From the IMG/VR virus record IMGVR_UViG_3300021139_002062: a stretch of DNA of 64,000 nucleotides; one strand, given 5' to 3'. Numbering within the stretch: the stretch's first letter is position 1; the number at the start of each line of letters is the position of its first letter. The notes under the pieces are model-generated. The model did not search any database, had not been told where the DNA came from, and saw nothing but the letters and a program-made list of their open reading frames with translations. Made by a program: the position numbers and the translations under genes. This DNA comes from a virus. Below are positions 1-64,000 of the stretch, one piece after another.

Positions 1-120
<120 letters not shown>

Positions 121-145
121 GGGATTCGCTTTAATTATCATGGAG

Positions 146-216
146 TTACAGCAACAATGTTTCACGGAATGTTTCACGGTTTTTTAACTACTGGTACAAA
201 TTTCGTACAAATTTTT
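146..216 (+). promoter_or_regulatory. Direct-repeat iterons upstream of the primase gene (ATGTTTCACGG x2, GTACAAATTT x2)
   Basis: TTACAGCAACAATGTTTCACGGAATGTTTCACGG (146-179) recurs at 57598-57630 with 2 changes. GGTACAAATTTCGTACAAATTT (193-216) has a diverged relative at 57634-57662. Confidence 0.5.
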
Positions 217-224
217 CATAAATC

Positions 225-2585
225 ATGGTAAACTGTCAAAAAACGAGAAAGGAACCTATGAAAAAACCCGATGCAATACCAGTTAATTTTTCTGCGATAC
301 CCATGGAATTGAAACAAATCCCACGATGGGTACTTTGGAATCACACCGAAGTGGGTACGGAGAACAACAAACGATGGAGCAAATTGCCAGTCCAGCCTGG
401 TGGGCAATCTGCCTCGTCAACAAACCCAAACACATGGTCGGATTTTCTGACCGTCCAAGCTGCGTATGAGAAGAACCCCCATCACTTCAGCGGAGTGGGT
501 TTTGTGTTTTGTGAAGAAGACAATTTGGTTGGTATTGATTTAGATGATTGCTACGATGCGCAAACCAATCATTTTACTAATGTTGCACTGCAACAAATTG
601 CCTCTTCCATTGATGGGTATATGGAGGTCTCACCCTCAGGAACTGGAGTAAAGATTTTCACTCGAGGCAAAATAAAAACAGCACATGTAGATCACTCAAT
701 TGGTTTTGAGGCTTATGGAACAGGCAGATACTTTACGATTACGGGGCATCATATCAACGGAGCAATTCCCCATCAAGAGCAAGATCTATCTGCCGTGATA
801 CCAAATCGTACCGTTCACATTACGGGCGATGACTTTGCGGATTATAAGCCACCCATCCAGGACTACGATTTGGCACGAGTTGAAACGGAAATTCTCTCCC
901 AATTAGATCCCAACTGTGGGTATCAAGATTGGTTGAATGTGGGTTGTGCCTTGCACCACCAGTTTAAAGGGGATTTAGAAGCATGTGAGTTGTGGGATCG
1001 GTGGTCATACGCAGACGGATTAGCACCGTCCTACCAAGCCACGGGAATGAATTCGTGTTATGAGAAGTGGAAAACCTTCCGTCGTAATACGATGGGCACT
1101 TTCACCCTTCGCTCTCTCATTTATAAGGTTAACCACCAAACTCGGTTACGTGCATTGGAGCGAGGGGAGATTGTTTTGGATCAGGGTACGATGAACCACG
1201 CACGAACTTTTTTAGAGAACCTTTTCACGAGCGAGGAAGGGTACACTCTTGTGCATTATGCCGAAGATTTTTACTCGCATGTAGGGACACACTATGAAAT
1301 CATTGAGGAGGCAACGGTTCGTGCCAAGTTGTATACTTTCTTGGAAAAATGCAAGAAATTTGGTAAAAAAGGCGAATTGACTCCGTTCAACCCATCACCA
1401 GCGAGTGTATCCGCTGCACTGGACGCAGTGAAGTCGATTACGCACTTACCTAACCACCCCAACACTAAACCACCTATTTGGTTAGAGGCATATGCCAACA
1501 ATCAACCCGAAGCGAGAGACTTAATCTCTTTAAAGAATGGTATCTTTCACCTAAAAGACTATGTGGTGTTGCCTCACTCTCTTGGGTTTTTCACACCGAA
1601 CTCCTTACCTTTTGCCTATGATCCTCAGGCACAATGTCCAGAGTGGTTGAAATTCTTAAATTCTATTTGGGGTGATGATCCTGAATCCATTGTGTGTTTG
1701 CAAGAGATTTTTGGGTACATCATGAGTGGTGATACAAAACAACAAAAGTTTTTTAACATTATTGGCCCACGTCGTTCGGGCAAAGGAACGATTAACAAGG
1801 TGCTCGTGGAGTTGTTAGGGCAACACAATACGGTCGCACCACAACTGGAGGAATTGTGTGATACTTTTGGTCTTCAACCTTGGCTTGGTAAGCTACTCGC
1901 TTCTTTTACTGATGCTCGCGCACCGGAAAGGAATCGTTCTGCTGTGGTTAGTCAGCTTCTTCGTATTGTGGGCGGTGATACCATTACGGTAAACCGCAAG
2001 AATAAAGAGGCATGGAATGGATACCTCCCAACACGAATAATTATGTACTCGAACGAGGTATTGCAGTTGACTGAAAACTCCAATGCTCTTACTGGTCGTA
2101 TGATTGTCCTTAAAATGACAAAATCTTTTTATGATGGGGAGGATACGGAACTGTTCTCTCGACTGTCCAAAGAGTTGTCAGGTATTTTTAATTGGGCGAT
2201 GGAAGGACTGAAACGCAGATTAGAGCGTGGTGGACATTTCTTACAACCAAAGTCAGGCAGAAACTTATTGGACTTGATGTCGGAACTGGGTAACCCCATC
2301 GGATCTTTTTGTGAGGATGCTTTGGTGTTTGATCCATTAGGCACCGTGGCAAAGGACGATGTGTTTGCTTGTTATAAGCGTTGGGCATTGGCAAAATCCC
2401 TACCTCCTGGCACTGAGTTGGCATTTAAACGACGGTTTTTGGCGGCAACCCAAGAACATCAAATAGATGTTGACATCGACCGTAGTAATGGTGGTAGAAT
2501 ACACATATACCGTGGTGTGAAGCTGAACGCTAAAGCCATGAAGTATGTGGAGAGTATTGAATCATTTAACGAGGAGGTATTTTAA
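225..2585 (+). CDS. Bifunctional primase-polymerase / SF3 (D5/P4-type) helicase
   Basis: 786-aa ORF. It has an N-terminal prim-pol-like acidic motif (VGIDLDDC), a PriCT-2-like GYQDWLNVGCALHH and a C-terminal P-loop GPRRSGKGT. ATG 258 (AAGGAA RBS) is an alternative start. Confidence 0.85.
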   Translation: MVNCQKTRKEPMKKPDAIPVNFSAIPMELKQIPRWVLWNHTEVGTENNKRWSKLPVQPGGQSASSTNPNTWSDFLTVQAAYEKNPHHFSGVGFVFCEEDNLVGIDLDDCYDAQTNHFTNVALQQIASSIDGYMEVSPSGTGVKIFTRGKIKTAHVDHSIGFEAYGTGRYFTITGHHINGAIPHQEQDLSAVIPNRTVHITGDDFADYKPPIQDYDLARVETEILSQLDPNCGYQDWLNVGCALHHQFKGDLEACELWDRWSYADGLAPSYQATGMNSCYEKWKTFRRNTMGTFTLRSLIYKVNHQTRLRALERGEIVLDQGTMNHARTFLENLFTSEEGYTLVHYAEDFYSHVGTHYEIIEEATVRAKLYTFLEKCKKFGKKGELTPFNPSPASVSAALDAVKSITHLPNHPNTKPPIWLEAYANNQPEARDLISLKNGIFHLKDYVVLPHSLGFFTPNSLPFAYDPQAQCPEWLKFLNSIWGDDPESIVCLQEIFGYIMSGDTKQQKFFNIIGPRRSGKGTINKVLVELLGQHNTVAPQLEELCDTFGLQPWLGKLLASFTDARAPERNRSAVVSQLLRIVGGDTITVNRKNKEAWNGYLPTRIIMYSNEVLQLTENSNALTGRMIVLKMTKSFYDGEDTELFSRLSKELSGIFNWAMEGLKRRLERGGHFLQPKSGRNLLDLMSELGNPIGSFCEDALVFDPLGTVAKDDVFACYKRWALAKSLPPGTELAFKRRFLAATQEHQIDVDIDRSNGGRIHIYRGVKLNAKAMKYVESIESFNEEVF

Positions 2586-2586
2586 A

Positions 2587-2772
2587 ATGGAATTTCAAGT
2601 ACCAGTTTACCAAGCAGTACGTTTCATGGTGTATGATGAAGATCAAGAAGCCCTGCGGGGTTTTTACCACCACCAACAAGCCATCGATTTCATTGGCAGT
2701 GACAAAACACTCACGATCAAGAAATTGCCTAAGAAGTTTAACATCTTGGAAGTTGAGGAGGCACCCTTTTGA
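2587..2772 (+). CDS. Hypothetical protein (61 aa)
   Basis: ATG 2587 sits behind a GAGGAGG RBS. The track start at 2545 overlaps the primase 3' end. Confidence 0.6.
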   Translation: MEFQVPVYQAVRFMVYDEDQEALRGFYHHQQAIDFIGSDKTLTIKKLPKKFNILEVEEAPF

Positions 2773-2936
2773 AAACGATACTGGTCGCTATGTTATTATT
2801 CTGTTTGGGAATCATTTCCCTCACCGAACTGAGCCGCAAAGAGGTACTGATTGACTGCCGTACTGTCACCACCTACCCCTATGCCATTGACACCCCCAAA
2901 GCCCTAATTGAAAAATGCCGAGGAGAAAGAAAATGA
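2769..2936 (+). CDS. Small hydrophobic-N-terminus protein (55 aa, TTG start)
   Basis: Not in the track (<60 aa). GAGGAGG lies 7 nt upstream of TTG 2769. There is a TTGA overlap with the upstream stop and an ATGA overlap with the next gene. The N-terminus reads KTILVAMLLFCLGIISL. Confidence 0.45.
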   Translation: MKTILVAMLLFCLGIISLTELSRKEVLIDCRTVTTYPYAIDTPKALIEKCRGERK

Positions 2937-3217
2937 AGATTAGTAAAGTATTACATAAAGCCAAGCCGTTTATGTTGTACAATGAATTTGTGTGTCACGC
3001 CATTCTTGACCTTGAACGGGCACGCATTGTACCTGACAAAGATGCAGACAAAACGATAAAGTATATCGAAGCAAGAATTGCCCCTTATCACACAGTAGCA
3101 GAGTGGCTTAAAAATAGCGGTGTGCCTTGGCGTCAACTAACTAATAAAAACTTAGAAGAGTATCGCAAAAGATGGATTGACCACATGATTAACGAACTAG
3201 AGAAAGAGGGGAAGTAA
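2933..3217 (+). CDS. Hypothetical protein
   Basis: ATG 2933 follows GAGGAGAAAGAAA. The track start at 2915 is less likely. Confidence 0.65.
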   Translation: MKISKVLHKAKPFMLYNEFVCHAILDLERARIVPDKDADKTIKYIEARIAPYHTVAEWLKNSGVPWRQLTNKNLEEYRKRWIDHMINELEKEGK

Positions 3218-3400
3218 ATGATTATTTTTGAACAAAAATATAGTGGCGAATCAATGTGTGATATTTATCGTGATGTCGATGAAGCCATTGATGAAAGATA
3301 TACACCTATTTTAAAAACCATTCCTAAAGATGAATTTAACTTTCATAAAGGAACATTTAAATTAACTATTACTTGGAGTGACGAAGATGATAGCAATTAG
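3218..3400 (+). CDS. Hypothetical acidic protein (60 aa)
   Basis: The ORF starts directly after the upstream TAA, behind an AGAGGGGAAG RBS. Confidence 0.6.
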   Translation: MIIFEQKYSGESMCDIYRDVDEAIDERYTPILKTIPKDEFNFHKGTFKLTITWSDEDDSN

Positions 3401-3554
3401 TTTTATTATGTTTATGATGGGCGTACTCTTCTCCAAATTTTCCGAGGAGGTTGACTCCGAGTGGGCCAATTTTTTTGCCGGTTTGATGGTGCTTATTAGT
3501 GCTATCCTTTTCACCATCGGAACGGCTATTTGGCTGTGGGGAGTGGCACCATGA
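3387..3554 (+). CDS. Small two-TM membrane peptide (55 aa)
   Basis: Read by hand: MIAISFIMFMMGVLF...LMVLISAILFTIGTAIWLWGVAP. It has an ATGA overlap with the next gene. Confidence 0.5.
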   Translation: MIAISFIMFMMGVLFSKFSEEVDSEWANFFAGLMVLISAILFTIGTAIWLWGVAP

Positions 3555-4372
3555 GTATTTTTGATTCGTATGATAAAGCACGAGCATCAGAGTGGAACTA
3601 TTGGGATAGAAAAAAAAGGGTGGAGAATTATGAAATTAAGACGAATGGGGTATTACAAATGACAGCAGAAGAATTAGCAAGTTATATTTTAATAAGTAAA
3701 CATCATGCTTCAATTTGTGGTATCGAAACTGCCGAAATGCTTCGCCAACAAGTCAAAGAAATTGAGCAATTAAATAGTGTATTAGATTCCACAATTGTTC
3801 AATATGCTTTATCTGTTAAAAGTGAAGTGGCTAGTAAAGAAATAATCAATAAACAGGCCGAAGAAATTGAGCAATTAAAAAACGATATAGTTAAACAACA
3901 AGAATTTGTTTGCCAACAAGCTAAAGAAATAGAAGCTCTTAAATACGAACTATCTAATGGCGCTTGGCGTGAATTAACCGATAAAGAAGATCGCATGGAA
4001 TTTTGGAAAAATTTAACGCCAACAGACCCCTACGAAAAAGGATTTATTGACGGTATGCAAAAGCAAATGCAGTCTAGTGTTGACAAGTTTATTAATAACG
4101 CCACATTAAAATATAGCGAAAAATATGTAGAAAGTTTAGAAGTTGAAAATACTAAACAAGCCGAAGAAATTGAGCAATTAAAAACAAGAATTAAACAACT
4201 ATTAGAAACCCAAGATTATTTATTTAAACAACACGATGCCGACAAGGCAGAAATTGAACAGTTAAAACCATATAAAGAAAAGATTGAAATGATGGAACGG
4301 GCCTACGATGACCATATTAAAAAATCAATGGGTGAGGTTAATGACCTTTTAAAGAAAGCGAGTGAAAAATGA
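3551..4372 (+). CDS. Coiled-coil protein with repeated (Q/K)AEEIEQLK heptad blocks
   Basis: ATG 3551 is in an ATGA overlap. There are five EIE(Q/A)L(K/N) repeats. The C-terminus LLKKASEK is encoded by the junction cassette. Confidence 0.7.
   Translation: MSIFDSYDKARASEWNYWDRKKRVENYEIKTNGVLQMTAEELASYILISKHHASICGIETAEMLRQQVKEIEQLNSVLDSTIVQYALSVKSEVASKEIINKQAEEIEQLKNDIVKQQEFVCQQAKEIEALKYELSNGAWRELTDKEDRMEFWKNLTPTDPYEKGFIDGMQKQMQSSVDKFINNATLKYSEKYVESLEVENTKQAEEIEQLKTRIKQLLETQDYLFKQHDADKAEIEQLKPYKEKIEMMERAYDDHIKKSMGEVNDLLKKASEK
4350..4371 (+). promoter_or_regulatory. Junction cassette copy 1 (TAAAGAAAGCGAGTGAAAAATG)
   Basis: Conserved purine-rich 20-22-mer ending in the start codon of the 4369 gene. 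Confidence 0.7.
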
Positions 4373-4629
4373 ACGAGCCAGTAGCCCATCGATTCAAATG
4401 GGAAGAACAAGAAGAATGGCAGTATGGCGATGGGTATGACGCAACAGGAGCACCCAACGACCTTGATTATTTTGCCTATGAACCTCTTTATGTCCACCCA
4501 ATGCGTGAATTAACGGATGAAGAAGTAATTATTCCAAGATTTTTAGCAGAAAATTATTTAAAAATTACGGAAACACCACGATTTAAAAGAATTTTAGAAG
4601 ATTCTTTAAAGAAAGCGAGTGGGAAATGA
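4369..4629 (+). CDS. Hypothetical acidic protein (86 aa)
   Basis: ATGA-coupled ORF. Its C-terminus SLKKASGK is encoded by cassette copy 2. Confidence 0.65.
   Translation: MNEPVAHRFKWEEQEEWQYGDGYDATGAPNDLDYFAYEPLYVHPMRELTDEEVIIPRFLAENYLKITETPRFKRILEDSLKKASGK
4607..4628 (+). promoter_or_regulatory. Junction cassette copy 2 (TAAAGAAAGCGAGTGGGAAATG)
   Basis: Same motif, ending in ATG 4626. Confidence 0.7.
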
Positions 4630-4796
4630 TAATGATATTAGTTGGAGTAATCATGTTTGGCCTAGCCATTTTATTGGCAAAAATTAATGATAAATTTATG
4701 GCGTTCTTTGTATTATGTGCAATTGCCTTAATCACCCTTGGCGTTGCCCAGGCGATATGGAAATTATTAGCCTATTTGGTGGTAATAAATGAATAA
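4626..4796 (+). CDS. Small two-TM membrane peptide (56 aa)
   Basis: Hand-translated: MIMILVGVIMFGLAILLAKINDKFMAFFVLCAIALITLGVAQAIWKLLAYLVVINE. It is preceded by cassette copy 2. Confidence 0.55.
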   Translation: MIMILVGVIMFGLAILLAKINDKFMAFFVLCAIALITLGVAQAIWKLLAYLVVINE

Positions 4797-4884
4797 ATTC
4801 GCCCACCTATTAACCATTTTGTTTTATTTATGGACTTGGCTGTTTATTGTGGTATACTGTGTTTTTGCAATTAAACAACTGTAA
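4789..4884 (+). CDS. Small one-TM peptide (31 aa)
   Basis: MNKFAHLLTILFYLWTWLFIVVYCVFAIKQL. Its stop TAA is the first triplet of cassette copy 3. Confidence 0.35.
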   Translation: MNKFAHLLTILFYLWTWLFIVVYCVFAIKQL

Positions 4885-4903
4885 AGAAAGTGAGTGAAGA
4901 ATG
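4882..4903 (+). promoter_or_regulatory. Junction cassette copy 3 (TAAAGAAAGTGAGTGAAGAATG)
   Basis: Same motif, ending in ATG 4901. Confidence 0.7.
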
Positions 4904-5200
4904 AAACATAAACACGCAGAATTAATCAAAGCATGGGCTGATGGTGCAGAAATTGAATACTATAGTCTTAGTTTAGAGAACTGGAAAATTACAAAATGCC
5001 CTAGTTGGGATATTCATACTGACTATCGCATTAAACCTGAACCAAAACCAGATATTGAATTATTTGCAAGGGTGTATGATTATGACGATGGGATAGCATA
5101 TTTAACTCATGCCATAACAACTAAAGGATATGGGTTTAATCTTAAGCTAATATTTGATGGCGAAACAGGCGAACTTAAATCAGCAGAGGTGATTAAATGA
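4901..5200 (+). CDS. Hypothetical protein (99 aa)
   Basis: ORF behind cassette copy 3. It contains an AELIKAWADGAEIEY-type motif that is common in phage orphan genes (recalled, not searched). Confidence 0.65.
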   Translation: MKHKHAELIKAWADGAEIEYYSLSLENWKITKCPSWDIHTDYRIKPEPKPDIELFARVYDYDDGIAYLTHAITTKGYGFNLKLIFDGETGELKSAEVIK

Positions 5201-5322
5201 GCTGCATTGAATACACAGCATCTATTTTCCATCAAGTTATCTATTTAACTGGAATATTTTTTTGGTTTTTAGGTATTTTCTTAATTATTTTTAGCCTATG
5301 GGAGAAACTAAAAGAATGCTAG
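5197..5322 (+). CDS. Small TM peptide (41 aa)
   Basis: ATGA overlap. Sequence: MSCIEYTASIFHQVIYLTGIFFWFLGIFLIIFSLWEKLKEC. Confidence 0.4.
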   Translation: MSCIEYTASIFHQVIYLTGIFFWFLGIFLIIFSLWEKLKEC

Positions 5323-5417
5323 CCGAATTTGTTATCATCGTCGCCATTGTGGTGGCTTGTTTTACAGCCATATCATGGCTGGTTAAAGAAATTATCGAGG
5401 GGTTAGACAATGATTAA
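5316..5417 (+). CDS. Small TM peptide (33 aa)
   Basis: MLAEFVIIVAIVVACFTAISWLVKEIIEGLDND. It overlaps both neighbouring genes. Confidence 0.4.
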   Translation: MLAEFVIIVAIVVACFTAISWLVKEIIEGLDND

Positions 5418-5616
5418 AGGATATAGAGAATTAACAGAAGTTGAACTTGACCTTATCAACAAGATTAAAGTTTTAGCAAATATTGCGGGTGATTCAATTG
5501 AGGCATTACAAGAATTAGATATTGTTGACCAACGATGGTTGGCTATTGCAAAAACAGATTTACAAAAAGGTTACATGGCTTTAGTTCGGGCAATTGCTAA
5601 ACCTGAATCATTTTAA
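5410..5616 (+). CDS. Hypothetical protein (68 aa)
   Basis: ORF in an operon context. Its stop TAA opens cassette copy 4. Confidence 0.6.
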   Translation: MIKGYRELTEVELDLINKIKVLANIAGDSIEALQELDIVDQRWLAIAKTDLQKGYMALVRAIAKPESF

Positions 5617-5635
5617 AGAAAGTGAGTGAAAAATG
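5614..5635 (+). promoter_or_regulatory. Junction cassette copy 4 (TAAAGAAAGTGAGTGAAAAATG)
   Basis: Same motif, ending in ATG 5633. Confidence 0.7.
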
Positions 5636-6046
5636 ACTAAACGCAGATTACTAGCCAACCGTATCATCACACCCGATGGTACCATGTTGCAATCCTACCA
5701 CCACCATGACTGTGTGACCTATACCGACGCCAACGGCATTGAGTACATGGTGGACGGTGGACTAGACTACCAACGGTGCATCATTAACGATGAGTTTCCC
5801 TATACCGATGCCAGTGTGTACACCGACGACCCACACCACCGCATCCGTGAGGCGTTTTGTTGGGGTTCGTATGGCAAAAAAGGCGACCAACCACTCAAGT
5901 GGATGCCACTCAACACCATGACCGACGAGCACATACAGGCCATATTGGACACCCAGCACCACATCCTCGAGCACATCCGTGAAGTCTTTGAGAACGAACA
6001 GACGTACAGAGCCTTCCTTAACATCCGCATAAAGGACGCAGAATGA
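5633..6046 (+). CDS. Hypothetical His-rich protein (137 aa)
   Basis: ORF behind cassette copy 4. Confidence 0.65.
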   Translation: MTKRRLLANRIITPDGTMLQSYHHHDCVTYTDANGIEYMVDGGLDYQRCIINDEFPYTDASVYTDDPHHRIREAFCWGSYGKKGDQPLKWMPLNTMTDEHIQAILDTQHHILEHIREVFENEQTYRAFLNIRIKDAE

Positions 6047-6390
6047 ACTTCTTATCTGATATCTGGGAGTGCATCAAAACAATGATTGGTGTACTCCTTG
6101 CCACCGCCTTTGTATTTGCAGTAGTGGCTCTTTTGTTTATTTTTGTGACTTGGATTTGTGGTGGGTTTGACCAAGATGCAAGAAATAAACGCCACCAACA
6201 GGAGGCTTACGACGCCACACCACACCTCTATTCCGAGGTAGATGGCTGTCAGGTATATCGGTGGAGAGATAACGGCCACTGGCACTACTTTACGAAGTGT
6301 GGTACAAAGGTAACAACAGAGAGCCACCATGGCGAACGGGTGGGTAAGTCAACCCGTGACGTTGCCGAAATTATCGAAACAACTAAATGA
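6043..6390 (+). CDS. Membrane-anchored hypothetical protein (115 aa)
   Basis: ATGA overlap. The N-terminal TM segment reads IGVLLATAFVFAVVALLFIFVTWI. Confidence 0.6.
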   Translation: MNFLSDIWECIKTMIGVLLATAFVFAVVALLFIFVTWICGGFDQDARNKRHQQEAYDATPHLYSEVDGCQVYRWRDNGHWHYFTKCGTKVTTESHHGERVGKSTRDVAEIIETTK

Positions 6391-6406
6391 AAGCGAGTGA
6401 GAAATG
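6388..6406 (+). promoter_or_regulatory. Junction cassette copy 5 (TGAAAGCGAGTGAGAAATG)
   Basis: Same core GAAAGCGAGTGAGAAATG. The upstream stop TGA is inside the motif. Confidence 0.7.
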
Positions 6407-6829
6407 AACAAAACTGATTTTGAAAGATATTGTGAAAATCTTAACCAACTTTGGAACACGCACATTAGTCGAATTTATGCTGAACAATTTTTTAATGCAG
6501 GAAAAGCAACAAAATGTGAACTAACCGATGAGGAAATGAAATTGCCAAGACACAACGGAAGTTTATACATCACCCATAATGAACACATTAATTACTATGT
6601 AACCGTAGATGAAATGATTGAATCGTGTCACCCTGCTGTGGATGACAAAGACTATTTTGTCAGCGAAGAAGATATGCAAAAGTGCATCGATACCAATGAA
6701 CTATGGGAACTGCAATGGTATCCTGACAGTCCTATTGGGTTCTATAAGGTCTGTGGGTCGAGTTTGGAGATAGTGTTGGCACGAGCATTAGAAATCGATG
6801 CAAAATTGAATGAAGATGGTGTTAAATGA
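6404..6829 (+). CDS. Hypothetical protein (141 aa)
   Basis: ORF behind cassette copy 5. Confidence 0.65.
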   Translation: MNKTDFERYCENLNQLWNTHISRIYAEQFFNAGKATKCELTDEEMKLPRHNGSLYITHNEHINYYVTVDEMIESCHPAVDDKDYFVSEEDMQKCIDTNELWELQWYPDSPIGFYKVCGSSLEIVLARALEIDAKLNEDGVK

Positions 6830-7032
6830 AGATATACGCATTAGTAAATAAAGGAAGAGACATAGTTGGTCATGGTGAAACGTGTCCTTATGTTCAATTA
6901 GCAGTTAAAGAAACATACACTACGAAGGTTCACCCTGTTTTTAGAACACGACACAACGCTGAAGAATACTTAGCAAAATGGGCAAAAGAACATTACTTTG
7001 CACCTGAAATATTTGAATTGGATTTAATTTAG
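6826..7032 (+). CDS. Hypothetical protein (68 aa)
   Basis: ATGA-coupled ORF. Confidence 0.6.
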   Translation: MKIYALVNKGRDIVGHGETCPYVQLAVKETYTTKVHPVFRTRHNAEEYLAKWAKEHYFAPEIFELDLI

Positions 7033-7048
7033 AAAGCGATGGAAAATG
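7030..7048 (+). promoter_or_regulatory. Junction cassette copy 6 (TAGAAAGCGATGGAAAATG, slightly diverged)
   Basis: Same motif family. The upstream stop TAG is its first triplet. Confidence 0.6.
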
Positions 7049-7243
7049 AAACCAACATACAACGAAGGTGACCGAGTTTATGTATTGCCATTAAAAATGG
7101 AAGCCACAGTAATCAAGCAAATTAAACACTACGATGGCGTAGAGGAGTTTTATGGGGATGTTGAATTGCTTTATGACGATGGAGTAAAAGGTGTTTCTAA
7201 TGGCTGGCAAGTTAAATTGTTAAAGAAAGCGAGTGAGAAATGA
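7046..7243 (+). CDS. Hypothetical protein (65 aa), C-terminus LLKKASEK
   Basis: ORF. Its 3' end is cassette copy 7. Confidence 0.6.
   Translation: MKPTYNEGDRVYVLPLKMEATVIKQIKHYDGVEEFYGDVELLYDDGVKGVSNGWQVKLLKKASEK
7221..7242 (+). promoter_or_regulatory. Junction cassette copy 7 (TAAAGAAAGCGAGTGAGAAATG)
   Basis: Consensus copy, ending in ATG 7240. Confidence 0.7.
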
Positions 7244-7431
7244 AAACAATTACAGAACACAATAGCCAAGTACATGAAAAAATAAAAATGGAGCGTAAAG
7301 CAAATGTGCTATGTGATGATTGCAAAGTAGAAATGTTTTACATAGACGTTAATATGGTTTTGGCTTCTTGCCCACCTAAAAAAACCGTTCAATGTCCACA
7401 GTGCCATAAACTTGACTACAAAATTATATAA
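7240..7431 (+). CDS. Zinc-ribbon protein (63 aa)
   Basis: Contains the pairs CDDC...CPQC. Confidence 0.6.
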   Translation: MKTITEHNSQVHEKIKMERKANVLCDDCKVEMFYIDVNMVLASCPPKKTVQCPQCHKLDYKII

Positions 7432-7450
7432 AGAAAGCGAGTGAGAGATG
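7429..7450 (+). promoter_or_regulatory. Junction cassette copy 8 (TAAAGAAAGCGAGTGAGAGATG)
   Basis: Same motif, ending in ATG 7448. Confidence 0.7.
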
Positions 7451-7633
7451 ATTGAAATTAAAAAGGTGCGTGGTGAAAACAAAATACAACCAATTTTTAT
7501 GCGCCAACATGAGTACGAGGCAATTATCAGTTTGGGTTATGACCCTAAGGAGTTCCTCAAAAAACTAATCCGACACACTGCCAAAAAGCGCCGTTGGGCT
7601 TGGTACTTCGAACAGAAAGGCAATCAACAATGA
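7448..7633 (+). CDS. Hypothetical basic protein (61 aa)
   Basis: ORF behind cassette copy 8. Confidence 0.6.
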   Translation: MIEIKKVRGENKIQPIFMRQHEYEAIISLGYDPKEFLKKLIRHTAKKRRWAWYFEQKGNQQ

Positions 7634-7965
7634 GTACCTATAAGCCAGACCTTTGGGAGGTCGTTCGTATCAGCAAAGACGGTGAGCACATTGACAAGGT
7701 GTACGCCTCGTGGCGTGGCGGTTATATCACACCCGACGAGTGGCGACTCAGCTCAGGCATCACCCAAGTTGTTGAGAATGATTCTCATTATCAAATACAC
7801 AACCACTCAGGGAGTATTTACCTCTGCCCCAAACAGGCTCGGGGCACCACCTTGTTCACCCAAGCCATATTGGAGCAACTCAAGGAGGGCATGGAGGAGA
7901 ACGGTGGCTGGATGGAGTTGATTGGTATTGAATTACTAGTAAAGGATGATCATGGTAAAAGTTAA
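7630..7965 (+). CDS. Hypothetical protein (111 aa)
   Basis: ATG 7630 is in an ATGA overlap. The track start at 7594 is less likely. Confidence 0.6.
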   Translation: MSTYKPDLWEVVRISKDGEHIDKVYASWRGGYITPDEWRLSSGITQVVENDSHYQIHNHSGSIYLCPKQARGTTLFTQAILEQLKEGMEENGGWMELIGIELLVKDDHGKS

Positions 7966-8239
7966 AGTAGAAGTGCCCGCAATTAAAGAAAAAGGCACAA
8001 AGAAAGTTGTAGCAGCTCCCTCCCAGGCATATAGCCACGATGAACTGGAGAAAAAAGAGCATCGTAAAAAGAACGAAGATAAGCGGGGGTTTCTTTTATC
8101 GGACGGTACTTTTGCCAATCGTAAGGAGGCGGCAAAAATTGCTGAAAAGAACAAGCAAGTCCCCAAAAGTGTTGGTAAAAAACTCCACTCCCATGATTTG
8201 CGTGAGGCAAACCATACAAAGAAAACGAGGGCAAAATGA
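7946..8239 (+). CDS. Hypothetical lysine-rich protein (97 aa)
   Basis: ORF with an ATGA overlap to the next gene. Confidence 0.6.
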   Translation: MIMVKVKVEVPAIKEKGTKKVVAAPSQAYSHDELEKKEHRKKNEDKRGFLLSDGTFANRKEAAKIAEKNKQVPKSVGKKLHSHDLREANHTKKTRAK

Positions 8240-8877
8240 CAACATCATCTTACTACAAAATCAATGCGGGTCATTTTGGATTGGAAATTGCCATTTGTTT
8301 TTCAGATGAGAGTTACCAACAAGTCGTCAAGGATTCGGGTATTACAGGGCGGCACCACGCTCTTGAAACTGGTATGGCAGAATCCCATTATATCGCCCAG
8401 GAAGGATCTTTAAATGCCTTAATGTGCATCGTATTTAACTATGAAGAGATGCGTAAATTGGACGATTTGGAACGATTGGGGGTTATTTACCATGAAGTAT
8501 CCCACACCACCACCCATGTGTTTCAGTACATTGGGGAAGATGAAACAAAAATCGGGGACGAATCAAGATCCTACTTAGGGGAACATCTTTTCAAACAAGT
8601 TGTTGCCGTTTATTTAAAAGAGGAAGAAAATCGCAAAAATGCTAGAAAAAGAAATCGAGAACTATCTAATAAAAAGAGTCAAGCAATCGTCGGGGCTCTG
8701 CTACAAATGGTTGGGCACGATAACGGGGGTACCGGACAGAATTGTAATACTGAACCAAAAAGTGATGTTTGTGGAGCTGAAGACACAAAAGGGAGTGCTG
8801 TCAGCCCGCCAAAAATTGATTTTCTCGGAGTTGGACAGCCAAGGATTTCCAGTAACAATTATCCGCAGCAAGTCTGA
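8236..8877 (+). CDS. HExxH-motif (putative metallopeptidase-like) protein; 3' end uncertain
   Basis: Contains IYHEVSHTTTH. The last 239 nt overlap the VRR-NUC gene in another frame. Confidence 0.45.
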   Translation: MTTSSYYKINAGHFGLEIAICFSDESYQQVVKDSGITGRHHALETGMAESHYIAQEGSLNALMCIVFNYEEMRKLDDLERLGVIYHEVSHTTTHVFQYIGEDETKIGDESRSYLGEHLFKQVVAVYLKEEENRKNARKRNRELSNKKSQAIVGALLQMVGHDNGGTGQNCNTEPKSDVCGAEDTKGSAVSPPKIDFLGVGQPRISSNNYPQQV

Positions 8878-8923
8878 CGTGGAGAACTTTATTGAAAATG
8901 CTAAAAAGAACACAACTACATAA
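8639..8923 (+). CDS. VRR-NUC domain nuclease
   Basis: 94 aa with GVPDRIV...VMFVELK (D...ExK) spacing typical of VRR-NUC. It lies next to SNF2, as in many phage replication modules. Confidence 0.8.
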   Translation: MLEKEIENYLIKRVKQSSGLCYKWLGTITGVPDRIVILNQKVMFVELKTQKGVLSARQKLIFSELDSQGFPVTIIRSKSDVENFIENAKKNTTT

Positions 8924-10226
8924 ATACCAAACTGATATAATAGATAAGGCCAAAACAACGCCAAACATAGGTTTGTTTTTAGAACCCGGCTTGGGTAAAA
9001 CAACAACGGCCTTAACAATTATTGCAGAACAGTTCAAAGGCACAACACTAATAGTGGCTCCTAAACGAGTGGCCGAAAGTGTATGGGAGCAAGAAATTAA
9101 AAAATGGGAGCATTTATGTCATTTAAAAGTTGCCAAGGTGATGGGATCACCGAAACAAAGAATCGACTCATTGTCGAGTATATCCGACGTGTATATTGTC
9201 AATTTAGAGAACTTGGTCTGGTTATTAGAGCAGAATCAAAAGTTCGACTACCTAATTTTAGACGAAAGTTCGAGATTCAAAGACCCATCAACAAAGAGGT
9301 TCAAGGCACTCAAGAAACACCTAAAGAATTTCAAAAGGCGAATTATCCTGACTGGTACCCCGACCCCGCAGAGCTTGCAAGACTTGTGGTCGCAAGTAGG
9401 TATTCTCGACCTAGGGGAAAGATTGGAGACGAGTCTGACGAAGTTTCGGGACAAGTACATGGACGCCGGTCAAAGGAATAGGCACACGGGCGTGGTTTAT
9501 AATTGGGTGCCAAAATCAACCAGTAGTTTACTTATACAAGAGAAAATAAACGACATTTGTTTTTCCTTGAAGGCGCAGGACTACCTGCAGTTACCAAAAT
9601 TAACCAAGTTGTACCACAAAATTACCATTGACAAAGGAGTGCGAACCCAGTATGACGAACTTAAAAGAGACATGGTCCTTGATACCGATACGGGGAACAT
9701 CACGGCTACAACAGCAGCGACACTGGCGGGCAAACTACTTCAGTTCACCTCGGGCACAGTTTATGGAGAAGACGGAGAAACACAAGAGATACACCGTGCT
9801 AAACTGGAATTCCTTGAAGAGATGTTGGAAGGCAGTTCTACCCCCACACTCATATTCTATCACTTCAAACACTCGTTATCGCGCCTGCGACTCTGTTTCC
9901 CCGAGGCTGTGGTGCTGGACGACGACAACATTGAGGCGTGGCGTAGCGGTAAGATTCGTGTGCTCCTTGCCCACCCACAGTCAGGCGGAATCGGGATCAA
10001 TTTACAGTGCAACATTGGCGAAACAGCCCAAACGGTGTGGTTTGATTTACCATGGAGTGCAGAGAATTACATCCAAGCCAACGCAAGGATTTACCGCCAA
10101 GGGCAGGAGAAACCGGTTATCATACACCATCTAGCCATTGAGAATACGGTTGATGAGCGGGTCATTGATGTATTAGAGGGTAAAATTAATTTACAAGACG
10201 CCGTATTGGAATCACTAAAATTATGA
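8898..10226 (+). CDS. SNF2-family DNA helicase / translocase
   Basis: Motif I EPGLGKT, motif II ILDESSRFK, and a helicase-C block (HPQSGGIGINLQ, QANARIYRQGQ). ATG 8898 is preferred over TTG 8892. Confidence 0.85.
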   Translation: MLKRTQLHKYQTDIIDKAKTTPNIGLFLEPGLGKTTTALTIIAEQFKGTTLIVAPKRVAESVWEQEIKKWEHLCHLKVAKVMGSPKQRIDSLSSISDVYIVNLENLVWLLEQNQKFDYLILDESSRFKDPSTKRFKALKKHLKNFKRRIILTGTPTPQSLQDLWSQVGILDLGERLETSLTKFRDKYMDAGQRNRHTGVVYNWVPKSTSSLLIQEKINDICFSLKAQDYLQLPKLTKLYHKITIDKGVRTQYDELKRDMVLDTDTGNITATTAATLAGKLLQFTSGTVYGEDGETQEIHRAKLEFLEEMLEGSSTPTLIFYHFKHSLSRLRLCFPEAVVLDDDNIEAWRSGKIRVLLAHPQSGGIGINLQCNIGETAQTVWFDLPWSAENYIQANARIYRQGQEKPVIIHHLAIENTVDERVIDVLEGKINLQDAVLESLKL

Positions 10227-10528
10227 CATTAAAAATACAAGCCGTAGTGCCACGATTATCGGATGAAGATCCAGATCCGTTGGAGCAAGATGAAACTGAC
10301 AATGTATCCTCCAGTAGTATTGAAAGTAGTGGGTGGTTGTTATGGGACAGTGAAGACATTGCTGACATAAAACGCCTTATTGAACATCGCATGCCAAAAA
10401 AACAACAGCAAATTTTTAATGCATTCTTACAAGGATTGTCGTATAATGACATTCATGTTAGTGAAAAGTATTGGCGTTACCATTTTTTGTTAGGCATTGA
10501 ATTTTTAAAAAAGGAATTAAAAATATGA
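10223..10528 (+). CDS. Acidic N-terminus plus sigma-70 region-4 / LuxR-like HTH protein (candidate transcription factor)
   Basis: MPKKQQQIFNAFLQGLSYNDIHVSEKYWRYHFLLGIEFLKKEL resembles the sigma region 4.2 / GerE pattern (recalled). Confidence 0.4.
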   Translation: MTLKIQAVVPRLSDEDPDPLEQDETDNVSSSSIESSGWLLWDSEDIADIKRLIEHRMPKKQQQIFNAFLQGLSYNDIHVSEKYWRYHFLLGIEFLKKELKI

Positions 10529-10701
10529 TATTTGTTATGGAGTATGAAAAGGGACACCCTTGGCGGTTTCATACGGTTATTAGTACGAAAGATGAGATTA
10601 ATCCTAGTGAGTTTAAGTACCCGATTAAAAACTTATTTTTCTGTGAAACCATTGACGAGGCTATAATGGTGATTGACGAACTAACGGAGTTAAATAAATG
10701 A
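10525..10701 (+). CDS. Hypothetical protein (58 aa)
   Basis: Hand-translated ORF, ATGA-coupled on both sides. Confidence 0.5.
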   Translation: MIFVMEYEKGHPWRFHTVISTKDEINPSEFKYPIKNLFFCETIDEAIMVIDELTELNK

Positions 10702-10919
10702 ATGACCCAGTAAACAGCCCAAGTCATTATCGGCAACACCCTTCGGGGGTGGAGTGTATTCAAATTACCGAACACATGGGGTTCAATTTAGGGAATGCCA
10801 TTAAGTACATTTGGCGTGCAGATTTTAAAAACAACGCCATTGAGGACTTAAAGAAGGCAGAGTTTTATGTTAAGCGGGAAATTATTCGACGTAGCAAACT
10901 AGGGGAGTGCGGAAAATGA
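10698..10919 (+). CDS. DUF3310-family protein
   Basis: VNSPSHY...GVECIQI...GNAIKYIWRA..K...EDLKKAEFY is the hallmark DUF3310 pattern (recalled). Confidence 0.75.
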   Translation: MNDPVNSPSHYRQHPSGVECIQITEHMGFNLGNAIKYIWRADFKNNAIEDLKKAEFYVKREIIRRSKLGECGK

Positions 10920-11146
10920 TATTGAAGTTAAAAGATGCTTTTGCTGATGAAATTGTTCGGCATAATTTAATGGACAACTACATACGGTTAAAGGCTGAAT
11001 TAAAAACCAAAAAGGACATTCACGAAGACGACATTGTTGCTTATAAAAAAGTCGTAAAGGCGATTGAAGTGCTTGGTACATGGTACTTCACTGACTTTGA
11101 AGGCGACGTTAAAGAGTATAAGAAACTAATGGAGGAAAACAAATGA
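10916..11146 (+). CDS. Hypothetical protein (76 aa)
   Basis: ATG 10916 is in an ATGA overlap. Confidence 0.6.
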   Translation: MILKLKDAFADEIVRHNLMDNYIRLKAELKTKKDIHEDDIVAYKKVVKAIEVLGTWYFTDFEGDVKEYKKLMEENK

Positions 11147-11442
11147 ATAAGTTTGTCGACTTGGAAGACGCCATTATGGCGGTTTGGACAACCAACGAGG
11201 ATTTGAAGTTGTTCTTAGAGTTTTACTACGATGGCCCCCAAGAAATGACGATTGACGAGGCATACAATCATTTAGAAGGTCTTCGCTGCGTATTCAATCT
11301 GCGCATGGAAAAACTATTTGACACATATAAGCGAAAGTTTGAACTAGATGAGTATTGCGAAGATCCCGAAATCCTAGCAGTAAGGCAAGACTTATTTAAT
11401 TTATACCACGAACCTAAAAAGGAAGAAGAAAATAATGGATGA
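11143..11442 (+). CDS. Hypothetical acidic protein (99 aa)
   Basis: ATGA-coupled ORF. Confidence 0.6.
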   Translation: MNKFVDLEDAIMAVWTTNEDLKLFLEFYYDGPQEMTIDEAYNHLEGLRCVFNLRMEKLFDTYKRKFELDEYCEDPEILAVRQDLFNLYHEPKKEEENNG

Positions 11443-11656
11443 TCAACAATACGACCCAATTGAAAACGAGGTATTGAACTTTAGTTTCACTATTAAACAA
11501 ATTAATTACATTTTAAGCATTTTGGCAGAGGTGCCGTTTGCCAAATCCGCAACGGCAATTACCTGGATTAATATGCAAGGCGAGCCTCAATTTCAACAGA
11601 TACTAGAAAGGACAGCAGATGAATCTCAGACAACTCCTAAAGAAAGCGGGAATTAG
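11435..11656 (+). CDS. Hypothetical protein (73 aa)
   Basis: ORF in an operon context. Confidence 0.55.
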   Translation: MDDQQYDPIENEVLNFSFTIKQINYILSILAEVPFAKSATAITWINMQGEPQFQQILERTADESQTTPKESGN

Positions 11657-11840
11657 TAACGATATCATTAAGGAAGTAGAACGAAAAGCCCAACAAACCA
11701 CTGCCGAACAAGAAAGGGAGCACCAAGAAAAAGCAATGGCAATGACAAAAATGATGATAAATGAAGTACTTAGGGCAAATCAAACTGCCCAAAATGCTCC
11801 GCCCGTACCCAAAAAGCGAACAATTATTGTGCCTGATTAA
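11619..11840 (+). CDS. Hypothetical protein (73 aa)
   Basis: ORF. Its stop TAA is the first triplet of promoter-like motif P1. Confidence 0.5.
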   Translation: MNLRQLLKKAGISNDIIKEVERKAQQTTAEQEREHQEKAMAMTKMMINEVLRANQTAQNAPPVPKKRTIIVPD

Positions 11841-11879
11841 GGGCGAAAACACCTCGTTTTTTGCATTAGTAAATATAGG
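11838..11879 (+). promoter_or_regulatory. Phage-specific promoter-like motif P1 (TAAGGGCG-N17-GCATTAGT-N6-AGG)
   Basis: Same two-block motif as the six minus-strand copies. It points into the tRNA and downstream genes. Confidence 0.6.
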
Positions 11880-11917
11880 AAGTAAGTCACGTTGGGAAAC
11901 GCACTGAAACCTTCTGC

Positions 11918-11992
11918 GTCTCGTTGGTGTTAACGGTAGCATGACGGTCTCCAAAACCGTTGGTTGGGGTTCAAATCCCTAACGGGTCGCCA
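11918..11992 (+). tRNA. trnW: tRNA-Trp (anticodon CCA), CCA-encoded
   Basis: Hand-folded. The anticodon stem ACGGT/ACCGT is perfect, with loop CTCCAAA. The T-arm is TGGGG-TTCAAAT-CCCTA. The acceptor stem GTCTCGT/ACGGGTC has one U-U mismatch at 2:71. The D-arm is weak (G-U pairs) and the variable loop is 4 nt. Confidence 0.65.
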
Positions 11993-12013
11993 CATTTAAA
12001 CTGGAAAAACACA

Positions 12014-12163
12014 ATGGCAAAACCAGGACTTTACGAAAATATTCACAAAAAACAAGAGCGCATCAAGGCAGGTTCTGGAGAAAAGATGCGTAAACTAGGC
12101 ACCAAGGGTGCCCCAACTGCGAAAGCATTTAAAGAATCTGCTAAGACAGCAAAGGCTAAATAA
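12014..12163 (+). CDS. Small basic protein (49 aa)
   Basis: MAKPGLYENIHKKQERIKAGSGEKMRK... ATG 12014. The track ORF start overlaps the tRNA. Confidence 0.55.
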   Translation: MAKPGLYENIHKKQERIKAGSGEKMRKLGTKGAPTAKAFKESAKTAKAK

Positions 12164-12438
12164 TGGCAACTAAACACGATAAACCAATTCCACACAAGAC
12201 TACTGGTAAGGGCAAGACATACAACAAAACCGAACAAGGTGCTGGTATGACTGCCAAGGGTCGTGCAGAGTACAACGCCAAGAACAACAGCAATTTAAAG
12301 CCTCCAGCACCCCACCCAAAAACTGAATCTGATAAAGGTCGTAAAGCCTCATTTTGCGCGCGCATGGAAGGCGTAGTTAGAAAATCAAAAGGCCCCGCTG
12401 AAAGAGCAAAGGCATCACTTAAAAACTGGAATTGTTAA
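12163..12438 (+). CDS. Small basic protein (91 aa)
   Basis: ORF in a TAATG overlap. It is Lys/Gly-rich and carries an SFCARMEG motif. Confidence 0.55.
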   Translation: MATKHDKPIPHKTTGKGKTYNKTEQGAGMTAKGRAEYNAKNNSNLKPPAPHPKTESDKGRKASFCARMEGVVRKSKGPAERAKASLKNWNC

Positions 12439-12830
12439 TGGCAACCAAAAAACCACATCCGTTTACAAAAACATTTACCAAAGAAATGGCAGATACCATT
12501 TTGGAACTTGGTAAACAAGGCAAATCCCAAAAAGCCATGTATGCGGCTATCAATATCAGTAAAAACACAGCGGCAAAGTGGAAAGAAGAAAATCCAGAGT
12601 TTAAAGAAACCATGGATCTTGCCACTACATATGGTCAAGCATATTGGGAAAATATGATGTTGGCTAATATAGATAACCGAACTTTCAATTCCCGAGTTGC
12701 TGAAATAGCTTTGCGTGGTCAATATCCCGACGATTATAAAGATAGTCGTGAAATCAAGGCAAACATCAAACAGGAAGTTGTTGTTGATTTTAACAAAGAA
12801 ATAGCAGAATTACTTTCAGCATTAAAGTAG
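12438..12830 (+). CDS. Terminase small-subunit-like HTH DNA-binding protein
   Basis: N-terminal GKSQKAMYAAINISKNTAAKWKEENPEFKE HTH followed by a helical region, the pattern of gp3/Terminase_5-type TerS (recalled). It lies far from terL. Confidence 0.45.
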   Translation: MATKKPHPFTKTFTKEMADTILELGKQGKSQKAMYAAINISKNTAAKWKEENPEFKETMDLATTYGQAYWENMMLANIDNRTFNSRVAEIALRGQYPDDYKDSREIKANIKQEVVVDFNKEIAELLSALK

Positions 12831-12913
12831 TACAAATCAACGGACGAACAGGGTAGCTCCCCCGCTGGTGCCTATACATCAGCTAGTCCACCAATTACTT
12901 ATAGGAGTGCCAA

Positions 12914-13414
12914 ATAAAAACATGTATAAAATGTGGTTTTGAAAAACCACTGTCTGCATTTCATAAGAAAAAAGCAAATAAGGATGGGTTTCAGAATACA
13001 TGCAAACTATGCCGTATATTGGATAATCGTCTTCATTATGAGCAAAACAGACAAAAAAGGTTAGATAGCCAAAAAGAATATTATAAAAATAACTCCGAAA
13101 AAGTTAAAAATTTTGGGAAACAATGGCGAAAATTAAATAAAAAACATTGCGAAGATTATGATTTATTTAAAAAACATGGTATAGATTCTTCTGAAAAATT
13201 AAAAATGATTGAAAATCAGAATAACTGTTGTGCAATATGTGAAGAACAATTTAAAAATAAAAGACACACGCATGTCGACCACGACCATAAAACTGGAAAA
13301 ATAAGAGCAATTCTATGTCATGGATGTAATACAGGAATTGGATTATTAAAAGAATCGACAAATATTTTAAAATCTGCTATACTGTACCTTGATAAACACT
13401 CTAACAAGGAATAA
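12914..13414 (+). CDS. Endonuclease VII-family (HNH-like) nuclease with N-terminal zinc ribbon; non-canonical start
   Basis: CAICEE...HVDHDHKTGKIRAILCHGCNTGIG is the T4 endo VII signature. An in-frame CIKC...CKLC zinc ribbon lies upstream of the track start (TTG 13019) with no ATG/GTG/TTG. AGGAG (12903-12907) lies 6 nt before ATA 12914. Confidence 0.7.
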   Translation: MKTCIKCGFEKPLSAFHKKKANKDGFQNTCKLCRILDNRLHYEQNRQKRLDSQKEYYKNNSEKVKNFGKQWRKLNKKHCEDYDLFKKHGIDSSEKLKMIENQNNCCAICEEQFKNKRHTHVDHDHKTGKIRAILCHGCNTGIGLLKESTNILKSAILYLDKHSNKE

Positions 13415-13416
13415 TT

Positions 13417-14541
13417 GTGACTTCACACGCTTTATTAAGCCCGTCATCGGCACATAGATGGCTCCATTGTACGCCTTCAGCTAGGCTTGAAAGTACTTTA
13501 CCAGAACCTAAAAAACGTGATGGGCAAAAAGATTTTTCTGCTGAAGGAACTTTAGCACATAGTTTATCTGAAGCAAAATTACGCTATCAGTTGGATCAAA
13601 TACCTACTGATGAATATGAAAAAGAAATAGCAAAAATTAAAGAGCATCCGCTATATTCAGAAGAACTAGAAGAAGTTTCAGACACATATGTTAACTTCAT
13701 AAGATCCCAAATTGGTATTGACGATAAGGTTTTTGTGGAGGTAAAAGTTGATCTTGGTGAATATGTAGTTGAATCTTTCGGCACTTCAGATTGCGTTATT
13801 ATCAGCAAAAATAAAATAACGGTTGCGGATTTAAAAGCTGGTGCTGGTGTTCCTGTTTCAGCAGTTAATAATGAGCAACTTCGTTTATACTGTTTAGGAG
13901 CATACGAGCGTTATAAGAGTGAGTTTCCAGAAATTAAAGAAGTTCGAACTATCATTGTCCAGCCTCGCCTTAATTCAGTTACAGAAGATCAAACAACTAT
14001 TGCTAAGTTGATTGAGTGGGGGAAATATTATGTTAAAAACCGCGCTCAAAAGGCGTATCTAGGTATTGGTGAATTTGTTCCTGGGGAAAAACAATGTCAA
14101 TTTTGTAGAGCAAAATCCCAATGTCGTGCAAGAGCAGACTTTAATATGGCTCTTGCCCAAATTGAATTTAGGGAACCATCTCTCCTTAGTGCAGAAGAAA
14201 TTGCCAATGTTTTACCTAAAGCACAAAGCCTCAAAACTTGGGTAAATGATGTTGAAGAATTTGTGCTTAACCAAGCAATCGAAAAAAACATCCTACCAAA
14301 AGGATACAAATTAGGCACCACAGTAACCCACCGTAAAATTGGAGATGCTCAACTGGCTGCAACGGTATTAATGGAGCATGGATTACCTGCGGAACAACTT
14401 TGGGAACCACCCAAATTGAAATCCTTGGCGGCGTTAGAAAAGATTGGTCCCAAAGGCAAAGTGGCGGGTTGGTTAGGTGACTTAGTAATTCGCCCAGAAG
14501 GTCAACCAAAGTTAGTTCGAATCAAAGAGGACTTTGAATGA
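13417..14541 (+). CDS. PD-(D/E)XK Cas4/RecB-like exonuclease (DUF2800-type)
   Basis: GTG start. Contains SPSSAHRWLHC, TSDCVII...VADLK and a C-terminal CQFCRAKSQC Cys cluster. Confidence 0.8.
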   Translation: MTSHALLSPSSAHRWLHCTPSARLESTLPEPKKRDGQKDFSAEGTLAHSLSEAKLRYQLDQIPTDEYEKEIAKIKEHPLYSEELEEVSDTYVNFIRSQIGIDDKVFVEVKVDLGEYVVESFGTSDCVIISKNKITVADLKAGAGVPVSAVNNEQLRLYCLGAYERYKSEFPEIKEVRTIIVQPRLNSVTEDQTTIAKLIEWGKYYVKNRAQKAYLGIGEFVPGEKQCQFCRAKSQCRARADFNMALAQIEFREPSLLSAEEIANVLPKAQSLKTWVNDVEEFVLNQAIEKNILPKGYKLGTTVTHRKIGDAQLAATVLMEHGLPAEQLWEPPKLKSLAALEKIGPKGKVAGWLGDLVIRPEGQPKLVRIKEDFE

Positions 14542-14687
14542 ACACTTGGCTAATTGGCGGTATTGGGATTGTTTATTTATTTGTAGCCATACAATTTTTT
14601 ATGAAAGGCCAAGTAGGCATGGGAATCTCATTCCTAGGGTACGCCCTAGGTAATGTGGGTTTAATGATTGCAACACAACAACTATAA
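14538..14687 (+). CDS. Small two-TM membrane peptide (49 aa)
   Basis: ATGA overlap. Sequence: MNTWLIGGIGIVYLFVAIQFFMKGQVGMGISFLGYALGNVGLMIATQQL. Confidence 0.5.
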   Translation: MNTWLIGGIGIVYLFVAIQFFMKGQVGMGISFLGYALGNVGLMIATQQL

Positions 14688-14698
14688 GGAAGTCCATC

Positions 14699-14956
14699 AT
14701 GCAGGTTCAATGCCTAGGAAACACCGTAGAAGTGCCAGATTACTTAATCGATTCTTATGTGAAGAATTTTGATGGTTTACCAGGAAGCGGTCAAAGAGAT
14801 TCTGTGTTACAATTACGAAATAGTGTTTATGAAGTGTTTGACTATTTGGCAGAAGATCCAGAAATTTTTGAAGAAAAAGAGTTTCAAGAGGATTTTATTA
14901 AGGCATTAGCAGTATATCGTGCATTAGAAATACATGGCTTGTTGCACGACGCATAA
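14699..14956 (+). CDS. Hypothetical acidic protein (85 aa)
   Basis: ORF with an AAGGAAG RBS. Confidence 0.6.
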   Translation: MQVQCLGNTVEVPDYLIDSYVKNFDGLPGSGQRDSVLQLRNSVYEVFDYLAEDPEIFEEKEFQEDFIKALAVYRALEIHGLLHDA

Positions 14957-14969
14957 AATCATGTATAAT
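14942..14969 (+). promoter_or_regulatory. Sigma70-type promoter candidate (TTGCAC-N16-TATAAT)
   Basis: -35 TTGCAC at 14942-14947 and -10 TATAAT at 14964-14969, preceded by TG. It lies 65 nt upstream of the SSB gene. Confidence 0.5.
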
Positions 14970-15033
14970 GCTAATATGGGTAGACGAATTGACCCCAACT
15001 GAAGTTCAATTCTAACGTTAAAAGGAGTTTTAT

Positions 15034-15549
15034 ATGCAGTCCAACAAAGTAAAAGTAGTAACAGGTAAAGTTCGTTTTTCATATGCCAATGTATTTGTTC
15101 CAAAGGCAAGTATGGAGGGAGGCACACCAAAATATTCCGTATCGATTTTGATTCCAAAGTCCGATAAAGAAGGTGTGGCTAAATTGCAAAAAGCATTTGA
15201 AGATTGCAAGACAAGTAACGCTGCATTTTTTGGCGGATCAGTGCCAAAAATGTTGAAAGGTGGATTGCGTGACGGCGATGTTGAGAAAGAAGACGAAGCA
15301 TATGCTGGTCACTATTTTATCAATGCCAATTCAGCACAAAAGCCAGACATTGTAGATGCCAATCGTGAGGCACTGTTTGATCAAAACGATTTCTACAGTG
15401 GCTGTTATGGTCGTGCTTCAGTAACATTTTATCCATACAATGCACAAGGTTCCAAAGGCATTGCTTGTGGGTTAAATAACTTACAGAAGTTAGAAGATGG
15501 TGAGAAGTTAGGTGGCAGTTCTTCTGCTGCCGCAGATTTCGCAGTATAG
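15034..15549 (+). CDS. Phage ssDNA-binding protein (DUF2815-type)
   Basis: 171 aa. The N-terminal VVTGKVRFSYANVF and Gly/aromatic OB-fold pattern are typical of DUF2815, which partners with DUF2800 and PolA. Confidence 0.7.
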   Translation: MQSNKVKVVTGKVRFSYANVFVPKASMEGGTPKYSVSILIPKSDKEGVAKLQKAFEDCKTSNAAFFGGSVPKMLKGGLRDGDVEKEDEAYAGHYFINANSAQKPDIVDANREALFDQNDFYSGCYGRASVTFYPYNAQGSKGIACGLNNLQKLEDGEKLGGSSSAAADFAV

Positions 15550-15557
15550 TAACACGG

Positions 15558-15582
15558 CTTAGGGTAATGCCCTAAGTTTTTT
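15558..15582 (+). terminator. Rho-independent terminator
   Basis: Stem CTTAGGG/CCCTAAG, loop TAATG, then T6. Confidence 0.75.
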
Positions 15583-15654
15583 GTAGTATGGGGAGTGTCC
15601 ATAGAAACTGTGGCCTCCCTTTTTTATCAACACATAACAAATAGAGAACCCAAT

Positions 15655-17559
15655 ATGAGTAAAACCCCTTGGTCTACCATCGGATATTTAGTATATAAAA
15701 GAACATACGCAAGACGTTTAGATGAAACAAATCCAAACAGTCCCACAGAAGAATTTGAACAAACCGTGGATAGGGTTATTAAAGCCTGCGAAACCCAATT
15801 AAACTGTGGATTCACTAAAGAAGAACAGCACAAACTAAAAAAATATTTATTAGAATTAAAAGGCACCGTAGCCGGAAGATTTTTATGGCAATTAGGCACC
15901 GATACTGTTGGTAAATTAGGACTGGCATCCTTACAAAATTGTGCTTTTACTGTTGTTGATCAGCCCGTTAAACCATTCACTTGGGCATTTGATATGCTAA
16001 TGTTGGGGTCGGGCGTGGGGTACAATATACAACGTAAAAATGTTGAAAAATTACCTCCAGTAAACATTAATTTTAAAGCACCAACAAGGGTGACGACAGC
16101 CGATGCAGATTTTATTGTTCCTGACACAAGAGAGGGCTGGGTTAAGTTGTTGGGTAAGACGTTAAAAGCCGCGTTCTTATCTGACGGAGCAACTACATTT
16201 TCATACAGCACTCAATTAGTTCGCTCTAAGGGCGCGTTAATTAAGGGGTTTGGTGGTGTTGCTAGTGGGCCAGAAGATTTGGTGCGTGGAATAGACCAAA
16301 TTAGCGCCGTTTTGGAAAAGCGTGTAGGTAAACAAATTCGTCCAATTGACGCCCTAGATATTATGAATATTATTGGTTCCGTTGTTGTTGCAGGCAATGT
16401 GCGCCGCTCCGCTCAAATTGCAATTGGTGATGCAGACGATGTTGAGTTTTTATTGGCAAAACGCTGGGACATGGGGAATATTCCAAGTTGGAGAGCCATG
16501 TCAAATAACAGTGTAATTTGCAATGACATTTCGGATTTACATGAATATTTCTGGGATGGTTACGAAGGCAAAGGTGAGCCCTATGGACTGATCAATTTAA
16601 GACTATCCAAAAAGGTAGGGCGCCTAGGAGAAACTCAATACCCAGATCCGCTAGTTCAAGGATATAACCCTTGTGCAGAGCAATCTTTAGCCCCCTATGA
16701 AACCTGCTGTTTAGCAGAAATTTATTTACCAAATGTTTCTAGCAAAGAAGAGTTTATTGACATTGCTAAATTACTATATCGCATTAATAAGCATTCTTTA
16801 AATATTCCTTGCCACCAAAAAGAAACGGAGGCGATTGTACATTTACAGCAACGTATGGGGATTGGTGTTACAGGGGTATTACAATCATCAGAAGAACAAC
16901 GCAGTTGGTTGTCTGACGCCTATGTAGAGTTGCGTAAATTTGATGCGGAATATAGTGAAAAACTAGGATACAATACGTCGGTTAAATTAACCACATGCAA
17001 ACCATCGGGCACATTATCTTTACTACCAGGAGTTACTTCAGGGATTCACCCAGCGTATGCACAATACATGATTCGTCGTGTTCGTATAGCCGCGGGTCAT
17101 CCACTCTTAGAAACATGCAAACAACATGGGTATCATGTAGAGCCACAACGCAATTTTGATGGGTCAGAAGATCACAGCACCATGGTGGTTGAGTTTCCTT
17201 TTGCCTACCCAAAAGGCACTAAATTAGCCGCAGAAATGACGGCAATTGACCAGTTAAAAGAGGTTAAAAGATTGCAAGAAGAATGGTCCGATAATTCTAT
17301 TTCTTGCACGGTGTATTACCGAAAAGAAGAACTACCCGAGATTCGTGAATATTTGAAAAAGAATTACAAAAATAATCATAAATCATTGAGTTTTTTACTT
17401 CATTCTGATCATGGATTTCATCAAGCCCCATTGGAAGAAATAACCGAAGAAAGATATAATGACCTTATTAAAAATACCACATTAATTACGGAAATTAATC
17501 AGTTCTTAGATATGGCGGACGACGCAGATTGCGCTGGTGGAGCATGCCCAATTCGATGA
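15655..17559 (+). CDS. nrdJ: Class II (B12-dependent) ribonucleotide reductase
   Basis: Contains PWS..GYLVYKRTYAR, active-site GYNPCAEQSL...CCLAEI, TCKPSGTLS and a C-terminal Cys pair CAGGACP. ATG 15655 is the preferred start. Confidence 0.8.
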   Translation: MSKTPWSTIGYLVYKRTYARRLDETNPNSPTEEFEQTVDRVIKACETQLNCGFTKEEQHKLKKYLLELKGTVAGRFLWQLGTDTVGKLGLASLQNCAFTVVDQPVKPFTWAFDMLMLGSGVGYNIQRKNVEKLPPVNINFKAPTRVTTADADFIVPDTREGWVKLLGKTLKAAFLSDGATTFSYSTQLVRSKGALIKGFGGVASGPEDLVRGIDQISAVLEKRVGKQIRPIDALDIMNIIGSVVVAGNVRRSAQIAIGDADDVEFLLAKRWDMGNIPSWRAMSNNSVICNDISDLHEYFWDGYEGKGEPYGLINLRLSKKVGRLGETQYPDPLVQGYNPCAEQSLAPYETCCLAEIYLPNVSSKEEFIDIAKLLYRINKHSLNIPCHQKETEAIVHLQQRMGIGVTGVLQSSEEQRSWLSDAYVELRKFDAEYSEKLGYNTSVKLTTCKPSGTLSLLPGVTSGIHPAYAQYMIRRVRIAAGHPLLETCKQHGYHVEPQRNFDGSEDHSTMVVEFPFAYPKGTKLAAEMTAIDQLKEVKRLQEEWSDNSISCTVYYRKEELPEIREYLKKNYKNNHKSLSFLLHSDHGFHQAPLEEITEERYNDLIKNTTLITEINQFLDMADDADCAGGACPIR

Positions 17560-17590
17560 AATCTAAATAATCGTCATGGTGTTATTTTAC

Positions 17591-17617
17591 AGGAGACTTG
17601 CGGGTCTCCTTTTTTTC
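17591..17617 (+). terminator. Rho-independent terminator
   Basis: Stem AGGAGAC/GTCTCCT, loop TTGCGG, then T7. Confidence 0.75.
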
Positions 17618-17645
17618 GTTTACAATTTGTTTTTAAGGAGAAATA

Positions 17646-18164
17646 ATGTCAAATACATTTTTAGTATCAGATACCCACTTTGGGCACAAAGGTGTTTGCC
17701 ATTTTTTACGGGCAGACGGCGTAACCAAATTACGACCCTGGGACACACCCGAAGAGATGGATGAAGCAATGATTAAGTTATGGAACGAAACTGTACAGCC
17801 AAAAGACAAGGTGTACCACCTAGGCGACGTGGTGATTAACCGTAAGGCACTTGCCACATTGGGGCGTTTGAATGGTGACAAGGTGCTCATTAAGGGCAAC
17901 CACGACATCTTTCGATTGGAGGAGTATACGCCGTACTTCAGAGACATTCGTGCCTATCACATTGTGTACAACACCGTGCTGTCCCACATACCCATCCACC
18001 CAGACTCCAAACAACGGTTTGATGGTAATATACACGGACACTTACACTCCAACAAACTAGATGACCCATGGTACTTGTGCGTGTGTGTAGAACAAACCGA
18101 TTTTAAACCGATTGCCTTGGAAGAGGCGATTAAACGATTAAGGGAGCAAAACCATGTTTATTAA
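17646..18164 (+). CDS. Calcineurin-like metallophosphoesterase
   Basis: Contains SDTHFGH, HLGDVV, KGNHD and GHLH motifs. Confidence 0.8.
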   Translation: MSNTFLVSDTHFGHKGVCHFLRADGVTKLRPWDTPEEMDEAMIKLWNETVQPKDKVYHLGDVVINRKALATLGRLNGDKVLIKGNHDIFRLEEYTPYFRDIRAYHIVYNTVLSHIPIHPDSKQRFDGNIHGHLHSNKLDDPWYLCVCVEQTDFKPIALEEAIKRLREQNHVY

Positions 18165-19041
18165 GTACCAGCACCTAGAAAAATTTGGCAACACCGAAGT
18201 AGAGGGCATTGAGATTGGCAAGTGCTATGTCTTCCCCAAACTAGACGGCACCAACGGGCAGTTGTGGAACGAAGACGGCAAACTCATGGCGGGTTCTCGT
18301 AATAGGGTATTGTCATTAGACAACGACAATGCTGGGTTTTACGGTGCTATGCTTGGAAAAACAAACGTCAAAATTTTCCTAGCAGATCAGCCGCATTTGA
18401 CACTATACGGTGAGTGGTTGGTGCCACACACCCTAAAAACCTATGAGGACAGCGCGTGGCGTAAGTTTTATATTTTTGACGTTTTTAATCGTGAAACAAA
18501 TAAGCTGCTTCACTATGAAGAATACAAGCCGTTATTGGACCATTATTTATTAGATTACCTGCCACCCATCGCCATTATTAATAACGGCGGGCATGAACAT
18601 TTTGTTGAGTGCCTAAAGAAGAACATCTTCTTGATTAAGGACGGCATGGGGGTGGGTGAGGGTATTGTGATTAAAAACTACGCCTTTGAAAACCGTTTTG
18701 GCAGACAAATCTGGGCAAAGATTATCACCAATGAGTTTAAGGAGAACCACCATAAGGAGATGGGTGCACCAGAGATTGGTGGTGAGGTGATTGAGCAGAA
18801 GATTGTGGAGAAGTGTGTTACCCAGCACCTAGTCGATAAGACAGTTGCGAAAATAACATTGGAAAAGGACGGCTGGTCGTCAAAATATATTCCGATGTTA
18901 TTAAGTATGGTATACTACGATTTAATCCATGAAGAGTTGTGGGATCAGTTAAAAGAGCACAAACAACCAACGATTAACTTTAGAACACTAAACACGTACA
19001 CCATTCACAAAATTAAAGAACTAGCAAAGGATATATTTTGA
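18154..19041 (+). CDS. ATP-dependent RNA ligase (Rnl2 / PF09414-like nucleotidyltransferase)
   Basis: Motif I KLDGTNG, motif III LYGEWL, motif IV EGIVIKN, motif V WAKII. Confidence 0.7.
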   Translation: MFIKYQHLEKFGNTEVEGIEIGKCYVFPKLDGTNGQLWNEDGKLMAGSRNRVLSLDNDNAGFYGAMLGKTNVKIFLADQPHLTLYGEWLVPHTLKTYEDSAWRKFYIFDVFNRETNKLLHYEEYKPLLDHYLLDYLPPIAIINNGGHEHFVECLKKNIFLIKDGMGVGEGIVIKNYAFENRFGRQIWAKIITNEFKENHHKEMGAPEIGGEVIEQKIVEKCVTQHLVDKTVAKITLEKDGWSSKYIPMLLSMVYYDLIHEELWDQLKEHKQPTINFRTLNTYTIHKIKELAKDIF

Positions 19042-19472
19042 AAACAACATTGACATTGATTCGGGGACTTCCTGGCAGTGGTAAGTCTTACTTGGCAAGT
19101 AGTTTGAGAGAGGCTGCTGAAGGTAATCTGATAATGTGGGTAGAGGCAGATGACTATTTTTATGATGACTATGGAAACTATGTGTTTGATGCCAATGAAC
19201 TCACCCAGGCACATGAACACTGCCAACTAAAGACAGAATTGTATTTAAGCCAGGATGTGGATGTTGTTGTGGCTAATACCTTCACAACGCCGAGTGAGAT
19301 GAAGCCCTATTACCTCATGGCAAAACAGTTTAATGCCGTATTGAACGTCATTACCTGCCAAGGTGATTTCGGCAATGTGCACAATGTACCAGAATCCACC
19401 CTTGACAAAATGAAGAAACGCTTCTTTCACGGCGATGTAATCGCAGAACTGGACAGACTTTATGGTGTATAG
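19038..19472 (+). CDS. P-loop polynucleotide-kinase-like ATPase
   Basis: TTG start in a TTGA overlap. Has a Walker A GLPGSGKS and is small (144 aa), like a PNK kinase domain. Confidence 0.6.
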   Translation: MKTTLTLIRGLPGSGKSYLASSLREAAEGNLIMWVEADDYFYDDYGNYVFDANELTQAHEHCQLKTELYLSQDVDVVVANTFTTPSEMKPYYLMAKQFNAVLNVITCQGDFGNVHNVPESTLDKMKKRFFHGDVIAELDRLYGV

Positions 19473-21414
19473 CATCGACTTTGAGACCCGCAGTGCCATT
19501 GACTTAACAGAACGTGGACTAGACATTTATGCCAACGACCCAAGCACCGAGGTGTTGTGTATTGCGTACTGTCAAGCCCCTAACGGTGTAGAAGTGAGAA
19601 ATCCTTTAACTAAGTACACACTTAATCCGCTATTGGATTGGGTTCGCAACGGTGGCAAAATACAGGCATGGAACGCCATGTTTGAATATGCCGTTTGGAA
19701 TTGTGTGTGCGTACCAAAGTACGGCTGGCCACCACTAAAACTGGAGCAAGTGATTGACTCCATGGCCATAGCGGCAGCCAATAATATCCCCCAAGCACTG
19801 GGTGACGCTTCGGTATTCATGAATAGCGAATACCAAAAAGACACCCGCGGCCGGTACCTCATTCAGAAACTGTCCAAACCCCAAAAAAACGGTGAGTTTA
19901 ACAACGACCCAGAACTACTTGCCGAGTTGTATGAGTACTGCAAACAGGACGTTCGAACCGAGATGTCCATTGTGGCCAATTTAAGACCACTTTCTACGGC
20001 TGAACAGGCGGTTTGGGAACTCACCCAACGCATCAACTTGCGTGGTGTGCCCGTCGACCCCAAGGAGCTCCAAAACGCCGTAAACGCCGTTGAGAGCGCA
20101 CAGAAGAAGTTGGACGATGAGTTGCTATCCATTACTGGTTGTAAGCCCTCTGAGCGGGCTAAATTGCTGGATTGGATTAATCAACGATTAGAGCGGTTGG
20201 GTATGACCCAACTCGCCGATTTGACCGCAGAGACCGTTGAAAAAATGTTGCAGAGCAACATATTAGACGAGCAGTCTCGCCGTGCATTAGAATTACGACA
20301 AGAAGGAAGCCAAACTAGCGTGGCTAAGTACGCTAAGATGTTGGAGATACAGAGAGATGGAAAAATTAGGAATACATTGGTATACCATGGTGCTAGCACA
20401 GGTCGTTGGGCTAGTCGTGGTGGTCTTAACTTACAAAATATTGCGCGCCCTACAATTAAAGATGAAGAAATTGAAGCTGCAATACCAAATGTCTTTGGTG
20501 GAAATGTGGGAAATGTGCTGCGAAATGAATTGCGCATGGGGACACTTGCTTCCCTCGTCCGATCAGCAATTAAAGCTCCTCAAGGAAGGGCCTTCGTTGA
20601 TGTGGATTTTAGTTCGATTGAAAACCGAGTTGGTGTATGGCTTGCGGGGCAAACCGACAAAGTTGAATTATTCAGAAAGGGCCTTGATGAGTACAAATTT
20701 TTCGCCTCCGATTCGCTTTACCGAATCCCGTATGAAAGTGTTACAAAAGATCAACGACAAGTTGCCAAATCAGCGGTCTTGGGCGCAATGTTCGGACAAG
20801 GAGCAAAAGGCCTTGTTAAGTACGCTGACGGAATGGGAGTAAAACTGACAGAAGTTCAAGCAAAAAATGCGGTAGACAATTACCGTCGATCGTATTCTAA
20901 GGTAAAGGCGCTGTGGGCGCTATGTGAGGAAGCCGCAATTGAAGCCGTTAATAACCCCAATGTGGCATTTAAGGCAGGCAACAAGATTGCCATGAAGGTG
21001 GCTAAGAATGCTTTGTGGTTGCAATTACCTAGTGGCAGACTGATCTGCTGGCAACGGCCACAACTCGAGTTGGTCACCACACCTTGGGGTGAAACCAAGT
21101 ACGGTGTCACTGTTCACAGCCAAAACACCTATACTCGAAACTGGGGCAGAAACCAGTTGATTGGTAGCAGTATCTTCCAATCCGCTGTTCAAGGAACTGC
21201 TCGGGATTTCTTGGCGAACGCTATGCGAAACCTCGAAAACACTGGATATGAGTTGGTAAATTCCATACATGATGAGGTGCTCCTTTTAGTACATGAACAA
21301 GATGGGGAGGCAGAGTTAGAGCAGGTAATTGGTATTATGACCACACCACCATCGTGGGCTCCAGACTTTCCCTTAGCGGCAGAAGGCTGGGTTGGTAAAC
21401 GTTATAGAAAGTGA
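19462..21414 (+). CDS. Family A DNA polymerase with 3'-5' exonuclease domain
   Basis: Exo I SIDFET, motif A DVDFSSIENR, motif B RQVAKSAVLGAMFGQG, motif C NSIHDEV. Confidence 0.9.
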   Translation: MVYSIDFETRSAIDLTERGLDIYANDPSTEVLCIAYCQAPNGVEVRNPLTKYTLNPLLDWVRNGGKIQAWNAMFEYAVWNCVCVPKYGWPPLKLEQVIDSMAIAAANNIPQALGDASVFMNSEYQKDTRGRYLIQKLSKPQKNGEFNNDPELLAELYEYCKQDVRTEMSIVANLRPLSTAEQAVWELTQRINLRGVPVDPKELQNAVNAVESAQKKLDDELLSITGCKPSERAKLLDWINQRLERLGMTQLADLTAETVEKMLQSNILDEQSRRALELRQEGSQTSVAKYAKMLEIQRDGKIRNTLVYHGASTGRWASRGGLNLQNIARPTIKDEEIEAAIPNVFGGNVGNVLRNELRMGTLASLVRSAIKAPQGRAFVDVDFSSIENRVGVWLAGQTDKVELFRKGLDEYKFFASDSLYRIPYESVTKDQRQVAKSAVLGAMFGQGAKGLVKYADGMGVKLTEVQAKNAVDNYRRSYSKVKALWALCEEAAIEAVNNPNVAFKAGNKIAMKVAKNALWLQLPSGRLICWQRPQLELVTTPWGETKYGVTVHSQNTYTRNWGRNQLIGSSIFQSAVQGTARDFLANAMRNLENTGYELVNSIHDEVLLLVHEQDGEAELEQVIGIMTTPPSWAPDFPLAAEGWVGKRYRK

Positions 21415-24400
21415 TTATTTAGTTCCAAATTTACTAATAATGTCATCAGGTGTTATAAATCGACCCAACTCTGGTGACATTACCTCAACTAGTGATGCAT
21501 AACCATTTTGATATTTACTTTTTAATTCTGGATTCGCTTTTAATTTATTACTAATTGCTTCCAAAAGTAAATCATTAGCTCGATTGACTTTTGGATTTTC
21601 ACTTCTTGCAAACTCAAGTAAAGAATTGTTACTGTCCAAATCATATACGTCTGGTAAATTTTTAAAATCTGAAATTGGTTGATTACTTAATTCTCCAGTA
21701 TTAAATTTATGATTTAACCAATTTTTCAAGTCATTAGCAGTTTCTGCATCCACTTCTTTATCACGGTAACCTTTTAATTGATTGACTTGCAACTTACCAT
21801 TATGATCTCTACTTAATTCTAAAGTTGCTTTTGATTCTCCATCAGCACCTCTTAAAGAAGCAATAGAAATTCTTCCATCTTTTATTTTTTGAAAGTAGTT
21901 TCTACCATAATCACCAGTTCCCTTATTTTCTACCCCAGTATGTGGAGTTACCATAGGAATATATTTATCATTATCCCTACCACACGAACCGCCACAATGA
22001 TTTAAATCTTTAGTGTCTTGTGATAAATTACGAATTACTAAATCGGGATTTTCATTTGCTGTTTTGGAATCAAAAATAACTAATTTTCTATTATTTGGGT
22101 TACCTCCCATATCAGTAAAGTTTGTTTCAGCAGGTAAAGCATCATGATTTGATTGACGCCAAGTTTTATAGGCATTTTCATCTTTTTTTAATGCCTTAAT
22201 AGCATCTGTTTTTTCTTTAATCATTGATTGAAGAACATTTGCTGGGGTTTGACTTGTAAGTTTATTTACTGGTATATCGCCACTTAACAATCCATCTAAT
22301 ACCCTTTTTGAAATAACATTAAAACCTAAAGATTCGTCTGGAAGACCCATAAAATCAGATACAACATCGTTTCTTTTTAGGTGTGTTGCCCCTGGAAAAA
22401 GTTCTTTGTTATAAGAATGCTGATTTTGCGGATAAAATAATTTATCAATTAAATCTTCATAATATTTTCCAATCGGGGTTGTTGCCGTTTGTTTACCAAC
22501 TGGGCTATTTTTTACTTTTTCTTCTAATTCTGGAACGAGATTCCAACCACCACTAAGTCTTTCTGTAAATAAATCTCTTCTATTTGCGGCGGATTTTGCA
22601 ATAGGATCTTCGGCCATATTTCTATACCCACCAAACAATTCTTGTGGCTCAAAAGGAGACTCATTCATCACTTTTAACATTTGATCAGTTTCTAATCCTG
22701 TTCCCATTGTTTTAGTAATGTGGCTTTTAAGTGGGCCATTCACCCAACTATTATAGTGTGGTGCAATTGCTTCAATCGCTGATGGCCCGTATAATCTAGG
22801 ACCAGCATCCTCAGCACCCAGTACTGCTAAATTATTATGCCATTTTGAAAAATCTTCGGCAGCTTCTTTTTTTGCTTTTAGCATTTCTGGGCTATTAGGG
22901 TTATTAAAAATTGTTTCAGGCATATCATCCATTATTGAAGATTTACGATCTTCCCAATAGTTTTGCCACTCTCTATTTAATTTCAAATTTTTACGATTAA
23001 ATTGATTAGGGTCATAATGTGTTTTTAAGTTGGACTCAAATACTGTTAAAGGATTTGTTATTTGACTTTTAGCAAGAAACCTTCCCATATCGCCTTGTTG
23101 TTCTAAAGGCAAAATACTACCAAGCCCCAATGGTGTATTACCACCCTTAAACTTAATGGCGCCCATGCCTGCTGCAAATGGTAAAGCACTCTTACCCGCC
23201 AAAGCAGTTGCCACTTTGGCGGCTCCCATTGTGCCTAATGCTTTTAATGGGTCAATCACATTTGCCGCCATGCCATAAGGTTCAGCGGCTTCATAGGCTT
23301 TTTTATATGCCATTCCTTTTGGGTCTAACACAGACAGTTCTTGGTATTCCGGTGCCCCTAAAAAAGCATCTAGGTAACCTTGCAGTGCACCACCCTGCGG
23401 TTGTGCTCTTTTAGGATTCATTTGTGGAAATTTACCAAAAGCTGCACCAGTTTCTTCTGGCGGTTGTCTTCCATCAGCCATATGTGCTAATCCACCCTCA
23501 GCGTAGCCAATATCTCCAGCAGGATTGACATTTTCGTAGTTAGGGGCTTCATGTTTAATTTCACCACGACGCACTTTATCACGGTAGGCATTAATCGCCT
23601 CAGCACCCATGGCCGCACCCATACCAGCACCTTTAACAAGTGGGTGAGGCACCATAGAGGCTAGTGAACCAGCACCACCAATGAGGGATAAAATTTCACC
23701 AGTTATATCGCCAACTTGATGGCGATTATATGCGTCGGCACCAGCATATCCAGCACCACCTAAAGCCGCTACAGGATTTAAAAATTTACCAGCAGCGGAT
23801 GCGTAAGGAGCGACAGCCGAACCAACTTTTTCTAATCCACGCATTGGTGCATTTGCCATGCGGTTTAATACAGATGGTTTTGAAACAACCGAAGGAACTG
23901 GTTTTCTTGCACGAATATCTGGGGGTAATGCAATGCCACCTTTAAGTTCCCCACCAGCAAATTCACCGCCTGGTTGCACAATGGAAGCCAATCGGTTACC
24001 GATATTCATACCTGCTTTGTTCATTTGTCCGCCAGGAACATTTGTGCCTGTCATGCTTTCTAACCAATGAGCCGCACCAGTACCTTGAACAATTGGGGAA
24101 ATATTTGTTGCTGGGGGAGTAGAAGGGAAATTAGGCATTTTACTTGCAAACCCTTGACCAAATTTCTCACCCATTTTAAAAGGAATTTGTGCGGCTGTTT
24201 CAGCAGTTTTTAATCCAGCACCCGTAGCGGCTCCTATAGCTGCAGCTAATTCAGGAGGTGCTTTTTCAGAAAGGGAAAGACGTTCTGGATCTTTTGCCAG
24301 TTCTTCTTGTTGCAGAATGTATTTGGTGAGTTCTCTTGCACCCTCAACATCACCAGCCTTATCTGCATTTTCTAATGCTTTATAAAGAACATTTAAATCA

Positions 24401-24423
24401 TCCAACTCAGGAAGTTTAGCCAT
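21415..24423 (-). CDS. Large internal/ejected virion protein (1002 aa) with C-terminal Cys/His module
   Basis: Has Gly/Ala-rich hydrophobic stretches (GAATGAGL, GGAGYAGADAY, GAGMGAAMGAEA). It is the last gene of the late operon. The C-terminus carries HCGGSCG...ISIASLR...ATLEL...NQLKGYRD. Confidence 0.5.
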   Translation of the reverse strand: MAKLPELDDLNVLYKALENADKAGDVEGARELTKYILQQEELAKDPERLSLSEKAPPELAAAIGAATGAGLKTAETAAQIPFKMGEKFGQGFASKMPNFPSTPPATNISPIVQGTGAAHWLESMTGTNVPGGQMNKAGMNIGNRLASIVQPGGEFAGGELKGGIALPPDIRARKPVPSVVSKPSVLNRMANAPMRGLEKVGSAVAPYASAAGKFLNPVAALGGAGYAGADAYNRHQVGDITGEILSLIGGAGSLASMVPHPLVKGAGMGAAMGAEAINAYRDKVRRGEIKHEAPNYENVNPAGDIGYAEGGLAHMADGRQPPEETGAAFGKFPQMNPKRAQPQGGALQGYLDAFLGAPEYQELSVLDPKGMAYKKAYEAAEPYGMAANVIDPLKALGTMGAAKVATALAGKSALPFAAGMGAIKFKGGNTPLGLGSILPLEQQGDMGRFLAKSQITNPLTVFESNLKTHYDPNQFNRKNLKLNREWQNYWEDRKSSIMDDMPETIFNNPNSPEMLKAKKEAAEDFSKWHNNLAVLGAEDAGPRLYGPSAIEAIAPHYNSWVNGPLKSHITKTMGTGLETDQMLKVMNESPFEPQELFGGYRNMAEDPIAKSAANRRDLFTERLSGGWNLVPELEEKVKNSPVGKQTATTPIGKYYEDLIDKLFYPQNQHSYNKELFPGATHLKRNDVVSDFMGLPDESLGFNVISKRVLDGLLSGDIPVNKLTSQTPANVLQSMIKEKTDAIKALKKDENAYKTWRQSNHDALPAETNFTDMGGNPNNRKLVIFDSKTANENPDLVIRNLSQDTKDLNHCGGSCGRDNDKYIPMVTPHTGVENKGTGDYGRNYFQKIKDGRISIASLRGADGESKATLELSRDHNGKLQVNQLKGYRDKEVDAETANDLKNWLNHKFNTGELSNQPISDFKNLPDVYDLDSNNSLLEFARSENPKVNRANDLLLEAISNKLKANPELKSKYQNGYASLVEVMSPELGRFITPDDIISKFGTK

Positions 24424-24425
24424 TA

Positions 24426-26429
24426 TTAACCACCGTGCTTTTTAATAAGTTCATCAATACTTTTTGGTCTGCCAGTTGGGGTTGGTGCTGATGGCTGGTT
24501 TCTTGCTTTAGAAAAATCAACCTTTTCATTATAGACATTATCCATATCTTCAACATACGCTTTGTATAAATCTTGGTATTTTTCCGATTTTTCAAACTCT
24601 CTTAAAGATTTAAATTCGCTCTTATCCCAAAGTTTTCTTGCGGCAAGATTAAACTCGTTGGTTTTATCAAATACCCTAAAGCGTTTGTACAAAACTTCAG
24701 AAGGGTCTGAAATAGAACCCGCAATTTTAGACAAGATTTTTTGTTCATAATCCGAAATGGCGCCCGTACCTTTAATTAATCCACGCCCACGAATTTCGCT
24801 TTCTGCTAAATATCCCGCTAATTCTCTTCTCTCTGAAACATCAAGTGGTGATTTTGCCATTGCTGTAAATAGCACGCCTTCTAAATCCGTATGAGGCATT
24901 TTTCCTTGAGCAAATTGTAAAAGAGCGTTTTTAACTCCCTCACTAGCAAGGACGCCAGAAACATTTGGATTAGTTCTTAAAATATCAATCGCCCGTTTTG
25001 TTTGTGCTCTTGCTCTTTCCAAATCCAAGGGTTTAGTATTTGCTTCAAATTCATCAACTTTTTTAACATCGGATTCGACAGATTTTAATCCCCTAGCCTT
25101 TTCAATTTCTTGCTGAGATTTTAACTCAGAAACAGTTGTTGGGGCTTCTTTTTGAGCGGTTGGTTCTATTTCAATACGGCGCTTAACTTGGTTGACATAT
25201 TCACCAACTGTAGGGTCGTTTGGTCTGCCTGCAGGTTTGGCATTTCGGTTAATAGAACCATCTTCGTTAAACGCATTCTTACCAGCATATTGTTCAGCAA
25301 TTACTTTTTCCACATCACCACCATGGGTTTTGTATAAATCTTCAATAGTTGCTTTATTTTTATCTGGGGCACCTGCTTTGAAAGGTACATAATGAACTGG
25401 ATCTTTTTGCGGGAAAGGACGGTAATAACCTAGTTCATTCATGTATTTTTCTGAAACACTAGTCGGCACATCAATAGCATTTTCGTGGTAAACTTCTTTA
25501 CCTTCTACCAATGGTGCAGGCATAAAGACATTTTTATCACCAGCCTTAGCACGTTCAATCAACTCAGATTGTCCTGTTCTGTCACGTTTAAGTGCATTGG
25601 GACCTAGTTTAATGCCAAAATCTGTTTCAAGTTTTTTAGCAACATCCTCGGGAGTTATTGTGGCGGGTTTTAAAGCAGAAGGAGCCCCGAATCCGCCAGC
25701 TTCAGTAATGGCTTGTTGTAATTTGTCTACGGGAACTGTGGCGGAAGGCGTAGGAGCATTGCCACCAGCAATTACTGTATTTAATTTTTCTTTGCCCGCT
25801 GGAGTTGTTGCTTTATATAAATTAGGATTTGATTGAATATCCGCTACAGAAACTTGAGTTAATTTAGGTTTTCCATCTTTATCATAAATTACTATGTCAA
25901 TATCTGGCTTATAATAATCAGGGCGATTCTTCGCCTCAATTTCTGCTTTTAATTTTATATCGCCTGCTGATTTTAATAGTTCAGCAACCTTATCTGGATT
26001 GGCTGCATTTAATGCTAAAGCACTCATGAGTTCTGAGTTTAATCCGCCCGCACCTACGCCACCCACACCAGCACCACCGGTTCCAGTATTACTTAAATTG
26101 GCTATCACTTTATTTGCGTTTGCCATTCTGTCACGCTGCATCTTAATCTGTGCCATCGTGGTTCCAATGTTTTGTAATTGGTCGGCTCGTTGATTTTCTT
26201 GTTCAGCAATGTGTTTAAAAGCGGGGGTTTTGTCGTACAGTGTCCAAGCGTGTGCTTTTTGTAGAGCATTTTCAAACTGGTTTTGAGGACTATTGAGTTC
26301 ATCCATCCGCTTCTGCATATTGGCAAGAATAGTATCCGAAGTCGGAAGTGCCGATGAAGTCGTTGATGGGGTTTCGTTAGCTCCTAAATAAGCCAACGCA
26401 CCAATTGGATCAGATTTTGTTTGTGCCAT
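24426..26429 (-). CDS. Internal virion protein candidate (667 aa)
   Basis: Has a Gly patch GTGGAGVGGVGAGG and ends in KKHGG. The call rests on operon position. Confidence 0.4.
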   Translation of the reverse strand: MAQTKSDPIGALAYLGANETPSTTSSALPTSDTILANMQKRMDELNSPQNQFENALQKAHAWTLYDKTPAFKHIAEQENQRADQLQNIGTTMAQIKMQRDRMANANKVIANLSNTGTGGAGVGGVGAGGLNSELMSALALNAANPDKVAELLKSAGDIKLKAEIEAKNRPDYYKPDIDIVIYDKDGKPKLTQVSVADIQSNPNLYKATTPAGKEKLNTVIAGGNAPTPSATVPVDKLQQAITEAGGFGAPSALKPATITPEDVAKKLETDFGIKLGPNALKRDRTGQSELIERAKAGDKNVFMPAPLVEGKEVYHENAIDVPTSVSEKYMNELGYYRPFPQKDPVHYVPFKAGAPDKNKATIEDLYKTHGGDVEKVIAEQYAGKNAFNEDGSINRNAKPAGRPNDPTVGEYVNQVKRRIEIEPTAQKEAPTTVSELKSQQEIEKARGLKSVESDVKKVDEFEANTKPLDLERARAQTKRAIDILRTNPNVSGVLASEGVKNALLQFAQGKMPHTDLEGVLFTAMAKSPLDVSERRELAGYLAESEIRGRGLIKGTGAISDYEQKILSKIAGSISDPSEVLYKRFRVFDKTNEFNLAARKLWDKSEFKSLREFEKSEKYQDLYKAYVEDMDNVYNEKVDFSKARNQPSAPTPTGRPKSIDELIKKHGG

Positions 26430-26440
26430 AATTTATCCTT

Positions 26441-27409
26441 TTAAGGGCCACTTGGGCCAACCATACCAAAGTCAAAAGCCGATGGATCGATATTTGGTGT
26501 ACTACTAAAACCAGCACCTCCAGTAGAACCACCAAATTCCGAAGTTGTAGCATCTACCACGCCTTGAGGTGTTGATGTGTCAATCAATGGATTGCCACTA
26601 GTGTCTGTTGTAGATCCGTACGCTAATGCTTGTTTTAAATAATCACCGATTGTGCCAGTAATACCTAAATTGTTTAATAAGGTATTTACTGCACCACCCG
26701 AGTTGGCAATTGAACCAATCATCGAAAGCGGTGACATTTGGTTTTGCTGAGATACCGTTGCTGGTGCGTTGATGGAGTTAATTAGATTGGCGTAGTTGGT
26801 GGCGCCTTGGAACGGAGCGTTCATTTGAGCTGCGCCTGTTGTCAAACCAGCAGTAATTCCTTGCGAACCAACATTACCTAAACCGGTAGCCGCAGAAACA
26901 CCAGTTTGCTGGTTTTGCAATGCGGCTTGCATTTGTTGTGCTTGGAGGTTGGCAAGGGCGTTCGCTCTTGCAGTATCAACGGCTGTTTGTCCACGTAAAC
27001 TACCAAAATTACCAGAACCAATTCCTCCCGCCTCAGTACCAGAAGTTAAAGACGGTAATAATTGATTTAACTGATCTCTTTGTGCTTGGAACAAACCGCC
27101 CATTGCGGTACCAGTATTTGGTGTTACCGCCCCTGTAGTGGGGTCAGTAATCCATGGATTTGCTGCACCCGACGCAATGGTACTTAAATTGTTTTGAGCA
27201 ATTGTGAAAGGATTGTTTGGGCCTTGTAATGTATTAACTGCACCTTGAGCGGCAGTTTGCCCAAATGTTGGGGCACTACCAACCGCCGTATTGGCTTGAT
27301 TGACTATATTTTGTTGTGCTGCGTCCATCCATGATGGAAGCGTGGTTTGTACTTGTTGGGTATCTGCAAGTAGATTATTTAAACCCGAAGAACTTGTCGT
27401 TCCAGCCAT
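26441..27409 (-). CDS. Q/G/T/A/N-rich low-complexity virion protein (322 aa)
   Basis: Based on composition and operon position. Confidence 0.4.
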   Translation of the reverse strand: MAGTTSSSGLNNLLADTQQVQTTLPSWMDAAQQNIVNQANTAVGSAPTFGQTAAQGAVNTLQGPNNPFTIAQNNLSTIASGAANPWITDPTTGAVTPNTGTAMGGLFQAQRDQLNQLLPSLTSGTEAGGIGSGNFGSLRGQTAVDTARANALANLQAQQMQAALQNQQTGVSAATGLGNVGSQGITAGLTTGAAQMNAPFQGATNYANLINSINAPATVSQQNQMSPLSMIGSIANSGGAVNTLLNNLGITGTIGDYLKQALAYGSTTDTSGNPLIDTSTPQGVVDATTSEFGGSTGGAGFSSTPNIDPSAFDFGMVGPSGP

Positions 27410-28536
27410 TATGTTCTCACTTTCTTTTCTGCCTCTGATAAATAAGTTAAAGGGCCTTTACTATCAGGTGGCAAATGTTTTTTATCGTGTTTTTGTTTGT
27501 GATCTCTAATTGTTTCCATAAACGCATTTAATATTTCTGCACCAGCATCATTTGATCCATTACCTAATCCTGATACCACATCAGCTGGGATTACAAATTC
27601 GCCGTTTGCTAACATGGCTGGAATACTGTCGCTAGTACCGTCACCGTCACCAGTAACATAACGATTTTCCATGGCATTCAAACCACCCTCACTAAAAAAT
27701 TTAGGATTATGACCTTCTGGCAATGTTCTATCTTGAAACATCATTTCGCCACCATTGGCTAAGTGAGGTATACCAGTTATTGGTGTTCCATGCATGCCAA
27801 ACAAATCGGCGTGTTGGGTAGTCTGACCTCTTAACTGTTTAGGTGACATGGGTAAATCCCCGCCCGTAGCCATATGTATAATGCCACCACTAGCGGCGTT
27901 TTGAATTTCTGTTAAAGATAAAGGATTTACTGAAGTGTTTGAACTAGTTTCAACAGGAATATTGTATGAACTAGATAGCGGAGAAGCAATTTGAGAACCT
28001 TTGACTAAACTAGCCTTCGGAGTACTTTCTTGAATACTTGTTGCCGTTGTTGGTAGGGAAGATAGCCCAGACGCAGAAGGAGAGGAGGTTGTTCCTGGCG
28101 TAGTTGCTTTTTTAGCAGTACCAAGTAAAGCGTTGATTCCAGTGCTTGTTAATGCGGTTTTTGCAACGGACGGAAGTGCATTATAAGCACTAGCAGCTTG
28201 GTCTAAAAGCGAAGTGCTTGTGTCGGCACCTGCCATGGCACTGTCTACGGGTGCTGAGTTAGCCACGAGTGTGGCATATTCGTCTGTTGTTAATCCAGCT
28301 GATGCAGCCTCACTTTCAAGAGCAGCCGCAGCTTCAGGCGCCAGCGCACCACCAGTGAGGTAAATGGCGGCGGCAGCTGTTACTATGGGTGCGGCTTTAT
28401 CTACAATGTCATTAATGCCCGTAGATTCTCCAACACTATGAATTGCGTTACTAATTCCGGAAGTAATAGGATTACTGTCTACTACTGCATGGAACGCGTC
28501 ATTGATTGGGTTCGTAATAAAATCGAACATCCCCAT
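27409..28536 (-). CDS. Virion protein with x-x-GG motifs and NGEFVIPADVV motif (375 aa)
   Basis: Contains MATGGDLP, LANGGEMM, FSEGGLNAM and ANGEFVIPADVVSGLGNG. Confidence 0.4.
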   Translation of the reverse strand: MGMFDFITNPINDAFHAVVDSNPITSGISNAIHSVGESTGINDIVDKAAPIVTAAAAIYLTGGALAPEAAAALESEAASAGLTTDEYATLVANSAPVDSAMAGADTSTSLLDQAASAYNALPSVAKTALTSTGINALLGTAKKATTPGTTSSPSASGLSSLPTTATSIQESTPKASLVKGSQIASPLSSSYNIPVETSSNTSVNPLSLTEIQNAASGGIIHMATGGDLPMSPKQLRGQTTQHADLFGMHGTPITGIPHLANGGEMMFQDRTLPEGHNPKFFSEGGLNAMENRYVTGDGDGTSDSIPAMLANGEFVIPADVVSGLGNGSNDAGAEILNAFMETIRDHKQKHDKKHLPPDSKGPLTYLSEAEKKVRT

Positions 28537-28563
28537 AATAGGTACCTTTACTGTTATTTGTTG

Positions 28564-28604
28564 TCTACATTAACTAATGCAAAAAACAAGGTGTTTTCGC
28601 CCTA
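28564..28604 (-). promoter_or_regulatory. Promoter-like motif P2
   Basis: Minus strand reads TAGGGCG-AAAACACCTTGTTTTTT-GCATTAGT-TAATGT-AGA. Confidence 0.6.
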
Positions 28605-28606
28605 GA

Positions 28607-28876
28607 TTAATGGCTTTTTCCGTTAATAATGAGGGATACCTCATCCGCCCAATCTTGCCAATTGACAAAAGTCTCTGAAGAGGGCACAGGAAACGCAGAG
28701 AAAGTGACTGTGCTAGCAATTACATCGGCTGCTTCACGCCAATTTTCTTCGGAGGTGTGAGGAATATTCAACTGACCGTAGTAAATAATAAAATTACCGT
28801 TCCAATCTTCCCATGTTGAATGCTTTGAATCAAAAGGAAAAAATTGCTGGTTGTTTTTATTGACAAAAATTGTCAC
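28607..28876 (-). CDS. Hypothetical protein (89 aa)
   Basis: ORF that overlaps the upstream gene by 4 nt. Confidence 0.6.
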   Translation of the reverse strand: MTIFVNKNNQQFFPFDSKHSTWEDWNGNFIIYYGQLNIPHTSEENWREAADVIASTVTFSAFPVPSSETFVNWQDWADEVSLIINGKSH

Positions 28877-31029
28877 GGCCGCTCATCCCCAAATTCGGCC
28901 GTAATCATTAAACGACCCATTTCGAAATTACCGTCGATTTGATTTGATTCAAATTTCAATCGCACTAAACGATGTTCGACTCGCAAGTCAATTTTGTCAG
29001 TATGTGGATCAAAATAGTAGGGTCCAGAATCTTCTTCTGTGGCACTGTTAGCAAATTTACGACCTAAAATGGTCATTGACATTGTACCAGTTTGTAAAAA
29101 GTTAGGTTCTATTCTGCGTAAATGCATGCGACGATTGATACCCACCAAGCCATCTTGGCTAGGATTTCCAGTCAACCAACTAATATCGCTAGTAGTGATA
29201 CTCGAATAAATAGCACTTTCACCATTTAAGTTTACTTGATTTTGTCCGAACTCATGTTGCCAAATAGTATAACCACTGGTTTGTTGATACACCAAAGAGC
29301 CAATCGGAACCGAACTAGAAGTTGCTCCACTAAAAGACACCAAAGTAACCCCTGGCGCACCAATAGTAGAATTGACGGTAAAAACGGAACTAGTAACTTG
29401 GAAGGTTTGACTTGACATTGCTGATAAAGAGAATGTCAAAATACTGCCAGGAGTAAACACGGAAGTTACATCGCCAGAAATATACATTTGGTTGTTAGAC
29501 GCCGCAGGTAAACTTGCTGGGTGATTGATAACCGTATACGGGGCACTAAATGCTGGTGTGTAATTCCAATCCGCCCAAATAGGCGTAGGAAACAATTCGG
29601 TGGTATATCCACAAGAGCGTTGTGCTCCTTTTGCTTGTCCCGCATCGTACCAAAGACTATCTTTTACATTATAGATAATCGCATCATTGCATTCTGTTGA
29701 TGTGCCTCTTGGATAAAAGAACCAAATCTCGTTGTATCTTGGCACTTTAGTTGCCCATACTTTTTGGCGCTGAGTGTAATTGATGTTGTCAAAAAGGTAG
29801 TTAAGATTTTTGTCATTCGGTAATACTTTGACCGTACCATTGTACAAATAAAAGCGATCAACGCCCATCCAATAAAACACACCATCCATCTCCACCACCG
29901 CATTGGAAGACATAATAGAGATTTGACTTGAGACAATATCGTAAGTCCAAAATTGACTAGCGGTTGCTGTACTCGATGCTGATGAATTAAACGACACACG
30001 AATTAAGGAATCAGTCGCCCAAAACAGTCCGGCGGGAGCATTAGTACCTCCGCGCATTGGCATACCTTTAACAATCTTTGATGCCGATACGTTTACTTGG
30101 TTGGCTAATGGGCCATTCCAGTCATAAAAATTTTGTTGGGAATAGGTACTGCTAATATGGTTATTAGCGATGAATCCATGCGATCCATAGACAAAAATAA
30201 ATGGATACAATATACAAACGCCACCATCAACACTAATTGGTTTATAAGTTGGGTTGCTTCCTTGTGAATCTGATAGTCCGTTGAATGTCCAAGTGTTGCC
30301 AGCAACGGGTGTTATGTTACCAACCAATACTTGAGATGGCACGCCATTATCAATATCCACCAAGTTATAACCAGGATGAGCAAAAATCTGTAACTGACCA
30401 CCTAATGGGCTAAACTGAGAATCAAATTGCCAAGTAACTCGGTAAGGTCCAAGTGCTGGGTCAGGGGTAAATACAGGAGAGTTGTTCAGCCATACGGTTG
30501 TTGGGCTACCAGTAATGGTGCCAGTCACATTAACGGTCGTATTAGGTGATGTGTAAGTTGCTGTGGTTGTTACAAAATTAACGGGTGTTGTTTGATTAAA
30601 GATGACATTGGTGCCCGTTGGAAATTGAGAAGTAACATTCCCCGCAATGGTAAAACTTGAACTTGTATTAGAAACTAGAGTAAATGGCACTGTGCCAGGC
30701 AATATGGTTGCCGCAAACGGGCCACTACCGACACCATAGTTAATGCCACAGTTAAATACATCCAACTCTTTATAATTACCAGCAAAAATATAGTTTACGC
30801 CGTTATATGGTTGAGAAACCATACCACGATAAACCCCTGTATTGCTGGTGAACAGGGTGCGATAACCTCCCATTTTTTTAGGATCACCACGCTGAAAACG
30901 GCACCAAACACCATCGGTGTATTGGTCATTTTGGAATTGTGTACCGTCACGCTTAATGCCAGCGGGGATTGCTAAACTATAAATTCGAGTATATTGCGAA
31001 GCATCTTGTTGCTGGTTATCCGCCGCCAT
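28873..31029 (-). CDS. Large tail structural protein (718 aa; tail-tube/nozzle-like)
   Basis: Based on size, beta-rich composition and position in the tail block. No diagnostic motif was found. Confidence 0.4.
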   Translation of the reverse strand: MAADNQQQDASQYTRIYSLAIPAGIKRDGTQFQNDQYTDGVWCRFQRGDPKKMGGYRTLFTSNTGVYRGMVSQPYNGVNYIFAGNYKELDVFNCGINYGVGSGPFAATILPGTVPFTLVSNTSSSFTIAGNVTSQFPTGTNVIFNQTTPVNFVTTTATYTSPNTTVNVTGTITGSPTTVWLNNSPVFTPDPALGPYRVTWQFDSQFSPLGGQLQIFAHPGYNLVDIDNGVPSQVLVGNITPVAGNTWTFNGLSDSQGSNPTYKPISVDGGVCILYPFIFVYGSHGFIANNHISSTYSQQNFYDWNGPLANQVNVSASKIVKGMPMRGGTNAPAGLFWATDSLIRVSFNSSASSTATASQFWTYDIVSSQISIMSSNAVVEMDGVFYWMGVDRFYLYNGTVKVLPNDKNLNYLFDNINYTQRQKVWATKVPRYNEIWFFYPRGTSTECNDAIIYNVKDSLWYDAGQAKGAQRSCGYTTELFPTPIWADWNYTPAFSAPYTVINHPASLPAASNNQMYISGDVTSVFTPGSILTFSLSAMSSQTFQVTSSVFTVNSTIGAPGVTLVSFSGATSSSVPIGSLVYQQTSGYTIWQHEFGQNQVNLNGESAIYSSITTSDISWLTGNPSQDGLVGINRRMHLRRIEPNFLQTGTMSMTILGRKFANSATEEDSGPYYFDPHTDKIDLRVEHRLVRLKFESNQIDGNFEMGRLMITAEFGDERP

Positions 31030-32304
31030 TTAGAATGTCCCACCACTAATGATTGTTGCGTTCAACTGACCTTTAACTGTGGTAACGGGCGCTGATAAAT
31101 TGGTTGCATTGATATCAATAATTTCAGTACCGTTTGCTGCCAAACCCAAAATACTAGTGCCTGCTAAGTACATACCAGTATTGTTGTCATTTAAAAATGA
31201 ATACGAAGGCGCCCCAGCGGTGCCGTTAATTGCCTTAAAGGAAGAAGACGAAGAGGAATTTAACACATACAAAAACGCACCATCACTCAATAGGGTGTAG
31301 GTCTGCCCAATTGGCAATGAAAGAGGAGATTGACTGCTACCTTGGTTTTGGAAAGTAATCACATCATTCACATTAGTACAGTTGTTGACCATTACATATA
31401 ACTGAGTAATGGCGGGTAATGTTACTGCCAATGTGGCATTGCGAGTACCTGATTGTGAAACATAGGTTTCAATAATTGGTGCATTTGAAACTAGATTTAA
31501 TGTGCCTCCAGTAATGGAATCCACATCGTAAGTTGCCGAGGTAAACACCACATTGTTTGGAGTAACCCAACCAACGGTAATAAATTGCCCAGAGTTGTTA
31601 TCAAAAAATATAAAGCCAGAATCGCCAGGATTGGTGTTGATGGACGAACGACCATTGATGGTTTGTGGTGATGTAGGGGTGAAGGTTAGTGTGCCAGAGC
31701 CACTATTTCTAAAGGCAATGTACCAACCAAGCGATAAAGTTGAAACGGATGGTAACGGGATATTTCCCAATCCCCCCACCCAATTGTAAGTAATTCCACG
31801 ACTAGCATTTACGATACTTGGCACTGTGGAAATATCTGCGATAGTTTGTGTTGTTGCTAGTTGTCCATTCACCGTAGTCAATCCAGCACCAGCCAACGAA
31901 GCCGCATCGGCTGCAGAAGTTCCAGTGCCAAATGTAACATTGCCCCAAAGACCCGCGGCAGTTGTGTTGTCTTGTAAATAGAAGTATTTTGCTACTCCAG
32001 CAGGTATGGTGACAGAATTCCCGCCCGCAAAATCTTTTACAACAAAGGAGTTCGTACCTAAGTTACGAAACAGAATATCTGCGCCAACGGTTCCTTGATC
32101 TGCTTCTGGTAATTGAAGCGCCAAACCAGTTGTTGTGGCGGTGCAGTCAATAATCCGAGTTGCTGGTGTTTCTCCAATGCCTTGGTTAACAATTGCTGGC
32201 CAGTAAAGTAGTGTGTTGGTGCCAAAAGAAAGGGCAGAGTAGGAGACATCTGTTGGTGTTACCACAGTGCCCGTAAAAGGGGATGTGTAAATTGGTGTAG
32301 TCAT
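31030..32304 (-). CDS. T/G/N/S-rich fibre or spike-like protein (424 aa)
   Basis: Based on composition. It abuts the next gene with 0 nt spacing. Confidence 0.4.
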   Translation of the reverse strand: MTTPIYTSPFTGTVVTPTDVSYSALSFGTNTLLYWPAIVNQGIGETPATRIIDCTATTTGLALQLPEADQGTVGADILFRNLGTNSFVVKDFAGGNSVTIPAGVAKYFYLQDNTTAAGLWGNVTFGTGTSAADAASLAGAGLTTVNGQLATTQTIADISTVPSIVNASRGITYNWVGGLGNIPLPSVSTLSLGWYIAFRNSGSGTLTFTPTSPQTINGRSSINTNPGDSGFIFFDNNSGQFITVGWVTPNNVVFTSATYDVDSITGGTLNLVSNAPIIETYVSQSGTRNATLAVTLPAITQLYVMVNNCTNVNDVITFQNQGSSQSPLSLPIGQTYTLLSDGAFLYVLNSSSSSSFKAINGTAGAPSYSFLNDNNTGMYLAGTSILGLAANGTEIIDINATNLSAPVTTVKGQLNATIISGGTF

Positions 32305-32307
32305 TGA

Positions 32308-32931
32308 TTAAGGTTCCTGAATAGATGTATTTCTGTCTACACGACGAGTGTTGTCTTCTTGTTTTAATGTGTTAATTGCATCGGTATAGTATTGTTTCCA
32401 CACTGGCAACTTGTCGAGGGCTTTCAAGTATCCCTGTGCTTGTAACAAAGCACCGTACAACATGGCTTGAGGAGCAACGGATGTCCACAAATTTTGTTGG
32501 TTGTTTTCATCCAAAGGTTGTATTTCGGAAAAATAAATAATCTCTACAGGGTAAGATTGATTAGGTGCTGGAGCAAAATTCCAATTATTATAATCGTAAT
32601 CTGCATAATATTTAGGCTGACCGTTAGAGGATTCAGCAAGGTATTGCGAAACATAATCTTGACTACGCAAAAGAATTGGTTGCCCATTAACTTTCATGGA
32701 CACCGTTTTACGCCAACGTGCTGGTTTGTTGAGAATAGTTTGGTTCGTTGCTAGATTAGTTTCCACCACAGTTAATTGCATGTAGGTTTTTAACTCTGCT
32801 GCGATAGAAGATTCCGCCAAAGCAATTAAGTTGGGGATTTGAGCGATAAAATCGGCATCATCCCGTTCCATGTAATCCATAATATTCGCAACCAGCGAAT
32901 CATAGGTCATTATTACACTCATTTCGCCCAC
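32308..32931 (-). CDS. Putative head-tail adaptor/neck protein (207 aa)
   Basis: Has the N-terminal pattern TYDSLVANIMDYMERDDADFIAQIPNLIALAE, seen in adaptor-type proteins (weak recall). Confidence 0.3.
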   Translation of the reverse strand: MGEMSVIMTYDSLVANIMDYMERDDADFIAQIPNLIALAESSIAAELKTYMQLTVVETNLATNQTILNKPARWRKTVSMKVNGQPILLRSQDYVSQYLAESSNGQPKYYADYDYNNWNFAPAPNQSYPVEIIYFSEIQPLDENNQQNLWTSVAPQAMLYGALLQAQGYLKALDKLPVWKQYYTDAINTLKQEDNTRRVDRNTSIQEP

Positions 32932-33581
32932 CTACATTCTTTAATATATTTATATTTTTTACTGGGTTTTCCTTTTCCATAGCACCAATGTTTAATTGTT
33001 GCTTCTGGAATGTTTAATGCAATAGCCGCCACTTTAACTTGCTCATACACAATACCATTTATTTGAACTGGTTTAATTTGCCCGTTTGCAATACGAGTTG
33101 CTTTTCTTGTAGCTTGACGTTTTTCAATATGTTCTTTAGTGTGTGGTTTAGAAACTTGCAGTATAAATTTAGCTCTTTGTTCTTCACTCCAACAATTTGT
33201 TTTTCCTGCATTCCAAGGTTTTCTACCAATCATCCAAGGAGTTTCTTTACTTTTACCTTTTAATGGGCTAATATAATCATCGCCGCGATATTGTGTTGTT
33301 GGGGGTTTGGCCCCACCTTCTGCAATATTCCAACCAATTTGTTTTGTTGGTCTAATTTTTAATTCTAAATCATAACAATAGGTTTCTTCACCAATTAAAA
33401 TAATTTGTTTTACTAAATTATCCCAACCATATTTTTCAATTGCTGCTTTTAGGTGTGGGTTGTCTGAATATTTGCTATGTCGTTTAAAACGAGCATTTGG
33501 ATTTTTAGACACACCAACATAACCTTGATTAAAAATATCAGTGTGTGTTTCGTGATGTATCCAGTATAAATATGTGCTCAT
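32919..33581 (-). mobile_element. GIY-YIG homing endonuclease (free-standing), paralog 1
   Basis: YLYWI...GYVGVS...RFKRH...E...GWNIAEGG, plus NUMOD-like PWNAGK / HTKEHIEK and a C-terminal HTH. Confidence 0.8.
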
Positions 33582-34651
33582 GATGTATAATACCGCACCA
33601 CGGGTTGTAAATAGATTGGCGAACGGTCCCTATCCTCCTCACTGGCTTGTAGGAAGGCTTTCTCTGCCTGTGCTTCCAGATAAGTAATACGGTTTAAATC
33701 TACACCAGGGAGTTGTAGTGCCATCGAGTGGGACAATTGTTTTTGTACACAGTTAATCCAGCGGTCTGGTACATAGATTTGATTGGTCAATGAACCAACA
33801 TCTTGCATCTGTACTTCAACAACCAACTGGAACATCTGGTAGCAGTTGTTTGGTACCGGCCACAAATACATAGACGGCTCAATGGTTCTGTCAAACCAAT
33901 ACTGTAATGAACGCACTGACGGGAACTGTTTGTTAGGTAGATTCCAGTAGTCGTCACGGTTGAGGCGTGCTAGGGGGATTACTTGTTGGCTAGTGGAGAA
34001 TACAATCTGGCGAACAGAGAAAGTAGTTGCTACAGTCTCACGTAACCGATAGAACAAGTGGGGTTCGGTAATGGAAATATTGTAGTACTGCCACTGTTTG
34101 TCCACCATGGTAATAGTGGGGAATGTTTGCTTTGTCACCCAGTTAATGCCGTCGTCACTGTACTCGTACACCAAGTTGTAAGTCTGTGTGCCGTTGTTTG
34201 GTGCGTAGCAGTTCCAACCGACATAATAAACACTCTGGGCTTGTTGGTAACCAAGACCTAACCAGTTTTCACTAATTGTGGATGTTGCTAAGGAGTTTAG
34301 TTGGGACTGTAGGTTAAAGGCGTTTGGTGCCGTTGCGTTGTCCGCTGGCAAATAAGTAGAGGCTTGGATGTTTTGTACATACACCCAGTTTGCCTCTCTG
34401 ACGTCAATGGTCGTCTTTGGTAAGACAATTTGCTGTTGTTGCGTGAGTGCACCATATAACTGGTTTTCTAACAACCAAAGGTTTACACCACGGTTAGATA
34501 GGTTTTGTAGGTTGTAGAACAGTGCCTGTTTGGCGGCATCAACATATTCAGGCGTCATTTCTTCCGCTGTTTTGCCAGCATCACGAAATGCATAGGAAAT
34601 TAACTGGTCAACATTAATCGTTGTGTTACCAGTTGTATTGCTGTACGCCAT
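33578..34651 (-). CDS. Tail/adaptor structural protein with discoidin-like insertion (357 aa)
   Basis: The N-terminal pattern resembles tail tubular A-type proteins. The central YEYSDDGINWVT block resembles an F5/8 type C domain (recalled). Confidence 0.35.
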   Translation of the reverse strand: MAYSNTTGNTTINVDQLISYAFRDAGKTAEEMTPEYVDAAKQALFYNLQNLSNRGVNLWLLENQLYGALTQQQQIVLPKTTIDVREANWVYVQNIQASTYLPADNATAPNAFNLQSQLNSLATSTISENWLGLGYQQAQSVYYVGWNCYAPNNGTQTYNLVYEYSDDGINWVTKQTFPTITMVDKQWQYYNISITEPHLFYRLRETVATTFSVRQIVFSTSQQVIPLARLNRDDYWNLPNKQFPSVRSLQYWFDRTIEPSMYLWPVPNNCYQMFQLVVEVQMQDVGSLTNQIYVPDRWINCVQKQLSHSMALQLPGVDLNRITYLEAQAEKAFLQASEEDRDRSPIYLQPVVRYYTS

Positions 34652-34652
34652 A

Positions 34653-34820
34653 TTATCTTCCTCGGCCAGAGGCTCGCTTAGTTACTTTTTGTGGTAGTTT
34701 GTTGGATGCTGGTCCCGCCTTAACAAATTCCTTACCTACTTTTTTAGGAATGCCTAGTGTGCTTTTACCAGCGGCAGCCGCATACATCGCGGCTTGTTGA
34801 TCTTTCGAGGTGTATGGCAT
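34653..34820 (-). CDS. DUF3008-like small protein (55 aa)
   Basis: ATG 34820 lies 1 nt after the upstream stop. Contains [28 protein letters not shown]. Confidence 0.5.
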
Positions 34821-34821
34821 A

Positions 34822-35613
34822 TTATTTGCACATCCGTCCACCAGATTTTCTACCTGCGGGAGTTGTGCCAGTTGCACCCAATCCGCCCATTTGAGCACCA
34901 CCACCATATTGCTGGGTTGCTTGTGCTTGTTGTGCTGCTAATTCAGCGCGTTGGGAAGGAGACAAAACAGAAGCGGCTTGATCTTTCATTTTTTGGCGAT
35001 TAACCTCAGCAGCGGCGAGTTTTGCGTCCATTGTTGCTCGCACTAAATCATCGGAAACACTACGGCCATCTGCCATTTTTTTAACGCCACCGCCTGTTTT
35101 ATATTTATTCACGCCATCTTTTGCACCAGAGGGGGCATCAGCGGATTTGCTAGATTCTTTACTTTTTAAATAGGAATCTTTGTGACCTGCCGGTTTGCTT
35201 TTTTCTTTTTCTACATCAGAGCCTTTAAAAGAAGGTTTTTCTTTGGCTTTTGAGGGGGCACTTGCTTTACCTGGCTTGATGTCTTTTGTCTTTTTGATGT
35301 TGTCTAAATCACCAGAACTTTTCTTGGCTTCGTAGACATTAGTTACTGAACCACCCGTTTTAAATTTACGAACAGAACCTTCTTTTTTACTAGCACGACC
35401 ACCCTTACGAAGTTTAATCTCCGTAGGCTCTTTATCATGTTCTGCCTCATCGTGTTGTTTAAATGCTTTTTTAATGAGTGCTTTGTCTTGTTTCTCGTCG
35501 GTGACCTCACCGCCCTTTTTGTATGCTTTACCGCCGCTGCAATACGCTTCTTTTTTAGCATGACCGCCTTCTTTAAAGTGCGCCATTTTTGGTAGTTTTG
35601 AAAACCCGTCCAT
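34822..35613 (-). CDS. Lysine-rich disordered protein with six K-x-GG repeats (263 aa)
   Basis: Contains FKEGG, YKKGG, LRKGG, FKTGG, YKTGGG and RKSGG. It is the first gene after promoter-like motif P3. Confidence 0.6.
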
Positions 35614-35655
35614 TTTGTATCCTCGAGGTTAAATTAGTAAAAAGGATGATCAGTC

Positions 35656-35696
35656 CTTATATCTACTAATGCAAAAAACGAGGTGTTTTCGCCCTA
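35656..35696 (-). promoter_or_regulatory. Promoter-like motif P3
   Basis: TAGGGCG-AAAACACCTCGTTTTTT-GCATTAGT-AGATAT-AAG. The TAG is the endolysin stop codon. Confidence 0.6.
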
Positions 35697-36215
35697 AGTC
35701 TTGCTTAAAAACAGTGCTTTTTCTTTTTCTCTGCGGGGTTTTAGCACGGAAGGTTTGACCCAATCCAAAAAGTGTTCTGCTGCTTGTTCATATTTTCCCT
35801 CATTAAGAACTTTTACCAATGAAGAGGTTTTAAAATGACTATCACCGATATTGTAACAGAGGCTCACCAAGGCGTCGTATTGGTTCTGGTTAAGGCTAAC
35901 CTTCACCGAACTGGCAATCGCCTCGTCACACCACCTTAAATCGCTTCTAAACAACTCTTCCACCTGTTCGTCGGTTAGGACTGCGTGGAGTAGGTGCTGT
36001 TCTGCGGGTTTGATGAGGTGACCAACGCCGATGGTCCACAGACCCTTAGAGTCTTGGTATGCCTTGTTGCGTTTACCCTCAAATTGAACAAGAAGGTTAA
36101 AGGTTGATTGTGCGATTGCCACGATTTCTTTCTCCACGGTTTGAACAATGGCTAGTTGTTGTGCATAAAAAATGGCGACAACTATCCCTAACGATACAAT
36201 GAATTTTTTTACCAT
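35694..36215 (-). CDS. SAR endolysin (GH24 T4-type lysozyme)
   Basis: Catalytic E-x8-D-x5-T in FEGKRNKAYQDSKGLWT. The N-terminal signal-anchor reads KKFIVSLGIVVAIFYAQQLAI. Confidence 0.9.
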   Translation of the reverse strand: MVKKFIVSLGIVVAIFYAQQLAIVQTVEKEIVAIAQSTFNLLVQFEGKRNKAYQDSKGLWTIGVGHLIKPAEQHLLHAVLTDEQVEELFRSDLRWCDEAIASSVKVSLNQNQYDALVSLCYNIGDSHFKTSSLVKVLNEGKYEQAAEHFLDWVKPSVLKPRREKEKALFLSKT

Positions 36216-36220
36216 ACCAA

Positions 36221-36697
36221 TTATTTAGAATTTTCGAATGCTTGTAATTCTAACAGTTGTTGGGCTACTTTGAGATATTTGGTGTTATTTTCTGCTGCGA
36301 CACTGAGGACGGTAGCAAGGTCAACTTCGGAGGGGGTTCCATCAGAGCCGCTGGGGCTTGAGGTTTCACCAGTTGCACTGGCGTTGTACACCCGAACAAA
36401 CCCACTACTAACAGTGCAAATAGGGTCATTATTAACACGTACCGCTGTAGGTATTTGTTTTTGTAGGGAGGCGTTGACGGATCCAAGTTGGTTAATTTGT
36501 CGAATATATTTAACAACCAGTTCGTCACCTTTTCGTTGAATTTCATCTTTTTCCTTTATGGCTTGGTTATTGGCATGTTCTATTTTGGTAGTGTAGTAAT
36601 TCGCTGTCCAATGAAAAACCACATAACCAGAAAAAATACTAGAAACCAACGCAACAATAAGGTAGATATAAATACTACTGAGGATGGTCTTCAGCAT
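36221..36697 (-). CDS. i-spanin (Rz-like)
   Basis: N-terminal TM segment, coiled-coil periplasmic domain and a position just upstream of the endolysin. Confidence 0.75.
   Translation of the reverse strand: MLKTILSSIYIYLIVALVSSIFSGYVVFHWTANYYTTKIEHANNQAIKEKDEIQRKGDELVVKYIRQINQLGSVNASLQKQIPTAVRVNNDPICTVSSGFVRVYNASATGETSSPSGSDGTPSEVDLATVLSVAAENNTKYLKVAQQLLELQAFENSK
36265..36429 (-). CDS. o-spanin (Rz1-like lipoprotein) embedded in the i-spanin gene
   Basis: In the +1 frame: MTLFALLVVGLFGC lipobox followed by a Pro-rich mature part. It is fully nested. Confidence 0.7.
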   Translation of the reverse strand: MTLFALLVVGLFGCTTPVQLVKPQAPAALMEPPPKLTLLPSSVSQQKITPNISK

Positions 36698-36932
36698 TTA
36701 TTTGCTCCTTTGGTTCGGTGTCTTTTTTCAGCATTACGGCGGCACCGTGTGCCCCTGAAATAATACCAATGGATTCTGCAAAGTCTCTTAACGACGGTAG
36801 GTGCCCTTGAATCAACTCATAGCCAGCACCCAACAAAATGGCAAAGAAGGACAAAAACCAAGACCAACGCGCAATGTCGTGGGTCTTGTTGTCCGCACCC
36901 GTTAAAAGATCGTTTAGAATCTTATATGCCAT
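36675..36932 (-). CDS. Holin/pinholin candidate (85 aa, 2 TM)
   Basis: TM segments WSWFLSFFAILLGAGY and IGIISGAHGAAVML, with a charged C-terminus. It sits in the lysis cassette. Confidence 0.6.
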   Translation of the reverse strand: MAYKILNDLLTGADNKTHDIARWSWFLSFFAILLGAGYELIQGHLPSLRDFAESIGIISGAHGAAVMLKKDTEPKEQINAEDHPQ

Positions 36933-36933
36933 G

Positions 36934-37164
36934 TTACTTTCGAATATTGTCCAGCTTGTCTTCGATGCGGTGGATAGCCTTTAAGACCTCATCCCAACGA
37001 TCAGCAAAGTCGGTTTTGTGCATGTAGTTTTCAGCAAGGTGGGTTCTTAGGTCATGCAGGTCTACCTTGAGGGTTTGAACCGCCGTCCACAGTTCCTTGC
37101 AAAACCAGCCAATCGCCACACAGATGAGTGGCAGTACGGTGTTAATAAGTGTTTGAAGATCCAT
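36934..37164 (-). CDS. Single-TM protein (76 aa), possible antiholin/lysis regulator
   Basis: TM segment VLPLICVAIGWFC followed by an amphipathic tail. It is adjacent to the holin candidate. Confidence 0.4.
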   Translation of the reverse strand: MDLQTLINTVLPLICVAIGWFCKELWTAVQTLKVDLHDLRTHLAENYMHKTDFADRWDEVLKAIHRIEDKLDNIRK

Positions 37165-37165
37165 G

Positions 37166-37360
37166 TTAGTTTGCCGTCTCTCTCAAAAGACGCGCTTTTG
37201 CCTGGTCAATTGCCATCTGTAAAATGGGGCTGAGGGCCTTTACTTCCTCCACTACGGTCTCTTCAACCGTGTCTACTGCCTGTTCAACCGTGTCTACTAC
37301 ATTCTCTACTGTCTCTTCAACAGTGTCTACTACCGTTTCATTACTTTTTGCTTTTGCCAT
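37166..37360 (-). CDS. Acidic repeat protein (64 aa; VDTVEETV repeats)
   Basis: ORF with four (V)DTVE(E/Q)(T/A)V repeats. Confidence 0.5.
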   Translation of the reverse strand: MAKAKSNETVVDTVEETVENVVDTVEQAVDTVEETVVEEVKALSPILQMAIDQAKARLLRETAN

Positions 37361-37388
37361 TTTGCCGCTCCTTTGTTAAAATTTGTTG

Positions 37389-37979
37389 TTAAAATAGTTC
37401 CCACCAAGAGGTAAAGCTACCCGTTGGCCCATAAGCTGCTGTTGCGGAATAAGTGGCTCCTGGCGGAACTATAATCGTAACAGTTCCAGCACCGGTTCCA
37501 CCTGCAACAACATAATTTTGTGCTATTGCAGAACCATTAATGTAAAAAATTACTCCACCATCAAGTGCTGATTGACATACAGAAACCATAATGGGATAAG
37601 TAAAGTTATTTGTGTAAGTTGTTCCAAATGCTCTTGAGCCACCTACATTCTGCCAAGTTTCGCCGTTTAAGCCTAATCCTTTCACCGTTGGTGCTGGAGT
37701 TCCAGAATAACCACTAAACCCAGAATAACCACTAGCACCAAACCCAGAGTAGCCAGAATATCCACTAATACCGCTGCCAGAATAGCCAGAGTAACCCGAA
37801 TAGCCACTTGCTCCCGCTGTTTGGAATTGGGTCACTACGCCCGAAATGTTTTTATAGAACAGTTTGCCGTCTGGCACATTAATTGCCAGTTCACCTTGTT
37901 GTAAATTACTTGCCGAGGGAACTGCCCCTGGGGTTGTGGTGTTGTATAGTTGTATGATTGTGTAACCAGATTGTGGCAT
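37389..37979 (-). CDS. Short tail fibre protein with (G-Y/F-S)n collagen-like tract
   Basis: Fibre-type N-terminus LQQGELAINVPDGKLFYKN, with a GYS tract at residues 56-93 (nt 37701-37814). Confidence 0.65.
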   Translation of the reverse strand: MPQSGYTIIQLYNTTTPGAVPSASNLQQGELAINVPDGKLFYKNISGVVTQFQTAGASGYSGYSGYSGSGISGYSGYSGFGASGYSGFSGYSGTPAPTVKGLGLNGETWQNVGGSRAFGTTYTNNFTYPIMVSVCQSALDGGVIFYINGSAIAQNYVVAGGTGAGTVTIIVPPGATYSATAAYGPTGSFTSWWELF

Positions 37980-37982
37980 GGT

Positions 37983-38417
37983 TTATTCCTTTAAGTACTT
38001 AATAATTTCAGTGGGTAATACAAATCGCTCGTCGCTGTGTTCGGTGGCTTCCCACCATAAAAACTGATTGGCCACTAAGTAAGACCGGCCTTTTAGTAGG
38101 TTGATGTTCTCTGGATGACCAAAGATTAACGGGTCTGACGGCCCCCACAACACAATCCCCTTCTTCCCCTCGTCCCAGGCTAGGTGCTGGAAAAAACTAT
38201 CCACCCCAATCCAAGTGCGACATGTTTGAATCAGTTGGCGTAGTTCGTCAATGGGTAGGTTTTTCTTAAAATTCTCTACTAACTGCTCTTCACCCGCAAC
38301 CCCTACTTGGACAATTGGCTCGTCAATTAGTTCAATGAGCTCTTTCCAGTACGGGTAGTTCTTTGGGTTGTGTTTACCCGTTCTGAGGGTCTGTGCATAC
38401 GGTGCAATAATAATCAT
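37983..38417 (-). CDS. GT9 (heptosyltransferase)-like half-domain protein (144 aa)
   Basis: The IGVDSFFQHLA...VLWGPSDP pattern matches the C-terminal Rossmann half of GT9 enzymes (recalled). Confidence 0.55.
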   Translation of the reverse strand: MIIIAPYAQTLRTGKHNPKNYPYWKELIELIDEPIVQVGVAGEEQLVENFKKNLPIDELRQLIQTCRTWIGVDSFFQHLAWDEGKKGIVLWGPSDPLIFGHPENINLLKGRSYLVANQFLWWEATEHSDERFVLPTEIIKYLKE

Positions 38418-39385
38418 AGGTACATCTTTTTAAAGGCGTTTTCGAGGCTGTCTTTCCAGTTCCATTGGTTCATCTTTTTGTAGATGTTCCACTGGTCAAT
38501 ATCCCCAAACAACTGGTGTGCCTTTTCAATTGACTCTCCAGGGATAATGTCTGGGTAGCAACTAAACACCATGGGGTTTTTGATTAATGGCAATACTCTC
38601 TTAAATACAATGTGGTCACCACGACCACAGTTTAGTACCACAATGGTCTTATCTCGGTGTGCTAAGACGTTATTAAAAATCCGCTCATCGTGCTCATACA
38701 TCGCTTGGTTGGCTTCCATACGAATGCCCCCTTGCGGGTTCTTCATGTGCCAAGTTATGGCGTTAGGTATTGCTATTACCTCATAGCCTTTTTGGTACAA
38801 ACCGTAAGTAAACAGTGTCTCTTCTCGGTGTGCTACTCGGGACAAACCCAAGTTGTAGTCATGTACACCCGCGCGGTACAAAAAGCTACAGTGTAAATGC
38901 TCCACATAACGGATTTGATCAATTTTGCCCCACTGGATGTTTGGCTCGTCGTTAATGTTACGAATTTTGCCAGATACTTCCGTGGTGTCCGGCATATAGG
39001 GTGGCGTTAGTATGGATCCACCCACAGCACCAACGTGCATATCCGCATAAGCCAATAAATACTCTAGCACATTGGGTTCTGGTACGGCGTCATCGTCTAC
39101 GCGCCAAACCCAATCAAAGCCAGGTTCTAGGTTGGCTTGTTGGTGGATGTGGTGCTGACCTTTTTTGTCCGCAAACCGCCACTCCCAAGGTATATCCTTT
39201 GCGTTCAGTATGTTGAATAGGTGTTGGTACACTAGGCTATTACGCACATCCTCTGGCTCGTCGTTATCATCAAACACAATCAACTTATCGGGTAGGCGTG
39301 TTTGGTTGGCAATGGCACTGAGCACTGAGGGCAGTGTGGTGTAATACCGACCGCGGGTTGCTACGGAACAGAGTACTTTATCCAC
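38414..39385 (-). CDS. Family 2 glycosyltransferase
   Basis: CSVATRGR...LIVFDDNDEP...WRVDDD (DxD). Confidence 0.7.
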   Translation of the reverse strand: MDKVLCSVATRGRYYTTLPSVLSAIANQTRLPDKLIVFDDNDEPEDVRNSLVYQHLFNILNAKDIPWEWRFADKKGQHHIHQQANLEPGFDWVWRVDDDAVPEPNVLEYLLAYADMHVGAVGGSILTPPYMPDTTEVSGKIRNINDEPNIQWGKIDQIRYVEHLHCSFLYRAGVHDYNLGLSRVAHREETLFTYGLYQKGYEVIAIPNAITWHMKNPQGGIRMEANQAMYEHDERIFNNVLAHRDKTIVVLNCGRGDHIVFKRVLPLIKNPMVFSCYPDIIPGESIEKAHQLFGDIDQWNIYKKMNQWNWKDSLENAFKKMYL

Positions 39386-40604
39386 GGTCCCACCTACAAA
39401 TCATGAGGTTGCTTGGGTTAGTAGGTGTGACTTCTTGCATCACATCTGATATATCGCCGTTGTGGTTGATGTATGCAAACTGGAAGCCTGGAAAATCCTT
39501 TTCAGTCAAACCGTGCAACTTGTGGTGCTCGCCCCAAAAACCTTTTGGCTCGTTGTGTGGCACGGTGATTAAAAGGCGTTTGCAGTGGTTTTTAAGCCTC
39601 TCCACGACCTTTAAACCGTTGTCAAGGTGCTCTATTACTTCGAAGGCTATAATCGTGTCATGAATGTCCAAATCAACTTTATTAATATCAAAACTAACAA
39701 ATAAATTATTTTGACCGTTCCATTTTTGTTCTATGGCTGTTTGGATAATATTTGAATCATAATCCACACCAAAATAATTAATATTGTCTGGGAAAAACTG
39801 TCTACCGTATCCTGTTGAGCAACCAATCTCTAAAACATCGTCACCTAAGAGGTTCTTAGCAGCCCACTCGTAGCGTTGTCTTTCTCTAGGAAACACTAGG
39901 TCGCCTTTGAGGAACACCGCACGCTCGTAGTTGTTGGACAGCATGAAGCGGTAGTGGTCCATGTTGTACTTCTTGGCTAACTTCAGTTCGTTTTGGTAGA
40001 AGGTATTCTTCCAATTTTGCACTAGGGTCTCGTCGTGTACCGTGCCCTCTGCTGCGTGGTAGATTGGGAAGTCGCCTCGAAAGCCCACGTCCACCAACCT
40101 AAACCCAGCTAGTTCGGCTCGGTGACAGAAGTCAATATCCTCACAGCCACCGACTCCAAACCGCTCATCCAGATGACCAATCGTGTCAAAGACACGTTTT
40201 TGAATCATCACACAAAAGAACACGCCAAAGTGGCTCTTGGTGATGGGTGAGTACTGTGTCAGTACGGCACTAATATCGGCGCCCGCATCCAATCTGTCTA
40301 GCCAATTGTCGCCAAGGATAATGGTGTCATTATTTAACAAGACAATCTTATCGGCCCTAGCTTCACAAATACCCTCATTGGTTGCTTCGGCAAACCCTAT
40401 TGGAAGGCCGTTCCACACAGAAATTATGTAAGGCATTCTGGTGTGCAATTCTTCTAAGTACTCACTGGTGGTGTCGGTGCACCCATTGGCGGAAATCACT
40501 AACTCCACCTCGTTCATGTTGGTGTGCTTGAGAATGGACTCCACACAGGGTTTGAGGTACTTTTCGCAGTTGTTGTACGTTGGTATTACAATGCTGTATT
40601 TCAT
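39378..40604 (-). CDS. Bifunctional GT2 glycosyltransferase / SAM-dependent methyltransferase
   Basis: N-terminus YSIVIPTYNN...LLNNDT. C-terminus VLEIGCSTGYG...IIAFEVIEHL. Confidence 0.75.
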   Translation of the reverse strand: MKYSIVIPTYNNCEKYLKPCVESILKHTNMNEVELVISANGCTDTTSEYLEELHTRMPYIISVWNGLPIGFAEATNEGICEARADKIVLLNNDTIILGDNWLDRLDAGADISAVLTQYSPITKSHFGVFFCVMIQKRVFDTIGHLDERFGVGGCEDIDFCHRAELAGFRLVDVGFRGDFPIYHAAEGTVHDETLVQNWKNTFYQNELKLAKKYNMDHYRFMLSNNYERAVFLKGDLVFPRERQRYEWAAKNLLGDDVLEIGCSTGYGRQFFPDNINYFGVDYDSNIIQTAIEQKWNGQNNLFVSFDINKVDLDIHDTIIAFEVIEHLDNGLKVVERLKNHCKRLLITVPHNEPKGFWGEHHKLHGLTEKDFPGFQFAYINHNGDISDVMQEVTPTNPSNLMICRWDRG

Positions 40605-40655
40605 AATGCTCCTTAGGTTTGTAAAAACCTATTGTAGCGTAATTTGTCTAAGCCG

Positions 40656-40985
40656 TCAAGCCCAAGTCCTTATCGGGTTACGAGGTTCAACAATAAAAGG
40701 CTTTAAAGGCTCAATGTCCTCATCATCCAACAAACGAATATTCACGCCATAATTAGGTGGTGGATAAGGTATTGGCACATAGTCCTCTGGGGTTGGGATT
40801 GGCGGTCTTTGATAAACCGTTCCAATCACGCTGATATTTTGATAATTAGGAATCATATAAGATTCAGTCTTGACCACATCAGTCGGCTTCCCATCGGCAT
40901 CTAGTTCGTACTCAACAGGCACAATGGTATAAAGGATTGGTAGCGATTGGGCTTCGTCTGTAAAACTAAGGCATAAGTCTTGCAT
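40656..40985 (-). CDS. Hypothetical Pro-rich protein (109 aa)
   Basis: ORF 1 nt downstream of the fibre gene. Confidence 0.5.
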   Translation of the reverse strand: MQDLCLSFTDEAQSLPILYTIVPVEYELDADGKPTDVVKTESYMIPNYQNISVIGTVYQRPPIPTPEDYVPIPYPPPNYGVNIRLLDDEDIEPLKPFIVEPRNPIRTWA

Positions 40986-40986
40986 A

Positions 40987-42840
40987 TTAGCTTCCTGTGA
41001 GTGCTTGGAGTTGAGCAGAGGTTGTAATTGCTTGAGGATAAAACGCTGCTTTTTTTATCCATCCTGTCCAAAATCCATTAGCAGGTAATCCTCTGCCAAT
41101 ATTTAATTGTGAAACTATTGGGATTAATCCTGTTGTAACCGCAGTTCCTACAGTTCCATCTCTTGCTTGTACAAAATATGAATTTGAGTAAACACAAGCA
41201 GTTTTGAATAATGTATTTGCAGTTAAAGTCCCAATACTTGCCGATAAAATAACTGTTGAATTATTAGTATTTACAAAATATTTAGTCCCTTGATATGCAA
41301 GTTCTATAACATTATTGTTGGTGTTATCATTTGCACTTAATACTCCTTTTGCAACTCCGCTTCCATCATTTACTACGCTAGTTGGAGATATTGCTTCTGC
41401 GTAAAAAGTACCTTGTGACTGATTAAACCAACTACTAAAATTCGTGCCTGTCATTGTTGCTACATCCGCAGCCCTTGTTACTTGGCTAGAAGTAGTGGCT
41501 ATGTAAGAGGTAGGAAATGCGAGGGCTTCTAATTGTGCTCCCCAAATGTAAATGCCTGAATAGCCATTTCCGGTGTAGGAAGATGCTCTAACAGATGTCC
41601 CTGTTGTAATTGGACACAAATATACACCTGAAGTTGCCGCAGCAAATGTATTGGTTGTTTGAATACGATACCATCCATTACCAACAGAATTTATTGAAGC
41701 AGAGGTATAAGTTCCGGCAGTTACTGTTCCATTGACTAAATCAAAGTTTGCGTAATTTGTAGTTAATCCACCACCAAACATTAATTGGATAAATTGAATA
41801 CCATTGTATTTTACATAATAAGTAAAAGTGTATGCTTGTGCAGTTGCTACGACTGTCCCAATAATATTGGTAAATGCTGCCGATGCGTTTGGAACTAAGG
41901 TAAATACTGTTTGTGTGCCATCAGGTGCAATATTGGAAGCACTTGTTAAAGTAGCATTTGTTAAAGTCCACGCAGCATTACTAAATGTTTGACTATAAGT
42001 CAGTAAATTAGTCGAACTCTGCTCAATCAATAATCCCAAACTTTCCCCTGTAACAGGATTAAAATCAAATCTAGGAGTATTAATCGGTGCAGTTTGTAAA
42101 GTTGGTATGTAGTTAGTAATTGCTGAGGTAGTTGTGGCGTTGTAGGCGGTTGCTGAGGACCTTTGTTCTAGTTGTGCTCCCCAAATATATGCACCGCTTG
42201 TGCCATCTCCTGCAAATGCAGGATTTAATCCATAAGAACCATTTGAAAAAGATGATGTTGCTGAAAAATTTATACCCAATTCAGCAGTTGTCCCTGTCAA
42301 AGAACCTGCAATAGAAACTCTATACCATCCATTACCGACAGATGTTATTGATGAACCTAAATAAGTTGCACCAGCACCTTGATTTGTTGATGATATAGTT
42401 CCCAATGAAAGGTCTATATTAACTGCCACCCAAACTGTTGAACCACTACCATCTAAAGTAACAGTTACATAATTATATCCATTTGCTTTTAAATAAATAG
42501 AATTTGTATAAGCAATTCCTGATTGAATGGTTATATATGCAGTTCTTGAACAATAATGTTGAACATTAGAAGTTGAAGGAATTAAAGCGTTTGCTGTCGT
42601 TGTGCCATCAGGTGCAGTAAAAGTTCCTGATGCAGTAGTTCCACTTTTTGTCCATGCAGAATTTGTGAAATCTTGTGAATAAGTTAGTAAATTCTGCTCT
42701 GCCAATGTCGCAGTATGTCCATCATAATACACCGCAGTTGTGGAACGAGTGAATGTAACTCGTGGATCGAGGGTTTGACTTTCAGCGAAGTCTAAAAGTA
42801 GCGAGGGACGCGTTGAAGGATAGTTTGCAGATATGCTCAT
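40987..42840 (-). CDS. Tail fibre / receptor-binding protein with internally duplicated lectin-like domain (617 aa)
   Basis: Two copies of NLLTYSQ.F.N.AWT...APDGT...GNGWYR...YIWGAQLE. Confidence 0.6.
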   Translation of the reverse strand: MSISANYPSTRPSLLLDFAESQTLDPRVTFTRSTTAVYYDGHTATLAEQNLLTYSQDFTNSAWTKSGTTASGTFTAPDGTTTANALIPSTSNVQHYCSRTAYITIQSGIAYTNSIYLKANGYNYVTVTLDGSGSTVWVAVNIDLSLGTISSTNQGAGATYLGSSITSVGNGWYRVSIAGSLTGTTAELGINFSATSSFSNGSYGLNPAFAGDGTSGAYIWGAQLEQRSSATAYNATTTSAITNYIPTLQTAPINTPRFDFNPVTGESLGLLIEQSSTNLLTYSQTFSNAAWTLTNATLTSASNIAPDGTQTVFTLVPNASAAFTNIIGTVVATAQAYTFTYYVKYNGIQFIQLMFGGGLTTNYANFDLVNGTVTAGTYTSASINSVGNGWYRIQTTNTFAAATSGVYLCPITTGTSVRASSYTGNGYSGIYIWGAQLEALAFPTSYIATTSSQVTRAADVATMTGTNFSSWFNQSQGTFYAEAISPTSVVNDGSGVAKGVLSANDNTNNNVIELAYQGTKYFVNTNNSTVILSASIGTLTANTLFKTACVYSNSYFVQARDGTVGTAVTTGLIPIVSQLNIGRGLPANGFWTGWIKKAAFYPQAITTSAQLQALTGS

Positions 42841-42956
42841 AGCGACTTCCAGTTATGATAAACGACTGCAATATAAACAATGACTAAAAACACTAAAGCG
42901 AGTGGTATACCAATCAAGGCATTGAAGAATAAAAAAGGTGAGGGTGAGAATATATA

Positions 42957-44804
42957 TCATTGTGATTCCAATACCATATCATAAACAGAAAGAGATACCC
43001 AATCTGTTGCAGTTGCAGTTGATAAATAAAATCCTTGTGTGACTGCTGATGTTATGGTCACATTTATTTGGTTTAAATAGCCACTAGGCATATTCCAAAC
43101 AATAGATCCATTATTTTGATTTACCGCAATATAAAGATTGTTTGAAGCACTTATAGAAGTTGTGCTTGTTTGTATTGCCTGAATATAACCAGTTACAAAT
43201 GTGTTATTCCCATACCCAATAACTTTAGCACCCGCTGAATTATTATTTCCAATAACTCCAAATACTTTTAACAAATTATTAGCAGCAATAGTATTTGCAG
43301 GTAATATTATATTTGGGCCGATAACTGTGCCAGTCACGCCAGTATATGCTCCCACACCTGTTGTAACTAAAGTTGGTGTTGTTGGATAAGTTGGTTGTCC
43401 AGTTGTGTATTGATTAGAATAAACTAATCCAGATGTGGATGAAGAAAGTGTGACATAATACCACCCAGCACTAGAACCAGTCCAAGCACCTGCTGGAAAA
43501 TACATATAACATTTTGTCGGACTCCCATTATTTAACAAATAAGTGGTTATTGCAGTCCCTAAAGTTAAAACCCCAGTAGTCGCAGCAATTGAGCCTGTTG
43601 GTGCAATTACAAAAGGGATAGAACCGGTCAATAAAGATACTGTATTATTTACAGGCGTCCAAATTGTTCCATTACTTTTCCACAAACTGCCATTAGTGCC
43701 GACATCTGATACTTGATAAACTTGCCCAGTAGAAGAACCTGCCGAAGGCAAATTAGCAAATGTTACCGATTTAGGTGTTAATACACCACTAATATTTACA
43801 GCCTTCGCATCTTGCCAAGCCATTGTTCCTAAATACTGATTAAGTGGGATTTGATTGGCTTGTGTTCCAATATCTTTCTGATTGACGTTTGAATAACCAC
43901 CTTCAAGCAGGTTGGTAACGCTAAGGGTTTGTGTTCCTGCGTTGTAAGTAAAGCCACTGTTACCGGCAAACGATCCGCCGCTGTTGTACTGAACGTAGGT
44001 ATTAGAACCCGCCGCAGAGCCTGCAGTGCCAGATAGTCCAGAGTAGCCAGAGAACCCAGAGTAGCCAGAAAAGCTACTGTACCCTGAATAGCCTGAATAG
44101 CCAGAAAAGCTACTGTACCCCGATGTGCCAGAGTAACCAGAAAATCCACTATAGCCAGACACGCCAGATCCGCTGTAACCCGACACACCCGAGCCACTAT
44201 AACCCGATATGCCACTGTAGCCAGAGATACCGCTGTAACCTGATGTGCCACTATAGCCAGAGATACCCGAGTAGCCCGATACGCCGCTAAAACCACCCTG
44301 TCCGCTGTATCCAGAGATACCACTATACCCAGAGTAGCCAGAGAGTCCAGAAACGCCCTGTACGCCGCTATAACCCGATACGCCACTGTACCCAGAGTAC
44401 CCCGAGTAACCAGAAATACCCGAGCCACTATAGCCCGACTTGCCACTGAAACCCGAATAGCCACTATACCCCGAGTAGCCAGAGATACCCGAAATGCCAC
44501 TATACCCCGATGGTCCACTGTAGCCACTAATACCCGAATAGCCACTAAACCCTGAGTAACCCGAATAACCAGACCAGCCAGAAATTGGGCCAAGTACCTG
44601 CGTAGAGCCGTCACTGTAGTACACCACCAAGTTGCCGTTGGATGGGATGTACTGCATGTTGGTAATCAGTTTGCCAGGCGACGCCGCATTGGCAATTTGT
44701 GATACGGTGACCTGTTTTGTTACGCCATTTTGGACGACGACAGTTTGCTCTTGACCGGTGAGGTTAATAGCAATAGGTAGTTGGGTTATTGACTGATCTG
44801 CCAT
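42957..44804 (-). CDS. Long tail fibre with about 64 (Gly-X-Ser) triplets, mostly G-Y-S (615 aa)
   Basis: Residues 75-266 are an almost uninterrupted SGYSGYSGFSG... tract. The C-terminal half is globular and T/S/N-rich. Confidence 0.7.
   Translation of the reverse strand: MADQSITQLPIAINLTGQEQTVVVQNGVTKQVTVSQIANAASPGKLITNMQYIPSNGNLVVYYSDGSTQVLGPISGWSGYSGYSGFSGYSGISGYSGPSGYSGISGISGYSGYSGYSGFSGKSGYSGSGISGYSGYSGYSGVSGYSGVQGVSGLSGYSGYSGISGYSGQGGFSGVSGYSGISGYSGTSGYSGISGYSGISGYSGSGVSGYSGSGVSGYSGFSGYSGTSGYSSFSGYSGYSGYSSFSGYSGFSGYSGLSGTAGSAAGSNTYVQYNSGGSFAGNSGFTYNAGTQTLSVTNLLEGGYSNVNQKDIGTQANQIPLNQYLGTMAWQDAKAVNISGVLTPKSVTFANLPSAGSSTGQVYQVSDVGTNGSLWKSNGTIWTPVNNTVSLLTGSIPFVIAPTGSIAATTGVLTLGTAITTYLLNNGSPTKCYMYFPAGAWTGSSAGWYYVTLSSSTSGLVYSNQYTTGQPTYPTTPTLVTTGVGAYTGVTGTVIGPNIILPANTIAANNLLKVFGVIGNNNSAGAKVIGYGNNTFVTGYIQAIQTSTTSISASNNLYIAVNQNNGSIVWNMPSGYLNQINVTITSAVTQGFYLSTATATDWVSLSVYDMVLESQ
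44007..44582 (-). repeat. 9-bp-periodic coding tandem repeat (GYS tract)
   Basis: Read directly. A related tract lies at 37701-37814. Confidence 0.85.
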
Positions 44805-44807
44805 GGT

Positions 44808-45434
44808 TTAGGTATACGTAAATGCGCCGTGTAGTGTGGATGTGCCGAAGGTTGAAATTACTGCTAAATCAACAAGGCCAGTAATTGGGTACGCTTGTGT
44901 TACTGCCGTCATTTCAGTTGGGCTGTTAATACTAAAACTTGTTACGTTTGCACCACCCAATGTGACATTCGTGATGTTCACAAAGTTGGTGCCATGAATG
45001 GTTATGTTAGTACCGCCTGCACTACTGCCAGTGTTTGGTGCAACTGAATAGATAATTGGCGTGGTGGACGGTGGTAAAAACTGGTAAATAGAATCTAAGT
45101 TCAAATCGCCCTGTGGTGAAGTACCTGGGGCAACACCCGTAACAAAAAACGAGTTGTTGTTTTGAAACCCTGTCTGAGTTTTAAGCTCATTGCCACCAAC
45201 TGGGCCGGTAGCAATATTCACGTCGGGTCTTGGGAACCGCAAGGCAATATTTTCTGTCTGCCTTGCCGGGGATCTCCATGGATCCCATTGGTCTAAGTCA
45301 TCCTTACATACTCGCATGCCAGGTGCATTTGGATCGGGCATCAAATCGGTATACGCAAACTTCCTATTACACCTATCACAAATAGCTACAGATAAAACTG
45401 AATTACCCGAAGTATCAAGGTAAACTGGGGGCAT
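44808..45434 (-). CDS. Fibre-associated protein with N-terminal Cys pair and C-terminal IPT/TIG-like domain (208 aa)
   Basis: CDRCNRKF...VCKDD, and SVAPNTGSSAGGTNITIHGTNF..ITNVTLGG. Confidence 0.5.
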   Translation of the reverse strand: MPPVYLDTSGNSVLSVAICDRCNRKFAYTDLMPDPNAPGMRVCKDDLDQWDPWRSPARQTENIALRFPRPDVNIATGPVGGNELKTQTGFQNNNSFFVTGVAPGTSPQGDLNLDSIYQFLPPSTTPIIYSVAPNTGSSAGGTNITIHGTNFVNITNVTLGGANVTSFSINSPTEMTAVTQAYPITGLVDLAVISTFGTSTLHGAFTYT

Positions 45435-46003
45435 TATAGCTCTCCATTCTTATAGCGTTTTTTGAACGTCCTAATATCAATATTAAAATGTTTTGCTGCC
45501 GCTTGTTGCGAAACAAATTCCATATCACCCACAACAACTTTTTTACCAATCCCTTTTTTATTCCCAGAATTTTTAGAAAGTTTTTTTCTCGTTTCTTCTG
45601 AATGATGCCAACCATAGCCTCTTGTTGCAATTCCTTTTTTAGTATTTGATACTTTAATTGCTATTTTAGGGTCACACATTGGATTATCCTTGCCATATCT
45701 AACATTAGGCATCCCCCCACCAGGGGCTATATTCCAACCAATTTCCTTATTTGGACGTAATTTATGTTCAAATTCTAAACAATATAATTTATCTGAAATA
45801 AGCACAATAGAAAAAATAATATTTTCCCAACCATACTTTTTTGAAGCATTTGTAATAATTGGGTTATTGTGTGTTGATTGGTTCGCTTGGGCTTTATGTT
45901 TTGCAAAACGCTTTTTTGTATTATTAGTCACCCCAACATATCCCTGACTAAAAATATCAGTGTGGTTTTTGTGATGTATCCAATAAACAGTATATTCTTG
46001 CAC
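45434..46003 (-). mobile_element. GIY-YIG homing endonuclease (free-standing), paralog 2
   Basis: YTVYWI...GYVGVT...RFAKHK...E...GWNIAPGG. It clearly parallels the ORF at 32919-33581. Confidence 0.8.
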
Positions 46004-46015
46004 GATTTAAAAACC

Positions 46016-46810
46016 TTACAGAACGGAAGGAAGTGCTTGACCGTCGTTTTGTACTAAATAACACTCAACCGCAACACTTACTGCCGCAGTGCCTGTGCTA
46101 GTAGCACACTGAATCTGAATATCTGTCTTTTCAGCAAAGGGACGAGGCATTACTCGTTGTGCATGATAAAACTGGGTGAATGGTGACTGTTGTGTTACAG
46201 TAACCACACCACTAGACGAAATACTTTGGTTACGATAAGTCACATAGTTAGCGTTGTTGCCGTTAAACGAAGTATAACCGTCAACACGGGTCAAGTACAG
46301 TGTGTATCCAGCGGGTACCGTGTAAATTGCCATCTGTGTTCTGCCAATACCAGCATTAATTTGTGCGTAAGTGGTGGTGTTAGTAACATCTTTAAGTGTG
46401 ACAACACCCGATGGGTTTGTTGCACTGCCAGAAGAAACGAACATGTTGTTTATACGAAAATACTGGTTCACCGTAGGTACGGGGGTAGCACCATTAAGGG
46501 TCAATATCTCAGAAATCTGTCGGTAGTTGGCGTCCAAACCAACAATATTGATTTTTGCCGTATCGCCAACACTACCAGCCAAGTTCATAGTAATTGCTGT
46601 GCTTGGGTAAGAATATGTTGTGGCGTTTTCCCACAACGGAATAACCGCAGTGGTTACGGCAGTTTGGTAGCCATAAATGTTTACCGTGCTGTGACCCATA
46701 ATTTGGTTACGGGCAATTTGAAGTTCTAGGTTTTCAAACTGACCCATTTTTGTAATGGACTCAATAGGGTAAGGCGTTGCTTGTAGGTTTGTTACTAAAT
46801 TCGATGCCAT
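46016..46810 (-). CDS. Virion structural protein (264 aa)
   Basis: ORF in the late operon. It is beta-rich with no diagnostic motif. Confidence 0.4.
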   Translation of the reverse strand: MASNLVTNLQATPYPIESITKMGQFENLELQIARNQIMGHSTVNIYGYQTAVTTAVIPLWENATTYSYPSTAITMNLAGSVGDTAKINIVGLDANYRQISEILTLNGATPVPTVNQYFRINNMFVSSGSATNPSGVVTLKDVTNTTTYAQINAGIGRTQMAIYTVPAGYTLYLTRVDGYTSFNGNNANYVTYRNQSISSSGVVTVTQQSPFTQFYHAQRVMPRPFAEKTDIQIQCATSTGTAAVSVAVECYLVQNDGQALPSVL

Positions 46811-46863
46811 AATTAATTTCCTTAAAAGTTAGACAATGGGGGACTAGCCCCCAAGGTAATTAA

Positions 46864-47394
46864 TTAGCTGTTTGTGTAACCAGCGCCGTAAGCAATGATT
46901 GAACCGTCTAGGTTGCGTGGTGTGTATGCTACATCAAAGGTACCAGCCAATGTGCCAGTTACACCAGAAGTAGTGCCAACTACAAAGGACAATGTTACAT
47001 CACTAGTACCGACGTTTGCCATAATGGCTGCAGCGGCTGTAGTAGTTGCTGGCACAAACGAAATGCTTCCGCCAGTGGTTGTTGGAGTAATGGTGCCGAT
47101 GGCTGTTGAGCCAACGTTTACAGTAATTACCATGCCAGTAAATGCGGACGGTGCTGTGGTTTCAAACAAACGGACGTTGCTGATTAATGAGCCCGCAGGA
47201 ATGACAATATCATCACGGGTTGTGGATTGACTGCCAACACCATAGGTGAGGATGGTACCAGCGGCGTTTACGCCAGAAAAAGTAACCTGCTGGGAAGTAG
47301 AGGCGGCACCCGTGTTGTCTGGGGCAATAACACCGTTGTTGGTTGGGTTGTTACGCTTGAAAATACGAATTGGGGTTGTGAATGTGCTAGACAT
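46864..47394 (-). CDS. T/A/G-rich virion protein (176 aa; possible decoration/Ig-like)
   Basis: First gene after promoter-like motif P4. The call rests on composition. Confidence 0.35.
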   Translation of the reverse strand: MSSTFTTPIRIFKRNNPTNNGVIAPDNTGAASTSQQVTFSGVNAAGTILTYGVGSQSTTRDDIVIPAGSLISNVRLFETTAPSAFTGMVITVNVGSTAIGTITPTTTGGSISFVPATTTAAAAIMANVGTSDVTLSFVVGTTSGVTGTLAGTFDVAYTPRNLDGSIIAYGAGYTNS

Positions 47395-47480
47395 GTTTGT
47401 TTCCTTATCTTAGTGGATACCCCAAGTTGTCTCTAAGTCGCCTACTGGGAAGGAGCAGTAGTCAAAATGGGATGAATCTT

Positions 47481-47522
47481 CCTATATACACTAATGCAAA
47501 AAATAAGAGAAATCCGCCCTAA
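47481..47522 (-). promoter_or_regulatory. Promoter-like motif P4
   Basis: TAGGGCG-GATTTCTCTTATTTTTT-GCATTAGT-GTATAT-AGG, immediately after the capsid terminator. Confidence 0.6.
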
Positions 47523-47527
47523 ATAAC

Positions 47528-47558
47528 AAAAAAGCCACTCTTGTGAAGTGGCTTTTTT
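47528..47558. terminator. Bidirectional rho-independent terminator after the capsid gene
   Basis: A6-GCCACT-CTTGTGA-AGTGGC-T6. Confidence 0.8.
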
Positions 47559-47576
47559 GATTTTTGCTGCGTTGGA

Positions 47577-48494
47577 TTAGAGGCCAGGTGTACCGTAAAT
47601 ATTACGGGAATCGTGCCAACCAGTCGCATAACGCTCAGTAGCCTTATAGCGCATACTGTCAGTCTCAAAATCGCCCTCCATCGATTTCTCCATAGGACGA
47701 CGCATAACGAGCATTAAGCCGTTTTCTGCATCTGTCTGGATCCACCAGGCTTTGCTTGAGCTCAAACGAGTAACAACGTGTGCGCCTTTTGGCAACATAC
47801 CTGTTGACTTGATTGGGTTCAAATCATTGTCAGCTGTACCAGAACGGAGAACAGACTTGAGGATAACCTCTGCCTGGAACTCAAGTGCTGGAGGAACAAC
47901 TAACTGCTCTGCCTTCAAGCGAATACGCTTACCGTTGTTGTCAACAGCAGAACGAATCTGAATCAACATCTGTTCAACAGAAGTTTGGCTCAAAGAAGCT
48001 GCAGTAGATAACTGGTTAGAGTAAGAACCGCCGTTGGCGATTGGGTGAGCTGTGTTGATCAACGTTACGCCGTCACCGCCTACATAACCAGATGTGAAAG
48101 CAAAGTTCAAAATGTTTGCACATAATGTTTCTTTAGTTTCAATCATGGACTGAGCTAAGTGTTTAGCGAATGTAGAACCGATACGAATATGGTCGCCGTC
48201 TTCCATCAAGACTTTGGTTAAAGCATATGCTAAACCATAGATTTGATAGATGAAACGTGTGATATACAATGTACCGCCCTGATCATAACTGACAGGAGTT
48301 CCGTCAGGCATTGCAGGAGCAGCATTCATACCATATAGCATCACTTCTTCGTGATAGTTACGTGGAATACCTTGGATTTCTTCTACAAAACCCTTCCATT
48401 CATCGGAGCGCTGTTCATAAACGCCATCAAAGACTTCGTTGATAATCGGTTCGACTACCGCACGAAAGTCCGTACTACGCATTGGGGTTGCCAT
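47577..48494 (-). CDS. Major capsid protein (HK97-fold type)
   Basis: 305 aa. The gene has a strong terminator downstream and sits after the scaffold. The sequence pattern is typical of HK97-like coat proteins (recalled). Confidence 0.7.
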   Translation of the reverse strand: MATPMRSTDFRAVVEPIINEVFDGVYEQRSDEWKGFVEEIQGIPRNYHEEVMLYGMNAAPAMPDGTPVSYDQGGTLYITRFIYQIYGLAYALTKVLMEDGDHIRIGSTFAKHLAQSMIETKETLCANILNFAFTSGYVGGDGVTLINTAHPIANGGSYSNQLSTAASLSQTSVEQMLIQIRSAVDNNGKRIRLKAEQLVVPPALEFQAEVILKSVLRSGTADNDLNPIKSTGMLPKGAHVVTRLSSSKAWWIQTDAENGLMLVMRRPMEKSMEGDFETDSMRYKATERYATGWHDSRNIYGTPGL

Positions 48495-48517
48495 GTGTTA
48501 GTTCCTTTCGTTGTTAA

Positions 48518-49180
48518 TTAAACCGATACCGACGGAGCGGCAAACTGGTTATTGCAGATTTGAACCTGAACGATTGTGTAAGCGTCGCCCCACTGGTTTG
48601 TGTTACCAGCTGGGTATGCTACTTCACGTCCGAGTCCTACTACACGTACTTGGCCTTGGTTTCCAGAGCCTACAGCAGTTGCTAACAATGCTGTGGTAGA
48701 GAAACCTGCACCACCATTACCAATAGCATAGCCATCAGTTACAGTTGAGCCAGAAGTTGTGTCAAAGTTGTACTCAGTACCGATTGCTGCAGAGGTTGCA
48801 GAACCATTAACTTGAGCTTCATATACGAGTGCTGGGTCAGTGAAGAGCCAGAAAACGATGTTAGTGGATGCGTCAAGGGTTGTCTTAGCAGCGTATTTAG
48901 CTACAGAACGACGACCGTCAGAGTTTGTGTACTCTACGCCGTCAAATACACCATAAACTTTACCACTTGCTGCGGTTTGGTTGGCGATTGTTAATTGACC
49001 AGAACTATTGATCGCTACAGGTTGGAACTGCCAGAAAGACTGGCCAGAACTTAACGAGTAAGGAGCACTGTACGATGTTCCTGGGACAAATGTGTTCGTA
49101 CCAACGAATGGTACTGCACGATCTAATCCGCTAGGATGATATACAGGTTTCAGGCCAAAGGGTTGAAATGTTGCAGACAT
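48518..49180 (-). CDS. Second abundant head protein candidate (decoration/cement-like, 220 aa)
   Basis: Lies between the scaffold-region genes and the capsid gene. It is beta-rich. Function is inferred from position only. Confidence 0.35.
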   Translation of the reverse strand: MSATFQPFGLKPVYHPSGLDRAVPFVGTNTFVPGTSYSAPYSLSSGQSFWQFQPVAINSSGQLTIANQTAASGKVYGVFDGVEYTNSDGRRSVAKYAAKTTLDASTNIVFWLFTDPALVYEAQVNGSATSAAIGTEYNFDTTSGSTVTDGYAIGNGGAGFSTTALLATAVGSGNQGQVRVVGLGREVAYPAGNTNQWGDAYTIVQVQICNNQFAAPSVSV

Positions 49181-49209
49181 TTATATTTCCTTTGTTTTTT
49201 TGAAGATTG

Positions 49210-49764
49210 TTATGAAAAACGAATATTAGCATTCGCTTTTGCGATTTCTCTTTCCATTTCAAGAATTCCACCTTCAAGAATTGATCTACCACCTCTGTTT
49301 TCTTGGGCTGACCCACGAACTTGTTCAGTGATATTGCGTTGATGCTCTAGTGGATCCTCTAAATGCAACATACGCATTACTTCTTGATAGATTTCTTCTG
49401 GTAATTTGAAAAGAACCATTTCATTACAGCTAATACAGCCTTCAAACTTGCCCGAGCTCATTTTACCTAAGTTTTCAAAGCCTTTACCTAAATCCGAGGC
49501 TTTCACTGGTTCATAACCCAATGCCAAACGTTTGTCGATACTGTCATAATTATTTGTGGTGGATAACCAACACAAATGGAATCCAGGAAGTATTCCTGGG
49601 GGTAAATCAGGCAAAGCACTGTTTTGCCACTTATCACGGAACGCATCTAACCGTTCCCTTTTTGATTTTGCTTCAGGATCCTCATTAAGAATCCTATCTT
49701 TTGTTTCTTCTACTCGATCTAGTAAACGATCTTCTAAATCGCGCTTAATTCTTGTATTTGCCAT
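49210..49764 (-). CDS. Head-module hypothetical protein (184 aa)
   Basis: ORF in the head operon. Confidence 0.5.
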   Translation of the reverse strand: MANTRIKRDLEDRLLDRVEETKDRILNEDPEAKSKRERLDAFRDKWQNSALPDLPPGILPGFHLCWLSTTNNYDSIDKRLALGYEPVKASDLGKGFENLGKMSSGKFEGCISCNEMVLFKLPEEIYQEVMRMLHLEDPLEHQRNITEQVRGSAQENRGGRSILEGGILEMEREIAKANANIRFS

Positions 49765-49769
49765 GATAA

Positions 49770-50771
49770 TTAACCTTTATTGTTACGATCGTACTGTGCA
49801 TATGCACGGATCATTTTGTTTCGTTTTTCTACATCGTCCCAAGCACCTGCATCCTTGATTGCCTGTACACGTTCACGACTTAATGTGATGGTGCCAGGTT
49901 TTTGTGCATTTGCATTTGCCACTCTACTAGACGCTGTTGGTCCAGGTGAGCGTTTTCCTTCTCTACTACCTTTACTTGCGTATCGGTGAGGCAATCGAGA
50001 CTGTAGTCGATTATCTAACTCTTCCCAATATTCAGAATCTCTAGGATCCCAACCATCGGCTGCGAGTTCTTGGTCAATTACTTTGGCAATTCTACTATCG
50101 GTATCTCTAGCTTGAGGATCAAACCAAGTGTTCTTTTTTAACCATTTTGTGGCTAATTCTTGAACTTCTTTGGTTACCAAATTAGGCACATTTTGCTTAG
50201 GCGCCTTTGCTTCCTCAACTTGTTGCTTTTTATAATGCTGGATTTGTTGCAGACGCTGTTTAGCTTCTGTTAACTCTTCCAAATACTCTACTTGAGCTGC
50301 AGCATTGTTTTCTTGTGCTGCTTGTAACAATTTCATTTTGGCGTACTCAACTCGAGTAGCCTCATCTTCTAACGCCTTATCAATCTGAGCAAATTGGTAA
50401 GATACTGCGGTATTTTCAACCTTAGCAAGTCGTTCTGCTAATTCTGCATTACGGCGTTCAAGAGCATTTATTTTATTTTTTGCAGATATTTCACGTTGCT
50501 TTTTTAATTCTTTTTTAAGTTTACGCTCTTCTCTGCGGGCTTCACGGATTGCTTCACGTTCTTCTTCCGTCTCCCCTTCTTCAGCAGCTTCATTGTCAGA
50601 GGCAGTATTTTGTGCTTCCTCATCATCGTCATCATCTTCGTGATCTTCGTCTGCTTTTTTTACTTCTTTTTTGTCTTCTAAGGATTCAAAATCCTCTGGA
50701 AAATCAATTTTGGCTAATACTGAGCCATCTTCTTGTTCCTTAATAGGAACATCTTTTTCATTGTCTGCCAT
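49770..50771 (-). CDS. Scaffolding protein
   Basis: Has an acidic N-terminus (EDHEDDDDDEEAQ) and long coiled coils. It lies between the portal and capsid genes. Confidence 0.65.
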   Translation of the reverse strand: MADNEKDVPIKEQEDGSVLAKIDFPEDFESLEDKKEVKKADEDHEDDDDDEEAQNTASDNEAAEEGETEEEREAIREARREERKLKKELKKQREISAKNKINALERRNAELAERLAKVENTAVSYQFAQIDKALEDEATRVEYAKMKLLQAAQENNAAAQVEYLEELTEAKQRLQQIQHYKKQQVEEAKAPKQNVPNLVTKEVQELATKWLKKNTWFDPQARDTDSRIAKVIDQELAADGWDPRDSEYWEELDNRLQSRLPHRYASKGSREGKRSPGPTASSRVANANAQKPGTITLSRERVQAIKDAGAWDDVEKRNKMIRAYAQYDRNNKG

Positions 50772-50791
50772 ACTTTTCTTTCAAAAGTTAA

Positions 50792-51232
50792 TTAATCCAC
50801 AAAAGCTTTCATTTTCTGCGCATATTCAAAACTCTTAATGCGAGAAATGATTTCACGGGCTTGTAATGTAATAAACACTACTGCTCCGCCATCATCACCT
50901 GGATCTACAACAAAACGATCTCCACCGTATTTAATTGTCCTTACCAAATCACCCACTTTGCACCATGGGCCTTCTATCCAAGGCTCTAAGGTTTCCGGCG
51001 ATTTATATGCTAACGGTCCAATTTGTACTACTTTGGCTACTGTTTCATTGAACTTCAGTGTTTGTTGAGTTTCATCAACAAAAATGATGCCACCTTTGCT
51101 CTTTATTTTTTGTCTGCGTAACTGTACTAATACTCTGTCTCCAGCCACCTCGACACCATGGTCTACAACAGGGAAGCATTCTTCTTCCGAGCGTAAATCT
51201 GGCTCTTCTTTTACATTTAAATCAAGTGCCAT
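50792..51232 (-). CDS. GroES/Cpn10-like co-chaperonin
   Basis: GDRVLVQ...SKGGII...AKVVQIGP...KVGDLV...YGG mirrors the GroES blocks DRVIVK / SAGGIV / AVG.G / VGDIV. Confidence 0.55.
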   Translation of the reverse strand: MALDLNVKEEPDLRSEEECFPVVDHGVEVAGDRVLVQLRRQKIKSKGGIIFVDETQQTLKFNETVAKVVQIGPLAYKSPETLEPWIEGPWCKVGDLVRTIKYGGDRFVVDPGDDGGAVVFITLQAREIISRIKSFEYAQKMKAFVD

Positions 51233-51258
51233 TCGGCATTCTCCTTAATCTTTACAGA

Positions 51259-51453
51259 TTATTTAAAATCCTCTTCGTCTTCGCTAAGGATAGATTCAAT
51301 GATATCCAAAGCATCTTGAATACCACTTTTTTGGCCGACAAATCGCTGGTAAGTTGCGTAGTCGTGCACATTAACACCTGACGAAATAGCGTGTGTTAAT
51401 TCTTTATCAGCGTTTTTCAAACGCTTAATTACTTCAGAAATAATATCTTTCAT
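51259..51453 (-). CDS. Hypothetical acidic protein (64 aa), predicted leaderless
   Basis: The ATG sits exactly at the predicted +1 of promoter-like motif P5. Confidence 0.55.
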   Translation of the reverse strand: MKDIISEVIKRLKNADKELTHAISSGVNVHDYATYQRFVGQKSGIQDALDIIESILSEDEEDFK

Positions 51454-51491
51454 AACTTTACTAATGCAAACATTTGGGCGAATCCGCCCTA
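51451..51491 (-). promoter_or_regulatory. Promoter-like motif P5
   Basis: TAGGGCG-GATTCGCCCAAATGTTT-GCATTAGT-AAAGTT-ATG. Confidence 0.6.
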
Positions 51492-51497
51492 GAATGA

Positions 51498-51707
51498 TTA
51501 ATAAAAGTTACCGCCACCGATGTCTTTTAGGTTTTTATCTGGGCCAACCTTACTAGATTTAGCCATTTTGTTGCCGTTGAGTACTGCATTGTTGGCTCTT
51601 TTACTGCCAGATGGTCCGTTTTCTACTTTTTGATCTGGACCACCAGCATAACCTGGAGTTCCTGTCATTTTGTAGGCTTTACGAAACCCTAATTCATCTT
51701 TTGCCAT
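51498..51707 (-). CDS. Small Gly/Lys-rich protein (69 aa)
   Basis: ORF 1 nt downstream of the portal gene. Confidence 0.5.
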   Translation of the reverse strand: MAKDELGFRKAYKMTGTPGYAGGPDQKVENGPSGSKRANNAVLNGNKMAKSSKVGPDKNLKDIGGGNFY

Positions 51708-51708
51708 G

Positions 51709-54618
51709 TTATTGCCCTTCTTGAGGTGTTTGTGGTTGAGGTTGTTGCTCTTGTTGCTGTTGCATTTGTGCTAATTGTTGTTGATGTTGCTCTTGTGCTT
51801 GTTGCAATTGCTGTTGGTGTTGCTGATCGGTTTGTTGCAAGGTTTGCTCATGCTGTTGCTGTGCTTGCTGTGTTTCTAAGGCGTGTTGCTGTGCGGTTTT
51901 TTCCAATTCAATTTGGTTTCGTACTTGTTCAGCTTGTTGGTCAAATGCTTGTTGCTGAATTGCTAGTCCATGCTGACGAATATCTTGGTTGGCAGCATTG
52001 ATTGCCTCCATAGCAGATTGGTTTTGTTCTGCTTCCAGTTGTTGTTGCTGCTGATCCATCTGTGCTTGGGCTGAAATCATTGCCACACGCTCTTTTGCTG
52101 CGTTATTGATGTTTGCCATTGCAATATCGGTTGCATTACGCTGGTTATCAATGTTTGTTTGGGTAGAATACTTCGCCTGTAACTCTTGAACTTTTTGTTC
52201 CAACTCTGCCAATTTGAGTTGATAGTCTTGCTCTTGTTTTTTAGCCTCCAATTGCATGCGTGCTTGCATTTCTTCCGTTTTGCGTTTGGTTTCTGCCATT
52301 TGGGTTTGCAGAATAACATTGGCGGTAGGATCTTGACCGAGCATTTGTTGCTGTCTTGCCTGTTGTGCCTGAGCAACTTTCTGTGCAAGTACTTGAATTT
52401 GCTGAATATACGGTGCCAAATTGGTTTTAGCATCCATATCCACCATTTTGGAAGCCAAAGCCAAGGCTTTTTGGGCATTTTGGTCAAGAGGCTTCTCTTT
52501 ATGTAACTCAAAATCATCTTTTCCGGAGCCTGCTTCAGCCACATAGGCACGCATCTCTTGCAAATAGTGTAAAGTTAAGTGTTGTTTGATGTGTTCCAAA
52601 GCCAATGGGGCGTAAGTTGGCCCAATAACGGGGTTACCACCATAGGCTGGGTTGTTTGCGTATTCTAAATGCACTTGAATGTGTGCTAAATGGTCTTGAT
52701 CTGGGAATGCCGCTGCTGGTTGACCCATTGTCATAGAGACATTTTCCAACGCTGGGTTTGATTCCACCACTCCAACGGGGTTTGGTAGCACTTCGGAGAT
52801 AGCAGGTATCTTTAATTGGTCTAAAATTCGTTGGTAAACCGCCCGTATGTTGAACATTCCAGGGGGCGCAGAGGTTGCCATCTGCAATAATGCTTGATTT
52901 TGTGCTAAACGCTGGGTTTCTGAAAAAATATTAGGGTCAGAAACGGGTCTAACATCACTGTTATAGGCAAAATCCCGAACTTCAATTTCTTCGCCCGACT
53001 GATTGTCCATTTCGGACAAATACCAGTGGTTAATGCGTGAAATAATCTTTAACGATTTGGCTTGACTACGGTGTAATCGTGCATGAATGGACGAAAACAC
53101 TTTGGCACCTTGTTCAATTAACGCCTGTGTAGTACCAACGGGCATTTGATTGTTGGCTTCACCAATTTTTTCTTCAGAGGTAGTAACAACTCCTTTAGCT
53201 GCATCTGTTAGCCAACCTAATAACTCCATTAACACGCCAGAGGGTTGGTTAAATGGCAATGCCATTGCCAATTTACGCACATCATCAACGCCAGGGGCGC
53301 CTTCAATCTCAATTACCTGGGTTGGCTCGATACGATCTGATTGACCGCCGATACGACCGCCTTTAAGTTTGAGCATAGTCTGGCTGTTATTGATGTGAGC
53401 AGCATCCAACAATGCACGCAAAGCGCCAGTAAGAGCAGCACTAAGACCGCCGATAAGGTGAGGGAGACCGATAGCATAAGCGCCGCGCCAAGGAATAAAC
53501 TTGAATTCGACGTACCAGTCCAATTTTTCGAGTTTTTCGTCATTTGCTTCCCAGTTACGGTAGAGCGAAAGCACTCTGCCAGTGGTTTCATCAATGGTCA
53601 AAATGTAAGGTGCACGTTTACCTTCGGTTTCTGGGTCTTCATCCAACCGCATGAAACAGGTAATCTCATAAATACGACGCAAGCCATCAATATTTTTAGA
53701 TGGTAAATCTTTGCCTTCAATTTTATTGTTGGCTTTTTCAGATTGAGTTTGGTCGTTTAGTGGTGCGTCGGAAGAATATTCCGAATCAATATCGATGTAA
53801 ATACCTTGCTCCACTCGTTGGAGAAAAGTATCTTCCGTAATATCTTGTACTTCCGTTACACGCTGTGCTGTGTAGAAATTGGTGGACGAATAAGGAAGTA
53901 AAATGTTGTCAATCGGCACCCACTCACAAGTTGGACGCTTTTGTTCATCATCATACCGCCATTTTAAAAACTGTGAACCGCCTAATGGGAGTTGGGTTAA
54001 CAACTGCTCCATTTCATCTCGGTACTCTGGAATTTGTTCAGTCAACTGCCAGTTCATAAAGGTTACTTTACGATCTGCAGTGTCCTCTTTGTGCCTATCT
54101 GCCATTCCTTTGATGTTGGACTTTACTAGTCCATCGGGTGGCAATAATTCTTTAGCAGAACTTGCTGCGAAATCTACACAAGCTTCTGCCATAACTGGGT
54201 GAACGACTTTACTAGCACCGTCAAAAGTAGCACCGCCTGGAGCGTCCTTACCAAGACCAGTGCGACGTAAGCCCTCTTCATACTGTTTATCCCTTTGTTT
54301 ACGTGATTCCTGATCAACGTCAATCAAATCGAGATATTCAATTGCCAACGAATTCAAAGTTTGTTCATCAAACTCTTCCGCTAAGTTTGCGTAAAACTCA
54401 GGATTCTTTTGTGGGCCTTGTTTTTCTTGAAAATTGACAACTACCGAACCGTCTTCAAGTTCAATGACTTCTTGCTCCACTTCATCATCATCCAAGTCAA
54501 ACATATCGGCATAGGCTTCCATATCCTTATCTTGTGCTTCTTTGGTTTGTAAATCTTCCTCAGCATCAAGATTAGGCAGATTGCCTCCTTGTCGAATGGG
54601 TAATATTGGATTTGGCAT
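51709..54618 (-). CDS. Portal protein with about 270-aa Gln-rich coiled-coil C-terminal extension (969 aa)
   Basis: Based on position next to terL and on size. The C-terminus is dominated by Q/E/A heptads ending QQQQEQQPQPQTPQEGQ. Confidence 0.6.
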   Translation of the reverse strand: MPNPILPIRQGGNLPNLDAEEDLQTKEAQDKDMEAYADMFDLDDDEVEQEVIELEDGSVVVNFQEKQGPQKNPEFYANLAEEFDEQTLNSLAIEYLDLIDVDQESRKQRDKQYEEGLRRTGLGKDAPGGATFDGASKVVHPVMAEACVDFAASSAKELLPPDGLVKSNIKGMADRHKEDTADRKVTFMNWQLTEQIPEYRDEMEQLLTQLPLGGSQFLKWRYDDEQKRPTCEWVPIDNILLPYSSTNFYTAQRVTEVQDITEDTFLQRVEQGIYIDIDSEYSSDAPLNDQTQSEKANNKIEGKDLPSKNIDGLRRIYEITCFMRLDEDPETEGKRAPYILTIDETTGRVLSLYRNWEANDEKLEKLDWYVEFKFIPWRGAYAIGLPHLIGGLSAALTGALRALLDAAHINNSQTMLKLKGGRIGGQSDRIEPTQVIEIEGAPGVDDVRKLAMALPFNQPSGVLMELLGWLTDAAKGVVTTSEEKIGEANNQMPVGTTQALIEQGAKVFSSIHARLHRSQAKSLKIISRINHWYLSEMDNQSGEEIEVRDFAYNSDVRPVSDPNIFSETQRLAQNQALLQMATSAPPGMFNIRAVYQRILDQLKIPAISEVLPNPVGVVESNPALENVSMTMGQPAAAFPDQDHLAHIQVHLEYANNPAYGGNPVIGPTYAPLALEHIKQHLTLHYLQEMRAYVAEAGSGKDDFELHKEKPLDQNAQKALALASKMVDMDAKTNLAPYIQQIQVLAQKVAQAQQARQQQMLGQDPTANVILQTQMAETKRKTEEMQARMQLEAKKQEQDYQLKLAELEQKVQELQAKYSTQTNIDNQRNATDIAMANINNAAKERVAMISAQAQMDQQQQQLEAEQNQSAMEAINAANQDIRQHGLAIQQQAFDQQAEQVRNQIELEKTAQQHALETQQAQQQHEQTLQQTDQQHQQQLQQAQEQHQQQLAQMQQQQEQQPQPQTPQEGQ

Positions 54619-54650
54619 AAGTTTTATAAAAAATTTGGTGGATTAATGTT

Positions 54651-54691
54651 CCTATCTCTACTAATGCAAAAAATAGGAGGTTTTCGCCCTA
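54651..54691 (-). promoter_or_regulatory. Promoter-like motif P6
   Basis: TAGGGCG-AAAACCTCCTATTTTTT-GCATTAGT-AGAGAT-AGG. Confidence 0.6.
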
Positions 54692-54698
54692 ATTATTT

Positions 54699-56144
54699 TT
54701 ATTGGGCATACGGATTGGCCGTTCGTTTTCTAAAATCATCGTCGGCATAGTCATAATCCCTCGGTGGTAATGGGTCTAATTGCACCCAACCAGAGTCTCG
54801 CAACACTCGAAGGGCTTGGGAAAGGGAGTCCACATAGTCATCATGACCGCCTGCTTCTGGAAATGAGCACACCTGCCGTAAAAAACGTTTTGCCCATTCG
54901 GCAAATTCGCCTTTTTGTTTAGGCTCTTCGGGGATATACACCTTACCTTTTGCTACTAAAGGTGCCACGATGTTTAATCGTTGCACTTTATCGGCGCGCC
55001 CAGGATTGTAACTGCGTACTGGCACACCAGCACCTTGGAGTTCTTGAATAAGGGAGATACCAGCAGATTTGTCCTCCATCAAAATAAGGTCGGCTTTTCG
55101 TCCTTTGGCAAAAGAATTATCGGCGCCGTACACCACTTCTTTAAAATCGCCAATAACTTTGCGTCGTAATTCTGGATAGGACAAATGTGCATCCCAAGCA
55201 TCCAATAAAATCACGCAAGTACCAACATCCGTTTGTTCAAAAATTCCCCAAACAGTACACGCCGTCGGGTCGTTCATGGTTTTTTCCGAGGTGGCTGGAT
55301 CGTAAGAAGCAATCACATACTCCAATTCGGGTGATGGTTTACTTGCTGGCCACATTTTAAACATTTTGCGTTTAATGATACCGGAAGATTCTGGGTCAAG
55401 AATCTGTCCATAAATCTCTTGTTTACCGAGGTCAGACCCTTCGTAACTTTCTAACTGTTTAAAAAAAGTTTCGGATAAGTTTTCTCGGTTGTCGTAGGAA
55501 GATGCGTTGGCTACATACACATCACCGCCAACTTTTCCTTCGTTTAAATCAACAATCAGTTCTTTTGGTTTGGGGGTGGTAGTGATAATTTGCTGGACTC
55601 GTGCTAATCTTGGATCACGAAGACGCAATGTAAACTGCACACCATCATAGGCTTCATCAATGTAATCAAACGCACACAACTCGTCAAACCAAGCACCATG
55701 GTACTGTTTACCACGATACCGTTCTGGTTCTGAGCCAGGAATGCCTTGAATCAACGAGCCATTGTGCAAGGTAATCTCAAACAACGATTTGTTGTAATCT
55801 CGAATTAGGGATGAGGGGATGATATTGAGTAATCCTGAGTCACCTTCAAAACAAGTGGCTCGGATGTCGTTTGATGTGGGGGCGGTAACCAACCAGCGAG
55901 TGTGGTCATAAGTTGCAGCCCGAATGCCAATCCAATGAGATGCGGTATGTGTCTTTCCAGACCCCCGACCAGCCAGCATAAGAAACGTATCATATTCGCC
56001 GTCCTCTGGTTCTTTTTGGTGTGGTAAGGCTTGTAACCTCCACTTAACTTGCCATGTTAATAAATCCAATTTATCTTTTGGCCAATGCTGTCTTGCCTCA
56101 ATAAATTGCTTAATAATCTTTTCTTGTTTTGCTGTTAAAGGCAT
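54699..56144 (-). CDS. terL: Terminase large subunit
   Basis: Walker A LAGRGSGKT and Walker B AWFDELCAF, with a C-terminal RNaseH-like nuclease region (SYDPA..., HDDYVDS). Confidence 0.85.
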   Translation of the reverse strand: MPLTAKQEKIIKQFIEARQHWPKDKLDLLTWQVKWRLQALPHQKEPEDGEYDTFLMLAGRGSGKTHTASHWIGIRAATYDHTRWLVTAPTSNDIRATCFEGDSGLLNIIPSSLIRDYNKSLFEITLHNGSLIQGIPGSEPERYRGKQYHGAWFDELCAFDYIDEAYDGVQFTLRLRDPRLARVQQIITTTPKPKELIVDLNEGKVGGDVYVANASSYDNRENLSETFFKQLESYEGSDLGKQEIYGQILDPESSGIIKRKMFKMWPASKPSPELEYVIASYDPATSEKTMNDPTACTVWGIFEQTDVGTCVILLDAWDAHLSYPELRRKVIGDFKEVVYGADNSFAKGRKADLILMEDKSAGISLIQELQGAGVPVRSYNPGRADKVQRLNIVAPLVAKGKVYIPEEPKQKGEFAEWAKRFLRQVCSFPEAGGHDDYVDSLSQALRVLRDSGWVQLDPLPPRDYDYADDDFRKRTANPYAQ

Positions 56145-57121
56145 GATATGAATCCTTCGCCGACCAGAATGCTATTGTCTGGTCCATCGGTTTCTATGTG
56201 CACACAAAGTTGTGCAGGTAACTTTTTGACCCCCTTGATAAACCGCCTACCATTGTGCACCATAACTTTTGATTTAAAAGTTTGTCCTTCCATCAGTGGT
56301 AACTGAGAACGGAACCAAATGGTGTAGTAGTTTGCGGAGGTTTCGTGCTTTGGTAATATGCGGTGCCCTAAGGATTCCAACAATCCTTGCACCTGTACTG
56401 CTATGGCATGGTATTTCGTAGAAAACCGAAATCGCTGCTTCTCTTTTATAAATTGATGCGACTTAGCATGCAATATGCCTCGTAGCAATTCTATACGTTG
56501 CTCTACCGAAGCCCACAAATAGTTGTTAGGTATTCGGTGGGTTGGCACCCCAATTAAATGGCTTTCCAAAGTGGGCGACACGGAAAACATACGTTCGCCT
56601 TTTGGTAACAAATCATGCTCTCGAATTTTGTAGCCATGTTCCCTAAACTTTTCGTGAACCACTTCTCTAAGCCCAGGGGGCGGTGCCATTTTGACAGGTA
56701 GCCTTCGGGTTTTAAGCCGATTAAAAAACCAAAATCCAAACAAAAAAGGTGGTACTGGCAAAGTTTGATGTGGCAACTCTATGGCACCAGCGGTTGGTAA
56801 GGAATACTCTTCATCGGGCTCCATCAATTCCTCAATGGTTCTAAGGATTAATTGTTTCTCAAACTTTTTTACCCCTTTGTATTTAAACAATCGAACTCGA
56901 TACCCAGTATCTTCCAATAAAAAAGATAGGTTTTGATCACCACTTACTTTCAAATAATCATTAAAAGTAATTTCAAAACAAGAAGTTGCTCGGTACTCTT
57001 GTACCAATGTGACAGTCCGAGGCTTTCCCATTCTGTCAAAAACAATGTCGCCTTTTTTTAAATCGTGTGCAGTTTTCCAATAATCAAGCGTTAGTATCTT
57101 TTGATTCGCCAGTATCGCCAT
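56135..57121 (-). mobile_element. Free-standing Hint (intein-like) plus degenerate LAGLIDADG-like ORF (328 aa)
   Basis: The N-terminus ILTLDYWKTAHDLKKGDIVFDRMGKPRTV resembles intein block A. The central IELLRGILHAKSHQF...LLESLGHR is LAGLIDADG-like. The C-terminus CVHIETDGPDNSILVGEGFIS resembles block F. The TxxH and terminal HN motifs are absent. Confidence 0.5.
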
Positions 57122-57389
57122 AAATTAATTCAACCACCCAATTATCCAACCAACACCCTAACGGCGTTCTTATGTTGCTTTGTACTGTTGCAGGCAACTT
57201 CTTTATAGCAAACAAGTCATTCAGTTTCAAACGAAACTCCATATACTTTGCCGTTTCTTTATCAAAAATGCTATCTGGCACATCCACTGTACCAAAATGG
57301 TACTCAGTGCACACAAACACCCGAAACCCACGAAACCTTCCTTCTGGGGTTTCCAGTGCACCTTGAATTTGATAAGCATATTTAGTCAT
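57084..57389 (-). CDS. Hypothetical protein (101 aa), first gene of the packaging operon, predicted leaderless
   Basis: The ATG is at the predicted +1 of promoter-like motif P7. It overlaps the Hint ORF by 38 nt. Confidence 0.5.
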   Translation of the reverse strand: MTKYAYQIQGALETPEGRFRGFRVFVCTEYHFGTVDVPDSIFDKETAKYMEFRLKLNDLFAIKKLPATVQSNIRTPLGCWLDNWVVELIYGDTGESKDTNA

Positions 57390-57427
57390 ATATCAACTAA
57401 TGCAAAAAATTAATTATTTCCGCCCAA
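57387..57427 (-). promoter_or_regulatory. Promoter-like motif P7
   Basis: TTGGGCG-GAAATAATTAATTTTTT-GCATTAGT-TGATAT-ATG. Confidence 0.55.
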
Positions 57428-57456
57428 TTTCCAAAAATAAACCAAAATTTGTATGG

Positions 57457-57572
57457 GTAGTACTAGTAGTATGGGTATATTCACTCTTTTTGTTTTTTAT
57501 TTTATTAAAAAAAAAAAAAAAAAAAAAAAACTAGAATAAGGGGTACTACTGGTACTACTGGTACACGACTTT
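57457..57572. repeat. Copy B of the repeated intergenic element (A24 tract)
   Basis: Matches 1-120. A diverged continuation (57598-57662) parallels 146-216. Confidence 0.9.
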
Positions 57573-57815
57573 TTAATTGTGGTTTAAATACAATAACTTA
57601 CAGCAATAATGTTTCACGGAATGTTTCACGAAAGGGGTACAAATTTGTATGGGTACAAAAAAATAAATCCGCCCTACTTTTTAAAAAAAAAATTTTAGAA
57701 GTTGACTTTTTTTAGTTTGGTGGCAAATTGCACAAACTTGTGGTTTGGGCTCCCCCCGGCCGCCGCCACGCCGAGAAGGTTCAAATTGGGGGTATCGATT
57801 TTTGGAAGACCCCCT

Positions 57816-58305
57816 TGCACCAGATTGGTGCATTGGTTGCCTGATCATGCCCCAGATTGGTGCAATGGCAGACTGCCGAAGTGAGTACTCACTAACATGG
57901 CTAAGTGAGTGAGTACTAACTAACATCTCCAGGCATAGTGAGTACTTACTAACATGGCTAAGTGAGTGAATACTCACTAACATACAGGCACTGCACCAGG
58001 TTGGTGCATTGGCTGCGTGGCTGCACCAGGTTGGTGCATTGGCTAAGTGAGTGAGTACTAACTAACTAGCTGCACCAATATGGTGCAGTGGTGGAGGGGC
58101 AATGTGGGTTAGTGCTTACTCACTTAGGCGTGGGCGATGTGGCAGTTTGGTGATGTGCGATATAGTGCAAGAATAGAGGGATAATTCATGCATTATTATG
58201 CACAATCAATTTGGAGGCGTTTTAAAGGGGCATAGAGGCATTTTCCCTATTTTTGATACCTTACCATTAAAAAGTAATTATCTCGATTTGCACCAACCTG
58301 GTGCA
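57816..58305. repeat. Array of 17-bp palindromes TGCACCA-N3-TGGTGCA
   Basis: Full sites lie at 57816-57832, 57992-58008, 58022-58038, 58071-58087 and 58289-58305, with a half site at 57850-57864. A diverged copy lies at 59509-59525. Confidence 0.85.
57880..58124. repeat. Array of 14-bp palindromes AGTGAGTACTCACT (six copies, 0-2 mismatches)
   Basis: Copies lie at 57880-57893 (perfect), 57908-57921, 57937-57950, 57965-57978, 58050-58063 and 58111-58124. Three sit within a 28-bp unit GGCTAAGTGAGTGAGTACTAACTAAC. Confidence 0.85.
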
Positions 58306-58443
58306 TCATATAAAGGATCAATTTCCCATTACTTTTAGTAATATTAGGGTAAACCCTATTAGGGTTTTTATTTCTTGTATTTTTTGGTAGATATGCTATT
58401 TTATAGGTGTAGTACTAAACTAATTAATAAAGGAAATAAAACC

Positions 58444-59064
58444 ATGCAAGTATCAACTATTCACATTAGTAAAACGACTGGAAAACTAGATGGATTTAAA
58501 GCGATTAGCACGAATACAACTACTAATCCATATTGCATTAAACAAAATGCCAGTGGTGACAATTCAAATATTTGTACTAAATGTTATTCTCATACAATGC
58601 TAAAATCCTATCGTAAGAATATGCAACCCTCCCTTGAGAGAAATTCTCTAGCACTATCTAATAGCATTTTGCCTAATGAACAATTACCTAAAGTGATGGA
58701 GGCATTTTTTAGATTTAACGCACATGGCGAATTGATTAATGAAAACCATTTAATTAATCTAGTCAATATTGCACTAAATAATCCCCATTGCAATTTTGCA
58801 TTATGGTCAAAAAGGAATGACATTATAACTAAGTATTTCAGTCACAATGAAAAACCTAGTAATCTAATACTAATTTTTTCCAATTCAAAAATATCTAAAG
58901 TGCTACCAAAACCACCAAAATATTTTGACAAAACCTTTAACAATGTGTTAGAAAATGAGTTTGTAGAATCGCAAAATTGTACGGGTCAACAATGCAAGAA
59001 TTGTTTATTGTGTTATTCTCATAATAATGTAAATACAATCGTTGAAAAGGTTAAAAAGTATTAA
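58444..59064 (+). CDS. Cys-rich GP88-family-like protein (206 aa)
   Basis: NPYC...CTKCYSH, FRFNAHGEL...P.CNFALWSK and C..C..CLLCYSH resemble PF17338 (GP88; recalled, unverified). ATG 58444 is the preferred start. Confidence 0.45.
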   Translation: MQVSTIHISKTTGKLDGFKAISTNTTTNPYCIKQNASGDNSNICTKCYSHTMLKSYRKNMQPSLERNSLALSNSILPNEQLPKVMEAFFRFNAHGELINENHLINLVNIALNNPHCNFALWSKRNDIITKYFSHNEKPSNLILIFSNSKISKVLPKPPKYFDKTFNNVLENEFVESQNCTGQQCKNCLLCYSHNNVNTIVEKVKKY

Positions 59065-59150
59065 TACCTATTAATCCATTATGCTAATATAGTGGATTAA
59101 TGGATTATTATTACAATAATCAATTTTATTAATTAAATAGGGGTTATATT

Positions 59151-59330
59151 ATGTCATGGGATTTTAAAAACGGAGGGTTTTGTAGTAAAAGCGAATTTTT
59201 CGAATATCTAAGAGATATTGAGAGATTATCCACTAAAGATATTGAGAATAAGTTTAAAGGTTTAACCGATGAGGAAATAGAAAATTATTCAAGAAAATAT
59301 ATCGATAATGAATATATTATATTTAAATAA
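59151..59330 (+). CDS. Hypothetical protein (59 aa)
   Basis: Hand-translated: MSWDFKNGGFCSKSEFFEYL... with an ATAGGGGTTATATTATG leader, followed by a terminator. Confidence 0.5.
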   Translation: MSWDFKNGGFCSKSEFFEYLRDIERLSTKDIENKFKGLTDEEIENYSRKYIDNEYIIFK

Positions 59331-59354
59331 TTACTAATACTTGCCCTACCAAAT

Positions 59355-59382
59355 AACCCTAGTATTTACTAGGGTTTTTTTT
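59355..59382 (+). terminator. Rho-independent terminator
   Basis: Stem AACCCTAGTA/TACTAGGGTT followed by T8. Confidence 0.7.
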
Positions 59383-59403
59383 ATGTGTTGTTTCTAGGCA
59401 ACA

Positions 59404-59741
59404 TAGGGTAAACCCCTATTGACAATCCACTGTTGCAGCAAAACAACAGATTACCTGATTGTTGTATAAATACTACATTAGGGTAAACCCCTATTGACTT
59501 TTTGATAATGCACCAAATCGGTGCGCCTGGATTAGGGTAAACCCTAAGCGTCAAAACGGCCCATATTCAACGATCTACACCCACCTAACCCACTTGTATC
59601 AAACCCATACAAAACGCCTCTATGACCCCTTAAAACCCGTTTAAATCGATGTCATTTTTTTACTTATTAAAACCCTTGTAAATTATTTAGTAAAACCTAG
59701 GGTAAACCCTAATAGACAAATTACTTGTATTTGTTTATCCT
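59404..59741 (+). promoter_or_regulatory. Early regulatory array: four TAGGGTAAACCC(C)TA operator-like palindromes, three abutting T(T/A)GAC(A/T)
   Basis: Sites lie at 59404-59418 (+TTGACA), 59479-59493 (+TTGACT), 59533-59546 and 59698-59711 (+TAGACA-N17-TATCCT ending at 59741). Confidence 0.55.
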
Positions 59742-59790
59742 AAAAGTGTAGTAATTAATTAATTAATTTAATTTTATAGGGGTTTTAATT

Positions 59791-60090
59791 ATGTTTACAT
59801 TAAATGATATTGAAAATATCGAAGTCAACGATTGTGATGAGATAGATTATTTTTGTTCAATTCAAAATGCCATAAATAGCGGTATGTGGGGGCTACAAGG
59901 TTCTTACGGTAGAGCGATGATGGACGCTATTAATGGCGGATATTGTCTCTTAGGTAAAAAGGCATTTAAAGATTATTGGGGGAATGTAATACCATCTCGT
60001 TTTGATGTGGTATCAGATTCTAAAGGGGGCATTGATTATGTTAGAAACATCATGGGTGAAGAGTGGTACAAAATGATGGAGATTATTTAA
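59791..60090 (+). CDS. Hypothetical protein (99 aa)
   Basis: ORF with an ATAGGGGTTTTAATTATG leader. Confidence 0.6.
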   Translation: MFTLNDIENIEVNDCDEIDYFCSIQNAINSGMWGLQGSYGRAMMDAINGGYCLLGKKAFKDYWGNVIPSRFDVVSDSKGGIDYVRNIMGEEWYKMMEII

Positions 60091-60092
60091 TC

Positions 60093-60293
60093 ATGGCAAA
60101 ATGGAAAATACAACGGAAGTTATACGGCATTGACAATTGGGATGAGAGCGAAGACTGCGAACTATACACCAATTATCAAGAGGCACTAAGTGAGATTAGA
60201 GAATTTATAAAAGACTGCGAGAATGCATATCACCAAGGTTTTATGAGTGATTATCCAGCATTCGAGGATTTTAGAATCAAGAAGGTAGAATGA
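60093..60293 (+). CDS. Hypothetical protein (66 aa)
   Basis: ATG 60093 lies 2 nt after the upstream stop. Confidence 0.55.
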   Translation: MAKWKIQRKLYGIDNWDESEDCELYTNYQEALSEIREFIKDCENAYHQGFMSDYPAFEDFRIKKVE

Positions 60294-60414
60294 GAAAACC
60301 ATTAGGGCAAACCCTGGTGTTGTTTCCTAGCAACATTAGGGTTTATCCTAGTAGTTTTTTGGTGGTGTGTTGTTCATAATGGTTATATCAATTTTTTTAT
60401 AGGAGGTAGTAAAA

Positions 60415-60582
60415 ATGAATAAAGTACAATTAAATATTGTCATGGATGTTTATGTTAGTGACGACTATTTGGAAAAATTAAAGAATCAATTATTTTTGGA
60501 AATATTAAAACACTGTTTCAAAAATAACCACAAGACTTTAATTAGCAATTCAATGAAAATTATTGACGAAAAGGGAGTTTAA
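60415..60582 (+). CDS. Hypothetical protein (55 aa)
   Basis: Hand-translated, with an AGGAGG RBS 8 nt upstream. Confidence 0.5.
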   Translation: MNKVQLNIVMDVYVSDDYLEKLKNQLFLEILKHCFKNNHKTLISNSMKIIDEKGV

Positions 60583-60583
60583 T

Positions 60584-60814
60584 ATGGATTATAGTGATCG
60601 TATTTTGGCAAGTAACGGAAAGATTTTTACAGTAACTTTCCTAAAAAAGGATGGCACTATTCGGGTATTGAATGGTCGTTTAGGTGTGAAAAAATACCTA
60701 AAAGGTGGTGAGAGTACTTTGGATAAGGATCAATTTATTACCGTTTATGATATGCAATCTAAAGGGTATAGAGCGATTAATAAATCAACAATTATTGATG
60801 TGAAAGGGGTTTAA
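60584..60814 (+). CDS. Hypothetical beta-rich protein (76 aa)
   Basis: ATG 60584 sits behind AAGGGAG. Confidence 0.55.
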   Translation: MDYSDRILASNGKIFTVTFLKKDGTIRVLNGRLGVKKYLKGGESTLDKDQFITVYDMQSKGYRAINKSTIIDVKGV

Positions 60815-60815
60815 A

Positions 60816-61196
60816 ATGGGTAGATACTATAATGGTGATGTGGAGGGTAAATTTTGGTTTGGTGTGCAGTCTTCGAGTGATGGAGAATTTTTTGGTGCAG
60901 TACCTACGGCAGTTGAGTACTCTGTGGGGGACATTAAACAAGTCGAATTGGGTATTGAGGCATGTAAATTCGCATTGGGTGATCATTTAAACAAACTAAC
61001 CCAGTTTTTTAATAGTCATAATGGGTACAATGATGGGATGATTATTGAGTACTATAAAACCAATTTCAACGAGCCAATGAGTGAGAAAATCATCCGAGAG
61101 TTATTGGAGTGGTATGCTCGATTAGAATTAGGTACTCAGATATACAACCATATGAAAGAAAACGAATATGGTTGTACCTTTACGGCAGAGTTGTAA
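60816..61196 (+). CDS. Hypothetical protein (126 aa)
   Basis: ORF with the conserved-looking motif GDVEGKFWFGVQSS. Confidence 0.6.
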   Translation: MGRYYNGDVEGKFWFGVQSSSDGEFFGAVPTAVEYSVGDIKQVELGIEACKFALGDHLNKLTQFFNSHNGYNDGMIIEYYKTNFNEPMSEKIIRELLEWYARLELGTQIYNHMKENEYGCTFTAEL

Positions 61197-61279
61197 TCCT
61201 GGCATCGATTAAGGATTTTTCCTAATGGGAGAATCCTTAAATGGATGTCATGATAGAGTTAATTAAACAAGGAGGTTGT

Positions 61280-61492
61280 ATGAGTGAAAACAAAGAGTAT
61301 TACATTACCTTATCAATTACCGTTGAAAAAACTATTAAGGTGATTGAGGATAATGAGGAGGATGCCATTAGTGCAGCGGTTGAGGAATTTGACATTTTGC
61401 CAAGTGATTGGAAGAATGACGATGCTAAACTGGTGTGGGTGGATGTGGAAGAAATTTATGAAGAGGAGGATGATCGTGAACTTTATCGTTAA
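61280..61492 (+). CDS. Hypothetical acidic protein (70 aa)
   Basis: ATG 61280 sits behind AAGGAGG. Confidence 0.55.
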   Translation: MSENKEYYITLSITVEKTIKVIEDNEEDAISAAVEEFDILPSDWKNDDAKLVWVDVEEIYEEEDDRELYR

Positions 61493-61688
61493 ATCAAGTA
61501 ATAGGTGGGAAAATGGATTTTATTATTGTGAATTATCGCTTCGTGATATTATGGAGTTGTTTTTTAACGATGATGGTGACGAACAACTAGACGATATGCT
61601 GGAAGGTATCGTAAACTTACCTATAAGTGGTATTTTTACTTACGAGTTATTTATGAATGATGTTTATACTTTTAGGAGAATTGCATGA
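61470..61688 (+). CDS. Hypothetical acidic protein (about 72 aa)
   Basis: The start is ATG 61470 or GTG 61476, behind GAGGAGG. Confidence 0.5.
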   Translation: MIVNFIVKSSNRWENGFYYCELSLRDIMELFFNDDGDEQLDDMLEGIVNLPISGIFTYELFMNDVYTFRRIA

Positions 61689-61912
61689 CCAATTTTTATC
61701 GGTTTGAATTGATTGTAGAAATCAGTCAAGAAGAGGTTTATAACTATTGTGAGGTATCTAATAAGGGTAACGGTGACGCCCTTTTAGAAATTACCGATAC
61801 CATGTATTTGGGTTTATCGTGTATTGACGGCATGTTAAATCGGCAATATGAAATTGATGGGGCAGATTCTTATGTGCATTCTGTCACGAATGAAGATGGG
61901 GATGAGGTGTGA
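61685..61912 (+). CDS. Hypothetical acidic protein (75 aa)
   Basis: ATGA-coupled ORF. Confidence 0.55.
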   Translation: MTNFYRFELIVEISQEEVYNYCEVSNKGNGDALLEITDTMYLGLSCIDGMLNRQYEIDGADSYVHSVTNEDGDEV

Positions 61913-61913
61913 A

Positions 61914-62069
61914 ATGAAAGTAAAAGATCTAATTAATCAGTTGCAAGAATGCGACCAGGAGCAAGAAGTTTATATTTATATTCACTACGAACGCTATACA
62001 CCAGTTTTAATTGTGGATGAATTGGATGATTGTGTGGATGTGTGTGCCGATATGGAAAAGGAGTATTAA
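61914..62069 (+). CDS. Hypothetical acidic protein (51 aa)
   Basis: ATG 61914 lies 1 nt after the upstream stop. Confidence 0.45.
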   Translation: MKVKDLINQLQECDQEQEVYIYIHYERYTPVLIVDELDDCVDVCADMEKEY

Positions 62070-62070
62070 C

Positions 62071-62271
62071 ATGACAAAAGACGAATTAGTTGCCCTATTA
62101 CTTGAGGACGATGAAGAGCGATTTTTTACGGACAGTGAGAAGGATGCCCTAAGTTGGTTTTTATACCTAAGAGAGTATGGCTGTGAGGGGTATTCCAATT
62201 GGGACGAAGAGTCCTTATATCAAGAGTGTTTAGATCGTGAAATTATTGAAAGAGAAGGGGAAGAACTGTGA
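62071..62271 (+). CDS. Hypothetical acidic protein (66 aa)
   Basis: ATG 62071 sits behind AAGGAG. Confidence 0.55.
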   Translation: MTKDELVALLLEDDEERFFTDSEKDALSWFLYLREYGCEGYSNWDEESLYQECLDREIIEREGEEL

Positions 62272-62492
62272 AATCCATTTATTTTGCGTATTATGATTCG
62301 AGGAACTTTAGGTTTGAGGCATTTGGTACAACCGAAACAGAGGCAAGAACTGCTCTTCTGAATGGACTAAAACAACATGCCTATGAGTATGTTAGTCGTA
62401 TTGAAGATCCTCATTGGTGGTTTGACGAGGATATTGTAGTGGAGTGCCGCAAGATGGGAATTTGTTATCGTGATAGAGAGGAACTAATATGA
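62268..62492 (+). CDS. Hypothetical protein (74 aa)
   Basis: GTGA-coupled ORF (GTG start overlapping the upstream TGA). Confidence 0.55.
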   Translation: MKSIYFAYYDSRNFRFEAFGTTETEARTALLNGLKQHAYEYVSRIEDPHWWFDEDIVVECRKMGICYRDREELI

Positions 62493-62680
62493 AATCTGAA
62501 TTATATGACATCGCTGAAGATATTTTTTACAAATTAGAGGCAGAACAATTTTCAACAAGTGATTCTCCTTGGCCAGACTCTTATCGACTTGTTTTTATCA
62601 TGGGGTTTGTGCAAGGGTATCGTTTTTTAAATGACAATGGTCAAAAATGTGATCAGAATTTATTAAAGGACATAGTATGA
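62489..62680 (+). CDS. Hypothetical protein (63 aa)
   Basis: ATGA-coupled ORF. Confidence 0.55.
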   Translation: MKSELYDIAEDIFYKLEAEQFSTSDSPWPDSYRLVFIMGFVQGYRFLNDNGQKCDQNLLKDIV

Positions 62681-63015
62681 ATATGACATTCAACAAAGCA
62701 AGTGATGCTATTAGTTATATCCAAGAAAACCAATTAGGCAATGTGCCAGTCATTCTTAATTGGGACTTAACCAAAAAACCCAAAGTGGAGGTGTGGTTTG
62801 GCACGATGGAATTTGGTCGGTTTGTTATTGCCAATGATGATCAATATGAAATGTGTGTAATCCATGACATTGCTGAGAAGTTGTGGTTAGAGGAGGATGA
62901 TGACATTATTGAAGATTACATGGCTAGTAATGGGTATGGTGGGTACTTGATTCCTTCCCAGTACAAAGGTGAAGTGGTGTATACCGAACAGTATGTAAGG
63001 GATAATGCACAATGA
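62677..63015 (+). CDS. Hypothetical acidic protein (112 aa)
   Basis: ATGA-coupled ORF. Confidence 0.55.
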   Translation: MNMTFNKASDAISYIQENQLGNVPVILNWDLTKKPKVEVWFGTMEFGRFVIANDDQYEMCVIHDIAEKLWLEEDDDIIEDYMASNGYGGYLIPSQYKGEVVYTEQYVRDNAQ

Positions 63016-63287
63016 AAAAAACTTTACTGTGTTTACTGTTAACTTTCAACTGCCAGGCGAAGGACTTGGCATATACATCCAATGTCATTGGTGGGATCAC
63101 TGTTTTGACGGACATGGTGTGTCGGTATAACAGTGAGTTGATGGAGGCATATGCAACCAATGCCAAAAACCAAAAAACCTTTGCGTGTTATTTGTTGCGT
63201 GATACCAGTGTGTATTTTTTATTGGAGGATGATTCGGTTCGAGTACTGCCAAAGAAACAATTTCGTTTAATGGGGGAGTCGGTATGA
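63012..63287 (+). CDS. Secreted small protein (91 aa) with N-terminal signal peptide
   Basis: N-terminus MKKTLLCLLLTFNCQAKD. Confidence 0.5.
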   Translation: MKKTLLCLLLTFNCQAKDLAYTSNVIGGITVLTDMVCRYNSELMEAYATNAKNQKTFACYLLRDTSVYFLLEDDSVRVLPKKQFRLMGESV

Positions 63288-63430
63288 CTCGAGTATTACG
63301 CTATATTGGTCTATTTATCTTGGGGTATTTTGTATTAATATCCCAAGGTTGGGACAATTACATTTTGCCACAATGGATCTTAATCTTTTTGGTAGCCAGT
63401 CACGAATTTTTATTGAAAAGGATAAAATAA
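63284..63430 (+). CDS. Small two-TM peptide (48 aa)
   Basis: Hand-translated: MTRVLRYIGLFILGYFVLIS...WILIFLVASHEF. ATGA overlap. Confidence 0.4.
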   Translation: MTRVLRYIGLFILGYFVLISQGWDNYILPQWILIFLVASHEFLLKRIK

Positions 63431-63651
63431 TGCGAACCTATTACCCACCAATTCCAAGAAGACCCGTTAAAGAAGTACTCAATGAAAAATTACCTTGTTC
63501 AAATTGTGATAAGCGAGTACAATGTGACATAGAGCGTAAAGCCTGTGTGGATTTTATGCACTATAGTAATAGTGGTCGGTTTGGTAAATTGCATGATCGT
63601 GTACCAACTCGCCAAATTTACAATACGATATTTTGGGAGAATGACGAATGA
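63430..63651 (+). CDS. Small Cys-rich protein (73 aa)
   Basis: ATG 63430. Contains CSNCDKRVQCDIERKAC. It is ATGA-coupled to the methyltransferase. Confidence 0.5.
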   Translation: MRTYYPPIPRRPVKEVLNEKLPCSNCDKRVQCDIERKACVDFMHYSNSGRFGKLHDRVPTRQIYNTIFWENDE

Positions 63652-64000
63652 AGTATTTATCAGTATGTAGTGGTGTCGAGGCTGCCACAGTGGCTTGGCA
63701 TCAAATGGGATGGACACCAGTCGCATTTAGTGAGATTGAACCTTTCCCATCAGCCGTTTTAGCACATCATTATCCCCATGTGCCTAATTTAGGGGATATG
63801 ACTAAATTTAAGGAGTGGAATTTAAATGAATCAATTGACCTTGTTGTCGGAGGAACACCTTGCCAATCTTTCTCAGTCGCTGGACTTAGGAAAGGACTCG
63901 AAGATCCAAGAGGAAACCTCGCTCTCACCTATATTGCAATTCTTGACAAGTTTAAGCCCAAATGGTGCGTTTGGGAAAATGTGCCAGGTGTCCTCAGTTC
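63648..64000 (+). CDS. DNA (cytosine-5) methyltransferase, 5' part (runs off the window)
   Basis: Not in the track because there is no stop in the window. Motif I-like LSVCSGVEAA, motif IV GGTPCQSFS and motif VI ENVPG. Confidence 0.85.
   Translation, partial: MKYLSVCSGVEAATVAWHQMGWTPVAFSEIEPFPSAVLAHHYPHVPNLGDMTKFKEWNLNESIDLVVGGTPCQSFSVAGLRKGLEDPRGNLALTYIAILDKFKPKWCVWENVPGVLS

Follow-up and report, generated by a model that had tools for sequence, protein, structure and literature searches.

Introduction

Collagen-like proteins from outside the animals are known to be stabilised by proline, by salt bridges, or by glycosylated threonine at the Y position of the Gly-X-Y triplet (PMC11923368). 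The last strategy is found in BclA, a protein of the Bacillus anthracis exosporium. Its (GPT)n region is O-glycosylated on threonine and capped by 2-O-methylated anthrose (PMC6222408, PMC7793302), and this glycosylation substitutes for hydroxyproline (PMC11923368). Among viruses, Mimivirus encodes collagen-like fibril proteins together with the collagen glycosyltransferases L230 and R699 (PMC9546862, PMC12279948). Mycobacteriophages encode glycosyltransferases for virion proteins, with glycans placed on the C-termini of the capsid and tail-tube proteins, according to the account of Freeman et al. (2023, Cell Host Microbe) given in PMC12619734. Finally, the BAHT enzymes TibC and AAH are cytoplasmic, WaaC-like GT-B proteins with a reduced N-lobe, which hyper-glycosylate many serines of a repetitive, elongated adhesin (PMC4358343). 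In the phage literature, glycosyltransferases in fibre regions are routinely taken as modifiers of host LPS or DNA, and actinophages are the only phages for which virion glycosylation has been proven.

The locus described here lies in a 64,000-nucleotide stretch of viral DNA (IMG/VR record IMGVR_UViG_3300021139_002062; the whole stretch is referred to as the window). It contains fibre genes with G-Φ-S collagen-like repeats, in which Φ is a hydrophobic or aromatic residue (Tyr, Phe, Ile or Ala), and a cassette of glycosyltransferase genes. As in BclA, which is trimeric, a hydroxy amino acid occupies the Y position of a collagen-like filament, and dedicated glycosyltransferases are present. The short BclA glycan carries an O-methyl group (PMC6222408, PMC7793302), and methyl-capping is likewise proposed for the phage. 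Unlike the phage proteins, BclA is cellular, comes from a Gram-positive bacterium and combines Pro at X with Thr at Y, while the phage tracts do without Pro, have aromatic or aliphatic residues at X and Ser at Y, and are encoded by a gene that is physically joined to the enzyme genes. As in Mimivirus, a virus encodes both collagen-like virion proteins and, it is proposed, the enzymes for glycosylating them. However, the residue modified in Mimivirus, as in animals, is hydroxylysine, and a lysyl hydroxylase is required, whereas Lys makes up 0.11% of the phage tracts and inspection of the island revealed no hydroxylase gene. The window resembles the mycobacteriophages in having glycosyltransferase genes within or beside the block of structural genes, with virion proteins as proposed targets. 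It differs in that the proposed target is a collagen-like stalk in phages of Gram-negative-type hosts, and not, as that account has it, the capsid and tail-tube C-termini of actinophages.

Organisation of the island

Five co-oriented minus-strand genes make up the island: two fibres, a GT2-methyltransferase fusion, a second GT2 and a GT9-half protein (Table 1). The open reading frames bear out the original prediction that three glycosylation genes lie co-oriented, overlapping or abutting, between two fibres with Gly-Tyr-Ser (GYS) tracts. The GT2-methyltransferase and GT2 genes have 8 nt in common, GT2 and GT9C overlap by 4 nt (ATGA), and 3 nt separate GT9C from the short fibre gene. Lysis genes follow a short way downstream of the cassette. 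A megablast search of 50,697 phage records with the island as query gave no match, and protein-level searches were therefore needed.

Table 1. Features of the island and its surroundings, by position in the window
Feature	Position (nt)	Strand	Description
Fibre 2	37389..37979	(-)	196 aa; anchor aa 1-50, short G-Φ-S tract aa 56-95 (nt 37695-37814), C-terminal tail-fibre-like domain
GT9C (core enzyme, part 2)	37983..38417	(-)	144 aa; Pfam Glyco_transf_9, 27.6 bits (cut-off 22)
GT2 (core enzyme, part 1)	38414..39385	(-)	GT-A; Glycos_transf_2, 31.9 bits (cut-off 23.3); C-terminal extension aa 244-323 (nt 38417-38656)
GT2-methyltransferase (accessory enzyme)	39378..40604	(-)	GT2 (GT-A) aa 1-~205, class-I SAM methyltransferase aa ~206-408
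p109	40656..40985	(-)	109 aa, downstream of the spike; all matches are to PHROGs of unknown function
GTA head-spike-fibre protein (spike)	40987..42840	(-)	617 aa, two tandem domains; NCBIfam NF048003, 8e-74, two stretches
Fibre 1	42957..44804	(-)	615 aa; anchor aa 1-71, G-Φ-S stalk aa 76-264 (nt 44013-44579), 351-aa C-terminal domain
TIG protein	44808..45434	(-)	208 aa; conserved N-terminal region, C-terminal IPT/TIG domain; Pfam TIG, 2.5e-11
P4 promoter-like motif	47460..47510	(-)	Fourth copy in transcription order; core TTTGCATTAGT at 47490-47500
Hairpin terminator	47527..47559	(-)	Strong; 14-bp stem then T-run; directly after the major capsid gene, upstream of P4

Every relative of this backbone has the TIG gene immediately before fibre 1 (by synteny in L002, L005, L006, L021, L045 and L181). 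Between fibre 1 and the cassette, the window carries the spike gene and a small open reading frame. The spike is an insertion that none of the relatives compared has in this place; it had no match in L005, L181, L006 or L021, and p109 had none in the relatives compared. The spike had been described as lectin-like, but it consists instead of two copies of the GTA head-spike-fibre domain. It also matches PHROG 5939, ‘tail protein’ (9e-99), and its gene has an internal duplication of ~650 nt.

Collagen-like fibres

Fibre 1 is collagen-like in the Pfam sense, with uninterrupted Gly-X-Y runs of at least six triplets and a score above threshold (PF01391, 2e-22, 79 bits against a cut-off of 27.2). 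Its stalk has 55 triplets, in runs at aa 76-129, 132-206, 214-231 and 247-264, with Ser at Y in 49 of them, and is free of Asp, Glu and Arg. The N-terminal anchor is common to relatives, and the C-terminal domain is unique, forming a singleton homology cluster. Fibre 1 is the proposed main substrate for glycosylation. Fibre 2 has PHROG tail-fibre matches and an anchor that is conserved directly downstream of the cassette in 14 loci. Its only G-X-Y runs are of five and four triplets, and it gave no Pfam collagen match.

Across the loci, Ser occupies Y in 79.7% of 11,101 triplets. Pro accounts for 0.8% of the residues in the tracts, Lys for 0.11% and Arg for 0.1%, and K-G-E/D salt-bridge triplets for 0.03% of 10,520 triplets. 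G-Φ-S tracts thus lack the known stabilising code of Pro/Hyp or K-G-E/D salt bridges. The original prediction named Ser and Tyr in these tracts as sugar acceptors. Ser remains the probable acceptor, but Tyr is dispensable and an unlikely one, because its share at X varies between loci from 2% to 47% whereas Ser at Y stays at 79-90%. The presence of the accessory enzymes (methyltransferase and extra GT2) showed no clear co-variation with triplet composition across loci.

The two GYS tracts were also thought to be direct nucleotide repeats that could mediate loss or exchange of the island. The repeats proved to be degenerate and codon-level only (61-82% identity per 33 nt), and the tracts are poor recombination substrates, since their longest exact match is 18 nt. 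What related genomes show is exchange of the entire block of fibre and cassette, as opposed to simple excision between the tracts.

Architecture of the enzymes

The cassette has a constant part, GT2 plus GT9C, and a variable part, which comprises an additional GT2 domain along with a SAM methyltransferase. At other loci the methyltransferase is standalone, or both accessory domains are missing. The domain assignments predicted for the three genes were all recovered above Pfam thresholds, including both domains of the accessory fusion (Glycos_transf_2, 53 bits against 23.3; Methyltransf_12, 32.6 against 30; Methyltransf_23, 30.4 against 27). Its translation contains the glycine-rich SAM motif LEIGCSTGYG of a class I methyltransferase.

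The core GT2 belongs to a family with 2377 homologues in public metagenomes. A PF00535 match above the gathering score, an acidic DXD-type motif and a predicted GT-A fold place it in GT2/GT-A, and its DDND and DDD motifs (D39-D40 and D97-D98-D99) are invariant. The AlphaFold model (pLDDT 86.6) has hundreds of GT-A structural matches. R699 and human COLGALT1 are among these neighbours, a modelled similarity that is generic to GT-A. The fold cannot identify the acceptor, because polysaccharide synthases match as well as protein O-glycosyltransferases. A phmmer search of GT2 against PDB sequences gave nothing useful. Following the GT-A domain is an 80-aa, Rossmann-like C-terminal extension with an invariant G-x-G-D in a predicted β-loop-α element.

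GT9C is a half domain, because its Glyco_transf_9 match spans only profile positions 172-218. At 144 aa it is not a full, two-lobed GT-B heptosyltransferase of the WaaC/WaaF/WaaQ kind (~320-350 aa), and it scores 17-20 bits against NCBIfam heptosyltransferase cut-offs of 170-437. In WaaC, the only stretch to which the family profile aligns is residues 180-295, the nucleotide-sugar-binding C-lobe. Alignment to 2H1F places the donor-binding motifs of that lobe (K-x-W/Y-P, D-S/T-G/F..H and S/T-D-P) in GT9C, with K342, D396, H401 and S417-D418-P419 invariant. A fold search of BFVD found a standalone GT9C orthologue with a target-normalised TM-score of 0.97, and otherwise only ambiguous RfaF- and TibC-like matches. 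An ‘Aah/TibC’ phage protein stands at rank 44 among the distant BFVD neighbours. No sign of the BAHT hallmarks (β-barrel, iron finger, dodecamer) was seen in GT9C: the PDB profile search returned WaaC, WaaF and GT9 entries and not TibC, and no Cys4 motif was noted. Unlike TibC and AAH, the phage half domain is partnered with a GT-A enzyme.

Three metagenomic proteins (P0133, P0189 and P0218) are single-chain fusions of GT2 and GT9C, and a fourth (P0195) joins GT2, methyltransferase, GT2 and GT9C in one chain, in the same order as the window genes. The model of a fusion was confident, with a pLDDT of 90.5 and a pTM of 0.82. Fold searches of both models were dominated by the generic GT-A half. 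The GT2 extension appears to work together with the separately encoded GT9C half. In the split GT-B enzyme Alg13/Alg14, the donor-binding C-lobe is a separate small protein that pairs with an acceptor-side partner. The phage C-lobe is likewise encoded as a small protein of its own, but the putative partner segment is only ~80 aa long and sits on the same chain as a complete GT-A enzyme. This segment may replace the N-lobe and its catalytic Asp, as the invariant G-x-G-D and the natural fusions would allow, but the sequence gives the idea no support: a profile of the extension plus GT9C aligned, among PDB sequences, only to the WaaC C-lobe, with no GT9 N-lobe match.

Glycosyltransferases in phage fibre modules are by default read as acting on host glycans (PMC7029224). 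The cassette might accordingly modify the LPS core, O-antigen or capsule of the host, blocking superinfection or the re-adsorption of progeny to lysed cells, and it would travel with the fibres since the glycan is their receptor. The resemblance of GT9C to WaaC fits this role, as does a weak PHROG match of the N-terminal GT2 domain to GtrB-like O-antigen conversion (3.8e-5). Nevertheless, the heptosyltransferase scores remain near 20 bits, far below their cut-offs, and no Gtr-type membrane component accompanies the enzymes. None of the three has a transmembrane segment (maximum Kyte-Doolittle score ≤1.03) and the GtrA/GtrB/GtrC pattern is absent, which agrees with the original view that these genes differ from the seroconversion genes of temperate phages. 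Overall, modification of host glycans is considered unlikely.

Expression setting

A recurrent motif of ~45 nt, TAGGGCG[G/A]A-N11-12-TTTTTTGCATTAGT-N3-ATA[G/T]G, resembles a promoter. Seven exact cores occur in the window, six of them in minus-strand intergenic gaps (57396, 54660, 51460, 47490, 35665 and 28573). Allowing one mismatch raises the matches to nine, compared with 2.7 in shuffled sequences, and none of 100 shuffles reached nine. This recurrence supports the placement of the island genes behind P4, as first proposed. Since no copy lies between 47490 and 35665, the fibres, the cassette and the lysis genes fall into one motif-delimited unit. The motif map is consistent with late co-expression of the cassette and the virion genes. 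Separate expression of the cassette is possible, because a sigma-70-like match lies within the 50-nt gap before it, and such a site would also suit an enzyme set directed at host glycans. Single sigma-70 and terminator matches are leads only, since neither scan gave counts above those of shuffled sequences.

The genomic context argues against a host-glycan role. The early module carries replication genes, the lysis genes follow soon after the cassette, and none of the 10 large open reading frames scanned (nine of them from the early module, the phage's own replication genes included) matched an integrase.

A third possibility is that the cassette modifies phage DNA, through sugar hypermodification of bases, or has another non-structural role such as anti-defence. 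Phage glycosyltransferases commonly glucosylate DNA, and the GT-A fold is uninformative on the acceptor. The cassette, however, belongs to a late structural unit that lies far away from the genes for replication and nucleotide metabolism and on the other strand, and it is strictly associated with one type of structural protein. PADLOC found no match, and a defence-system reading was dropped on that result. A DNA-directed or other non-structural function is thus regarded as highly improbable.

Association of the cassette with collagen-like genes

The case for fibre glycosylation rests on the recurrent pairing of cassette and repeat. Forty-seven viral contigs were picked by GT2 homology alone, each extending 1.5 kb or more upstream. 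In 40 of these, a collagen open reading frame of the G-[YFW]-S type lay upstream of the cassette on the same strand, and in two more such a frame lay directly downstream (42/47, counted by hand). The upstream frame typically ended 38 nt before the cassette, with nothing between the two in most loci. At the other five (L009, L036, L038, L055 and L058), the cassette is present but the sequence covered includes no G-Φ-S collagen gene, and L055 and L058 have a GNA/GAA-type collagen several kb away. With all sets taken together, an upstream collagen gene was present at 59 of 66 loci, counts that overstate the number of independent events because many contigs are near-duplicates. In the converse direction, the cassette was found at 22 of 40 collagen loci picked by repeat pattern alone; the flanks of the other 18 are short, none having 3 kb downstream of the collagen gene.

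Homology clustering sorts the linked fibres into 16 C-terminal and 12 N-terminal domain types, each unrelated to the others. Cassettes that are 57-71% identical adjoin fibres whose C-terminal, receptor-binding domains differ. Judged by these comparisons, the cassette tracks the repeat and not the fibre ends. This speaks against a cassette tied to the receptor of the fibre, since only the G-Φ-S repeat stays constant beside 16 types of receptor-binding domain.

The same pairing is found in P19250A, a cultured, unrelated, lambda-like siphovirus of the Methylophilaceae strain IMCC19250, with capsid and tail genes unrelated to those of the window. It is also present in the lineage of the window, which is related to Caulobacter phage RW, and extends to deeply diverged cassettes (L189 and L148, with GT2 only 40% identical). 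Within a single backbone, the sister genome MW202545 retains both fibre anchors but has non-collagen bodies and no cassette. The comparison of related genomes, which had been put forward as a check on presence or absence of the island, thus came out in favour of linkage. Among 185,579 species genomes, relatives occurred only on 12 MAG contigs and the family was absent from isolate bacterial genomes and prophages, contrary to what a host-glycan function would suggest.

The enzymes might instead glycosylate other virion proteins (the capsid, the tail tube or the 617-aa spike), with an indirect link to the collagen arising because both belong to a hypervariable fibre region. Mycobacteriophages offer a precedent, in that their glycans are reported on capsid and tail-tube C-termini (Freeman 2023, cited in PMC12619734), and in the window the cassette directly follows the spike gene, not the collagen fibre. 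At most loci, however, the collagen gene ends ~38 nt before the cassette with nothing between, and the relatives compared have neither the spike nor p109. The pairing persists in P19250A although its capsid and tail genes are unrelated, and co-location in a variable region leaves the two-way specificity for G-Φ-S unexplained. Such targets are therefore judged quite unlikely.

Proposed function

Given that the pairing turns up in dozens of phages with no relation to one another, glycosylation of the fibres is the probable task of the enzymes. Strong two-way association, presence and absence on a single backbone, and domain fusions together favour the original proposal that the cassette would glycosylate and methyl-cap the neighbouring fibre tracts. 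Fibre glycosylation is probably the best explanation of these data, all of its support being association and inference. It is reasonably likely that proline-free G-Φ-S fibres and a dedicated, soluble cassette that glycosylates them form a portable two-part module.

In the proposed mechanism, the core enzyme would O-glycosylate Ser at the Y position of fibre G-X-Y triplets, late in infection, in the cytoplasm and from host nucleotide sugars. ADP-heptose as the donor for the GT9-like half is a guess. The accessory GT2 would add a further sugar, and the methyltransferase would O-methylate the glycan. The resulting dense coat could stabilise and solubilise the triple helix without proline or salt bridges, and would cover what might otherwise be an exposed stripe of aromatic residues on the bare helix. 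It could also protect the fibre or aid adhesion. Shielding or adhesion, the role first envisaged, remains one candidate, but stabilisation and solubilisation are at least as strongly indicated by the scarcity of Pro and salt bridges.

Implications

A broader proposal is put forward tentatively, as one that may well prove wrong. G-Φ-S fibres could be a distinct class of viral collagen, whose helix neither folds nor stays soluble alone. A chimeric enzyme inherited along with the fibre (GT-A plus a split GT-B half, optionally joined by an extra glycosyltransferase and methyltransferase) would make it competent through dense Ser-O-glycosylation, the whole forming a self-contained, horizontally mobile cassette that is widespread in freshwater phages. 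The proposal is testable, since a cultured pair, P19250A and IMCC19250, exists and the module is small enough for E. coli. The module is also of practical interest for programmable glycosylated protein fibres, and for host range or immune recognition where these depend on phage glycans.

If the enzymes act on the fibres, this would add a new kind of glycosylation to those known for virions and extend the phenomenon to abundant freshwater phages of Gram-negative-type hosts. It would explain the existence of long, proline-free, uncharged collagen-like stalks and define an unusual enzyme architecture, in which a GT-A domain is joined to half of a GT-B. The G-Φ-S class would then represent a third, virus-specific way to stabilise collagen without hydroxyproline.

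Organisation of the late region

The glycosylation genes form a compact cassette between two fibre genes. It comprises a GT2-methyltransferase (MT) fusion, a second GT2 and GT9C, a protein equal to the donor-binding C-lobe half of a GT9 heptosyltransferase. The gene arrangement originally described for this interval was confirmed by minus-strand ORFs, and the proposed domains were all recovered by Pfam. The cassette genes join by an 8-nt and then a 4-nt overlap, followed by a 3-nt gap to fibre 2. Pfam also recognises the (Gly-Tyr-Ser)n tract as a repeat of the collagen triple-helix type (2e-22), and the fibre stalks consist of G-Φ-S triplets, where Φ is a hydrophobic or aromatic residue. The spike is formed by two copies of a gene-transfer-agent (GTA) head-spike-fibre domain (NCBIfam, 8e-74).

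Features of the late region and copies of the promoter-like element (window coordinates)
Feature	Position (nt)	Strand	Remarks
Major capsid protein	47577-48494	-	
Strong hairpin terminator	47559-47527	-	Directly after major capsid gene
Two small virion-type ORFs		-	After capsid terminator, before GIY-YIG gene
GIY-YIG homing-endonuclease ORF	45434-46003	-	Free-standing; between virion gene and TIG-domain gene
208-aa protein with TIG domain		-	Between GIY-YIG gene and fibre 1
Fibre 1, 615 aa	42957-44804	-	
Spike, 617 aa	40987-42840	-	Two GTA head-spike-fibre domains (NCBIfam)
Spike plus p109	40656-42840	-	Internal tandem duplication of spike, period ~650 nt
109-aa ORF (p109)		-	Between spike and GT2-MT fusion
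Sigma-70-like match TTGACG-17-TACAAT	40659-40631	-	10/12 positions; in 50-nt gap before GT2-MT gene
GT2-MT fusion	39378-40604	-	Pfam
Second GT2	38414-39385	-	Pfam
GT9C, 144 aa	37983-38417	-	GT9-like (Pfam)
Fibre 2, 196 aa	37389-37979	-	
Highly acidic 64-aa protein	37166-37360	-	Between fibre 2 and lysis genes
Small ORFs, including putative spanin-like and lysozyme-like		-	After fibre 2; assigned by reading the sequence only
Lys/Gly/Ser-rich low-complexity protein, 263 aa	34822-35613	-	Immediately behind promoter-motif copy 5
Promoter-like element, six copies	57396, 54660, 51460, 47490, 35665, 28573	-	Intergenic gaps
Promoter-like element, one copy	11860	+	Early strand

Several neighbouring features were also observed. 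The spike has an internal tandem duplication, and the acidic protein contains 21-nt tandem repeats encoding VDTVEE-like units. The Lys/Gly/Ser-rich protein might belong to the virion, either internally or in association with DNA. The GIY-YIG ORF looks like a recent mobile insertion, because two relatives covering this interval (L005 and L175) carry no homologue there.

The early arm codes for a primase, helicase, exonuclease, ribonucleotide reductase, RNA ligase and DNA polymerase. No integrase match was found in the ten large ORFs scanned, nine of which come from the early arm, and the genome is apparently virulent. Based on capsid similarity (67-68% of amino acids), the phage groups with Caulobacter phages RW, GB2A, RLK and KcrB and an uncultured spring-water phage. 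The GT2 of the window also occurs, as an identical protein, on a metagenomic contig of 66,238 nt.

Transcription of the cassette

The late arm is split into units by a promoter-like element of ~45 nt, TAGGGCG[G/A]A-N11-12-TTTTTTGCATTAGT-N3-ATA[G/T]G, with seven exact core copies in the window. Allowing one mismatch gives nine matches versus 2.7 expected, a total reached in 0/100 shuffles, and the late promoter-like motif originally placed ahead of the island (P4, the fourth copy) is thus a recurrent element. P4 lies directly beyond the capsid terminator and the next copy follows at 35665; the fibres, enzymes and lysis genes therefore constitute one motif-delimited unit. The spacing of its hexamers departs from that of a standard sigma-70 promoter, which suggests a polymerase whose specificity is phage-encoded in kind or modified. 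The sigma-70-like match before the GT2-MT gene, with an AAGGAG ribosome-binding site after it, is a lead only, because matches of this kind are no commoner in the window than in shuffles. Most other loci have a shorter gap at this point, of only ~38 nt.

It is highly improbable that the cassette serves DNA modification or a defence-related role, given that its location does not fit such functions and PADLOC returned no match.

Association between the cassette and collagen-like repeats

A DNA search with the island found no close phage. At the protein level, a single cultured phage, Methylophilaceae phage P19250A, carries all three enzymes, with 63-68% identity. It is a 38.7-kb lambda-like siphovirus with a backbone unrelated to that of the window, and its cassette, composed of a standalone MT, GT2 and GT9C, starts just downstream of a 1201-aa protein made largely of G-[Y/F/W/I/A]-S triplets. 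The enzymes are annotated as hypothetical in the public record. The 1201-aa protein (gp23; L003, KX815270, 7391-10996) follows the gene for host-specificity protein J, and its annotation as a tail length tape-measure protein is an error, the sequence being a G-Φ-S collagen-like fibre. Similarly, gp21 (KX815270, 4046-6823) is a Gly-rich fibre-like protein misannotated as a PE family protein.

Scanning IMG/VR with the GT2 retrieved 58 loci, in every one of which GT2 and GT9C are adjacent, preceded by an MT, a GT2-MT fusion, or neither. Among the 47 informative loci, having at least 1.5 kb of upstream sequence, 40 have a G-[YFW]-S collagen ORF upstream on the same strand, typically with its end 38 nt ahead of the cassette, and two more have one immediately downstream (counts tallied by hand from the locus table). 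Over all sets, an upstream collagen ORF occurs in 59/66 loci. Even the deeply diverged cassettes of L189 and L148, whose GT2 is only 39-40% identical, are flanked by collagen ORFs. The exceptions, with a cassette and no G-Φ-S collagen gene in the stretch examined, are L009, L036, L038, L055 and L058. In the last two, the cassette is a variant with a 664-667-aa GT2-MT-type protein, and several kilobases upstream is a collagen-like ORF of GNA/GAA/GNP rather than G-Φ-S triplets, which may reflect a different substrate chemistry.

The converse search, using a degenerate (G-Y/F-S)5 DNA pattern, returned 120 stretches, and in 40 of them there is a genuine G-Φ-S ORF of 20 or more such triplets. The cassette is present in 22 of these 40; the other 18 each have less than 3 kb downstream, most being cut short by the end of the available sequence. 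Among these negatives just one, L123, is reasonably informative; it comes from a 494-kb contig and has 2.9 kb downstream. That the cassette glycosylates other virion proteins is quite unlikely, as this would leave the two-way specificity for the G-Φ-S repeat unexplained.

G-Φ-S-type collagen ORFs were also seen on giant-virus-sized contigs, L124 (GVMAG-M-3300022752-15) and L123 (IMGVR_UViG_3300005681_000225), with no GT2/GT9C cassette within the stretch examined around the ORF. The repeat type may thus not be confined to tailed phages.

The enzyme core

An exhaustive HMMER search with GT9C yielded 597 clusters at 50% identity, mostly standalone proteins of ~150-160 aa, with some fused to longer proteins. 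Mapping the window domains onto long metagenomic proteins identified GT2+GT9C (P0133, P0189, P0218), GT2+GT2+GT9C (P0141) and MT+GT2+GT9C (P0148), while the 1011-aa P0195 reads GT2-MT-GT2-GT9C, exactly the gene order of the window. In P0170 (1700 aa) and P0245 (1220 aa), the GT2+GT9C unit is embedded in larger multi-enzyme proteins. Other GT9C fusion partners include FkbM-type and other methyltransferases, other GT2 enzymes and a pyruvyl transferase. P0170, P0245 and P0195, in which several methyltransferase and glycosyltransferase domains are strung around GT2+GT9C, look like protein-level ‘glycan assembly lines’; their sequences appear AT-rich.

Across the fusion alignment, the GT-A motifs are invariant, as are G-x-G-D in an 80-aa GT2 extension and the K, D..H and S-D-P motifs of GT9C. 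The latter align to the ADP-heptose-binding lobe of the LPS heptosyltransferase WaaC (residues 180-295). AlphaFold models of GT2 alone and of the fusion P0133 were both confident (pLDDT 86.6; pLDDT 90.5, pTM 0.82). As modelled, the extension has three β-strands interleaved with helices; a linker then leads to a Rossmann lobe, and a helix closes the chain. Fold searches with the models were swamped by GT-A matches, and the extension together with GT9C is a candidate GT-B cleft. The cassette enzymes probably act as one machine.

Fibre ends and related genomes

The ends of cassette-linked fibres are diverse, grouping into 16 unrelated homology clusters at the C-terminus and 12 at the N-terminus, and the C-terminal domain of the window's own fibre is a singleton. 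By sequence, the cassette tracks the G-Φ-S repeat, not the receptor-binding end. This diversity argues against the enzymes modifying a specific host glycan recognised by the fibre, since the receptor-binding ends vary while the repeat stays. Modification of a host glycan is further disfavoured by the absence of membrane components (none of the three enzymes has TM-like segments), the apparently virulent genome and the position of the cassette just before the lysis genes. The family is also absent from bacterial isolate genomes: among 185,579 species genomes, cassette relatives occur on only 12 MAG contigs. A host-glycan target is consequently unlikely.

In the sister genome MW202545, which shares the backbone of the window, the TIG protein is followed by two adjacent fibre genes that keep the N-terminal anchors of fibres 1 and 2. 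Their bodies are not collagen-like (the annotations are tail fibre for one and endosialidase-type spike for the other), and there is no cassette. In five relatives (L005, L006, L021, L045 and L181), collagen stalks sit on the window's anchors and the cassette lies exactly between them, so that the proposed comparison of related genomes found cassette and stalks present together or missing together. The spike-p109 pair and the GIY-YIG gene are confined to the window among the relatives compared. Loss or exchange of the island through its two Gly-Tyr-Ser tracts, as originally suggested, fared poorly: relatives swap whole fibre bodies plus cassette, with no simple inter-tract deletion, and all that the tracts have in common is a degenerate periodicity of 9 nt, with 61-82% identity per 33 nt and no exact match longer than 18 nt.

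Triplet composition and the putative acceptor

Over 11,101 triplets of cassette-linked fibres, the residues at the Y position include Ser (79.7%) and Thr (4.2%), and those at the X position Tyr (25%), Phe (19%), Ile (16%) and Ala (12%). The share of Tyr at X varies between 2 and 47% from locus to locus, whereas that of Ser at Y keeps within 79-90% regardless of the accessory enzymes; Ser is therefore the constant partner of a constant enzyme core. Of the two residues in the Ser/Tyr-rich tracts originally proposed as glycan acceptors, Ser is the likely acceptor and Tyr an unlikely one.

According to a recent survey, non-animal collagens are stabilised by proline, K-G-E/D salt bridges or glycosylated Thr at Y, and (Gly-Pro-Thr)10 folds only when its Thr residues are galactosylated (PMC11923368). 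Cassette-linked helices contain 0.8% Pro, 0.1% Lys and 0.1% Arg, with K-G-E/D in 0.03% of triplets, and the long stalk of fibre 1 has no Asp, Glu or Arg. A G-Φ-S helix would thus have none of the sequence-encoded stabilisers, and its hydrophobic stripe would be exposed. We infer that O-glycosylation of Ser could be the missing stabiliser.

The nearest functional analogues are BclA of Bacillus anthracis, whose collagen-like region is glycosylated on Thr and bears a methylated terminal sugar; Mimivirus, with collagen and its own virus-encoded glycosyltransferases; mycobacteriophage virion glycosylation; and TibC/AAH, enzymes that resemble WaaC, have a reduced N-lobe and attach heptose to many Ser residues in repetitive adhesins. 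By the features tested, the window region lies outside all these families. The literature searched, which did not extend to P19250A with glycosylation, yielded no account that links a glycosyltransferase cassette with collagen-like fibres of phages.

Glycosylation of the neighbouring fibre tracts by the cassette, as first proposed, is partly supported by the two-way repeat association and the fusions. The proposal is sharpened to a mobile module with a GT2+GT9C core and Ser rather than Tyr as the putative acceptor, and its likely role is to stabilise the collagen-like helix.

Follow-up and report, generated by a model that had tools for sequence, protein, structure and literature searches.

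Interleaved candidate sites for host NtrC and SlmA in a non-coding array of phage DNA

Introduction

What binds two different palindromes that lie interleaved at high density in phage DNA, and what would such binding do to the infected cell? The locus that raises this question belongs to IMG/VR virus record IMGVR_UViG_3300021139_002062, of which the 64,000 nucleotides analysed here are referred to as the window. The original prediction, made from the sequence alone, took the two families of sites to imply two dimeric DNA-binding proteins, and proposed a parS site, an origin or a master early/late switch.

Results

Two palindrome families far beyond chance

The array lies in a divergent non-coding stretch of ~1 kb (57390-58444), ~430 bp ahead of the terminase operon's first gene. 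One flank is formed by this minus-strand packaging and structural operon (a 101-aa ORF, a 328-aa ORF, TerL and portal), the other by small plus-strand genes. The array had been described as ORF-free: three ORFs do overlap it (57681-57983 on the minus strand, 100 aa; two on the plus strand, 55 and 60 aa), but all three are made of repeats. No Pfam match was found for the 100-aa ORF, and the array is rearranged between relatives, which argues against a coding function. The minimum of the cumulative GC skew coincides with the array region. Separate, lineage-specific iteron-like inverted repeats flank a poly(A)26 at 57440-57575, and a direct repeat resembling a parS half-site is found outside the array at 57608-57632.

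Scanning the window for motif A (TGCACCANNNTGGTGCA, TGCACCA-N3-TGGTGCA) recovered five perfect copies, including the isolated site A6 (Table 1); what had been noted as a half site proved to be a copy with one mismatch (A2), and the further site named downstream (A7) is present with two. With up to two mismatches allowed, seven sites were found against 0.28 expected, a number reached in 0 of 100 shuffles. Motif B (AGTGAGTACTCACT) is found six times, as predicted, starting at 57880, 57908, 57937, 57965, 58050 and 58111 with 0, 1, 1, 1, 1 and 2 mismatches respectively, while elsewhere in the window it is matched at 3 mismatches only. For the sixth copy, 58108-58119 (GTTAGTGCTTAC) is the better register. 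Of the other details that had been pointed out, the conserved right flank (TTGGC), the composite unit and the G+C-rich tract are likewise real.

Table 1 Candidate binding sites and neighbouring elements of the array.
Feature	Type or sequence	Position	Strand	Remark
G+C-rich tract and hairpin	G+C-rich tract 57745-57780 + GGGGG...CCCCC hairpin	57745..57815	no strand	conserved
A1	NtrC-consensus TGCACCAGATTGGTGCA	57816..57832	no strand	perfect; consensus from PMC8743547
A2	NtrC-type TGCCCCAGATTGGTGCA	57848..57864	no strand	1 mismatch; 32 bp from A1
SBS1	GTGAGTACTCAC	57881..57892	no strand	perfect consensus (PMC3020112)
SBS2	GTGAGTACTAAC	57909..57920	no strand	core of extended 20-bp form GTGAGTGAGTACTAACTAAC (57905-57924)
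SBS3	GTGAGTACTTAC	57938..57949	no strand	exact fit to GTRAGYRCTYAC
SBS4	GTGAATACTCAC	57966..57977	no strand	one half-site weakened at strict position 5
A3	NtrC-consensus TGCACCAGGTTGGTGCA	57992..58008	no strand	perfect
Weak sigma-54-like element	GG-N10-GC TGGCTGCGTGGCTGCA	58010..58025	+	between A3 and A4; <10 bits
A4	NtrC-consensus	58022..58038	no strand	perfect; 30 bp from A3
SBS5	GTGAGTACTAAC	58051..58062	no strand	in composite unit with A4 (A4 + extended SBS)
A5	NtrC-consensus TGCACCAATATGGTGCA	58071..58087	no strand	perfect
SBS6		58108..58123	no strand	overlapping registers GTTAGTGCTTAC (58108-58119) and GTGCTTACTCAC (58112-58123)
A6	NtrC-consensus, isolated	58289..58305	no strand	perfect
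A7	degenerate NtrC-type	59509..59525	no strand	2 mismatches; adjoins TAGGGTAAACCCCTATTGACT element

Both motifs match published binding sites

Motif A matches the published host NtrC consensus letter for letter: TGCACCAnnnTGGTGCA is given as the E. coli NtrC consensus (PMC8743547), and the same motif has been ascribed to NtrC in Shewanella (PMC2532739). These candidate NtrC sites include pairs set about three helical turns apart in the window (A1-A2 and A3-A4), a spacing that permits oligomerisation.

Motif B was recognised through a literal string search of the literature. It contains exactly the published SlmA-binding site (SBS) GTGAGTACTCAC, a 12-bp consensus palindrome bound with a Kd of ~50 nM, and the oligo GCAGTGAGTACTCACTGC used in the same study includes the exact motif B 14-mer (PMC3020112). 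SlmA is a nucleoid-occlusion factor that blocks FtsZ; mutagenesis of its site showed strict requirements for G, T, A and G at positions 1, 2, 4 and 5, with a purine at position 3 and a pyrimidine at position 6 (PMC3020112). Further oligos are the extended consensus SBScons (AAGTAAGTGAGCGCTCACTTACGT) and SBS17 (GTTAGTGA...) (PMC4423959). The degenerate SlmA consensus GTRAGYRCTYAC occurs with at most one mismatch seven times in the window against 1.23 expected, six of these inside the array: one perfect copy of GTGAGTACTCAC, one further exact fit and four with one mismatch. All six putative SBS are packed into 240 bp of non-coding phage DNA, with NtrC-type sites set among them. A LexA variant, CIRCE, HAIR, a LacI- or MerR-type operator and an NrdR box were also considered for motif B, and none fits both spacing and sequence.

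The predicted pair of dimeric proteins thus gains support, in that both motifs are experimentally defined protein-binding consensus sequences. TetR_N, HTH_8, Sigma54_activat and other HTH families were absent from the 95 ORFs of the window, and its six-frame translation gave no SlmA-, NtrC-DBD- or Fis-like match, though a binder of unrecognised fold among the small ORFs is possible. This suggests that the cognate proteins are most likely encoded by the host, as host NtrC for motif A and host SlmA for motif B (PMC8743547; PMC3020112), assignments that rest on identity to sites defined in E. coli. It would also account for the earlier remark, confirmed here for the 95 ORFs and all six frames, that no cognate repressor gene can be recognised. 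The host is probably a beta-proteobacterium: three relatives, weak evidence for this, belong to one MAG carrying that label. In most gamma- and beta-proteobacteria SlmA is described as active (PMC12693692).

Site variation in relatives follows SlmA specificity

Using TerL, we found 339 relatives, from which 43 non-redundant syntenic arrays were compared. The array is conserved in position among them. A-type sites are present in 38/43 arrays (116 sites in total), with GCACCA-N3-TGGTGC almost invariant in their logo, an A/T-rich N3, and 40 bp as the commonest spacing. SBS-type sites number 58, in 23/43 arrays, against 1.5 expected. Among these 58 copies, the four columns found tolerant by mutagenesis (3 and 6 in either half-site) account for 73 of the 79 mismatches (binomial p = 4e-28, although the sites share ancestry and such statistics overstate their independence), with 6 at positions 4-5 and 0 at positions 1-2. 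GTRAGY is fitted by 99/116 half-sites; position 6 is T in 79, C in 36 and G in 1, and position 3 is G in 80, A in 23 and T in 13, the last outside the published purine rule. The flank consensus, A[T/A]GT[T/A]A, agrees with the extended oligo AAGTAAGTGAGCGCTCACTTACGT. The variation of the SBS copies follows the specificity of SlmA as measured in vitro. Moreover, 42 of the 51 variant sites are asymmetric, which points to selection on half-site identity and not on self-pairing.

Close relatives differ freely in the type and number of their sites. The NtrC site nearest TerL stays in place beside the hairpin, the G+C-rich tract and a AAGTTTGTATAAT-like element; tract and hairpin adjoin it in most relatives, and are possibly a cos site or a late-promoter element. 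In many relatives the contig ends 1350-1430 bp upstream of TerL, and we considered these stops as cos ends; as they fall exactly at a poly-T run or inside repeats, they are read as assembly breaks. A conserved sigma-54-like match, seen in many relatives ~333 bp ahead of TerL, was set aside as coding conservation, since it lies inside the 328-aa gene. No close cultured relative was found by DNA, and the nearest cultured TerL, that of Caulobacter phages, has 41% identity, too distant for a comparison of non-coding DNA.

Further host-type sites in relatives and unrelated phages

The arrays of relatives also hold sequences typical of other host factors. Perfect sigma-54 promoters (TGGCACGGATCTTGCA, TGGCAC-N5-TTGCA type; 18.7 bits) are present in four of them (L029, L031, L052 and L074), beginning only ~9 bp after an NtrC site, and in L031 and L074 a Fur-box-like site follows just downstream of the promoter. 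Perfect CIRCE elements, the HrcA operator (TTAGCACTC-N9-GAGTGCTAA), occur with differing spacers in L037/L041/L049 and in L060, and the Fur-box-like AATGAGAATCATTATC is found in many loci. In the window, CIRCE is absent at up to 4 mismatches, and the array has no Fur box, the sole Fur-like match being at 7774. The window phage encodes a GroES-like gene of its own.

Similar arrays are carried by phages whose proteins are unrelated to those of the window. Tandem perfect SBS were identified in 12 IMG/VR contigs, of which L085, L091, L092 and L093 have 59-64% G+C and lack matches to window proteins. Packed NtrC-site arrays occur in L118, L131/L115 and L133, which have no proteins in common with the window, and L131, L133 and L115 repeat the 32-bp pairing. 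In each of the four unrelated contigs checked (L085, L093, L118 and L133), terminase genes lie downstream of the array. In the literature searched, no account of SBS arrays, NtrC arrays or decoy sites carried by phages was found.

Promoter context in the window

A home-made position weight matrix revealed no convincing sigma-54 promoter at >=10 bits in 57390-58450, so a plain enhancer-plus-promoter reading of the NtrC sites does not hold for the window array, and these sites are more likely an NtrC sink or operators. The latter would suit A6, which lies directly downstream of a sigma-70-like promoter (TTGATA-17-AATTAT, 58253-58281) facing a GP88-family gene; its placement over the start of this early promoter is operator-like. 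No canonical minus-strand sigma-70 promoter was found in or beside the array.

Discussion

We propose that the array is a candidate cluster of high-affinity sites for host NtrC and SlmA on phage DNA, a landing pad for both proteins, and give this reading a probability of about 0.6. As the phage genome replicates, the six tandem SBS of each copy would draw SlmA off the nucleoid, and the phage DNA, spread through the cell, would carry the relocated SlmA with it. Since DNA-bound SlmA is an active FtsZ antagonist, Z-ring assembly and with it host division would be blocked, by a division inhibitor consisting of DNA alone, without a phage protein. The site matches suggest that the phage array probably stops division of the infected cell in this way, recruiting host machinery with bare DNA. 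In E. coli, tandem SBS in multicopy are known to bring about an SlmA-dependent division block, which was scored with ~4-fold SlmA overproduction. The interleaved NtrC sites would bind phosphorylated NtrC, and in relatives with in-array sigma-54 promoters they may drive transcription that depends on nitrogen status; they are probably either such a nitrogen-status input or a sink for NtrC.

A somewhat unlikely alternative is that host NtrC (with sigma-54 where present), SlmA, Fur and HrcA control phage transcription, and do not serve takeover. The sites would then be enhancers, operators or roadblocks acting on early promoters or on the late packaging operon. They might give a read-out of host physiology, or a copy-number timer: as the phage DNA replicates, a scarce host repressor would be titrated and late genes released. 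Early and late genes do diverge on either side of the array, A6 lies across the start of a sigma-70-like promoter, the TerL-proximal NtrC site is fixed beside the hairpin, the G+C-rich tract and the AAGTTTGTATAAT-like element, and in two relatives (L031/L074) an NtrC site, a sigma-54 promoter and a Fur-box-like site follow one another in that order. A promoter is repressed by an SBS placed within it, and SlmA of V. cholerae can activate transcription, at Pchb (PMC5519180), so the SBS could be regulatory. The position of arrays upstream of terminase genes in unrelated phages would also fit control of a late promoter, or a role in packaging. Against this, the window array has neither a canonical sigma-54 nor a minus-strand sigma-70 promoter in or beside it, E. 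coli SlmA is reported not to work through transcription regulation, and six tandem SBS with five to six NtrC sites exceed what operators need. Of the predicted master early/late switch, the phage repressor did not materialise, as no phage HTH, TetR or Fis-type protein was detected, while an early/late regulatory role is possible as a secondary reading. Transcriptional control and takeover are compatible with one another.

We consider it improbable that the array is a packaging accessory, in or beside cos/pac, at which host proteins would play an architectural part for terminase as IHF does at lambda cosB. Its closeness to a conserved G+C-rich tract resembling a cohesive-end sequence, its distance of ~430 bp from the terminase operon, and the SBS or NtrC arrays upstream of terS/TerL in L085, L093, L118 and L133 would suit this role. 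However, the contig breaks of relatives at poly-T or repeats are usual assembler behaviour at such sequence, and the free variation in site type and number among close relatives is unlike a terminase recognition site. We know of no case in which SlmA or NtrC acts as a DNA-bending packaging cofactor.

Still less probable is a pair of phage-encoded dimeric proteins binding the motifs as a repressor/operator switch, a parS site or origin iterons, as first proposed. Dyad-symmetric sites in arrays, the coincidence of the GC skew minimum and divergent gene blocks with the region, and the many small early ORFs of no assigned function are compatible with it. Yet both motifs are consensus sites of host proteins down to their position-specific tolerances, the same motifs recur in phages with no shared proteins and are joined in relatives by CIRCE, Fur-box-like and sigma-54 promoter sequences, and no HTH, TetR, Fis-type or ParB/ParA family is found in the 95 ORFs. 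The parS proposal falls in particular, with no ParA/ParB family among these ORFs at E <= 1e-3, no adjacent parA/parB, and motifs that are not parS; the same holds for an iteron-type origin, the sites being palindromes and not directional iterons, common to unrelated phages, and separate from the iteron-like repeats at 57440-57575.

Finally, a structured non-coding RNA, cruciform-forming DNA or inert host-captured DNA is scarcely credible: the palindromes could form hairpins and the region has no convincing ORF, but Rfam gave no family in the array region (its window matches, a DUF2815 RNA and a tRNA, lie elsewhere), 42/51 variant SBS lose self-complementarity while keeping half-site identity, the motif A arms are invariant and do not covary while N3 varies, and A-type sites are conserved in 38/43 diverged arrays, many with perfect consensus copies.

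If the landing-pad reading holds, host division would be blocked without a phage gene, an effect that protein-based annotation would miss. The NtrC, sigma-54, CIRCE and Fur-type sites of these hypervariable arrays, together with the similar arrays of unrelated phages, suggest that non-coding phage DNA may encode takeover or sensing of the host through borrowed sites. We extend this tentatively, at rather less than even odds, to phages of beta- and gamma-proteobacteria at large, which would carry landing pads for host factors (SlmA, NtrC, HrcA, Fur and sigma-54 holoenzyme) that reprogramme the cell without phage protein, and that arose or spread in unrelated lineages, usually by the terminase operon. 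Amplified SBS would then halt division by activating SlmA throughout the cell. HrcA would be drained by CIRCE, with induction of the host chaperonins, and Fur by the Fur boxes, while the NtrC sites would either dampen the response to nitrogen starvation or read it out. Such sites may also serve as a host-range clue from sequence only, SlmA, HrcA and NtrC together fitting beta-proteobacteria. The idea is testable with existing E. coli reagents, namely SlmA, NtrC, slmA deletion strains and the SBS-plasmid assay.

How does the array compare with known systems? Its SBS share with those of E. coli and V. cholerae the 12-bp palindrome GTGAGTACTCAC, GTAAGT/GTTAGT-type flanks and the tolerated positions, and the extended ~20-bp form is the site for an SlmA dimer of dimers (PMC4423959). 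In E. coli, the ~24-52 chromosomal SBS are dispersed, mostly intragenic, absent from Ter and rarely perfect, whereas the phage has six in 240 bp, non-coding and interleaved with the sites of another protein. Tandem SBS on a multicopy extrachromosomal replicon are also the arrangement of the pUC-2xSBS plasmids, which block division through SlmA.

The NtrC sites resemble a glnAp2-type enhancer (UAS) in their exact 17-bp consensus and in pairs 30-32 bp apart, the two strong NtrC sites of glnAp2 being centred 32 bp apart. As in NtrC/sigma-54 systems, some relatives' arrays hold perfect sigma-54 promoters, but these come ~9 bp past an NtrC site, compared with ~100 bp downstream in NtrC enhancers. 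The window differs further in having five perfect and one near-perfect site without a convincing -24/-12 promoter, and in lying in a phage control region instead of at a nitrogen-assimilation gene.

Phages are known to use sites of host regulators, such as NtcA sites and Pho boxes in cyanophages and LexA boxes in CTXphi, GIL01 and coliphage 186. There, as proposed here, a host transcription factor is borrowed and the phage programme is coupled to host physiology, including nitrogen stress. In these cases individual promoters each carry a single site, unlike the dense consensus-strength arrays for several host proteins described here, and SlmA is not chiefly a transcription factor but a regulator of cell division.

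The proposed outcome, a block of cytokinesis during infection, is also that of dedicated phage proteins. T7 Gp0.4 is a phage-encoded FtsZ inhibitor. Lambda Kil is another (PMC3961180). Both are proteins that act on FtsZ or ZipA, whereas in the present case a host inhibitor would be activated by DNA of the phage. Multicopy sites that titrate regulators underlie the Fur titration assay and multicopy inhibition by nif promoters. In the same vein, a multicopy plasmid with a single NBS causes a Noc-dependent division defect (PMC4726725). The array would share with these systems the redistribution of a scarce DNA-binding protein by many strong sites on an extrachromosomal replicon; Fur titration, nif and Noc/NBS are laboratory constructs, whereas the array described here is natural, conserved and composed of several kinds of site.

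Two palindromes packed into one non-coding array

In the window, motif A (TGCACCA-N3-TGGTGCA) has perfect copies at 57816, 57992, 58022, 58071 and 58289, a 1-mismatch copy at 57848 and a 2-mismatch copy at 59509; these 7 matches at ≤2 mismatches compare with 0.28 expected, and no shuffle reached 7. Six copies of motif B, a AGTGAGTACTCACT-type 14-mer, lie within 57880-58124 with 0 to 2 mismatches each. The spacing of successive site centres, taken from the window coordinates, runs from 22.5 to 38.5 bp, with most values at 28-32 bp, which is tight packing with no overlap. These counts bear out the original prediction of a two-palindrome array, and the conserved right flank and composite unit that it described are both present in the window sequence. 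ORFs across the array are repeat-generated, as had been proposed, the largest overlapping ORF having no match in Pfam.

As a sequence, motif A is identical throughout to the published NtrC (host nitrogen regulator) consensus, the 17 bp palindrome TGCACCAnnnTGGTGCA (PMC8743547), and NtrC of Shewanella has been given the same motif (PMC2532739). When motif B was searched for in the literature as a literal string, SlmA papers alone came back, SlmA being the nucleoid-occlusion factor that blocks FtsZ. The exact motif B 14-mer is contained in the SlmA electron microscopy oligo GCAGTGAGTACTCACTGC (PMC3020112), and the phage variants with their flanks match both the SlmA-binding site (SBS) consensus oligo AAGTAAGTGAGCGCTCACTTACGT and the natural SBS17, GTTAGTGA... 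(PMC4423959); the composite unit thus consists of an NtrC site and, after it, an extended 20-bp SBS. We consider the motif A and B sites to be probable targets of host NtrC-type and SlmA-type proteins (probability roughly 0.8).

Conservation and variation in relatives

From 339 relatives retrieved from IMG/VR by large terminase (TerL), 80 loci were fetched and reduced to 43 non-redundant arrays; in the fetched loci the array lies constantly about 1.6-1.9 kb upstream of TerL. Searching these relatives found both palindromes conserved, NtrC-type sites in 38/43 arrays (n = 116 at ≤2 mismatches, 54 perfect) and SBS-type sites in 23/43 (n = 58 vs 1.5 expected). Across the 116 NtrC-type sites GCACCA-N3-TGGTGC is almost invariant and N3 is A/T-rich, in agreement with the www centre of the Shewanella motif (PMC2532739); re-analysis of genomic-SELEX data for E. 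coli NtrC gave conserved GCAnnA and TnnTGC (PMC8743547).

In the SlmA half-site of Tonthat et al., positions 1, 2, 4 and 5 are strictly G, T, A and G, position 3 is any purine, and position 6 is flexible with a pyrimidine preferred (PMC3020112). The phage SBS-type sites place 73/79 mismatches at positions 3 and 6, six at 4-5 and 0 at 1-2 (p = 4e-28 vs a uniform spread, a value that overstates independence because the sites share ancestry). At position 6, 115/116 half-sites have T or C, and 42/51 variant sites are asymmetric. Judged from sequence, this pattern is as selection for SlmA binding predicts. An RNA hairpin or cruciform predicts variation of another kind, and the variation pattern together with the conservation contradicts both an RNA-structure and an inert-DNA reading.

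Matching sites in unrelated phages

Tandem perfect SBS were found in 12 IMG/VR contigs, seven of them from the window phage's family. L085, L091, L092 and L093 have 59-64% G+C and no window-protein matches; the full GTTAGTGAGTACTCACTA flank accompanies the SBS in L085 and L093, and the L085 array lies about 150 bp before terS, beside a CAGTCGGCA tandem repeat. L095 (35% G+C) also lacks such matches, but its similar TAGGGGTAAACCC and -35-like elements make it a probable relative. Perfect NtrC sites are found in tandem in 49 contigs, mostly of the window phage's family; L118, L131/L115 and L133 share no proteins with the window, and in L131/L115 and L133 the site pairs are 32 bp apart. Among the contigs checked, the array lies upstream of terminase genes in L085, L093, L133 and L118, at a short distance in L085 and L093 and, in L118, ahead of an operon with HNH endonuclease and terminase genes. 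That phages with unrelated proteins have a motif in common suggests a host factor common to them.

Site arrays in other IMG/VR loci
Feature	Locus	Coordinates	Setting
Tandem SBS	L085	4009-4090	high-G+C unrelated contig
Tandem SBS	L093	420-470	high-G+C unrelated contig
Tandem SBS	L091	12753-12931	high-G+C unrelated contig
Tandem SBS	L092	987-1037	high-G+C unrelated contig
Eleven NtrC-type sites, closely packed	L118	4530-4775	A+T-rich viral contig, divergent intergenic region
Sigma-54-bearing array	L031	806-1113	one sub-lineage of relatives
Sigma-54-bearing array	L029	8140-8290	one sub-lineage of relatives
Sigma-54-bearing array	L052	1890-2060	one sub-lineage of relatives
Sigma-54-bearing array	L074	545-780	one sub-lineage of relatives

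A phage-encoded binder was also sought. TetR, Fis-type (HTH_8), sigma-54-activator, ParB and other HTH families had no match among the 95 window ORFs (E ≤ 1e-3), consistent with the earlier remark that the window holds no recognisable cognate repressor gene, and E. coli SlmA, the NtrC C-terminus and Fis (approximate query sequences) gave nothing under E = 0.3 against the six-frame window. The phage-protein models first offered for the array (parS, iterons, repressor switch) each failed their defining tests; small proteins of unknown fold are possible binders.

Additional host-type sites in relatives

The window array holds NtrC and SlmA sites only, whereas those of relatives carry extra host-type sites. 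Sigma-54 promoters TGGCACGGATCTTGCA of maximum score (perfect) stand straight after an NtrC site in the sub-lineage L029, L031, L052 and L074, starting about 9 bp past it. This sub-lineage also has face-to-face sigma-54-like pairs, CTGGCAC...TTGCC/TAGCAAGATCTATGCCAG, and L031 and L074 have a Fur-box-like site just downstream of the first sigma-54 promoter. Fur-box-like AATGAGAATCATTATC occurs in many relatives' arrays; the variant seen there recurs in the window's early gene block as GATAATGAGAATCATTCTC (7774-7792, 2 mismatches to GATAATGATAATCATTATC), within ORF 7594-7965. Perfect CIRCE (the HrcA operator), TTAGCACTC-N9-GAGTGCTAA, is found in L037/L041/L049 and L060 with differing spacers, and copies with 1-2 mismatches in other relatives, all 1580-1865 bp upstream of TerL. 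A recurrent palindrome, (T)ATGTTGC-N3-GCAACAT, usually ATGTTGCACCGCAACA, in the arrays of L013, L020, L030, L034, L050, L055, L080 and L083 could be matched to no known protein.

One MAG labelled 'uncultured beta proteobacterium' holds three relatives with TerL 82-90% identical. HrcA/CIRCE is present in beta-proteobacteria and is not known from enteric gamma-proteobacteria. A beta-proteobacterial host, for which the MAG label is weak evidence, fits the combination of sites; SlmA is described as active in most gamma- and beta-proteobacteria (PMC12693692).

Genome setting and neighbouring elements

The window is a phage genome. Family matches on the plus strand comprise D5-type primase, DUF2800, DUF2815/Enc34 single-strand-binding protein (SSB), PolA, SNF2 helicase, endonuclease VII, class II ribonucleotide reductase and an ORF of the Acb2/Tad1 anti-CBASS sponge family; those on the minus strand comprise lysozyme, SU10-type adaptor, Mu gpT-like capsid protein, glycosyltransferases and a 146-aa Cpn10/GroES-like protein (50792-51232, E = 4e-6, over the gathering score). 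This phage co-chaperonin and the CIRCE copies in relatives' arrays hint at manipulation of the host GroEL system. A tRNA-Trp(CCA) gene lies at 11918-11992, and a DUF2815 RNA motif (Rfam RF03084, 65.5 bits, 14977-15036) directly upstream of the ORF starting at 15034, probably the DUF2815/Enc34 SSB gene. A search for a cultured close relative found none.

The array sits in a divergent non-coding region of about 1 kb (57390-58444), flanked on one side by the packaging operon (101-aa ORF, 328-aa ORF with weak terminase-family matches, TerL, portal) and on the other by small plus-strand genes, the first GP88-family. A poly(A) run (57508-57531), at which many metagenomic contigs end exactly, is flanked within 57440-57575 by short iteron-like repeats (GGTACTACTGGTAC and related) in inverted arrays. 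Relatives keep this architecture with lineage-specific repeats (GCGGGGGTA, CTAGGGTTG, TGACACACT, CCCTGTC), which suggests a co-evolving phage protein, e.g. an origin initiator or small terminase. The direct repeat AATGTTTCACG x2 at 57608-57632 contains TGTTTCACG, the half-site of the bacterial parS consensus TGTTTCACGTGAAACA; related forms are CACGTGAAACA...CGTGAAACA in L010 and TTTCACAATGTGAAA in L024 and L041. A conserved G+C-rich tract of GGCCGGGGGG.CCC type with a GGGGG...CCCCC hairpin (57745-57815), followed in relatives by a AAGTTTGTATAAT-like element and T-run, may represent a cos site or a late promoter of unusual type; a search there for canonical sigma-70 or sigma-54 promoters on the minus strand found none.

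A third conserved palindrome, TAGGGTAAACCC(C)TA, is present at 58345, 59404, 59479, 59533 and 59698, often fused to a TTGACA-like hexamer, and in many relatives (12 perfect copies across 11 arrays). The GP88-family gene and a 59-aa gene lie between the arms (58205-58259 and 59596-59650) of a 55-nt inverted repeat with 75% complementarity; each arm lies near an NtrC-type site and holds a conserved CCCCTTTAAAACGCC...AAATTGAT box also present in relatives.

Proposed function

The sequence identity, conservation and specificity-matched variation are direct observations, from which we infer binding by host proteins and its consequences. With its six tandem SBS, the phage genome as it replicates would be the natural counterpart of the SBS plasmid that blocks division; that plasmid is a direct experimental precedent, and in B. 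subtilis Noc and its binding site have the same effect (PMC4726725). That a division block is the selected function of the SBS part is a tentative proposal, to which we give slightly less than even odds. In relatives with sigma-54 promoters, the NtrC sites would confer nitrogen-status-dependent transcription. No sigma-54 promoter of that kind was found in the window array, where the NtrC sites may be a sink for NtrC or serve as operators; a sigma-70-like promoter (58253-58281) closely precedes the isolated perfect copy at 58289.

A plausible alternative, compatible with a host-takeover reading, is that the array is a purely regulatory hub; this covers a timer for the late operon that works by replication titration. 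A packaging-accessory role is suggested by one feature, the array's position.

SBS and NtrC sites are already known elements. The literature searched contained no report of dense multi-factor arrays including SBS on phage genomes, and a substantially more novel reading is conceivable. That phages make use of host regulators is known too, through NtcA and Pho boxes in cyanophages and through LexA boxes.
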